43,282 nt of DNA. Origin: Candidatus Woesearchaeota archaeon. GTDB taxonomy: Archaea; Nanobdellota; Nanobdellia; Pacearchaeales; GW2011-AR1. The notes beneath the pieces were generated by a model. The model was not told the origin of the DNA. It saw nothing but the letters and a program-made list of their open reading frames with translations, and ran no database searches. The position numbers were made by a program, and so were the translations under genes. The stretch spans positions 1 through 43,282 of the forward strand of contig CAZUXN010000002.1 in NCBI GenBank assembly GCA_964624735.1, written 5' to 3'. This document shows, piece by piece, positions 1 through 43,282 of the stretch; position 1 is the stretch's first letter, and every line of letters begins with the position of its first letter.

Positions 1-2101
1 CTTGAGGAGCTCTATAACCGGGATCCGGGTTAACCATAGAACCGTGCATAATTCTCCCATCTACCTTATTTGAAAGAGGATCAATCCCAACAATAGTAAC
101 GTTTCCTTTAGGGGTATCAGGAACAACCCAGTAGTCGCCGTTTGCAAACTGGCCGTACTGCACTGGCTCTGAAAATGTCCATGTTATTCCAAACTGTGAA
201 AGCTGGGTTGTGTAATTTCCTAAAACAACTTCGCAACTCCCATCAACACAAACATTTCCTCCTGAACATGTTCCGCAATTTAATGTTCCTCCGCAGCCAT
301 CAATCCAAGTTCCACATTCCTGACCTAAACTTGTACATGTTTCTGGAATACAATTTTCAACACAAACACTTGGCTCTTCTGAACAGCTCCATCCACTCTC
401 AACTTGACAAATATCTGAACATCCATCACCATTATTTAAATTATTATCATCACAATTTTCTCCTGTATCTATAATTCCATCACCGCATTCAATATTTATT
501 ATTTCAATACAGCTTCCTCCTTGCAATTCACAATTTCCTAAATCACAGACATCATCATTACATTCTAATTCATAATAATCATTACAATTAGTTATTCTAT
601 TATTGCATAATTCTTCTTGTGTTACACAATCTTCTCCTCCGAACATAGGGTCATAATAACAATCTGGACAATCATTTTTGCATTTATTATAATTACAATT
701 AATTCCCCAAAATAATTCACAATCAGAACAACTATTGCATGTTTTTTCTAAACATCCTGTTATTGAACAATATTCATAACTCTCACACAATTCATCATCA
801 GGAATATTTTCACATCCAATTAAACTACTACAGCTATCAACTGTGCAGGTTATTGAATCATCACAATTAATTAAACTTCCTTCACATATTCCATTTAAAC
901 ACTGATCATTTTCAGTGCATAAATCATTATCATTACATGAATTTAAATTATATTCTATAGTGCATTCTCCTAAACTGCAGATTTCATCTGTACATTTATT
1001 TCCATCATCAGGACAATCTTCATCTAATATACATGAACAAGAACTTATATCAAACTTACAAGAATCTGTTGTTTCATTGCAGTAAGGGACTGAACAAGTT
1101 AGATTATCATCTTCACAAATTTTTGGTTCTCCATAACATAATCCTCCTAAACAAACATCACTTATTGTGCAGAATAAGCTGTCATCACATATTGTATTAT
1201 CTAACTGATTTTCTTCACTGATATTTATCCATTCTGTTTCATTTATAAGATTATAATCACATGTGCTTAAAGTTAAATTACAATAATAATCTCTATTCTC
1301 TTGTTTTGTCTGATTTATTATTGTGCACGAGCTATTTATTATCTGAGAAACATTATACCAATTATCTTCTGAACACTGAGTATCATTTATGCATTGTAAG
1401 ATACAAATTCCTTCCTGACATGTTTTTTCTTCTTCACATTGACCACAGCTTCCACCACAACCATCATCTCCGCAGTTTTTATTTTCACAATTAGGTGTGC
1501 ATGTTGAAGGAGAAGAAGATGACCCTCCTCCATTACTTCCCCCACCTCCAGGACTAGGAGTTGTTTTTGTTGTGTCTAAACTAGGTGAATCAATTGCATC
1601 TCCTGATTCTGTTTTATATTCAAAAACAACACTTACTTCTTCTATATTTTTAAAATTCTCCAAACCTAAATCTTGTGCATTAATCTGATAATCATAATTT
1701 CCTTCAAACTGTTTTCCTAAAATCCAGTCTATAAATCCTTTTTTTAATGGAATACTTATCTCCTGAATTCCTTCATCTGTCTCATAACCATAATTATTTT
1801 TTCCTGACTTAAAAACAAACTTTATTTTTGTTATGTTTTTATTTAAACTTCCTCCTGCTAATTTTAAATAAGATAATCTTCCATCCTCGCTTAACAAAGC
1901 AGATTCTATATTTGCTCCAATGCCAAGAGTTTTTTCAGGAGTTTTGTAATACTGATAAAAAGAAAATAAAAGAAAAATTATAATAATCAAAAGAACAGAA
2001 ATAATTGGAACAACAAAGAATTTTTTGAGTTTCTGGCTTCTTTTGCTTTTCTCTAATTTTTTTAAAATATCTATAGTTTCTTCTTTTTTTGAATCTTGCA
2101 T
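1..2101 (-). CDS. Cysteine-rich membrane-anchored surface protein, N-terminal 700 codons (3' end lies beyond position 1)
   Basis: Own minus-strand translation from ATG 2101-2099: MQDSKKEETIDILKKLEKSKRSQKLKKFFVVPIISVLLIIIIFLLF (TM anchor), then a G/S/P linker (TPSPGGGGSNGGGSSSSPS). The frame stays open to position 1 and is packed with Cys motifs, incl. CGDGIIDTGENCDDNNLNNGDGCSDICQVESGWSC (Myxococcus-type Cys-rich repeat pattern). Absent from the ORF track because there is no stop in the window. Confidence 0.8.
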   Translation of the reverse strand, partial: MQDSKKEETIDILKKLEKSKRSQKLKKFFVVPIISVLLIIIIFLLFSFYQYYKTPEKTLGIGANIESALLSEDGRLSYLKLAGGSLNKNITKIKFVFKSGKNNYGYETDEGIQEISIPLKKGFIDWILGKQFEGNYDYQINAQDLGLENFKNIEEVSVVFEYKTESGDAIDSPSLDTTKTTPSPGGGGSNGGGSSSSPSTCTPNCENKNCGDDGCGGSCGQCEEEKTCQEGICILQCINDTQCSEDNWYNVSQIINSSCTIINQTKQENRDYYCNLTLSTCDYNLINETEWINISEENQLDNTICDDSLFCTISDVCLGGLCYGEPKICEDDNLTCSVPYCNETTDSCKFDISSCSCILDEDCPDDGNKCTDEICSLGECTIEYNLNSCNDNDLCTENDQCLNGICEGSLINCDDSITCTVDSCSSLIGCENIPDDELCESYEYCSITGCLEKTCNSCSDCELFWGINCNYNKCKNDCPDCYYDPMFGGEDCVTQEELCNNRITNCNDYYELECNDDVCDLGNCELQGGSCIEIINIECGDGIIDTGENCDDNNLNNGDGCSDICQVESGWSCSEEPSVCVENCIPETCTSLGQECGTWIDGCGGTLNCGTCSGGNVCVDGSCEVVLGNYTTQLSQFGITWTFSEPVQYGQFANGDYWVVPDTPKGNVTIVGIDPLSNKVDGRIMHGSMVNPDPGYRAPQ

Positions 2102-2152
2102 GAAAATTATAAAAAAAGAGAATATTTATATCTTTTCCTACAACAGCCATTC

Positions 2153-2365
2153 CTATAAAGTGATAAATTTTATCTTTGTTTCTTTAAAAGTTTTTATTGC
2201 TTCAAAATCTTTTGTTATTATAATCCCATCTTTAAAACCAGGTTCTTTTGCACATACGACTAATTCTTTTATTTCTCTTTCTTTAGTTTCTTCATCTTTT
2301 AATTCATATACTACCTGAATAAATTTTTTACATTTAATCTTTTTCTAATAACAAAGTCTATTTCT
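2153..2365 (-). pseudogene. C-terminal remnant of a DUF4143-type AAA ATPase (frameshifted, no start)
   Basis: Minus strand reads ..EIDFVIRK, then in another frame KKFIQVVYELKDEETKEREIKELVVCAKEPGFKDGIIITKDFEAIKTFKETKIKFITL*. This resembles the recalled C-terminal pattern of archaeal DUF4143 ATPases. No ATG or upstream ORF. Confidence 0.4.
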
Positions 2366-2374
2366 GTACTTTGC

Positions 2375-2434
2375 TTATTCTTCCAAATCGTTGTCGAGTA
2401 TGGATTTTTCCTGGGCTTTTGATTTTCTTTTGAT
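2375..2434 (-). pseudogene. Orphan copy of the last ~19 codons of the Zn-ribbon/HTH gene at 19469..20269
   Basis: Minus strand reads KRKSKAQEKSILDNDLEE*, versus RRKSKAQEEALLGDDLELDEL* at the real gene end. Includes an 18-nt exact match TGGGCTTTTGATTTTCTT (2412-2429 = 19515-19532). Confidence 0.4.
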
Positions 2435-2486
2435 ATTAGGAATTAGGGGTAATTTTATAAATTGGGATTTCTGTTAATGTTTGTAT

Positions 2487-2612
2487 GAGGCTGTGGCGCA
2501 GCCCGGTAGCGCACCGCTCTGATAAGTACGAACTTGTTCGTTCATTTGCGAAATCATCGTTCACGAGATTTCAGAAAGGCGGGGGTCCCAGGTTCAAATC
2601 CTGGCAGTCTCA
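2487..2612 (+). tRNA. tRNA-Ile (anticodon GAU) with a ~52-nt intron at the canonical 37/38 position
   Basis: Hand fold: acceptor GAGGCTG/CAGTCTC, D arm GCGC-AGCCCGGTA-GCGC, anticodon stem CCGCT/GGCGG, loop CTGATAA (GAT at 2521-2523), T arm CCAGG-TTCAAAT-CCTGG, discriminator A2612, no encoded CCA. Intron ~2525-2576. Loop CTGA (2519-2522) pairs with TCAG (2571-2574), leaving an AAA bulge next to the stem (BHB-like). Confidence 0.85.
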
Positions 2613-2639
2613 TGTTCGAACCTGGGAGCATAGGGTCCC

Positions 2640-2723
2640 TGCTCACGATTTGCATTTTCGAAAGATAGTGAATTTAAATTCGAAAAAGCGAATCGTTCGG
2701 GTTCAAAGACCTGGCAGTCTCAT
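2640..2723 (+). pseudogene. Degenerate duplicate of the intron 3' part plus 3' exon of the adjacent tRNA-Ile
   Basis: Ends in the same 14 nt CCTGGCAGTCTCAT (2600-2613 = 2710-2723). AAGCGAATCGTTCGGGTTCAAAGACCTGG parallels AGGCGGGGGTCCCAGGTTCAAATCCTGG, but the T arm needs G-U pairs and an 8-nt loop, and there is no 5' half. Confidence 0.5.
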
Positions 2724-2772
2724 TGGTGGGATTGAAGGGAAGTTTTAAAAAGCAAATTTTGATAATGAGGAT

Positions 2773-3339
2773 ATGGGAATTACAAAATATTTGAGGGCGG
2801 CGTGGAAAAAACCCGACGTGAAAGTTTTGAGAACGCGGATGATTGAGTGGCGGAAGGGAGAGGCTATTACTCGAGTTAAGAAGCCGTCGAGGCTGGATAG
2901 GGCGCGGGCGTTGGGATACAAAGCGAAGAAAGGGGTGAGTGTTGTTAGAGTTAAAATTAAACGAGGTGGGCATAAGAGGACGAGACCAAATAAGGCGAGG
3001 CGGACTAAGAGATTGCATATTAGAAAGAATTTGAATATGAATTATAAGGAAATTGTGGAGCAAAAAGTTGCGAGGAGATTTAGTAATATGGAAGTTTTGG
3101 GTTCGTATTGGATTGGGAAAGATGGGATGAATTATTTTTATGAGGTTATTTTGGTTGACAGAAATGAGCCGGGAATTTTGAATGATAAAGAATTGGGAGC
3201 TTTTGTGAAGGCGCCGAAAAGGGGAGCGTTGAGAGGATTGACTTCTGCCGGCAGAAAAGCGAGAGGATTGAGGAATTCGGCGATTAAGGTTTCGAAAGTA
3301 TGTCCGTCGCTGAGGGCGAATAAGAGAAGAAGTAATTAA
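2773..3339 (+). CDS. rpl15e: 50S ribosomal protein L15e (eL15)
   Basis: 188 aa, MGITKYLRAAWKKPD..., very basic. Overall eL15 pattern and typical length. Confidence 0.9.
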   Translation: MGITKYLRAAWKKPDVKVLRTRMIEWRKGEAITRVKKPSRLDRARALGYKAKKGVSVVRVKIKRGGHKRTRPNKARRTKRLHIRKNLNMNYKEIVEQKVARRFSNMEVLGSYWIGKDGMNYFYEVILVDRNEPGILNDKELGAFVKAPKRGALRGLTSAGRKARGLRNSAIKVSKVCPSLRANKRRSN

Positions 3340-3349
3340 GTTTAAGTAA

Positions 3350-3673
3350 TTATATTTTCTGGTTGAGCCATTGTTTGATTGTGGCTTCTGGTTGGGCTCC
3401 TGTAAACTCATCTACTACTTTTCCGTCTTTGAAGAATTTTACAGAGGGGATAGACATTATTCCGTATTTGCTGGCTTGGGTTTGGTTTTTTTCTGTTTCG
3501 GCTTTTGCTAAGATTAGTTTGCCTTCATATTCTATTGCGATTTTTTCTAAGACTGGTCCGAGCATCATACACGGTCCACACCAGCTTGCCCAGAAGTCCA
3601 CAAGAACTGGGATTGTTTTTGATTTTTCTATTACTTCTTTTTCGAAGGTTTCGTCGGTTACATTGAGTTCCAT
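3350..3673 (-). CDS. trxA: Thioredoxin
   Basis: 107 aa with WCGPC active site (DFWASWCGPCMM) and thioredoxin-fold length. Confidence 0.9.
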   Translation of the reverse strand: MELNVTDETFEKEVIEKSKTIPVLVDFWASWCGPCMMLGPVLEKIAIEYEGKLILAKAETEKNQTQASKYGIMSIPSVKFFKDGKVVDEFTGAQPEATIKQWLNQKI

Positions 3674-3849
3674 TGTGTTGATAAATATTTATTTTTTATA
3701 AAGGTTTGGGAATTGCGCTAACTCGGAAGATATTTAATTGGGAGATTATTTATTTTATTATGGATTATAATGAAATTTGGAGGCAGATGTTTAGATTGGG
3801 AAGCTTACGCTAAAGCGATAGCTTGCTCAAAAATCTAAAGATTTTTTGG

Positions 3850-5607
3850 ATGGATTATTCAAAGATTTGCAGTGTTTATGCTGCATTAGAAGGAACGAGT
3901 AAGGGATTGGAGAAGACGGATATATTGGCGAAATTTTTAAGGAGGATTCGTGATGAGCCGGAGTTGATTTATCTTTTGCAGGGTCGGGTGTTTGCGGATT
4001 ATGATAATCGGGAATTGGGGATTTCGCATCAATTGATTATTAAGGCGATTGGTCGGGTGGCTGGAATTGGTGAGGATGTTGTTGTTGAGAAGTTTAAGGA
4101 ACTTGGGGATTTGGGGAAAGTTGTCGAGGCTGTTTTGGGAAGCAAAAAAAAACAAAAGGTTTTGTTTAAAGAAAAGTTGAGCGTTGAGAAGGTGATGGAG
4201 AATTTGCGGAAGGTTCCGACTTTTGAGGGGAAAGGGACTGTTGATTTGAAGATTGGGTTGATTGTTGAGTTGTTGCATTCGGCGACGCCGGAGGAAGCGA
4301 GGTATATTGTGCGGACTGTTTTGGGTGATTTGAAGATTGGGGTTGGTTCTGGGATTTTGAGGGACGCGATTGTTGTGTATTGTTTTGAGCCTAAAAATTT
4401 GGAAGACAAAAAGATTTGTGTTAAGGCTGTTCAGGAGGCGTATGATAAGGCGACAGATTTTGCTGAAGTTTTTGCGAAGGCGCGTGATGATTTGCTGGAG
4501 AAGATTAAGTTGGAGCCCGGGAAACCTGTGAAAGTTATGTTGTTTCCGAAGGCGAAGGATGTTGAAGATGCGTTTCGGATTGTTGGTCGGCCGGCGGCGT
4601 TTGAATATAAGTATGATGGGTTTAGAGTTATGGTGAATAAAACAGATGGCAGAGGACAGAGGGCAGAAGACAGGGTTAAGATTTTTACTCGTCGACTTGA
4701 GGAGGTTACTAAGCAGTTTCCTGAGATTGTTGAGTATGTTAATAGTTATGTGAAGGGAGAGAGTTTTATTTTGGATTGTGAGGTTGTTGGGTTTGATGCT
4801 GGGACTGGGAAGTATACGAATTTTCAGGCGATTAGTCAGAGGATTAAACGGAAGCATAGGATTGGTGAAATGATGGCGAAGTTGCCGGTTGAGTTGACAA
4901 TTTTTGATGTGATTTATTATGATGGGATTAGTTTGATTGAGACGGCGTTTAGCGAGAGGCGGGCTTTGATTGAAAAGATTGTTAGTGAGGACGAGAAGAG
5001 GATTGTTTTGGCGAAGCAGATTGTGACTGGCGACGATAAAGTTGTTGAGAAATTTTACGAGGAGGCGTTGAGTGAGAATCAGGAGGGATTGATGGGGAAG
5101 AGTTTGTCGGCGCCGTATAAACCTGGGGCTCGGATTGGTTATGCGGTGAAATTGAAGCCGGAGGATAATGATTTTGATTTGGTGATTATCGGGGCTGAGT
5201 GGGGGACGGGGAAGCGGGCTGGGTGGTTGACGAGTTTTGATGTGGCTTGTCAAAACTCGTCGCAGGTCGCAGGTCGCGATTCGCTGGTCGATGGGGAAGA
5301 TTTGAGCAGCAAAGGGAAGTTGTTGCAGGTTGGGAAAGTGTCGACGGGGTTGAAAGAGAAGCCCGAAGAAGGTTTGAGCTTTAAGGAGATGACTGATATG
5401 TTGGAGAAGTTGGTTGTTGAAGTTAAGGGGCGGAAGATTAAGGTTCGACCGGAGATTGTTGTGACGGTTCAGTATCAGAATGTGCAGAGGTCGCCGACGT
5501 ATTCTTCGGGTTATGCTTTGAGGTTTCCGAGGATTTTGGGGTTGAGGGAGGATAGGGGTGTTTCGGATATTGCGACGCTGGATGAAGTTGAGGAGGAAGC
5601 GGTTTGA
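3850..5607 (+). CDS. lig: ATP-dependent DNA ligase
   Basis: Adenylation motif EYKYDGFRV, and a DNA-binding/adenylation/OB order typical of archaeal Lig. The start is moved to MDYSKI (ATG 3850) rather than the track's upstream codon. Contains two repeat-derived inserts (see repeats). Confidence 0.9.
   Translation: MDYSKICSVYAALEGTSKGLEKTDILAKFLRRIRDEPELIYLLQGRVFADYDNRELGISHQLIIKAIGRVAGIGEDVVVEKFKELGDLGKVVEAVLGSKKKQKVLFKEKLSVEKVMENLRKVPTFEGKGTVDLKIGLIVELLHSATPEEARYIVRTVLGDLKIGVGSGILRDAIVVYCFEPKNLEDKKICVKAVQEAYDKATDFAEVFAKARDDLLEKIKLEPGKPVKVMLFPKAKDVEDAFRIVGRPAAFEYKYDGFRVMVNKTDGRGQRAEDRVKIFTRRLEEVTKQFPEIVEYVNSYVKGESFILDCEVVGFDAGTGKYTNFQAISQRIKRKHRIGEMMAKLPVELTIFDVIYYDGISLIETAFSERRALIEKIVSEDEKRIVLAKQIVTGDDKVVEKFYEEALSENQEGLMGKSLSAPYKPGARIGYAVKLKPEDNDFDLVIIGAEWGTGKRAGWLTSFDVACQNSSQVAGRDSLVDGEDLSSKGKLLQVGKVSTGLKEKPEEGLSFKEMTDMLEKLVVEVKGRKIKVRPEIVVTVQYQNVQRSPTYSSGYALRFPRILGLREDRGVSDIATLDEVEEEAV
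4641..4675. repeat. 7-nt-period array (AACAGAT GGCAGAG GACAGAG GGCAGAA GACAGGG) inside lig
   Basis: Read directly. Encodes ..TDGRGQRAEDR.. just after the KYDGFR motif, where Pyrococcus ligase (recalled: VHKDGDKIIVYSRRLE) is about 7 aa shorter. Confidence 0.7.
5229..5294. repeat. 12-bp perfect fold-back hairpin plus five 7-nt units inside lig
   Basis: GACGAGTTTTGA (5229-5240) / TCAAAACTCGTC (5250-5261) with a 9-nt loop, then TCGCAGG TCGCAGG TCGCGAT TCGCTGG TCGATGG (5260-5294). In frame (..QNSSQVAGRDSLVDGE..). Confidence 0.85.
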
Positions 5608-5750
5608 GGTCGCTGAGGGTTGCGACTTTGTCGCGATGGTTGGCATCTTTGATATCTGGGTCGGAAACGTTTATAAAGGAAATTTTTTATAGTATTTGAT
5701 GACAGTGGCGAAAAAAGTAAATTCTCTTGGAATTTTCATGTTTCCATTTT

Positions 5751-6350
5751 ATGTCTAAAATGAAAAAAGATACTTTTTTGAAGATTCAGAATATTGTTGC
5801 GACGACTTCTTTGGAAAAGGATGTTTCGTTGACGAAATTGGCGAGGACGCAGCCGAATACTGAGTATAATCCTGATACTTTTCCCGGGTTGGTTTTGAGG
5901 GTGAAGAAGCCGAAGAGTGCGGTTTTGGTTTTCTCGTCGGGGAATTTGGTTTGTACTGGGACAAAGTCGGTTGCGCAGGTTAAGGATGTTGTTCAGCAGG
6001 TGATTAGGCAGTTGAGGAAGATCGGGGTGAATGTGACGATTAAGCCGAAGATTACGGTGCAGAATGTTGTCGCGTCTGGGTCTATTGATTTGGATTTGAA
6101 TTTGAATGTTTTGGCTTTGGAGTTGGAAAATACGGAATATGAGCCGGAGCAATTTCCGGGGTTGGTTTACAAGTTGGATAATCCGACGGCGACTTTCTTG
6201 TTGTTTAGTAATGGGAAGTTGGTTTGTACTGGGACGAAGAATCGGGCGCAGTTAGATGATTCGATTGTGCAGTTAAATAAGAATGTTCGGGCGGCGTTGA
6301 AGAGGATTAAGGAGATGAGGAAGAAGAAGGGCGGGGAAGACGAATTTTAA
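5751..6350 (+). CDS. tbp: TATA-box binding protein
   Basis: Two TBP repeats (QNIVATTSL..FPGLVLR.. and QNVVASGSI..FPGLVYK..). Start set at MSKMKKD (ATG 5751). TATA-like TTTATAAA ~70 nt upstream. Confidence 0.9.
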   Translation: MSKMKKDTFLKIQNIVATTSLEKDVSLTKLARTQPNTEYNPDTFPGLVLRVKKPKSAVLVFSSGNLVCTGTKSVAQVKDVVQQVIRQLRKIGVNVTIKPKITVQNVVASGSIDLDLNLNVLALELENTEYEPEQFPGLVYKLDNPTATFLLFSNGKLVCTGTKNRAQLDDSIVQLNKNVRAALKRIKEMRKKKGGEDEF

Positions 6351-6507
6351 TTAAGGTGATATTGCCTTCGGTAATGGGAATATATTTTTAACATGGTGAT
6401 AATTTTTCTTTGAAAGATTGGGGGTGTGCCTTTGGCACGGAGCTTGGCTATTGATATGTGTTGTGGAGGGTAATAGTCTTTATATAGAGTTGATTTGTTT
6501 TTTAAGT

Positions 6508-7473
6508 ATGAATGGCGAGGTGTTAATTCTTGCTGACCCGAAGGGGAATGCTTGGGATTTTGCGAAGAGCGTTTATGAGAAGTTGAATTCTAATCATGAG
6601 CGACTTGTGAAGTATCATCTTGGGAAAGTTGAGATTCGGAAGTTTAACGATGGTGAGATTTTTGTGAAGGTGTTGGTTAGTGTTCGGAAGAAGAGTTGTT
6701 TTTTTGTGCATGATTCGTCGATGGCGCCGCAAGATTGGGTTATGTCTTTGGTTGAAGTTAATGATGCGTTGGCTCGGAGTTCGGCTGAGATGATTTACAA
6801 TGTTTTGCCTTATATGAAATATTCGCGGCAGGAAAGGATGACTGAACCTCGGACGCCGATTAGTTCTGGTGTTTTGGCTGAGATGATTGGGTTGAAGTCT
6901 GACGGGGTGATAACTACTGATTTGCATAATCCTGCTATTACTGGGTCTTATAAAATTCCTTTTGATAATTTAAGAGCATATCTGACGATAATAAAATATC
7001 TTCATTATAGGTATCCGGATTTTTTGAAAAATCTTGTGATTGTTGCGCCGGATGTTGGGAGTGCGGAGATGGCAAATTCTTATGCTAAGAGGCTTGGTGG
7101 GAATGTTGCGATTACGAGCAAATCTCGCGAGAGAGCTGGGGTTGTTGGTGAGATGAAAGTTATTGGGGATGTAAGCGGGAAAAATGTTTTGATTGTCGAC
7201 GATATAATCGATACGGCTGGGACGCTTTGTAAAGCGGCTGGGATTTTGAGGTATAAGGGGGCGCTTAATATTTGGGCATGTGCGACTCATGGACTTTTTA
7301 GTGGAGAGGCTTTGGGCAAGTTGGATGCTTCATGTCTTGATAAAATAATAGTCAGTGATTCGATCCCGCAGGGGAGTTTGGGTAAAGTGGAGATTGTTTC
7401 TTTGGTTGATTTGTTTGCTGAGACGATTGGGCGGATTGTTCATGGGCGGAGCGTGAGTGAATTGTTTCGGTGA
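6508..7473 (+). CDS. prs: Ribose-phosphate pyrophosphokinase (PRPP synthetase)
   Basis: PRPP-binding loop VLIVDDIIDTAGT, VIVAPDVGS, N-terminal Prs domain. Start moved to MNGEVLIL (ATG 6508). Confidence 0.85.
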   Translation: MNGEVLILADPKGNAWDFAKSVYEKLNSNHERLVKYHLGKVEIRKFNDGEIFVKVLVSVRKKSCFFVHDSSMAPQDWVMSLVEVNDALARSSAEMIYNVLPYMKYSRQERMTEPRTPISSGVLAEMIGLKSDGVITTDLHNPAITGSYKIPFDNLRAYLTIIKYLHYRYPDFLKNLVIVAPDVGSAEMANSYAKRLGGNVAITSKSRERAGVVGEMKVIGDVSGKNVLIVDDIIDTAGTLCKAAGILRYKGALNIWACATHGLFSGEALGKLDASCLDKIIVSDSIPQGSLGKVEIVSLVDLFAETIGRIVHGRSVSELFR

Positions 7474-7536
7474 AATAATTCACTCAAGGCAGTAGGCAAT
7501 AGGTTGCTTCGCTTGTGGGTAGTAGGTTTGAGATAG

Positions 7537-7563
7537 GGCAACTGTGGTTGCCTGAATATTTTT
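7537..7563 (+). terminator. Hairpin plus T-run downstream of prs
   Basis: GGCAAC-TGTG-GTTGCC (7537-7552) followed by TGAATATTTTT. Confidence 0.35.
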
Positions 7564-7614
7564 GACTTGTTCTGCTTAGGTTAATGTTTTAAAGATTGGA
7601 TTATTGTTTTTATT

Positions 7615-7989
7615 ATGGTGAAGTTTAGAGAGTATGTTACAGCGTCGGGGTTAAGGGTGTTTAGTGGGAAGAGTGCGGAGAGTAATGATGAGTTGGTTAA
7701 GGGGGCTGGGAAGAATGATGTGATGTTGCATACGGTTGAGCCCGGTAGCCCGTTTGTTAATGTTGGAGAGAAGCCGTCGAAGAAAGATTTGAAACAGGCG
7801 GCGATTTTTTGTGCGAGGTATTCTCAGGATTGGCGGGATGGAAAGAAGGATGTGGTTGTGAATGTGTTTTTGCGTCGGGATATGAAGAAGGGGATTTTTA
7901 TGAAGGCTGGGAGCTGGAGAGTTAAGAAGAGTGAGAGGATTGTTGTGAAGAAAGGGGATGTTTTGGGGTTTTGGAAGTATGATTATTAA
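7615..7989 (+). CDS. Small NFACT-R/DUF814 domain protein
   Basis: 124 aa. SGKSAESNDELV...DVMLHTVEPGSPFV matches the recalled DUF814 pattern (G.n..eNd.l......D.w.H....pGs.v). Confidence 0.6.
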   Translation: MVKFREYVTASGLRVFSGKSAESNDELVKGAGKNDVMLHTVEPGSPFVNVGEKPSKKDLKQAAIFCARYSQDWRDGKKDVVVNVFLRRDMKKGIFMKAGSWRVKKSERIVVKKGDVLGFWKYDY

Positions 7990-8043
7990 TTATTAAGTGA
8001 CTACAAACGAAATATTTATAAAGTTAAATTTGTGCTTGTTGAT

Positions 8044-8526
8044 ATGGAAGAAGATTACAACCCTAGTAGAAGGGAAGTTTTTAGAGAGATGTCTAGTGGG
8101 ATGTCTAGTGGGAGTAGGAAAGTTTTTAATGGAGTATTTAGTAAAAAAAGTGTTTTAAGGATTGGCAAGGAATTTAAAGATTTTGTAATTTTTGGTGGAG
8201 TAATATTGGGGGCTGTTTCAACTCTACCATATTATATTCCAACGGTAGCAAGAGAGATTAAGAGTCCCTTAAGTTATAGTTATAGAAAATATTCTTTAGG
8301 TGAAAATATAGGGGGGTGGGTGGGATTTTTTGGAGGGGTTGCTTTAGATATTGGGCAGGTATATAGCTATCATTATTTGGCTACCCATAATCATCCAGAA
8401 GTATTAGTAATTCCAGTGGTGGCGAATGTTATTTCAGGCGGTTATGAATTAAGCAGAATTGGTTGGAGAAATGCAAAGAAAAGATTAGTGGAAAAACATA
8501 AAAAAGAGCTTTCGGATATTTCTTAG
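8044..8526 (+). CDS. Hypothetical membrane protein
   Basis: Two or three hydrophobic segments (FVIFGGVILGAVSTLPYY, GGWVGFFGGVALDIG, VLVIPVVANVISGG). No recognised motif. Start placed at MEEDYN. Confidence 0.5.
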   Translation: MEEDYNPSRREVFREMSSGMSSGSRKVFNGVFSKKSVLRIGKEFKDFVIFGGVILGAVSTLPYYIPTVAREIKSPLSYSYRKYSLGENIGGWVGFFGGVALDIGQVYSYHYLATHNHPEVLVIPVVANVISGGYELSRIGWRNAKKRLVEKHKKELSDIS

Positions 8527-8527
8527 A

Positions 8528-9376
8528 TTAATTAATTAAATGTTTTAGAACTTCGTCTTTCATTGCTTGGATTGGAGGCTCGATGCCGAGCCAGATTCTT
8601 AGGGACTCTGCGCCTTGGTGGACGAGCATATTTACTCCTGATATTGTTTTGCAACCGATTGCTTCTGCGTCTTTGATTAGTTTTGTTTTTAGTGGGTTAT
8701 AAACAGCGTCGAAGATTATGTGATTTGGTTTTAGGAGTTTTTTTGGGATTGGGGAGTGTTCGGTGTTTGGATGCATCCCGATTGAGGTTGTGTTTACTAT
8801 GATGTCTGTTTCTGGTAATTGGTTATTAGTTATTAGTTGTTCGTAGTCGATTATTTTTGCGTTTATGTTTAGTTGTTGGTTTAAGTTGATTGCTTTTTGT
8901 TTGGTTCGGTTTGTTAGGGTTATGTTTGCGTTGTTGTTTTTTAGTGAGATTAGGATTGCTCTTGATACTCCTCCAGCTCCGATGACGAGGGCGTTTTTGT
9001 TTTCGAGATTTATGTTTTCTTCTTTTAGGGAGTTTTGGAAACCTGTCGCATCGGTATTATGGCCGATGGCTTTTGGGGTATCGGTGTTCGGTGTGTCGTG
9101 GTGTCGGATATATTTGATGGTGTTTACGGCTTGAATTTGTTTTGCTTCGTTTTTTATTTCGTCGAGGTGTTTCATCACTTCGACTTTGTGTGGGATTGTG
9201 ACGTTTAGTCCGTCGTAGGGGTTTGATTTTATGAAGTCTTTTAGGTCTTCTGGTTTGACGTCGATGGCGTCGTAGGTGTGTGGGAGATTTAGTTCTTTGA
9301 AGACAGCTTCATGCATTGGTTTTGATAGGGAGTGTGCGATTGGGTGACCGATGACTCCGAATTTTTTTGGGTTCAT
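8528..9376 (-). CDS. aroE: Shikimate 5-dehydrogenase
   Basis: GVIGHPIAHSLSKPMHEAVF, AVNT...GHNTD, GAGGVSRAI Rossmann motif. 282 aa. Confidence 0.85.
   Translation of the reverse strand: MNPKKFGVIGHPIAHSLSKPMHEAVFKELNLPHTYDAIDVKPEDLKDFIKSNPYDGLNVTIPHKVEVMKHLDEIKNEAKQIQAVNTIKYIRHHDTPNTDTPKAIGHNTDATGFQNSLKEENINLENKNALVIGAGGVSRAILISLKNNNANITLTNRTKQKAINLNQQLNINAKIIDYEQLITNNQLPETDIIVNTTSIGMHPNTEHSPIPKKLLKPNHIIFDAVYNPLKTKLIKDAEAIGCKTISGVNMLVHQGAESLRIWLGIEPPIQAMKDEVLKHLIN
9049..9108. repeat. 6-bp hairpin plus 7/8-nt-period TCGG array inside aroE (antisense to the gene)
   Basis: CATCGG (9049-9054) / CCGATG (9063-9068), then ..TCGGTGT TCGGTGT GTCGTGGT GTCGGAT (9081-9108). Encodes HHDTPNTDTPKA between AVNT and G.NTD, about 8 aa longer than E. 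coli AroE as recalled. Confidence 0.6.
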
Positions 9377-9417
9377 TTTTTGGGAAGGCTTATAAGGTTT
9401 AAAGAACTTTTTGTTTA

Positions 9418-9663
9418 ATGAAAGCGATTAAGAGATTGCAGATTGGGAAGGCTGGGTTGAGTGATGCGTTTGTTGGACAAGTTAAAAGTATTTTTGAGAA
9501 CGAGAAAATTTTGAAGATTAATATTTTGAAGTCGGCGTGTCGGGATAAGGAGCAGGCTGAGAAGATTGGGGAGGATTTGGTTTCTCTGTTGGGGAAGAAG
9601 TTTGGGTATAAGTTGGTTGGGTATGTTTTGACTTTGATTAAGTTTAGGAAAGAGCGACGGTAG
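9418..9663 (+). CDS. YhbY/CRM-domain RNA-binding protein
   Basis: 81 aa. LQIGKAGLSDAFVGQVKSIFENEKILKINIL...GYVLTLIKFRK fits the CRS1/YhbY pattern. Confidence 0.7.
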   Translation: MKAIKRLQIGKAGLSDAFVGQVKSIFENEKILKINILKSACRDKEQAEKIGEDLVSLLGKKFGYKLVGYVLTLIKFRKERR

Positions 9664-9742
9664 TTTTATATAGTGATATTTTTATTGTATTTTAAGTTAA
9701 CGGGCTTCGGCTTGTCTGTCTCCGTGAGGAGAGCTTGATGAA

Positions 9743-10315
9743 ATGGCGAAAATAATATTTGCGAAAAATCCTGTGAAGTTTATTCCGGTTTTAGCTGAGA
9801 CGCTTAAAAAGATTCCTGAGTTTGAAATTCCGGAGTGGGCTATGTTTGTTAAGTCTGGTGTTTCAAGGGAAAGGCCGCCGGTTGATAATGATTTTTGGTA
9901 TATTAGGGCGGCAAGTATTTTGAGGCAGATGTATATTAAAGGTGTCGTCGGCGTCGGGAGATTGAGGACGAGATATGGTTCGCGGAAGGATAGAGGTGGG
10001 AAGCATTGTGTTTTTAGGAAGGCGAGTGGTAAAATTATTAGGGTGATTTTGCAACAGGCTGAGGCGGCTGGGTTGGTTGAGAAAGTGGATAAGATGCAAC
10101 ATGGTCGGAGGTTGACTCAGGCTGGCAGGGATTTATTGGATTCAATTGAGGCACCTGCGGAAGTTATGGTTGACAGTTCGGAGTGGACGGTTAAATCTGT
10201 TTTGCCGATTGTGATGAATGATGAAGAAATAGAGACTGAAAAAGATGCTAAAGAAGTAAAGGATAAAACGGAAGAAAATGTGGAAGATGAGGAGGTTGTT
10301 GAGGATGGCAAGTAG
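9743..10315 (+). CDS. rps19e: 30S ribosomal protein S19e (eS19) with acidic C-terminal tail
   Basis: PEWAMFVKSGVSRERPP..DFWYIRAASILRQMYIKG..GVGRLRTRYGSRKDRG. C-terminal ~50 aa are D/E rich. Confidence 0.85.
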   Translation: MAKIIFAKNPVKFIPVLAETLKKIPEFEIPEWAMFVKSGVSRERPPVDNDFWYIRAASILRQMYIKGVVGVGRLRTRYGSRKDRGGKHCVFRKASGKIIRVILQQAEAAGLVEKVDKMQHGRRLTQAGRDLLDSIEAPAEVMVDSSEWTVKSVLPIVMNDEEIETEKDAKEVKDKTEENVEDEEVVEDGK

Positions 10316-10520
10316 GAAGGCGAAGGCGAGGAGTAGCAAGAAAAGGCATTTGGATCGAGCGCAGAGGCAGACGAATTGGGCGCCGTTTTGGACAGTGTTG
10401 AAAAAGTTTGGGAAAGGTAAAAAGGTCCATCCGTCGAGGATTACGCATGTTAAGAGAGCTTGGGCGAGAAATAAGTTGAAAATTAAACCGAGAATTATGA
10501 GGAAACAGAATTTAGGATAA
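10305..10520 (+). CDS. rpl39e: 50S ribosomal protein L39e (eL39)
   Basis: MASRKAKARSSKKRHLDRAQRQTNWAPFWTVLKKFGKGKKVHPSRITHVKRAWARNKLKI. The ATG at 10305 overlaps the rps19e stop. The track start at 10278 was rejected. Confidence 0.8.
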   Translation: MASRKAKARSSKKRHLDRAQRQTNWAPFWTVLKKFGKGKKVHPSRITHVKRAWARNKLKIKPRIMRKQNLG

Positions 10521-10521
10521 A

Positions 10522-11328
10522 ATGGAAAAGGGAAAAAAATCGGAAGTCGGAAGTCGGAAGTCGGAAGGAATAATTGGGACGACAAAAAAGACTGAGGTTA
10601 AAGAAGTTAAGAAGCTGGATGATGTTAAAGATAGTCTTGAGAATAAGGCGGCATTGGCAGCACACTCTGGTGTACCATCTGAGGATGGCAAAGCTGAGGG
10701 GAAAAGTAGCTCACGGATTACACAGATTAATACGGATTCTGAAAAAGGAAAATGGAAATCTAAGAAGGACAAAAAAAAGGAAGTTGTTGAGTTGGAGAGG
10801 GAGTATGTTGTGCCGTTGAGGCGTGGTTTTTTGAATGTGCCAAAGCATAAGAGGGCGAAGAAGGCAGTTAAGGTTTTGAAAGAGTTTATGGTTCGACATA
10901 TGCGTGTTCGTGATGGGGATTTGAGAAAAGTGAAGATTGATGGTTATTTGAATAATGAAATTTGGTTTAGGGGGATTAAGAAACCGATGGGGAAAATTAA
11001 AGTCCGGGCTAGGAAGATTGATGGGATTGTTTATGTTGAATTGGCTGAGATTCCTGATGTTGTGAAGTTTGTGAAGTCGCGTGAAGAGAAGCGGAAGTTG
11101 GCAGCTGAGAAAATTAAGCCAAAGAAGGTTAAGGCTGAGAAGGAAGTTGTTGACGAAGATAAAGATAAGGATGGGGTTGATGATAAGAAGGAGGAGGCTG
11201 AGGATAAGAAGGCTGGGGCTGAGAAGGCGGCGAAGGTTGAGAAAGCGGTTTCTAAGGAGATGAAGCATACGGCTCAAGGGAAGCATTTGAAGAAGACGAT
11301 GCCGGTTCGGAAGGCGCTCAAAAAATAA
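10522..11328 (+). CDS. rpl31e: 50S ribosomal protein L31e (eL31) with ~90-aa N-terminal and K/E-rich C-terminal extensions
   Basis: Core EREYVVPLRRGFLNVPKHKRAKKAVKVLKEFMVRHMRV...IWFRGIKKPMGKIKVRA. There is no in-frame ATG between 10522 and the core, so the true start is uncertain (TTG near 10789 is possible). Confidence 0.75.
   Translation: MEKGKKSEVGSRKSEGIIGTTKKTEVKEVKKLDDVKDSLENKAALAAHSGVPSEDGKAEGKSSSRITQINTDSEKGKWKSKKDKKKEVVELEREYVVPLRRGFLNVPKHKRAKKAVKVLKEFMVRHMRVRDGDLRKVKIDGYLNNEIWFRGIKKPMGKIKVRARKIDGIVYVELAEIPDVVKFVKSREEKRKLAAEKIKPKKVKAEKEVVDEDKDKDGVDDKKEEAEDKKAGAEKAAKVEKAVSKEMKHTAQGKHLKKTMPVRKALKK
10540..10567. repeat. Four perfect TCGGAAG units
   Basis: TCGGAAGTCGGAAGTCGGAAGTCGGAAG read directly, 18 nt after the rpl31e ORF start. 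Confidence 0.9.
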
Positions 11329-11345
11329 AGTGGGTTTGTTATTTT

Positions 11346-11445
11346 TTAGAGCGGCTTCGCTTTGTAGAACGCTTCGCTTGTAGAACGGAAAAATTTTAAT
11401 TTTTCCTCGTAGAACGAAAAGACTTTGTCTTTTCTTGTAGAATGA
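11346..11445. repeat. Intergenic array of GTAGAAC heptamers separated by unrelated perfect hairpins
   Basis: GTAGAAC at 11364, 11380 and 11409, GTAGAAT at 11438, TAGAGC at 11347. Intervening GCTTCGC (x2), GGAAAAATT-TT-AATTTTTCC and GAAAAGAC-TTT-GTCTTTTC. Confidence 0.8.
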
Positions 11446-11488
11446 TTTTGGGTGGATAAGTTTTTAATTTGAGATTCTATTTAGTTTT

Positions 11489-12190
11489 ATGGAAATTGTT
11501 AGGAAGGAGTTGCAGGAGTTTGCTGATTCGGAGAAGGCGAAGATTTTACAGAGGTTTTTTAAGACTGGGTCGGGGCAGTATGGGGAAGGGGATGTTTTTT
11601 TGGGGGTGAGTGTGCCGAAGTTGAGGTGGATTGCTAGGAAGCATTGGGATAGGATTAATATGGATGAGATTGAGAAGATGTTGAGGTCTAATATTCATGA
11701 GAAGAGGTTGGTTGCGTTGTTGATTTTGATTGAATTATTTAAGGATAATCCTAAGGTGGTTTATAATTTTTATTTGAGGAATTTGAAAGGTGTTAATAAT
11801 TGGGATTTGGTTGATTTGTCGGCGCCTAAGATTATTGGGAGTTATTTATTGGATAAAAAAGATAGGGGAATTTTGGATGAATTGGCATCGTCGGAGAATT
11901 TGTGGGAAAAGCGGATTGCGATTGTTTCGACTTTTACCTTTATCCAGGATGGGGAATTTGATGATTGTTTGAGGATTGCTAAGGTTTTGCTTAAAGATAA
12001 ACATGATTTGATTCATAAGGCTGTTGGGTGGATGCTTCGTGAGGTTGGGAAGAGGGACGAGGATTTGTTGAGGGAGTTTTTGGCTAGGCATTATAATGAA
12101 ATGTCTAGGACAACTTTGAGGTATGCGATTGAGAGGTTTGGGGAGGATTTAAGAATTAAGTATTTGAAGGGTGACTATGAAAGACTTTAA
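11489..12190 (+). CDS. DNA alkylation repair protein (AlkD/AlkC-like HEAT-repeat family)
   Basis: 233 aa. ..AKILQRFFKTGSGQYGEGDVFLGV..NNWDLVDLSAPKIIG..WEKRIAIVSTF..HKAVGWMLREVGK matches the recalled DNA_alkylation family pattern. Confidence 0.7.
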   Translation: MEIVRKELQEFADSEKAKILQRFFKTGSGQYGEGDVFLGVSVPKLRWIARKHWDRINMDEIEKMLRSNIHEKRLVALLILIELFKDNPKVVYNFYLRNLKGVNNWDLVDLSAPKIIGSYLLDKKDRGILDELASSENLWEKRIAIVSTFTFIQDGEFDDCLRIAKVLLKDKHDLIHKAVGWMLREVGKRDEDLLREFLARHYNEMSRTTLRYAIERFGEDLRIKYLKGDYERL

Positions 12191-12317
12191 GGAATCGTTG
12201 AACTTTGGGTTGATTAATTTTGATAAGCCTTGCTCACTTTCAACTCTTCGTGGATTTAAATTTAGTCGAAGAGCTAAAAGTTCGGACCCGACGTCGTTTT
12301 CGGTTTCGGAGAAATGA
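12177..12317 (+). pseudogene. Ghost copy of the cbf5 5' end carrying a 57-nt hairpin-bearing insert
   Basis: 47-codon ORF MKDFKESLNFGLINFDKP[CSLSTLRGFKFSRRAKSSD]PTSFSVSEK*, versus real MKDIKELLDFGLINIDKPAGPTSFSVSEF. Its ATG overlaps the alkylation-repair gene stop in the same ATGA context as the real start. Insert has IR CTCTTCG (12244-12250) / CGAAGAG (12267-12273). Confidence 0.8.
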
Positions 12318-12367
12318 GTATATCGGAAGATTTAAATAATAATAGAGGCTAACTTGTTTAGGTAACA

Positions 12368-12435
12368 GGTATTGCTTCAGTCTTCGGACATACCGCTTAT
12401 GTGCTCCCGGTTCTGAGTCTTCGGACTAAGGCCGG
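12368..12435 (+). promoter_or_regulatory. Two tandem hairpins with identical AGTCTTCGGAC apex, 11 nt upstream of the NYN gene start
   Basis: GGTAT..GTC-TTCG-GAC-ATACC (12368-12394) and CCGGTTCTGAGTC-TTCG-GACTAAGGCCGG (12407-12435). The 11-nt exact repeat lies at 12379-12389 and 12416-12426. Confidence 0.55.
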
Positions 12436-12446
12436 TTTTATTTAAT

Positions 12447-13007
12447 ATGGTAAAGAGAATTAGTATTTTTATTGATGGAGCTAATTTTTATCATGGGTTG
12501 AAAACTATTAATTTTAGATACTCTGATATTTTTTTTGATTTTGAGAGGTTTGTGAAAAGGTTGGTTGGGAACAATGAATTGATTAATGTTTATTATTACA
12601 ATGCTCCGCTGAAGGAGAATTTGAATAAGTATGTTTATTGGAATCAGATGAAATTTTTTGGACGGCTTAGGAAGATTTCAAAATTTAAAGTTGTTTTATG
12701 CAAGAGGCAAAAGAGATTGGATGAGAATAAGGATGAGTATTATGTTACTAAGGGGGATGATATTCATTTGGCGTTGGATATGTTGTGTGATGCCTGTAAG
12801 GATAAATATGATAAAGTGATTTTGGTGAGTGGTGATGGAGATTTTGCTCCTTTGGTAAAATATGTTAAGGAAGAAGGAAAGGATGTTATTAATTATTGTT
12901 TTGAGGGCTCTGTTTCTCGGGATTTGTTAAAAGAGTTTTCTAATGAAAATAGATTTGTTATTGATAGAAAAGTAGTTAATAAGTTCTTTTTGAGGAATAG
13001 AAGATGA
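12447..13007 (+). CDS. NYN-domain (LabA/DUF88-like) putative RNase
   Basis: ISIFIDGANFYHGL...VILVSGDGDFAPLVKYVKEEGKDV matches the NYN/LabA signature. Its stop overlaps the cbf5 ATG (ATGA). Confidence 0.8.
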   Translation: MVKRISIFIDGANFYHGLKTINFRYSDIFFDFERFVKRLVGNNELINVYYYNAPLKENLNKYVYWNQMKFFGRLRKISKFKVVLCKRQKRLDENKDEYYVTKGDDIHLALDMLCDACKDKYDKVILVSGDGDFAPLVKYVKEEGKDVINYCFEGSVSRDLLKEFSNENRFVIDRKVVNKFFLRNRR

Positions 13008-13885
13008 AAGATATTAAGGAATTGTTAGATTTTGGCTTGATTAATATTGATAAGCCGGCGGGGCCGACGTCGTTTTCGGTGAGTGAGTTTATTCGGAGGC
13101 AACTTGGATTGTCTAAGACTTCGCATATGGGGACGCTTGACCCGAAGGTGACTGGGGTTTTGCCGATTACTTTGGGGCGGGCTTGTAAGTTGGCGGGATA
13201 TTTTATTAAGCATGATAAGAGTTATATTGGGGTTTTGGAGACGCATCGGGAGTGTGATATTGTTGAGTTGCAGAAGTTGATTGATGAGAATTTTGTTGGG
13301 AAGATTAAGCAAACGCCGCCGCATCGGTCGGCTGTGCTTCGAAAAGAAAGAACACGAGAGGTGTTCTTTTGGAAACTTTTCGAAGCGGGGTGTCGGGATT
13401 CGGGGTGTCGGGATGTCGGTGACTTGGGCAACAGAAGTAAGAGTTTTTTGTTTGAGTGTAAGGTTGAAGGTGGGACTTATATTAGGAAGTTGTGTTCGGA
13501 CTTGGGCGGGATGATTGGTGGGGCACATATGGGGGAATTGCGGAGAACTAAGGCTGGGATTTTTAATGAAGAGAAAATTTATTCGCTTTATGAATTTGAG
13601 AGGGCAGTTGAATCGTGGAAGAATGGGGATGATGGTTTATTGAAGGAAATGATTGTGTCGGCGGATGATGCGATTCGCGAGGTTTTGCCTGTGGTTGAAG
13701 TTGATAAGTCTGCTTTGGCGTCTTTGTATGTTGGTCGACCGTTGCTGAAGTTTAATGTTGTTGGTGGGGTTGATGTTGAGACTGGGGAGGTTTTTGCTTT
13801 GTTTTGTGGAGATGTTTTTGTTGGGGTTTATATGAGGAGTGGTGAGGAAGCTGTTTTTGGGCGTGTTGAGTTTGTGAAGAATTGA
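13004..13885 (+). CDS. cbf5: tRNA/rRNA pseudouridine synthase Cbf5 (TruB family) with PUA domain
   Basis: GLINIDKPAGPTSFSVSEFIRR..SHMGTLDPKVTGVLPI (catalytic Asp), GGTYIRKL, C-terminal PUA-like region. Confidence 0.9.
   Translation: MKDIKELLDFGLINIDKPAGPTSFSVSEFIRRQLGLSKTSHMGTLDPKVTGVLPITLGRACKLAGYFIKHDKSYIGVLETHRECDIVELQKLIDENFVGKIKQTPPHRSAVLRKERTREVFFWKLFEAGCRDSGCRDVGDLGNRSKSFLFECKVEGGTYIRKLCSDLGGMIGGAHMGELRRTKAGIFNEEKIYSLYEFERAVESWKNGDDGLLKEMIVSADDAIREVLPVVEVDKSALASLYVGRPLLKFNVVGGVDVETGEVFALFCGDVFVGVYMRSGEEAVFGRVEFVKN
13337..13428. repeat. 19-bp interrupted fold-back hairpin plus 7/8-nt-period TCGGG array inside cbf5
   Basis: CTTCGAAAAGAAAGAACAC (13337-13355), loop GAGAG, GTGTTCTTT (13361-13369), bulge TGGAAA, CTTTTCGAAG (13376-13385). 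Then CGGGGTG TCGGGAT TCGGGGTG TCGGGAT GTCGGTG ACTTGGG. Encodes ..EAGCRDSGCRDVGDLGN.., absent from M. jannaschii Cbf5 as recalled. Confidence 0.8.
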
Positions 13886-13938
13886 TATATAGGTTGTAGG
13901 ATAGATTTATTTTTAAGGGAGGGTTTCTTGGAGTTTGA

Positions 13939-15978
13939 ATGGAAGAAGAAAATAAGGTGATTAATGAGGAGGTTATGGATCAAGATGAGTTTTTGATTGA
14001 GGCGAAGGATTTTTTTGAGGTTAATAAAAAGGAGATTGGGAAAGTTGCGAAGGGGGGAGAGAAGGTTGTTGAGATTGATTTTGATGTTTTGTCGGCGCAT
14101 TCACCTGGTTTGTCTGAGGTTTTGATTGATAGGCCGGAAGAGACGGTGCAGATGTTGGAGGTTGCGTTGGAGGAGTTGGAGTGGGCGCCGAATGATGCGA
14201 GGGTTCGGTTTAGTAGTATTTCGAAGGGGCAGGAACTTTATATTAGGAATATTAGGTCGAAATATTTAGGGAAGATGATTGGGATTGAGGGGATTGTGCG
14301 GAAAGCGTCGGAGGTTAGGCCGTTGGTGACAAATGCAAAATTTGAATGTCCGAGTTGTGGAACGATTATTTCGGTTTTGCAAATTGACAAAAAGTTCAAG
14401 GAGCCGACGAGGTGCTCGTGCGGACGGCGCGGTGGGTTTAAGGAGATTTCTAAGGATATGGTTGATGCGCAGGTTTTGACGATTGAGGAAGCGAGTGATA
14501 ATTTGCATGGGGGTGAACAACCGAAAAGGATGACGATTTTTTTGAAAGAGGATTTGGTTGATCCGAATATGGAAATGAGGACGACGCCGGGTTCGAGGGT
14601 TAAGATTATTGGGATTTTGAAAGAGATTGCTTTGTCTTCGTCTTCTGGTGCGATTTTGACGCGGTTTGATTTAGCGATTGAAGCAAATAATATTATTCCG
14701 TTGGAAGAAAGTTATGAGAATATTGATATTGACGAGGAGGACGAGAGGACGATTCATGAGTTGGCAGCGAGTCCTGATTTGATGAGGAAAATGATTGATA
14801 GTATTGCGCCGTCGATTTGGGGACATCGTGATGTGAAGGCGGCTTTGGCTTTTCAGTTGTTTGGTGGGGTGAAAAAAACGAGGAGTGATGGGACGAAAAT
14901 GAGGGGCGATATTCACGTTTTGTTGGTTGGGGACCCAGGGGTTGCGAAATCTGTGATGTTGGGATTTATTGCCGGGGTTGCGCCGAAAGCTCGGTATGTT
15001 TCTGGGAAGTCTTCGACCGGGGTTGGATTGACTGCGACTGTTGTTAAGGATGATTTACTGAGGGGTTGGAGTTTGGAAGCGGGAGCGATGGTTTTGGCGA
15101 ATAAGGGGATTGTTTGTATTGATGAGTTTGATAAGATGAACGAAGAGGACCGGTCGACGATGCATGAGGCGATGGAGCAACAGACGGTGACGATTTCGAA
15201 GGCGACGGTTCAGGCGACGTTGCGTTCGCAGACTTCAGTTTTGGCGGCGGCGAATCCAAAGTTTGGGCGGTTTGACCCGTTACAGTCAATTCCGAAACAG
15301 GTTAATTTGGCGCCGTCTTTGCTTTCGAGATTTGATGCGATTTTTATTATGAGGGATATTCCGAGCCGAAAGGATGACGAGGCGATTGCGACGCATGTTT
15401 TGTTGGAGCATAAGCAGGAAGCGAAGCACGATGTGATTGACAATGATTTGTTGAGGAAATATATTTCTTATGCGAGGCAAAAGTACGACCCGGTTTTGAC
15501 TGACGAGGCGGTTAAAGCAATGAAAGATTTTTATGTTGGGTTGAGAAATATGCCGCAGATTGGGGATGGGCCATCGAAACCGATTCCTATTGGGGCTCGG
15601 CAACTGGAGGCGATGGTACGGTTAGCGGAGGCGCATGCTCGGATGAGGTTAAGTAAGAAAGTTGAGGTTAGGGATGCGATTGAGGCGATTGATTTGGTTA
15701 AGAGTTATTTGATGCAGGTTGGGTATGATAAGGATACGAAAACTTTTGATGTTGATAGGATTACCGGGACTTCGGCGTCGTCGCGGAACAAGATTCATGT
15801 TGTGCAGGAGACAATTGAGAATTTGGAGAATAAGATGGGGAAGTTGATTCCGTTTGAGGAAATTACAAAGGCGTTGGCCGGGAAGATGAGCGAGACTGAT
15901 GTTGATGAAGTTGTTGGGAAGCTTTTGAAGAGTGGGGATTTATTTAGGCCGAGGCGAGGGTTTGTTCAACGGATGTAG
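13939..15978 (+). CDS. mcm: MCM replicative helicase
   Basis: Zn finger CPSCG..CSCG, Walker A GDPGVAKS, Walker B CIDEFDKM, arginine finger SRFD, C-terminal wHTH. 679 aa. Confidence 0.95.
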   Translation: MEEENKVINEEVMDQDEFLIEAKDFFEVNKKEIGKVAKGGEKVVEIDFDVLSAHSPGLSEVLIDRPEETVQMLEVALEELEWAPNDARVRFSSISKGQELYIRNIRSKYLGKMIGIEGIVRKASEVRPLVTNAKFECPSCGTIISVLQIDKKFKEPTRCSCGRRGGFKEISKDMVDAQVLTIEEASDNLHGGEQPKRMTIFLKEDLVDPNMEMRTTPGSRVKIIGILKEIALSSSSGAILTRFDLAIEANNIIPLEESYENIDIDEEDERTIHELAASPDLMRKMIDSIAPSIWGHRDVKAALAFQLFGGVKKTRSDGTKMRGDIHVLLVGDPGVAKSVMLGFIAGVAPKARYVSGKSSTGVGLTATVVKDDLLRGWSLEAGAMVLANKGIVCIDEFDKMNEEDRSTMHEAMEQQTVTISKATVQATLRSQTSVLAAANPKFGRFDPLQSIPKQVNLAPSLLSRFDAIFIMRDIPSRKDDEAIATHVLLEHKQEAKHDVIDNDLLRKYISYARQKYDPVLTDEAVKAMKDFYVGLRNMPQIGDGPSKPIPIGARQLEAMVRLAEAHARMRLSKKVEVRDAIEAIDLVKSYLMQVGYDKDTKTFDVDRITGTSASSRNKIHVVQETIENLENKMGKLIPFEEITKALAGKMSETDVDEVVGKLLKSGDLFRPRRGFVQRM

Positions 15979-24552: not shown

Positions 24553-24569
24553 CCTAGTCCCAGACTAGG
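24553..24569. other. Perfect 7-bp hairpin between the VR-like and TR-like repeats
   Basis: CCTAGTC-CCA-GACTAGG flanked by GGGG/T-run on the + strand (A-run/CCCC on the minus strand). Confidence 0.6.
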
Positions 24570-24627
24570 GGTTTTTTGAAGAATTTTAGGCTTTTAATTA
24601 TTGTTGTATTCTAAAATATATATTAAC

Positions 24628-25335
24628 CTATTTTTTCGAGCCGACGCCTTCGGCGTGAACCAGCCCCACCCGGCCATCGCCGCCCGAATCCGCGAGATTG
24701 TCGTTCCAGACGATCAGGTTGCCGTCGCCCACATATAGCCTCGACAATCCGGTCCGTTTTGTAAAAACTTTAATCTTAGTACCATCAAACTCTATTTTTT
24801 TTTCGTTATTTGAATAGGCGAATCTTGGGTCTATGATTATTTGTGTTTCATCTGTTTCTACAAATTTGTATCCTTGTTTGGTATTTGCTTCGGCTATTCT
24901 TAATCCGATAAATCTTGCTGGGTTTTCTGAGTCGTAAGATATATTACCTTGGTTTTTTGCTATACCTGCTAAGTTAGTTGATGGTTGGGATACATCGTTT
25001 GAGTAAAGTATTGCTTCTTTTATGTCGGCGTATATTCCTTCGAATGGGTTTATATTGTTGGCTTGCCCATGGGCGATTATTCTTACTGCGTCTTCTAGGG
25101 ATAGGGTTGCTATATTTGTTCCTTTTAGGAGTTCTGTTGTTGCTATTACGAAGGGTAGACTTGAGCCTGTGGCGTTTTCTATATTGAATCCGGAGTTCAT
25201 GATTGTTTTGTATCCTGGTGAATCTTTACCAAATCTTCCGATTAGAAAATCATTTACCCTTTGATACATAGATAAATCTGCTTGTATAATTCTTAATCCA
25301 TTTGTTGCGGGGATATCTATGTTTAGGTTTGCCAT
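24628..25335 (-). CDS. Hypothetical protein; candidate former DGR target (VR-like C-terminus)
   Basis: 235 aa, no recognised fold. The last ~35 aa (SRLYVGDGNLIVWNDNLADSGGDGRVGLVH..) are encoded by a locally GC-rich stretch repeated at 24362-24434. Confidence 0.6.
   Translation of the reverse strand: MANLNIDIPATNGLRIIQADLSMYQRVNDFLIGRFGKDSPGYKTIMNSGFNIENATGSSLPFVIATTELLKGTNIATLSLEDAVRIIAHGQANNINPFEGIYADIKEAILYSNDVSQPSTNLAGIAKNQGNISYDSENPARFIGLRIAEANTKQGYKFVETDETQIIIDPRFAYSNNEKKIEFDGTKIKVFTKRTGLSRLYVGDGNLIVWNDNLADSGGDGRVGLVHAEGVGSKK
24676..24748 (-). repeat. Variable-repeat-like copy (inside the CDS 3' end)
   Basis: See 24362-24434. There are 14 mismatches, 7 of them at adenines of the RT-proximal copy. 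Confidence 0.6.
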
Positions 25336-25389
25336 GTGATATTGGAGGATTTTTTGTTTATAAAGTTTTTGGTTGTTGTCACTTTAAAG

Positions 25390-27765
25390 TTAGATGTTGT
25401 GGCATGCTTTCAGGTCTTTTTCGAATTCTTGCAATTCTTTAGGGATTTTGATTCCTGCGATTGGGTTTCGTAGAGATATACCTTTTTCTTTTTTTGTTTT
25501 CCAGATTTGAGAATTGAAATCTGTTAATTTGTTTATTATTTGTTGGTTATTATTTGTTGGTTTTGTTTTTGGCCATTCTGATTTTAGAAGGTCTATATTT
25601 TTTTCTTTGGCGATTAGCGTCGTGATTTGTGGGATGATTGGGTAAAGGAGGGTTAGTAGTCTTTCTAGGATGAAGTGTAGTGTGTATTTTGCCGAGGTTG
25701 ATTCTTCGTTTGTGAAGTTTTTATTTTCGTTGTAGGCTCGGTTTTTTACGAGTTCGATGTAGTTGGATGCGAATGTGTCCCATAAAAATTTTCTGAGATT
25801 TTGTGCTGGATGATTGAAATCGTAAACTTGGTAGGATTTGTCTGTGGTTTGTGTTAGGTCTTCGATGTGATTGATGAAGAGTTGGTCTAATTTTGTTAGT
25901 GTTGGTTTGTTTTTTGGTTTATCGAACATCATTACGAATTTTGAAATGTTTAGTAATTTGTTTAGAGATTTTTTTTCAGCTTTGATTTTTTCTTTTGAGC
26001 AGGTGAAGTCGCCTTTAGAAAGGTCGCCTTCAGTTGCTGCCCAAAATCTTAGTGCTTCGGCTCCGTCTTCTTTTAGAATTTCTTGTGGGTCGATTGCATT
26101 GCCTAATGATTTTGACATTTTTCGGCCGTTCTCGTCTAAGATGTGTTGGTGAATCCAGATGTCTTTGAAGCAGGATTTTTTTGTTTCAAGGAAGCCTCGG
26201 AGAATTGTGTAGTAGAGCCATGTTCTTACGATTTCTTTTCCTTGTGGTCTCAGCGTCGCTGGGTATGTTTTTTTGAAAAATGTATTGTCGGATTTATACT
26301 TGAGCATGTTGAGTTCTGAGATTGATGAGTCGAACCAGGTGTCGAGAACTCTTTCTTCGCCTGTCCATTTATTTTTTGGGAAGTCTGCGACGGTTCCTAA
26401 TATTTTTTTTGTTTTGGTGTCTATAACTTCTGCGTCTTTTGGTGGTAGTTGTTTCCATGGTTCGGCATATTTTCCTTGTGGTGCTAATGCTATTAGATTT
26501 TCTGAATACCATAATGGGATTGGAGTTGCGTAATATCTTCTTCTTGATATTGGCCAGTCGATTGAGATTGAGTCTATCCAAGAGTCTAGGATTTTTTTTG
26601 AGTTTTTTGGATAGAAGTTTATATCCTTGATTATTTTTCGGATGTCGTTTTTGAATTCTATTTGTTTTAGGTAGAATTCTGGCATTTCGATGAATTCGAT
26701 TTCGGCATTTGAGCGTTCGGAGATTGGGGTTCGATGTGTGATTTGTTCTTGTTTTACGAGGAGTCCTTTTTCTTTGATTAATTCGATTATTTTTTCTCTT
26801 GCTTCTTTGACTTTTAGTCCTTTTAGGATTCCGGCTTTTTCGTTCATTCTTCCGTTTTGCTCGATTGCGATTTGTGGGATTAGTTTCATTTCTCGGAAGA
26901 ACTGGATATCAGTTAGGTCTCCCATTGAGCACATCATTGCGATGCCGGTGCCTTTGTCGATTTGGGCTGATGGGTGTGATTTGATTGGGATTTCTTTTTT
27001 GAAGATTGGGGAGATTGCTGTTTTGCCGTCGAGATGCTTGTATCTTTTGTCTTCTGGATTATAGATTACCATTCCGCATGTTGCGATTAGTTCTGGTCGT
27101 GTTGTTCCGATTATTATTTCTTCTTTAGTTTCTTTGACTTCCCATTTAATGTCGTTGAAGGTTGATTGGATTTCTTCGTAGTCGATTTCTGAGTCGGCGA
27201 TTGTTGTTCGGAGTTTTGGGTCCCAGTTGTTAATCCTTGCATCTTCGTAGATTAGTCCTTTTTTGTATAGGTCGATGAAGGTTGACTGGGTTAGTGTTCT
27301 GTATTCTGGGGAGTCGGTGTTATAGATTGCGCCGATTTTCCCGTCGTCTTTGTAGGAGGAGAATGAGATTCCGAGTTTCGCGAATGAGTCGATTGATTCG
27401 GCTGAGGCTTCGCTTAATAGTTGTTCACATAGTTCTACGAATTTTTTTCTTCCGACTTTGAATGGGGATGCTTTGAATTTTTTTTCGGTTGCCATTTCGA
27501 TTGGGAGTCCGTTTCTATCTAAGCCGAGGGGGAATAAGACTTCTTCACCTTTCATTCGTCGGTATCGTGCGAAGAAATCCATGAAGCAGTATGTGACGGC
27601 ATGGCCCATGTGGATTGGGGTGTTGACGTATGGGGGAGGTGTGTCGATTGAGTAGATTTTCTTTTTTGTTTTTGGATTGAATTTGAAAAGGTCTTTCTTT
27701 TTCCAATTAGATGTGATTTCGTTTTCTATTTCGACGTTCCAGTTTTTTATTTGTTTGAGGTTCAT
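25390..27765 (-). CDS. valS: Valyl-tRNA synthetase
   Basis: IDTPPPYVNTPIHMGHA (HIGH-type), KMSKSLGN, editing-domain-sized insert. Start moved to MNLKQIKNW (ATG 27765). Confidence 0.8.
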   Translation of the reverse strand: MNLKQIKNWNVEIENEITSNWKKKDLFKFNPKTKKKIYSIDTPPPYVNTPIHMGHAVTYCFMDFFARYRRMKGEEVLFPLGLDRNGLPIEMATEKKFKASPFKVGRKKFVELCEQLLSEASAESIDSFAKLGISFSSYKDDGKIGAIYNTDSPEYRTLTQSTFIDLYKKGLIYEDARINNWDPKLRTTIADSEIDYEEIQSTFNDIKWEVKETKEEIIIGTTRPELIATCGMVIYNPEDKRYKHLDGKTAISPIFKKEIPIKSHPSAQIDKGTGIAMMCSMGDLTDIQFFREMKLIPQIAIEQNGRMNEKAGILKGLKVKEAREKIIELIKEKGLLVKQEQITHRTPISERSNAEIEFIEMPEFYLKQIEFKNDIRKIIKDINFYPKNSKKILDSWIDSISIDWPISRRRYYATPIPLWYSENLIALAPQGKYAEPWKQLPPKDAEVIDTKTKKILGTVADFPKNKWTGEERVLDTWFDSSISELNMLKYKSDNTFFKKTYPATLRPQGKEIVRTWLYYTILRGFLETKKSCFKDIWIHQHILDENGRKMSKSLGNAIDPQEILKEDGAEALRFWAATEGDLSKGDFTCSKEKIKAEKKSLNKLLNISKFVMMFDKPKNKPTLTKLDQLFINHIEDLTQTTDKSYQVYDFNHPAQNLRKFLWDTFASNYIELVKNRAYNENKNFTNEESTSAKYTLHFILERLLTLLYPIIPQITTLIAKEKNIDLLKSEWPKTKPTNNNQQIINKLTDFNSQIWKTKKEKGISLRNPIAGIKIPKELQEFEKDLKACHNI

Positions 27766-27813
27766 GTTAATTGATATAGTAAGAGATTTAAAAGAATGTT
27801 GGTTGAGTTTTTT

Positions 27814-27864
27814 ATGGAGAAGAAGCTTAGGATTTTGGCTGCGGCAGATTTGCATGGGAACGCG
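27814..27864 (+). pseudogene. Ghost copy of the metallophosphoesterase 5' end
   Basis: ATGGAGAAGAAGCTTAGGATTTTGGCTGCGGCAGATTTGCATGGGAA (MEKKLRILAAADLHGN), versus real 27969.. ATGGTTGGGAAACTTAGAATATTAGCTGCTGCGGATTTACATGGGAG (MVGKLRILAAADLHGS). Confidence 0.8.
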
Positions 27865-27928
27865 TTTCGCTAGCTGTTCGGTGTTCGCTATTCGGTGTTA
27901 GCTTAAGTGTTGCGCGGTTCGTCCGCGC
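27864..27928. repeat. 7-nt-period array flanked by a palindrome and a GC hairpin
   Basis: AACGCGTT palindrome (27859-27866). GTTTCGC TAGCTGT TCGGTGT TCGCTAT TCGGTGT TAGCTTA AGTGTTG. Then GCGCGG-TTCGT-CCGCGC (27912-27928) plus TTTT. Confidence 0.8.
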
Positions 27929-27968
27929 TTTTGGGAAAGTTTTTATAATTGTTTTATGTGTTTGTTGT

Positions 27969-28562
27969 ATGGTTGGGAAACTTAGAATATTAGCTGCTGC
28001 GGATTTACATGGGAGTTTAGATATTGCTAAAAAATTATCTATGAAGGCGAAGAAGAATAAAGTTGACCTTGTTGTTTTGGCCGGGGATATTTATGGGTAT
28101 AGCGAGGGGGAGCCTGGGATTTTGGAGCCGTTTCGAAAGGCGGGGCAGAAGGTTATATTTGTGCCGGGGAACTGTGATTTTGATGAGGAGCATGAGATGT
28201 TGAAGAAAGAGGCGAAGAGTATTCATAATTATTATGTGAATTATGGTGGTGTTGGGATTGTTGGGATTGGGAATCCGAATTGGAAGTTGAGTTTGGATGG
28301 TGGGGACTTGGCGGAAATTAAGCGGAATTTTGGGAGGATGAAGGCGGGGAAGAAGATTTTGGTTTCGCATTTGCACGCGGCTGGGACGAAGGCGGAGTTT
28401 TCTGGGATTCCTGGGGATGATGTTATTCGGGACGCTGTTGATGAGTTTAAGCCTGATTTGTTGATTGCGGCGCATATTCATGAGGGCGAGGGGATTGAGG
28501 ATAAGATTGGGAAGACTCGGGTTGTGCAGGTTGGACGGAAGGGGAAGATTTTGGAGATTTAG
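27969..28562 (+). CDS. Calcineurin-like metallophosphoesterase (YfcE/MJ0936-like)
   Basis: AADLHGS, AGDIYG, PGNCD, SHLH, AAHIHEG motif series. Confidence 0.8.
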   Translation: MVGKLRILAAADLHGSLDIAKKLSMKAKKNKVDLVVLAGDIYGYSEGEPGILEPFRKAGQKVIFVPGNCDFDEEHEMLKKEAKSIHNYYVNYGGVGIVGIGNPNWKLSLDGGDLAEIKRNFGRMKAGKKILVSHLHAAGTKAEFSGIPGDDVIRDAVDEFKPDLLIAAHIHEGEGIEDKIGKTRVVQVGRKGKILEI

Positions 28563-28563
28563 G

Positions 28564-28590
28564 GAAATATTCTTATAGTATGTGTTTTTG
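28564..28590 (+). repeat. Promoter-region repeat GAAATATTCTTATAGTATGTGTTTTTG (copy 1)
   Basis: Near-identical copy at 29987-30013 (one extra T). Both lie just upstream of an ATG (hydrolase and topA). Confidence 0.8.
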
Positions 28591-28592
28591 AT

Positions 28593-29348
28593 ATGGTGAT
28601 GACTGAGACGAAGGTATTTTTTAATGGTGAGATTGGGAGAATTTGTGGGGTTTTGCACAAGGTTGATGATAGTTCTAAGATTGTGATTGTTGTGCATGGT
28701 TTTAGTTCGAACAAGGAGACTGGGGCGGTGGATATTTCGAGGGAATTGAATAAGGTTGGGGTTAATGCTTTGAGGATAGATTTGGATAATCAGGGGGAGT
28801 CCGAGTTGGATTTTGAGACTGGGGCATGTATTCCTAATTATGTTAAGCAAGTTGAGGCGGCGATTAGTTATTGTAAGGGGTTGGGGTATAAGGAGATTAG
28901 CTTGATTGGAGGGAGTTATGGGGGATTGGTTGTTTTTGCTGTTGCTCTTAGTCATCCTGAAATCAAAAGAATGGTTTTGAGGGTTCCTGTTGTTGATCAC
29001 AAGGAGCATGTTATTTGGAAATATGGAGAAGAGAAGTTGGAAGAATTTAAGGAAAATGGTGTTGTTCTTTATTTTAATAAGAATAATGAAAAATTTGATG
29101 TAACGTTTGATTTTATTGAAAAATCTTATCCTTATTCTATGTATGATAGAGCGGGGGAAGTTCGGATTCCGACTTTGATTATTCAGGGGGATGAGGATGA
29201 AGCTGTGGAACCTGATGCGGCGAGAAGGGCGGTGAAGTTTTTTTCTAATGGTAAGTTGTATGTTGTTAAAGGGGCGGGGCATAATTTGGGAGTGGGTGGG
29301 GATTTTAGTGAGGGGTTGAAGGTGTTGGTTGATTTTTTTAGAGATTAG
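28593..29348 (+). CDS. Alpha/beta hydrolase
   Basis: VVHGFSSNK, nucleophile elbow GGSYGG, QGDEDE, GAGH. 251 aa. Confidence 0.7.
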   Translation: MVMTETKVFFNGEIGRICGVLHKVDDSSKIVIVVHGFSSNKETGAVDISRELNKVGVNALRIDLDNQGESELDFETGACIPNYVKQVEAAISYCKGLGYKEISLIGGSYGGLVVFAVALSHPEIKRMVLRVPVVDHKEHVIWKYGEEKLEEFKENGVVLYFNKNNEKFDVTFDFIEKSYPYSMYDRAGEVRIPTLIIQGDEDEAVEPDAARRAVKFFSNGKLYVVKGAGHNLGVGGDFSEGLKVLVDFFRD

Positions 29349-29384
29349 GAAATATTAAAAGTCTCCTTAATTTGGTTTAATGTA

Positions 29385-29519
29385 ATGGCGAAAGAGAAAA
29401 ATGCGACTTTGATAATTACGGAGAAGCCGGCGGCGGCGGAGAAGATAGCGGCGGCTTTGAGTAGTGCGACTGATGAGAAGATTACGAACAAGGATAAGGT
29501 TTCGTATTATGAATTTTAA
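29385..29519 (+). pseudogene. Ghost copy of the topA 5' end (44 codons plus stop)
   Basis: MAKEKNATLIITEKPAAAEKIAAALSSATDEKITNKDKVSYYEF*. Over 90% nt identity by hand alignment to 30022-30156. Confidence 0.9.
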
Positions 29520-29526
29520 AGATTTA

Positions 29527-29733
29527 TTAACAAATTAGGTTCTTTACGTTGACTTCTGAAAGAAAGTTCTTTGGGATTCTTTTGCTTACGTTCAAAAGTT
29601 CTATTCCTAGAATATTTCCTTTTTCGTCTAAATCTAAAATTGTGTTGTCGTCCATTTTTTTGTTTGATGCGAAGTCGCCACTAGAGAATTCTATGTATAC
29701 TGCGTCTGCGTCTTTGTCGAAGGTGATTTCCAT
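29527..29733 (-). CDS. DUF2283-family putative antitoxin
   Basis: MEITFDKDADAVYIEFSSG...DLDEKGNILGIELLNVSK is the typical DUF2283 pattern. Confidence 0.7.
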   Translation of the reverse strand: MEITFDKDADAVYIEFSSGDFASNKKMDDNTILDLDEKGNILGIELLNVSKRIPKNFLSEVNVKNLIC

Positions 29734-29942
29734 TATATATAGTAGGCAGTTATAACCTTTATATATTTATCTTTCTCGTATACGATTTCTATATTCGCCT
29801 TATCGATGTTTTTCTGAACGTAAAATTTTCCATCTTTTTTGGAGGTGTTTTCTGGATATTTAATGGAATTGATAACTTCATCTTTTGTTAATTTTCTTTT
29901 TTTCATTCTAAAGAGGGCGTGTTTGGTGAAAATGATTTCCAT
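29733..29942 (-). CDS. DUF4258-family putative toxin
   Basis: IFTKHALFRMKKRKLTKDEVINSI...IEIVYEKDKYIKVITAY. 1-nt overlap with its DUF2283 partner. Confidence 0.65.
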   Translation of the reverse strand: MEIIFTKHALFRMKKRKLTKDEVINSIKYPENTSKKDGKFYVQKNIDKANIEIVYEKDKYIKVITAYYI

Positions 29943-29986
29943 AATTTTTCCAAGCGAGGAAGTTTATTAAATCTTTGTGATGGTGC

Positions 29987-30013
29987 GAAATATTCTTATA
30001 GTATGTGTTTTTT
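29987..30013 (+). repeat. Promoter-region repeat (copy 2)
   Basis: GAAATATTCTTATAGTATGTGTTTTTTG just upstream of the topA ATG at 30022. Confidence 0.8.
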
Positions 30014-30021
30014 GTATTGGT

Positions 30022-32211
30022 ATGGTTAAGAAGAATGCGACCTTGATTATTACAGAGAAACCGGCGGCGGCGGAGAAGATAGCGGCGGCTTTGAGTGGGG
30101 CGACTGATGAGAAGATTACGAATAAGGATAAGGTTTCGTATTATGAGTTTTACAAGGGAAGTCGGAGATATATTATTGGATGTGCGGTTGGGCATTTGTT
30201 TGGGATTCAGCAGATTGCGAAGAGGGGGCCGTTTCCTAATTTTGAGGTTGAGTGGAGGGCGTCTTATAATAAGAAGGGTGGGGCTTTTACTGAGAAGTAT
30301 TTGAGAGTTTTGAAAAAGTTGGCGAAGGAATGTGATGAGTTTATTGTTGCAACGGACTTTGATGTCGAGGGAGAGGTGATTGGTTGGAATGTTGTGCGGT
30401 TTGTTTGTGGAAAGAAGGATGCTAAAAGGATGAAGTTTTCTTTGTTGACGAAGGAGGCGTTGGATAAGTCGTTTGAGAATTTGTTGCCGACGCTTAATTG
30501 GGGCGCGGCGATTGCGGGGGAGACTCGACATTATATTGATTGGTTTTATGGGATTAATTTGTCGCGGGGTTTAATGAAGGCGTTGAGCTCGACTGGGACT
30601 TTTAGGATTTTGTCGATTGGTCGGGTTCAGGGGCCGGCGTTGAAGATTGTTGCGGACAGGGAGAAAGAGATTCGGGATTTTGAGTCGGAGCCGTATTGGA
30701 ATGTGTTTTTGCAGGTTCAGGATTCGAAGGGGCAGAGAGTTGAGGTGAAGCATCCGAAGGATATTTTTAAAGAGAGTGAGTTGTTGAAGTTTAAGCATTT
30801 GCAGGGGAAGAAAGGTGTTGCTTCTACGAAGATTAGTGACGATGAAGTTAAGGCGCCTGTTCCTTTTGATTTGACGACGCTGCAGACTGAGGCGTACAAG
30901 AATTGTGGGTTTACTCCGACGCAGACTTTGAAGGCGGCGCAGAATTTGTATTTGGCTGGGGCGATTTCGTATCCGAGGACTTCGAGCCAGAAGTATGATG
31001 CGTCGATTGGGTATGATAAGATTTTGAAGAATTTGAAGAAGTATACGACGGCTGTGAAATATGCGGTGAATTCGAAACCGACCGAGGGGACTAAGGTTGA
31101 CCCGGCGCATCCTGCGATTTATCCTACTGGTGAAGCTAAGAAAATTCCTGAGAGGGATAAGAAAATTTATGATTTGATTGTTAAGCGGTTTATTGCTTGT
31201 TTTTGTGATTCGGCTTTGGTTGAGAATAAGAGGATTAAGGTTGTTGTGAATGGTTTGGATTTTGGTGCGAAGGGAGTGCAAATTAAAGAGAAGGGTTGGA
31301 TGAATGTTTATCCGCATGGGACTAAGGAGTCGAAGGTTCCGACGATGAATGGGGATGTTGATGTTTTGGAGATTCGGACCGAGGAGAAAGAGACGAAACC
31401 GCCAAGAAGATATTCTGCTGCGTCGTTGGTTAAGGAGTTGGAGAAGAGGAATTTGGGGACGAAGGCGACTCGGGCGGCGATTGTTGAGACTTTGTATTCT
31501 CGGGGTTATGTTAGGGAGAAGAGTATTGAGGTTACGGAGTTGGGGATGAGAATGGAAGAAACGCTTGAGAAATATTCGCCGATTATTTTGGATGAGAAGC
31601 TTACTCGAGCTATGACTGAAGAATTAGAGAAGCTCGAGTCGGTATTCGGTATTCGGGGTGTCGGGGTGTCGGAGCTTGATAAGTTGAAGAAAGGTGAGAA
31701 GAAAATTTTGGATGAGGCGAAGGTTGTTGTGACGAAGATTGCCGAGGGGATGAGCGCTAATTTGGATAAGATGGGGAAGTCACTTGCTGATGCGAATGCG
31801 GTTGTTTGGGAGCAGGAGAAGGAGGCGAATACAATGAGCGAGTGTCCAGTTTGTCATAAAGGGAAGTTGAGGGTTATGTATGGGAAAAAATTTGGGAGAT
31901 ATTTTGTTTCGTGTGATGCTTATCCGGAGTGCAAGACGATTTATTCTTTGCCGCCGCGTGGTGCTATGCGCCCCGCGAGAAGACAGACGACAGAGGACAG
32001 AGGACAGAGGACAGAGGAGTTGGAGATGTGTGAGGAGTGTGGGTTTCCGAAGGTTGCGGCGTTCAAGAAAGGTGGGGCGCCTTGGAGGTTTTGTTTTAAT
32101 CCGGCGTGTCCGTCGAATGCGGAGTTGACGAAGAAGAAGGAAGAGTTTAAGGCGAAGATTGCGAGTGGTGAGATTAAGGTTGATGAGGATGGGAAGGTTG
32201 TTGAGAATTAG
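30022..32211 (+). CDS. topA: Type IA DNA topoisomerase
   Basis: TOPRIM (LIITEKPAAAEKIA, ATDFDVEGE), active-site region GAISYPRTSSQ, C-terminal Zn ribbons (CPVCHKG..CDAYPEC, CEECGFP..CFNPAC). Start moved to MVKKNATL. Confidence 0.9.
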   Translation: MVKKNATLIITEKPAAAEKIAAALSGATDEKITNKDKVSYYEFYKGSRRYIIGCAVGHLFGIQQIAKRGPFPNFEVEWRASYNKKGGAFTEKYLRVLKKLAKECDEFIVATDFDVEGEVIGWNVVRFVCGKKDAKRMKFSLLTKEALDKSFENLLPTLNWGAAIAGETRHYIDWFYGINLSRGLMKALSSTGTFRILSIGRVQGPALKIVADREKEIRDFESEPYWNVFLQVQDSKGQRVEVKHPKDIFKESELLKFKHLQGKKGVASTKISDDEVKAPVPFDLTTLQTEAYKNCGFTPTQTLKAAQNLYLAGAISYPRTSSQKYDASIGYDKILKNLKKYTTAVKYAVNSKPTEGTKVDPAHPAIYPTGEAKKIPERDKKIYDLIVKRFIACFCDSALVENKRIKVVVNGLDFGAKGVQIKEKGWMNVYPHGTKESKVPTMNGDVDVLEIRTEEKETKPPRRYSAASLVKELEKRNLGTKATRAAIVETLYSRGYVREKSIEVTELGMRMEETLEKYSPIILDEKLTRAMTEELEKLESVFGIRGVGVSELDKLKKGEKKILDEAKVVVTKIAEGMSANLDKMGKSLADANAVVWEQEKEANTMSECPVCHKGKLRVMYGKKFGRYFVSCDAYPECKTIYSLPPRGAMRPARRQTTEDRGQRTEELEMCEECGFPKVAAFKKGGAPWRFCFNPACPSNAELTKKKEEFKAKIASGEIKVDEDGKVVEN
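31603..31675. repeat. 9-bp inverted repeat plus 7/8-nt-period TCGG array inside topA
   Basis: ACTCGAGCT (31603-31611) / AGCTCGAGT (31631-31639), then TCGGTAT TCGGTAT TCGGGGTG TCGGGGTG TCGGAGC (31639-31675). Encodes ..ESVFGIRGVGVSE.. Confidence 0.75.
31977..32018. repeat. Six 7-nt units GAGAAGA CAGACGA CAGAGGA x4 inside topA
   Basis: 42 nt = 14 codons (..RRQTTEDRGQRTEE..) between two Zn-ribbon modules. The unit is nearly the same as in the lig array at 4641-4675. Confidence 0.85.
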
Positions 32212-32266
32212 ACATAGCATATTTAATTATAATAATTCTTATAAATAAGTCGCCCCTTGGCATTTT

Positions 32267-32959
32267 ATGAAAAGTGACCTTGGAGATTTGGCTGGTCTGA
32301 TTGGTTTATATCAACGTGTTCGGGTGGTTGAGAGAAATCCCGATGCGGCTGGAGCTTCAAGAGAATTGTTAGAAGCGAGAAGATTACATGAGATTAGAAT
32401 TAATGGGTTGATGGTTAATAGGGGATATGCTGCCCAAGAGAATCCGGTTTTTGATTATTGCTTAAGATGTTTTAATGGAGGTTCTGATGGTAGAGGTGCG
32501 CTTGATTTTTCGCCTAGAGTGAGAAGATTTATTCGTTATGCTAATGCGAATCAGGGGGGATATATTCTTTCTGCTAATGGAGATGTCCCTGAGGATATTG
32601 GAGTTATTGATGGCGAAGCCCGATTTGAAATGGATAGAACTTTTAGGTATTTGGTAGTTCCGGTTAAGAGACTGAGAACAAATATTGAAGGAAAATGGGA
32701 GAAGAAGTGTTTCTTTAATACTAAAACTAGAGAACCTGGTTTTAATGAAAATAGATTTATGGTTTCTCCTTATGTTTTTAGTGGCAAAAGAGAATGTGAG
32801 GATGATGCTTGGCATGGAGATGTTCCTGGAATGCCCAATGGAAATTCTAGAGTTTCGGTTTATATTGGAGATGGAAGAGTTACTGAATTCTTAGATAGAG
32901 GTTATGTGACGAACGTTCCAGCCAAAGAGAAAAAAGTTGTCTTAAGTGTTCTAAGTTAA
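32267..32959 (+). CDS. Hypothetical protein (orphan)
   Basis: 230 aa, no TM and no recognised motif. Its 3' end overlaps the convergent radB-like gene by 4 nt. Confidence 0.5.
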   Translation: MKSDLGDLAGLIGLYQRVRVVERNPDAAGASRELLEARRLHEIRINGLMVNRGYAAQENPVFDYCLRCFNGGSDGRGALDFSPRVRRFIRYANANQGGYILSANGDVPEDIGVIDGEARFEMDRTFRYLVVPVKRLRTNIEGKWEKKCFFNTKTREPGFNENRFMVSPYVFSGKRECEDDAWHGDVPGMPNGNSRVSVYIGDGRVTEFLDRGYVTNVPAKEKKVVLSVLS

Positions 32960-33708
32960 AATAGTCCGCGTTTTCTTATTCCGGTGTTGATAATTTCGAA
33001 TGCTAATTCTTTGACTGGGAGAGAGCGGTGTTTTTTTAGGATGAGTTTTCTTTTGTTGTTGTAGCCTTTGAGTTCGATTAGGCATTTGGACCAGTATTTT
33101 AGGAGGTCGCCGCCGACCATGGAAACGGAACGCTCTAGCGTTCCGTCGCTATTAGCTATTAGCTGTTTGCTTTTAGGTAAGAATTGGGAGTAGACTTGGT
33201 TTGTTACGATTACTGGGATATTTTGTTTTCTTGCGATTTCGTTTAAGGTTCTTAGTTGTTTTGCAAGTTTTCGGTTTACTTCTGAAATTTTTTCGTTGTT
33301 TTTTGATTGTATCGCTTCGCCGAGTTCGAGTCGGTAGAGCATTGCGATGCTGTCTATTATAATTAATGATATGTTTTCTTTTTTGACGTGTTTAAGCATT
33401 TGGTTGAAGGCTTTTTCTTGTTCTGTGAACGAGGTTGGCTTTAAGAGAAAAATGCTTTGAAGGGCGGCATCGATTTCTTCTTTTGTGCCTTGGTGAATTT
33501 GTTTGAAACGTTCGGTTGAGAATCCACCCTCGGTATCGATGAATATTACTTTGTTTCCTTTTCTGGCTTGGGATGTTGCGACGATGACGCAGAGGTTTGA
33601 TTTGCCTGAGCCGCCGGGGCCGTAGAGGGTCGTGATGATGTCGGTTTCGTAGCCGCCTTGGAGGAAGGTGTTTAGTTCGTATGAGCCGGCTGAGATTTTA
33701 TTGGTCAT
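32956..33708 (-). CDS. radB: RadB-like RecA-superfamily ATPase
   Basis: Walker A LYGPGGSGKSNL, Walker B-like LIIIDS. Start moved to MTNKISAGSYELN (ATG 33708), overlapping the upstream stop. Confidence 0.65.
   Translation of the reverse strand: MTNKISAGSYELNTFLQGGYETDIITTLYGPGGSGKSNLCVIVATSQARKGNKVIFIDTEGGFSTERFKQIHQGTKEEIDAALQSIFLLKPTSFTEQEKAFNQMLKHVKKENISLIIIDSIAMLYRLELGEAIQSKNNEKISEVNRKLAKQLRTLNEIARKQNIPVIVTNQVYSQFLPKSKQLIANSDGTLERSVSMVGGDLLKYWSKCLIELKGYNNKRKLILKKHRSLPVKELAFEIINTGIRKRGLF
33127..33179. repeat. 7-bp perfect hairpin plus five 7-nt units inside radB-like gene (antisense to the gene)
   Basis: GGAACGC-TCTA-GCGTTCC (33127-33144), then GTCGCTA TTAGCTA TTAGCTG TTTGCTT TTAGGTA (33145-33179). 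Encodes ..KQLIANSDGTLERSVS.. Confidence 0.8.
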
Positions 33709-34205
33709 TTGATTAGGTCCTTCAAGGTTAGTATTGAACTTACTGGAAATTCGAGGTTTGGGCTTGCTCTTTCTACTATAACGCATGCTTGGATATTTTT
33801 TACTCCAAATCTTTTTAGAATTTCTGCTGTAGCTGTGATTGATGAGCCGGTAGTGAATACATCATCAAGTATTGTTACATAATCATCGGTTGTTGGTATG
33901 TAGCCTTCAATTTGTTTTTCCATTCCATAATCTTTTTGTGTGTTTCTGATTGGGGATAGTGGAATATGATAAATGAGGTGATAGGCAGTAGCTATTGGGA
34001 TGCCTCCTATCCCTATTCCTGCAACACAGGTTGTATTTGCTGGTACAATGTTATGAAGGGACTGGGCGCAAAGTGGAAGAAATTCTGGATCTCTATATCC
34101 CGCTTTTATGTCAATATAAAAATTAGTTTTTTCTCCTGCTCGAAGTATATGGTCTCCAGGTTGGATTATACCTAATTCGTGAATTTTTGCAATTAATTCT
34201 TTCAT
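33705..34205 (-). CDS. Type I phosphoribosyltransferase, orotate PRTase-like
   Basis: PRPP loop VTILDDVFTTGSS, GIGIGGIPIATA. 166 aa. Confidence 0.65.
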   Translation of the reverse strand: MKELIAKIHELGIIQPGDHILRAGEKTNFYIDIKAGYRDPEFLPLCAQSLHNIVPANTTCVAGIGIGGIPIATAYHLIYHIPLSPIRNTQKDYGMEKQIEGYIPTTDDYVTILDDVFTTGSSITATAEILKRFGVKNIQACVIVERASPNLEFPVSSILTLKDLIK

Positions 34206-34264
34206 TGTGTTTTAGGTATATTGTTGATTAAATATATTTATATAGTGAGTAGCTATTAAAGTAT

Positions 34265-34543
34265 ATGGTGAGGAAGTCGGAGAGGGTTGAGTTGTTATGG
34301 AGAATTTTGGTTGGAATAGTTAGTGGAGTGATTTTGGGAATTTGGAAAGTGTTGGTTATTGTTTTGGCGATTGCGAACTGGTTTGTGGTTTTGTTTAATG
34401 GGAAAAGAGATAAAGGGCTTGCGGAATTTTGTGAATATTGGAACAGCGAAGTTTATATTTATGTTAGGTACTTGACTTTTGAGACAAATGAGAAGCCGTT
34501 TCCGTTTAGTGATTTGAAGAAGTTGGGAAAGTTTGAGAAGTAA
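34265..34543 (+). CDS. DUF4389-like small membrane protein
   Basis: Two TM helices, and WFVVLFNGKRDKGLAEFCEYWNSEVYIYVRYL resembles DUF4389. Confidence 0.5.
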   Translation: MVRKSERVELLWRILVGIVSGVILGIWKVLVIVLAIANWFVVLFNGKRDKGLAEFCEYWNSEVYIYVRYLTFETNEKPFPFSDLKKLGKFEK

Positions 34544-34798
34544 TCACTTTAGTTTTTTGAATTCGTCGACGGTTTTATCGATTTCTTTTTCGAGTGTTGC
34601 GATTGCTTTTTTTAGAAGTTTTTTTGGGTTGTCAGCTTCGATGTGGAGGATTGGGTTTTTTGTTGGGTGGTCGCGTTTCCATGCGGCGAGTTTTGCGCCT
34701 TCTTTGTTTAAGTAAACCCGGAGAACTTCTGCGATTGTTAAGCTTGATAATTCTATGTCAAGTTCGTTTTTTCCGTCTTTTATGATTTTAACTTCCAT
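34544..34798 (-). CDS. rpoL: DNA-directed RNA polymerase subunit L (Rpo11)
   Basis: 84 aa. ELDIELSSLTIAEVLRVYL...AAWKRDHPTKNPILHIEA fits the Rpo11/RpoL pattern. Confidence 0.75.
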   Translation of the reverse strand: MEVKIIKDGKNELDIELSSLTIAEVLRVYLNKEGAKLAAWKRDHPTKNPILHIEADNPKKLLKKAIATLEKEIDKTVDEFKKLK

Positions 34799-34886
34799 AT
34801 ATGTAATGGATAAAATTGGTTTTTAAGGTTATTGGATGTTTTTAAAAACTTGGTTTTGTCCAGTAGGTATCTCTGGTGAGATAAGA

Positions 34887-36935
34887 TTATTGATTTTCTA
34901 TTCTGGATATCCCGTCTTTCTTGATTCGGATTACGTGGTCGACGAAGCTTTCGATTTTTTCTTCGTGAGAGACAAGGATTGTTTGTTCGGCTTTTAGTTG
35001 TTCGAAAATATCTCGCATTTTGTCTATTTGTTCGGTTGCGAATCCGTCTGTTGGTTCGTCGAGGATTACGACATTCTTTGTTTTGATTTGCGAGAGCATA
35101 GAATTGAGAACTTTGTTTAAGGAAAGTCTATATGCTAATGCTATTGCTGTTCGTTCGCCTCCTGAGAGAAAGGCATAATCGATTTCATAATCTTGATTTG
35201 TAATTATCGGAGTAAAATCTTCGTTTAATCTTACTGATAAAGAATCTGATACTAGCATCGAGAACCATTCGGCGAAAATGTTTGAAAATTCGTTTCGAAG
35301 TTTTACCATAACGTTTTTTTCTGTGAGATTTATCATTGTGATGAATTTTTCTTGAAGCCAATCTTGTAATTCCCGTAGGTGATTGATTTGATTTCTAATT
35401 TTTTCTTTATCTTTTATTTCATCTGATAATTCTTTTAATCTTATTTTTAATAACTCTAACTCTTTGTTTTTTGTTGCTATTATAATTTCTTTTTTTCTAA
35501 ATATTTCATTTATTTCTTGTGCTTCTTTTTTTGCTTTGTCAAAAATTTTTTGAGATTCGTTAAAGGTTTGAATTTTTGTTTGAATTTGTTCTGCTTTATT
35601 TTGGAGTTCTTTTGTCTCATTTAATGTTATGTCGAGGACAAATGCGTCGCTTTTGATTTTTATTTCGATTATTTTTTGATGTTCGGCTTTTATTTTGTTT
35701 TGCTGTAAATTACTTTTATCTGTTTCATACTCTCTAACTAATTCTTTTTCTGTTTCTATTTCTTTGATTATGGATTGTTTTTGCTGGATTTTTTGTTCTA
35801 GTTCTCTGTTTATTTCTTCTATGTCGAATTGCATTCGTTTTGCGATTTTGTTTTTGTGTTCTTGTCCAACTGATTGGAAACAGGTCGGGCAATTTTCTAT
35901 GGAGATTATTTGTTCTCTAAGTTTTAGAGGTCTTTCTTTTTGGGAATTTAAAACCGATATCTGCGAGGATATCTTAAAAAATTTTAAGTTTTTTTCTTCT
36001 AAGGTTTGTCTGTGTTTTTCAACTAGTTTTATTATTGTTTTTAATTTTTCTTCTGAAAAATCTATTTTTTCATAAATTTGTTTTTGCATTAACATTATTT
36101 CTTTTTTAATTCGATTTTCTAATTCTCTTTTGCTTTGAATAAGTAAATTTGTTTTTATTAATTCTGATTTTAATTCTCTTTCCTTGTCGATTGTTTTTTG
36201 ACTTGATGTTAATTTTTCTTCGGATTTTTGTTTTATTAGAATGATATTTTGGTGTTCTAATTTTAGGTTGTTGATTTCTTTTGTTAATATTATTTTTTTT
36301 TCGTTTTCTAATGTAAATTTTTCTTTAAAAAGATTTAATTCTGAAGCAAAAATTTCTTTGATTTTTATTGTTTCTTTGATTTTCTGTAAAAGAATTTGAG
36401 AATTTTCTTTGATTTTTTTGTAACGATCAATGCCGAAAATGTGTCTTAATGTGTCGAGCCTAACTTCGGGTTTTTCTTGTATAATTGATTTCATTTCTTC
36501 TTGGGGAGTATAGACGGTGAATTTGTAGAGAAGATTTGATTTTTTTATGAATTCTTTTGGATAATTTAGAAGTTTAATTATTCTATCTTTCATTTCTGAT
36601 GTTGAAAGTTCTTCTCTTTTTGTGCCAATTGTAATGATGTTGGAATCTTGTGTTATACTGCCGTTTGATGATTTTTTTATTGTTCTTTCTAATATTATTG
36701 TTTTTCCGTCGATATCTATATCTAATTGTACATATGCCGCATCTGTTCCTTGTCTTAGAATTGATGTTCCTTTTTGTCCTGGTTGTAATCCGAAGAGTGC
36801 GAATTGTAATCCGAGAAGGACTGATGTTTTTCCTGAGCCTATGTCCCCAGCCAAAAGAACAGAGCCTTTTGGAAATTCAATTGTGAGATTTTTGTAGCTT
36901 CTAATGTTTTGTATGGTTAATTTTTTGAATAGCAT
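34887..36935 (-). CDS. rad50: Rad50 ATPase (short coiled coil)
   Basis: Walker A GDIGSGKTS, zinc hook CPTC, signature LSGGE, Walker B VVILDEPT. 682 aa. Confidence 0.9.
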   Translation of the reverse strand: MLFKKLTIQNIRSYKNLTIEFPKGSVLLAGDIGSGKTSVLLGLQFALFGLQPGQKGTSILRQGTDAAYVQLDIDIDGKTIILERTIKKSSNGSITQDSNIITIGTKREELSTSEMKDRIIKLLNYPKEFIKKSNLLYKFTVYTPQEEMKSIIQEKPEVRLDTLRHIFGIDRYKKIKENSQILLQKIKETIKIKEIFASELNLFKEKFTLENEKKIILTKEINNLKLEHQNIILIKQKSEEKLTSSQKTIDKERELKSELIKTNLLIQSKRELENRIKKEIMLMQKQIYEKIDFSEEKLKTIIKLVEKHRQTLEEKNLKFFKISSQISVLNSQKERPLKLREQIISIENCPTCFQSVGQEHKNKIAKRMQFDIEEINRELEQKIQQKQSIIKEIETEKELVREYETDKSNLQQNKIKAEHQKIIEIKIKSDAFVLDITLNETKELQNKAEQIQTKIQTFNESQKIFDKAKKEAQEINEIFRKKEIIIATKNKELELLKIRLKELSDEIKDKEKIRNQINHLRELQDWLQEKFITMINLTEKNVMVKLRNEFSNIFAEWFSMLVSDSLSVRLNEDFTPIITNQDYEIDYAFLSGGERTAIALAYRLSLNKVLNSMLSQIKTKNVVILDEPTDGFATEQIDKMRDIFEQLKAEQTILVSHEEKIESFVDHVIRIKKDGISRIENQ

Positions 36936-38131
36936 TATAATATTTGGGTTATCTCCAAAATATTTTTTAGTTCTGATAATAGTCTGTCTTCGTAGATTGT
37001 AATTTTTTCGTCTTCATTTTTTTCTATAGAGAGCGCTGTTATTAGTTGTGGTAAATATTTATTGAAATTTGTTGGATTTTTTTGCGAGTATTCATTCAAA
37101 ATTTTTCGTTCGATATTTTCGATATTATCTGTTAGGGATGATTCCATTTCAAACTCTGATTCTTGGACTTTGATTGAAGAAATGTTTCTGAGGAAAATGT
37201 ATGCTTGTTTCTTTTTTATGAATTCTTCTATTTCATTAAATCTAATGTCGCCGGTTTTCCCTTGAGTTAAAACTCCTCTTAGTTTTAATAAAACAATTTT
37301 GTTATTTAAATTGTGTTTATCTAATTCCGATATTATTTTTTGTGTTGCTATTAGTGCATTTGTGATTTCGATTTCGATTGAAACAACTTCTTTTATTGGA
37401 ATTTTGATGTTTTGTGTTTTTATTTTTCCGTTGGTGATTTCGCATAATTGGAAACTTCCATATTTTAAATCTGTTAGTTCTTGGAAGTTGTTTGGAAATG
37501 TCGGGCCAGGATAAATATAGCATGAGTTGTCTTCTCTTGTTTCAAAGATTTGGTGGATGTGCCCCATTGCATAGTAGTTTGATAGCGGGAGTTTGTGTTT
37601 TTCGATTGAATCCATTGGGATTGTCCCGATTACATCTTTGATTGTTGTGTGAATCATTAAGATTGTGAATGGATGTATTGATTCGAAATAGATTTTTTGG
37701 AGGTCTTCGATTTCCATTCCGGATTTTCTGCCGGGATATCCGTAGATTGCTATGTCGTCGTGCATTTGTGGTTTTAATTTTATTTTTCCGTCTTTTTGAT
37801 ATTCCCAGTTCTCGATATTCTTACAGAAGCCTGCTTTTTCTAGAACGTCTAAAAATGTCTTTCCTGAGGCTGAGAAGTCGTGTGAGCCGGCGATTAGGTA
37901 TACTGGGATTTTGGCGTCGTGGAGTTTTTTGAATTCTGCGAAAGATTCTTTTAGGATTTCGATTGGTGGGTATGCTGAGTCGAAGAGGTCGCCGGCAATT
38001 AGAATAAAGTCTACTTTTTCTTGAATACATAATTCGATTATTTTTTTGAAGGATTGGAAGTTTAGTTTTTGGAGTTCTTCTTGGCGCCAGCTTCCGAGGT
38101 GGCAGTCTGCTAAGTGTGCGAATTTTGTCAT
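36935..38131 (-). CDS. mre11: Mre11 nuclease
   Basis: HLADCHLG, AGDLFD, AGSHD, MIHTT, GHIH phosphoesterase motifs. Its stop overlaps the rad50 start. Confidence 0.9.
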   Translation of the reverse strand: MTKFAHLADCHLGSWRQEELQKLNFQSFKKIIELCIQEKVDFILIAGDLFDSAYPPIEILKESFAEFKKLHDAKIPVYLIAGSHDFSASGKTFLDVLEKAGFCKNIENWEYQKDGKIKLKPQMHDDIAIYGYPGRKSGMEIEDLQKIYFESIHPFTILMIHTTIKDVIGTIPMDSIEKHKLPLSNYYAMGHIHQIFETREDNSCYIYPGPTFPNNFQELTDLKYGSFQLCEITNGKIKTQNIKIPIKEVVSIEIEITNALIATQKIISELDKHNLNNKIVLLKLRGVLTQGKTGDIRFNEIEEFIKKKQAYIFLRNISSIKVQESEFEMESSLTDNIENIERKILNEYSQKNPTNFNKYLPQLITALSIEKNEDEKITIYEDRLLSELKNILEITQIL

Positions 38132-38172
38132 GGTTAGTAAAATTCTGGTTTGTTTATAAGGATTATTGGGGT

Positions 38173-38769
38173 TTAGTTTTGAAATTGTAGGATTAACAAT
38201 TCTTCCATAAATATTTTTTTCTTGGCGACGATTTTTGGGTTGTATTTTTTTATTCTGTTTATTGGGGTTAGGGTTGAGATTAGGAGGAATATTTTGCCGT
38301 TTTTGGTTAAATGTTTTTTTGCTTGTCTTAGGAATTTGATTGAAATTTCGTCGCCGTGTTTGCCGCCGGTTGTTGCAAGTTGTGAATCTTTTGGTTCTTT
38401 TTTATCGAAGGGGAGATAGGGAGCGTTGAATACTATCAAATCGAAACGATTTGATGTTGTTGGTTTTTGGTTTTTGGTTGTTGGTAATGGAATGTTTTTG
38501 AATAAGTTGGATTTTATTGCTTTGAATCCTTTTTGTTTTAGGAGTTTTACCGATTTTAGGTTGATGTCTATTGGGGTTATATTTTTTTTGTTTAGGAATT
38601 TTGAGGCTGTTTCTGATAGGATACCTGAGCCAGTGCCCATGTCTAACATTTTTATTGAAGATAAAAATGTGGGTGTTGGGTAGTGGGTGTTGGGTTGTAG
38701 GCTTTTGAGATATTTTTTTAGAAAGTTCGCGAAGAAGTATGAGTCTTCGGCTGTTTGATAAATTTCCAT
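38173..38769 (-). CDS. HemK/PrmC (Mtq2)-like SAM-dependent methyltransferase
   Basis: SAM motif LDMGTGSGIL and FNAPY (NPPY variant). Confidence 0.7.
   Translation of the reverse strand: MEIYQTAEDSYFFANFLKKYLKSLQPNTHYPTPTFLSSIKMLDMGTGSGILSETASKFLNKKNITPIDINLKSVKLLKQKGFKAIKSNLFKNIPLPTTKNQKPTTSNRFDLIVFNAPYLPFDKKEPKDSQLATTGGKHGDEISIKFLRQAKKHLTKNGKIFLLISTLTPINRIKKYNPKIVAKKKIFMEELLILQFQN
38435..38490. repeat. 9-bp perfect hairpin plus five 7-nt units inside the methyltransferase gene (antisense to the gene)
   Basis: ATCAAATCG-AAA-CGATTTGAT (38435-38455), then GTTGTTG GTTTTTG GTTTTTG GTTGTTG GTAATGG (38456-38490). Encodes ..PLPTTKNQKPTTSNRFD.. Confidence 0.85.
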
Positions 38770-38770
38770 T

Positions 38771-39109
38771 TTAGAATATTTTGTCCCAGAAAAGTCCGAG
38801 CAGTGCTGTGCTAATGAGAATTAATACTGCTATTGATATTAATATTATTAGAAATTTTTTTGATATTTGTTTTTTTTGATTTGGCTTTGGTGTCGTTGTA
38901 GATGATTGTGATTGTTGTTTTATTGGGTTTAGTGAGGCTGATGTTTGCTGAGCGATTTTTGAAGTTATGTTTATATTTTGAGCTGCTGCTTCGATTTCTT
39001 GTGGTTTATATCCTGCGCTGATGAAACTTTGCTTGGCTTTGGCTATACTTTCTCCTCTTAATAATGCGTTTTGTAATCCTCCAATTAATTCCTGTTCTCT
39101 ATCGGGCAT
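38771..39109 (-). CDS. Small C-terminally anchored membrane protein
   Basis: Start set at MPDREQEL (ATG 39109) to avoid overlap with RNase J. C-terminal TM FLIILISIAVLILISTALLGLF. Confidence 0.5.
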   Translation of the reverse strand: MPDREQELIGGLQNALLRGESIAKAKQSFISAGYKPQEIEAAAQNINITSKIAQQTSASLNPIKQQSQSSTTTPKPNQKKQISKKFLIILISIAVLILISTALLGLFWDKIF

Positions 39110-39117
39110 TTCTGGTG

Positions 39118-40449
39118 CTACAATTTTAGTATGCCTCCATCTTGCATTAAATGACATTGTTTGCCGAGTTTGTATCCGAGTTCTTTTGATAATTCTGCCA
39201 TTGGTTTCGTTTTGTCGAGACCGCCGTGTGCTGGGATTATATGTTGTGGGTTAATTATGTGTACTATGTCTCGGAGGTCCTCTCTTCCTGCGTGACCTGA
39301 AACATGGGCATCTCTGAAAATTCTTGGTTTACTTTTTTTTAGACGATTTTCCATTTTTGCAAATTGTTCTTTATTGATTGGAGTTGGGATTACGCTTGAT
39401 GAAAAAATGATGTTGTCGTCGCGATTTAATTTGAATGGAAGGTCGTGTCTGGATAATCTTTCGAGGATTGAGCCAGGTTCGCCCTGGTGTCCTGTGCAAA
39501 CAATCATATAATCTTTTCTTTTTATTTCTACTTTGTGTAATGTTTTTTCGACTTGTCGTCGGTATTTTGATATTTTTATATCATTGAGAAATGGCGCTAT
39601 GCCTACATTTTTTGCTGCTGTTGAATATTTGTCGAGACTTCTTCCTAGAAAAACGACTTCTCGATTTAGTTTTTTGCCGAATTCGACGATTGATTTTAGT
39701 CGCGCGATGTGTGATGAGAATGTTGTTACAATCATTCCTGCGTTTCTGTTTTGAATTGTCAAGAGAACTTCTTGGAGCAATGCTCTCGCAATTTTTTCTG
39801 ATGGAGTTTTTCTTTCTGAACCGGAATATAATGAGTCGACGATAAATACAAGAACTCCTTCTTTGGCGATTTCTCTTAGTCTTTTATAGTTTGGTTTTAG
39901 TCCGAACACTGGGGTATCGTCGAGTTTGAAATCATTTGCGTATAGTATTGCTCCCTTTGATGTATGTATTGCAATCATGAGACATTGTGCGGTTGAGTGA
40001 GTGATGTTTATGAAATCAATTTTGTATTTTTTGGTTTTGCCCCTGACATAAAAAGTTGTGTTTGGTTTGATTGTATAGATTTTGTTTCGAAGAACTATGT
40101 TATTGTCGCTGAGTAGGGAGTTGAGGACTTGGATTGTGAATGGGGTTCCGTAGACCGGAGCTTTGTATTTGTCGGATAAAAATGGGATTGCGCCGACGTG
40201 GTCGAGGTGAGCGTGGCTGACAAATTGTGCTCGGATTTTGTGTTTGATTTTTTTTATGACAGAATCTTCTGGGATTGCATTGATTGATTTTAGTTTTCGT
40301 TCGGTCATAATTTTATCTCGTTCGTTCATTGAGACTATTGCTGGAAGAAAGAAGCCTTCATCGAAAATAAACGCGTCTTCTTCGAGTTCGACTACTACCA
40401 TATTTTTTCCGACTTCTGAGAACCCGCCAACTGTGTATATTTTCACCAT
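39118..40449 (-). CDS. rnj: RNase J-like beta-CASP metallo-beta-lactamase ribonuclease
   Basis: HAHLDHVGAIP (HxHxDH). beta-CASP motifs ..DSLYSG.. and ..HVSGHAG... 443 aa. Confidence 0.8.
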   Translation of the reverse strand: MVKIYTVGGFSEVGKNMVVVELEEDAFIFDEGFFLPAIVSMNERDKIMTERKLKSINAIPEDSVIKKIKHKIRAQFVSHAHLDHVGAIPFLSDKYKAPVYGTPFTIQVLNSLLSDNNIVLRNKIYTIKPNTTFYVRGKTKKYKIDFINITHSTAQCLMIAIHTSKGAILYANDFKLDDTPVFGLKPNYKRLREIAKEGVLVFIVDSLYSGSERKTPSEKIARALLQEVLLTIQNRNAGMIVTTFSSHIARLKSIVEFGKKLNREVVFLGRSLDKYSTAAKNVGIAPFLNDIKISKYRRQVEKTLHKVEIKRKDYMIVCTGHQGEPGSILERLSRHDLPFKLNRDDNIIFSSSVIPTPINKEQFAKMENRLKKSKPRIFRDAHVSGHAGREDLRDIVHIINPQHIIPAHGGLDKTKPMAELSKELGYKLGKQCHLMQDGGILKL

Positions 40450-40524
40450 TTAATTATATGTTAGTGGTTTGAGTTTTTAAATTATTGTAGTAATGTTTTT
40501 AACCTTGCTGGAATTTAACTTGTT

Positions 40525-40992
40525 ATGAATAAAAAAGGTTTGATTGGGTTGGTTGTTGTAATTATAGTTTTGTTAGTTGTGGGATTTTTTTGGTTTGTAA
40601 GAAATTATGATTTTACTAATGAGAAAAATCTTGTAAATAATATTTCTCAGACGGCGAACCCTGCATCTGTTTATTGCGTTAATCAAGGTAATAAATTAGA
40701 AATAAGAGATGAGGACGGGGGGCAGATAGGATATTGTGTTTCTGCCGACGGGCAGGAATGTGAGGAGTGGGATTTTTTTAGGGGAGATTGTTCTTTTGAA
40801 GGAATTCAAAAATGTGTTCCTGCGAGTTGTTGTCATGCTTCTTCGTGTGTTTTGGAAAGTAGTGCTCCGAATTGTAGCATGACTATGTGCACTCAAGAAT
40901 GCCGTGGTGGGACGATGGATTGTGGAGTGGGAAATTGTGCATTTGTCGACGGGAATTGTGAGGTGAAATGGAATGAGAAAACTCTGGGTTAG
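40525..40992 (+). CDS. Secreted/anchored DUF333-domain protein with Cys-rich tail
   Basis: N-terminal TM/signal, NPASVYCVNQGN..GYCV..GQECEEWDFFRGDC (DUF333 pattern), then 11 more Cys. Confidence 0.6.
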   Translation: MNKKGLIGLVVVIIVLLVVGFFWFVRNYDFTNEKNLVNNISQTANPASVYCVNQGNKLEIRDEDGGQIGYCVSADGQECEEWDFFRGDCSFEGIQKCVPASCCHASSCVLESSAPNCSMTMCTQECRGGTMDCGVGNCAFVDGNCEVKWNEKTLG

Positions 40993-43282
40993 TTTTATTT
41001 TGCTTGTGTTGGTTGTTGGGGTTGTGTCGGGAGGGGGTTTTGTTGGTGGGGGTGAGAGTAATTCAAATTTTAAGGTGATGGTTAAATGTGTGAGCAATCA
41101 AAATCATTTGCGAATTTTGTCTATGAAAACTCTTAACAACAATGTTAATATTATTACAAATAAAGCAAAGGCGAATCATGATATAAATATTTTAACTGTT
41201 AATGTAACACAATCTGAATATGAAGAATTGCTTAATGACCCTAATGTAATAACAGAGAAAATATATAATGTAGTCTCTTTAATGATAGAAGACACAAATA
41301 TAACTGGTGCGGATTTGTCATGGGATTTAAAGATTGGTAATCTTAATTTAACTGGAAACGGACAAGCCGTTTGCATTCTCGATACTGGAGTAGATTATAC
41401 TCACCCAGATTTGGGAGGATGCAATACTTCAGAATTTTTGGCGAGGAATTGTTTAAAAATTATTGGCGGTTGGGATTTTGGCGATAATGATTTTGACCCT
41501 TTGGACCATAACGGGCATGGAACTCATGTTGCAGGTATCGTCGCTGCTAATGGAAAAATAAAAGGAATGGCTCCAGATTCAAAAATTGTTGCGATTAAAG
41601 TTTTTGCTGATAATGGAGATTCAACAAGTAATAGTATAGTTGATGGAATAGACTGGTGCGTTAATCATTCTGCAGAGTTTAATATTTCGGTAATAAGCAT
41701 GAGTTTGGGATTTACTGACCAATTTGGAAATTCTTATTTAAACTCTACTTATTGTGATTCTGATTTTCCAAATACTTATGATGCTGTTCAGAGTGCAGTT
41801 GATAAAAATATTTCTGTCGTTGCTGCTTCGGGTAATGATGCAGCAAATGGATATCTTGGGGCTCCTGCCTGTTTGTCTAATGTAATTTCTGTCGGGGCAA
41901 CTTACGACGAGAATGTTTCTGGGACAATAAGTTATCCGAGTGTTTGTAACGATTCAAACTTCTTCCTTGATAATATAACTTGTTTTACAAATAGAAATTT
42001 CTTGCTCAAACTTTTGGCCCCAGGAGCTTTTATCAATTCAACAATGCCGACTTATGAAGTTTGTTTAACAAATAGTAGCTGCATTAATAGCACTAATACT
42101 TATTCAGAAAATTATGATGAAATGGTTGGCACTTCTATGGCGACGCCGATGGTGTCCGGAGCAATTGCAATTATTAAGCAGATGTTAAAATTGACCAGAC
42201 AAAGTGAAACTCCGTCGGAGATTGAAAATATTTTGTATAATACCGGCAAACAAATTTATGATTCTTCTTCTGGATTAAATTTCTCCCGAATAAATGTTTA
42301 TGATGCTATTTTGTCTCTTGATAATATTGCTCCGAATGTCACACTTGTGTTGCCGACGAATAATAAAATAAACATCACGAAAAATCAAACCTTTATTTGC
42401 AATGCGACGGACTGGCAGTTGGCGAATGTGACTTTTTATTTGTGGAATTCAAGTGGGGGGTTGGTTAATAGTTCAACTAATAATTTGAGCGGGACAGCGA
42501 ATGTAACGAGTTTTAGTGTGACCAATATGTCGTTTGGTAATTATGAATGGAACTGTTTCTGTGTTGATGCTATTGGGAATTCGGCTTATGCTTCTGTTAA
42601 TTTTAGTTTGACTATTGGTGGGATTTCGACGACGCTGTTGTCGCCTGAGGATAATAAGTATACTAATGTTAATGATACAAATTTTAGCTGTCAGATTGTT
42701 TCGGATTCTAATTATGAATTGGCGAATGTGACTTTTTATTTATGGAACTCGAGTTGGGGATTGATTAATAGTTCGACGAAGAATATTTCTGGATTTAGTA
42801 ATATGAGTATTTTTAATTATAGTTTTGTCGATGAAGGGAATTATTCGTGGAATTGTTTGGGAATGAATAATGCGTCGAACGAATCTTGGGGTGGTTCTAA
42901 TTATAGTATTGTTTTTGATGTGAGTGCGCCGAATTTAGTTTTGACTAGTTTACCGACGAGTGTTACTTCAAATTCTGTTTTAAAAAATTTTGGCTTTAAC
43001 ATTTCTGATGATAATCTTGATGGGTGTATTTTAATTATAAATAATGTAATTAGTCGGACTAATTCTTCGATGAATATTTCTTTGTCTCAATCTTTTAGCC
43101 AAACTTTTACGCCGGGAACTTATAATTGGAAAATTAATTGCAGTGATTTTGCTGGTAATGTAAATTCTTCTGGCGAACATAGTTTTGTTATTACAGCTGT
43201 TCCAAGTCTTATTTCGAATGGTTCTCCTGGTGGCGGTAGTTCGGCAAGTATTTCTTCGACGCCAAAAACTTATGAGATTGGG
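40973..43282 (+). CDS. Subtilisin-like (S8) serine protease with tandem ~100-aa N-glycosylation-rich repeat domains; 3' end beyond the window
   Basis: Own translation: MRKLWVSFILLVLVVGVVSG (signal), Asp ILDTGVDYTHPDL, His HGTHVAG, Ser GTSMATPMVSG. Open for 770 codons to 43282. Absent from the ORF track (no stop). 32-nt near-exact repeat at 42419 and 42719. Confidence 0.85.
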   Translation, partial: MRKLWVSFILLVLVVGVVSGGGFVGGGESNSNFKVMVKCVSNQNHLRILSMKTLNNNVNIITNKAKANHDINILTVNVTQSEYEELLNDPNVITEKIYNVVSLMIEDTNITGADLSWDLKIGNLNLTGNGQAVCILDTGVDYTHPDLGGCNTSEFLARNCLKIIGGWDFGDNDFDPLDHNGHGTHVAGIVAANGKIKGMAPDSKIVAIKVFADNGDSTSNSIVDGIDWCVNHSAEFNISVISMSLGFTDQFGNSYLNSTYCDSDFPNTYDAVQSAVDKNISVVAASGNDAANGYLGAPACLSNVISVGATYDENVSGTISYPSVCNDSNFFLDNITCFTNRNFLLKLLAPGAFINSTMPTYEVCLTNSSCINSTNTYSENYDEMVGTSMATPMVSGAIAIIKQMLKLTRQSETPSEIENILYNTGKQIYDSSSGLNFSRINVYDAILSLDNIAPNVTLVLPTNNKINITKNQTFICNATDWQLANVTFYLWNSSGGLVNSSTNNLSGTANVTSFSVTNMSFGNYEWNCFCVDAIGNSAYASVNFSLTIGGISTTLLSPEDNKYTNVNDTNFSCQIVSDSNYELANVTFYLWNSSWGLINSSTKNISGFSNMSIFNYSFVDEGNYSWNCLGMNNASNESWGGSNYSIVFDVSAPNLVLTSLPTSVTSNSVLKNFGFNISDDNLDGCILIINNVISRTNSSMNISLSQSFSQTFTPGTYNWKINCSDFAGNVNSSGEHSFVITAVPSLISNGSPGGGSSASISSTPKTYEIG

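Follow-up and report, generated by a model that had tools for sequence, protein, structure and literature searches.

The question raised by this locus is why two unlinked genes of one archaeal genome, topA and lig, carry tandem arrays of nearly the same purine-rich heptamer. The window analyzed here is a stretch of 43,282 nucleotides from a 576-kb Pacearchaeota-like DPANN genome (G000) with extreme GC skew, a metagenome-assembled draft of 35 contigs. An earlier note on this DNA had described both arrays as in-frame coding sequence on the + strand and had ascribed them to a common sequence-specific process or a copied element. Their location, their in-frame coding, and their position on the + (G-rich) strand were borne out by the sequence, TRF, and translation.

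The topA open reading frame (29977 to 32211, + strand) encodes a type IA DNA topoisomerase, as judged by its translation and the Pfam families Toprim, Topoisom_bac, and Zn_ribbon_Top1. From 31977 to 32018, the sequence reads G, AGAAGAC, AGACGAC, and AGAGGAC four times, and TRF reported an AGAGGAC-type heptamer array at 31978 to 32018 (+ strand; period 7, 5.9 copies, 94% matches) in which both 5' units are imperfect. Codons 31978 to 32019 translate to RRQTTEDRGQRTEE, a linker flanked by PPRGAMRPAR and LEMCEECGFP; the C-terminal region had no match among solved structures. This 41-nt array on the G-rich strand lies in a hypervariable linker, which ranges from 0 to 37 aa among the relatives and is 9 aa longer here than in G205, the closest relative. 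Among the orthologues compared, the array was absent from the sister species G210 and from G205 and G202, and the linker of G195 (L043) carries an independent, decayed AGGACAG array. An imperfect hairpin, CGCG-T-GGTGC-TAT-GCGCC-C-CGCG (31955 to 31977, + strand; DNA fold), ends where the array starts, at a folding energy of -7.4 kcal/mol that is not significant (z -1.5; 17 of 200 shuffles were equally good). By eye, a similar imperfect inverted repeat was noted in topA of G205 (L036), where the short loop DKDGN is without an array. The gene has a second array site at 31639 to 31672 (+ strand), where TRF and comparison with G210 delineated 2.6 copies of TCGGTAT followed by 2.5 copies of TCGGGGTG. 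At the loop of this second site, G210 carries 4.6 copies of AGAGGAC directly after a 13-bp hairpin.

The lig open reading frame (3823 to 5607, + strand) encodes an ATP-dependent DNA ligase (translation; Pfam DNA_ligase_A_N/M/C). Positions 4648 to 4675 read GGCAGAG, GACAGAG, GGCAGAA, and GACAGGG, giving GRGQRAEDR, and TRF placed a decayed ACAGAGG-type array at 4642 to 4673 (+ strand; period 7, 4.6 copies, 76% matches). The array amounts to an insertion of 6 to 7 aa in the beta-turn after ligase motif I, a position at which solved archaeal ligases have a 7-residue gap. In G210, a perfect array with identical borders occupies this site, and the length is 32 nt in both genomes despite the sequence decay. 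No insertion was found at the site in G205, G202, G195, or G191. The closest array-free relatives, G205 and G202, have GAAAAGAACGGG and GATAGGAATGGG there, not the unit, and some more distant relatives have K-T-D-G codons (ACAGATGG) one mismatch away from it. Since the lig array is common to G210, is perfect there, and has the same 32-nt length, it is judged to be old, predating the G000/G210 split and decayed by four substitutions in G000. By the same comparison, the topA array, which is not common to G210, is judged to be young, specific to the G000 lineage, and later than the lig array.

Farther along lig, a 12-bp hairpin (5229 to 5261, + strand; DNA fold, -11.9 kcal/mol, z -6.1) has its 3' arm within an 18-aa insertion defined against homologs from the genus. 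The start of this insert (5229 to 5293) is an inverted copy of upstream codons. It contains a GTCGCAG-type array (5259 to 5293, + strand; TRF and comparison) of 2.7 perfect units followed by decayed ones. The same site carries GTCGCT-type units in G205 and GACAGAT-type units in G210.

Both arrays were found to belong to a large population. Period 7 accounted for 195 of the 951 TRF rows of the genome and formed the peak of the TRF histogram. Perfect arrays of at least three copies numbered 46 at period 7, against 0.0 expected, 7 at period 6, and 0 at periods 8 and 9. In running head to tail in at least three copies and in exceeding both chance and the neighboring periods, the arrays agree with the heptanucleotide long SSRs of prokaryotes. 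The median length was 30 nt in coding and intergenic arrays alike (31 nt in G210), perfect runs peaked at 28 to 32 nt, and length was independent of the unit. Compared with the congeneric G005, a species devoid of arrays, most coding arrays represent inserted sequence; besides topA and lig, the array-bearing genes include tRNA synthetases and PolB. The same process also acts between genes. Within the window, for example, a perfect array of four TCGGAAG units lies near a gene start (10540 to 10567, + strand; TRF), and an intergenic TTAGCTR-type array (23986 to 24016, + strand; TRF) has stops in all frames of both strands. The topA and lig arrays fit this lineage class in their period of 7, their length of about 30 nt, their place on the G-rich strand, and their status as insertions when array-free relatives are compared.

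The distribution of the arrays is narrow. Within the genus, 2 of 49 species have (AGAGGAC)3 and 6 have (GTCGCAG)3; six species carry at least one of the two, and 43 carry neither. Outside the genus, all 150 genera searched were free of (AGAGGAC)3. At 18 of the 23 orthologous sites with an array in both G000 and G210, the two species differ in unit. An independent JGI contig, the only other contig encoding an identical topA, carries identical arrays, that of topA included, with 2 SNPs and 0 indels over 3793 nt; array length did not differ between these two assemblies.

The earlier note had proposed that the unit family would be enriched genome-wide on one strand, and this was confirmed. At least two repeats of G[AG]CAG[AG][AG] occurred seven times on the G-rich strand (0.2 expected) and not at all on the C-rich strand (0.025 expected). 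The genes with this family are topA, lig, a family B polymerase, prolyl-tRNA synthetase, and DeoC aldolase, and G210 uses the GACAGAG-type unit at other sites. Among the arrays of genes read from the G-rich strand, 5 of 55 have the ACAGAGG unit (P=1.6e-11, with a background heptamer frequency of 3.4e-4 in such genes), and for GTCGCAG the recurrence reached P=8e-36. The 53 distinct units have a common core, T-(C/A)-G, whose information content of 4.07 bits exceeds the maximum of 3.09 reached among 30 null sets. Usage differs between the sister species: GTCGCAG or TCGGAAG was used in 26 of 195 arrays in G000 and 2 of 120 in G210 (p=1.8e-4), and the GACAG core in 14 of 195 and 20 of 120, respectively (p=0.014). 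A frame preference is impossible, as every 7-nt array crosses all three frames. Where the host gene is read from the G-rich strand, the array peptides have a mean hydropathy of -1.0, compared with +0.08 for random stop-free local heptamers, and of the 55 units in such genes 49 lack stops, compared with 57% of the background.

The arrays are also oriented with respect to hairpins. Read along the G-rich strand, a hairpin abuts the 5' edge of 43 of 129 arrays and the 3' edge of 3, with controls of 3.4 and 3.1, respectively. This polarity is reversed between contigs of opposite skew (26 versus 2 on positive-skew contigs, 17 versus 1 on negative ones), is the same in genes of either orientation, and was replicated in G210 (30 versus 2 of 71). 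Three arrays in the window follow hairpins inside - strand genes, all listed on the + strand. The one at 33148 to 33176 follows an 8-bp hairpin (hairpin scan), and its polarity matches the G-rich strand, not the direction of the gene. A GGTTGTT-type array at 38456 to 38485, which inserts 12 aa not present in G005 and G210, follows a 7-bp hairpin, and a TGGGTGT-type array in the same gene at 38670 to 38695 follows a 9-bp hairpin (hairpin scan). Judging from GC skew in bacteria, the G-rich strand presumably serves as the template for the lagging strand. A candidate point at which the skew switches lies near 2.1 to 2.7 kb of the window.

Two thirds of the arrays have no detectable hairpin, and hairpin presence showed no relation to array perfection as a proxy for age (p=0.84). 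Neither the topA array nor the lig array at 4642 has a significant hairpin by DNA fold. The earlier remark that both lack a clear flanking hairpin stood for lig (-0.1 kcal/mol) and needs qualification for topA, given the imperfect stem described above. Both arrays are assigned to the class by their unit, period, length, strand, and insertion status. The suggestion that they form a second, hairpin-less class was not upheld, as 5 of the 12 GACAG-family arrays have a hairpin, compared with about one third overall, and the AGAGGAC array of G210 topA directly follows one.

Taken together, the topA and lig arrays are probably two separate events of one lineage-specific, replication-linked mutational process, and that process was, on the best explanation, probably sequence-biased and filtered by selection. 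In such a process, synthesis on the single-stranded G-rich template would stall at a fold-back, and the nascent end would be realigned or reprimed in steps of about 7 nt until a patch of about 30 nt was made. Tandem units would thus be written into the chromosome in constant orientation on the G-rich strand, with the array often starting directly 3' of a hairpin. The available units would form a restricted set built around a T-(C/A)-G or CAG core and used differently by the sister species, and this limited, core-sharing set would account for the recurrence of GACAGAG-type units at unlinked sites. Selection would then retain those genic inserts that are in frame, stop-free in three frames, hydrophilic, and situated where a loop or linker tolerates them. 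The lig array would have been born before the G000/G210 split and the topA array later, in the G000 lineage only.

Alternatively, each array could have arisen independently, a native heptamer at each site being duplicated by slipped-strand mispairing, with topA and lig alike merely because Asp-Gly-type turns use similar purine-rich codons. A local native seed may exist at both sites: relatives encode K-T-D-G at the lig site (AAG ACA GAT GAT GGG, AAA ACA AAG GAT GGC) and G205 (L036) D-K-D-G at the topA site (GAC AAG GAT GGT). The independent array in the same topA loop of G195 (L043) fits such births as well, and the bacterial heptamer excess has been attributed to slippage (PMC4692102, PMC4679880). 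Overall, the units were no closer to the orthologous local sequence than permuted units were (p=0.23 within gene class for G005, p=0.37 for G210); an apparent local-seed signal against G005 (p=0.005) was an artefact of mixing gene classes and fell to the former value within class. The unit is missing from the lig sites of G205 and G202, orthologous sites bear different perfect units, unit recurrence reaches P=1e-11 to 1e-36, and a stepwise process would hardly give the single length mode of about 30 nt. Independent births are accordingly improbable, and the enriched, strand-confined units with their narrow repertoire and common core speak for the common sequence-specific process of the earlier note. 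Its copied element fared worse, because the flanks of same-unit arrays are unrelated and the lig and topA arrays differ in age. In a broader form of copying, tracts would be templated from existing arrays by ectopic template switching or short-patch conversion, so that a popular unit spreads and the topA array has as its source a GACAGAG array elsewhere, for instance the older lig array. Such spread would suit the different unit frequencies of G000 and G210, the different units of sister species at one site, the varying repeat phase at the borders (by eye, among the listed arrays), and a length that is the same whatever the unit. It leaves the primary origin of the 7-nt period unaccounted for and meets no flank sequence in common; the core motif common to different unit families points to an intrinsic preference, (GTCGCAG)3 occurs in six species, and many of the 53 distinct units were seen once only. 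We regard this explanation, too, as having a small chance of being correct.

A function for the repeats themselves, either as phase-variable contingency loci or as a peptide motif (TEDRGQR) that DNA enzymes acquired under selection, is suggested by three unit-bearing genes whose products act on DNA (topA, lig, and the family B polymerase). The unit is also present in prolyl-tRNA synthetase and DeoC aldolase, the process acts between genes too, and the equivalent loops of relatives have unrelated sequences. Moreover, a change of a single 7-nt unit would put an essential gene out of frame, two assemblies carry identical arrays, and the lig array has stayed at 32 nt across species while its sequence decayed. 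Such a function is very unlikely. Assembly or amplification artefacts, such as chimeric fold-backs, might be suspected in a metagenome-assembled draft of 35 contigs. They are hardly credible given that reading frames are kept throughout, that the independent JGI contig is identical except for 2 SNPs, that the orthologous lig array was found in a genome from another study, and that G210 repeats the pattern.

The favored replication-linked process has partial counterparts in known systems. Heptanucleotides are over-represented among prokaryotic long SSRs according to Mrazek, Guo and Shah (2007), as reported in PMC4692102 and PMC4679880, where the period is proposed to be linked to the length of DNA that the polymerase grips. 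The arrays described here have this over-representation of period 7 specifically. They differ in belonging to an archaeon, in lying in frame and to two thirds in essential genes, and in their preferred length of about 30 nt, their confinement to one replication strand, and their frequent abutment on a hairpin. The cyanobacterial STRR is a single-unit heptamer family. Others are GGGNATC in Xanthomonas and Nostoc (PMC4692102) and TAACTGA in Beggiatoaceae and cyanobacteria (PMC4679880). These families likewise consist of short arrays of 2 to 6 copies of a favored heptamer at many unlinked sites, and the intergenic TTAG-type units found here resemble TAACTGA in having stops in all frames. The single-unit families are mostly intergenic, with one dominant unit and no reported hairpin or strand rule, whereas the present arrays are mostly coding, and their units, which number in the dozens, have T(C/A)G as a common core.

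Template-switch or quasi-palindrome mutations (PMC7954356, PMC13100816) and the duplication and template-switch events of yeast rad27 mutants (PMC5677150) offer another comparison. Template-switch and quasi-palindrome mutations are replication-linked errors that create or perfect inverted repeats and small duplications, as is reminiscent of the lig insert at 5229 to 5293, but they do not add tracts of about 30 nt of 7-nt repeats. An inverted copy of nearby sequence was seen at lig 5229 to 5261 and was not seen by DNA fold at the topA array or the lig array at 4642. Unlike in the rad27 mutants, Fen1 is present here. The palindromic elements of Rickettsia are hairpin-prone sequences inserted in frame at tolerant sites of housekeeping genes, and they are copies of one mobile family. 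In the arrays described here, hairpins and flanks all differ and the short unit alone recurs; sequence in common beyond the repeat, a hallmark of mobile elements, was not found for GACAG-, GTCGCAG-, or TCGGAAG-type arrays, whose flanks are all unrelated. Contingency loci, as in Haemophilus influenzae, are phase-variable SSRs in surface and virulence genes, where gain or loss of units switches the frame (PMC2651432). Short tandem repeats within reading frames are common to both, but the arrays here lie in essential housekeeping genes, are of the same length in both assemblies, and keep their length between species; they are not contingency loci. A literature search found no paper linking DPANN or Pacearchaeota with such repeats or with GC skew.

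Two candidate causes were rejected. Loss of Fen1 does not apply, as the gene is present in 12 of 12 genomes tested, both array-bearing and array-free, and extreme GC skew alone is insufficient, as G005 has a skew of about 0.35 without arrays. Tentatively, a small subclade of the genus might possess a replication enzyme whose activity is dedicated or altered. A primase or polymerase, for instance, could reinitiate or stutter in steps of 7 nt, at sites of the T(C/A)G type, where the lagging-strand template folds back. It would write tracts of about 30 nt and repeatedly rewrite the same hot-spot loops. The genes common to G000 and G210 and missing from G005 amount to 109 candidates in gene sets that are partial for G005 and G210.

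For genome annotation, such arrays should not be taken for frameshift-prone contingency loci, mobile elements, or assembly errors. They preserve the natural traces of a replication error confined to one strand in an uncultivated archaeon, with measurable parameters in the 7-nt step, the tract of about 30 nt, the one-sided hairpin, and the preferred unit core. Single events endow essential enzymes (topoisomerase, ligase, PolB, and tRNA synthetases) with new surface loops, and the same loops are rewritten repeatedly among sister species. If the responsible enzyme were found, extreme GC skew, the folding of single-stranded DNA, and the birth of repeats would be joined by a testable link, which would be relevant to the long-standing puzzle of heptamer dominance among long prokaryotic SSRs. 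If the subclade-specific activity proves true, it would represent an undescribed form of sequence-biased insertion mutagenesis that builds new loops in essential proteins.

Both arrays were confirmed on the + strand where the earlier note had placed them. In topA (open reading frame 29977-32211, + strand; type IA topoisomerase by Pfam), the array at 31977-32018 consists of GAGAAGA, CAGACGA and four copies of CAGAGGA, and codons 31978-32019 encode RRQTTEDRGQRTEE; TRF reported 31978-32018 with a period of 7, 5.9 copies and 94% matches. In lig (3823-5607, + strand; ATP-dependent ligase by Pfam), the units GGCAGAG, GACAGAG, GGCAGAA and GACAGGG occupy 4648-4675, and TRF reported 4642-4673 with 4.6 copies and 76% matches. 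An independent JGI contig of 3,793 nt matched positions 29296-33088 with 2 SNPs and no indel. Upstream of topA, a 128-nt stretch (29395-29521) was 92% identical to 30029-30156 in the 5' part of the gene, making it a ghost copy of where topA begins.

Judged from sequence comparison, the two arrays differ in age. The topA linker between PPRGxMKPAR and LEMCxECGFP ranged from 0 to 37 aa across relatives. It was DKDGN in the closest relative, G205, and LSKKQCEEKGLPENS in the sister species G210; G202 carried a TCAGATA array and G195 a decayed AGGACAG array. The near-perfect array of the source genome, G000, is thus young and private to it, and the linker is a loop that has been repeatedly rewritten. 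For lig, G210 carried a perfect ACAGAGG array (4.6 copies, 32 nt) with borders identical to those in G000 and four substitutions between the two, while the turn had a plain five-residue form in G205, G202, G195 and G191. The array was therefore inherited from the G000/G210 ancestor and decayed in G000. In the lig tree, G202 and G205 grouped with G000. The turn follows motif I, and solved archaeal ligases had a gap of 7 residues there. Lig site 2 had GTCGCAG-type units in G000, GTCGCT-type in G205 and GACAGAT-type in G210. Antisense to the entire ligase gene, a 569-aa open frame (3937-5646, - strand) was rejected by the coding model; it is probably a by-product of extreme strand composition and could mislead gene callers.

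The G000 draft comprised 575,744 bp in 35 contigs, the window being contig C2, and its placement in DPANN is indicated by the labels of its topA relatives (Nanoarchaeota, Pacearchaeota or Woesearchaeota). Period 7 accounted for 195 of 951 TRF rows. Perfect period-7 arrays of at least 3 copies numbered 46, versus 0.0 in Markov-3 simulations; there were seven such arrays of period 6 and none of period 8 or 9. Placed on the 641 genes called for this analysis (87% coding), 79 arrays fell inside genes read from the G-rich strand and 52 inside genes read from the opposite one; a further 50 were intergenic and 14 sat at gene edges. The median length was 30 nt in genic and intergenic arrays alike, and therefore length is set by the process and not by frame selection; perfect runs had a mode of 28-32 nt, with few shorter or longer. 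A single 444-aa gene (C7:25402-26736) held four perfect arrays, three GTCGCAG and one TCGGAAG, within 650 nt, and no match in G005 or G210 spanned it. At C15:10880-11180, a module of ~235 nt that combines a GC-rich hairpin with an AGGTATT/AGGGATT array was repeated beside runs of N in the assembly.

Read along the G-rich strand, 34 of 131 arrays were preceded by a perfect hairpin (7 bp or more) whose end lay no more than 8 nt away, and 1 was followed by such a hairpin (random expectation, 0.9). Under a relaxed definition the counts were 43/129 versus 3/129 (controls, 3.4 and 3.1), or 26 versus 2 and 17 versus 1 when contigs were split by skew sign. This polarity was kept in genes of either orientation, and the hairpin sequences were all different. 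As the earlier note had observed, no clear hairpin flanked the two arrays themselves: the stem ending at the topA array was imperfect and nonsignificant, and none was found at lig. Its suggestion of a second, hairpinless class did not hold, since 5 of 12 GACAG-family arrays had hairpins, a share like that of the other families, and the AGAGGAC array of G210 topA followed a 13-bp hairpin.

The proposed genome-wide search for the motif gave 7 occurrences on the G-rich strand versus 0.2 expected and 0 on the other strand; besides topA and lig, the hosts included a family B DNA polymerase, a DeoC-type aldolase and a prolyl-tRNA synthetase with two arrays. Chance was rejected as the source of the shared unit: in genes read from the G-rich strand, ACAGAGG made up 5 of 55 arrays against a background frequency of 3.4e-4 (P=1.6e-11), and GTCGCAG 13 of 55 (P=8e-36). 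The flanks of arrays with the same unit were unrelated, which speaks against a copied element. Taken together, the units also gave no sign of a local origin, resembling the orthologous sequence in array-free relatives no more than permuted units did. Cyclic alignment of 53 distinct units gave a core of NNNN-T-(A/C)-G (T and G each in 47/53) with 4.07 bits of information, where none of 30 null sets exceeded 3.09; GACAGAG is its CAG variant. Because this core was common to intergenic arrays and to coding arrays of both orientations, peptide selection cannot be its source. Unit recurrence, the shared core and the lack of local similarity thus favor a common sequence-specific process over independent birth, the first of the two alternatives in the earlier note.

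Selection also shapes the arrays. In genes read from the G-rich strand, 49 of 55 units were stop-free in all frames versus 57% of background, and the encoded heptapeptides were hydrophilic (mean hydropathy, -1.0 versus +0.08). Such genes hosted 13/14 GTCGCAG arrays, 11/12 TCGGAAG arrays and 9/10 GACAGAG and GACAGAA arrays. TTAG-type units, which contain stop codons in all three frames on both strands, were commoner between genes or at gene edges, where some formed the upstream gene's stop codon; several lay inside called genes. Intergenic or gene-end examples were located at 23986-24016, 27875-27899, C4:10047, C25:5700 and C24:4331.

No heptamer excess was found in G005, a species of the same genus with a skew of ~0.35, against which most G000 coding arrays simply inserted 7-18 aa into proteins that were conserved in the rest of their sequence. 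Within the genus (49 species), (AGAGGAC)3 was present in two, G000 and G210, and (GTCGCAG)3 in 6; none of 150 further genera in the family had (AGAGGAC)3. In the 371 kb of G210 compared (skew, ~0.45), the whole pattern recurred, with a period-7 peak (120/637 rows), a median length of 31 nt, and hairpins upstream versus downstream of 71 arrays at 30 versus 2. Unit usage differed between G000 and G210: GTCGCAG or TCGGAAG, 26/195 versus 2/120 (p=1.8e-4); GACAG core, 14/195 versus 20/120 (p=0.014); and TTAG core, 34/195 versus 2/120 (p=5e-6). Among 50 orthologous coding sites, 23 carried an array in both species, with different units at 18 of the 23, often perfect in both.

Strand polarity, hairpin adjacency, the 7-nt period, the ~30-nt length, insertion status, biased units and recurrent rewriting thus characterize these arrays. 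Mechanistically, lagging-strand synthesis would use the G-rich strand as its template and, on stalling at a fold-back, a polymerase or primase may re-align in 7-nt steps. Loss of Fen1 was excluded as the cause. No description of a hairpin-plus-heptamer class was found in the literature searched, the closest background being bacterial heptamer excess (PMC4692102, PMC4679880) and template-switch mutation (PMC7954356, PMC13100816, PMC5677150).

GC skew was ~+0.4 or -0.5 and uniform in sign in every G000 contig, with genes on both strands; the skew is therefore a property of the chromosome strand, not of transcription. Within the window, skew was -0.34 at 1-2000 and positive over the remainder, and this sign change within 1-2800 may mark a replication origin or terminus. 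The 700-aa open reading frame there (2-2101, - strand) had no Pfam match. The gap in this region contained a 22-nt direct repeat, GTCCCAGGTTCAAATCCTGGCA (1.9 copies, 2585-2625), resembling a tRNA T-arm, at which ARAGORN called no tRNA. In array-free G005, contig C3 (L093-L095, ~30 kb) switched cleanly from +0.4 to -0.4 within a single contig, and this switch could anchor an origin or terminus through synteny.
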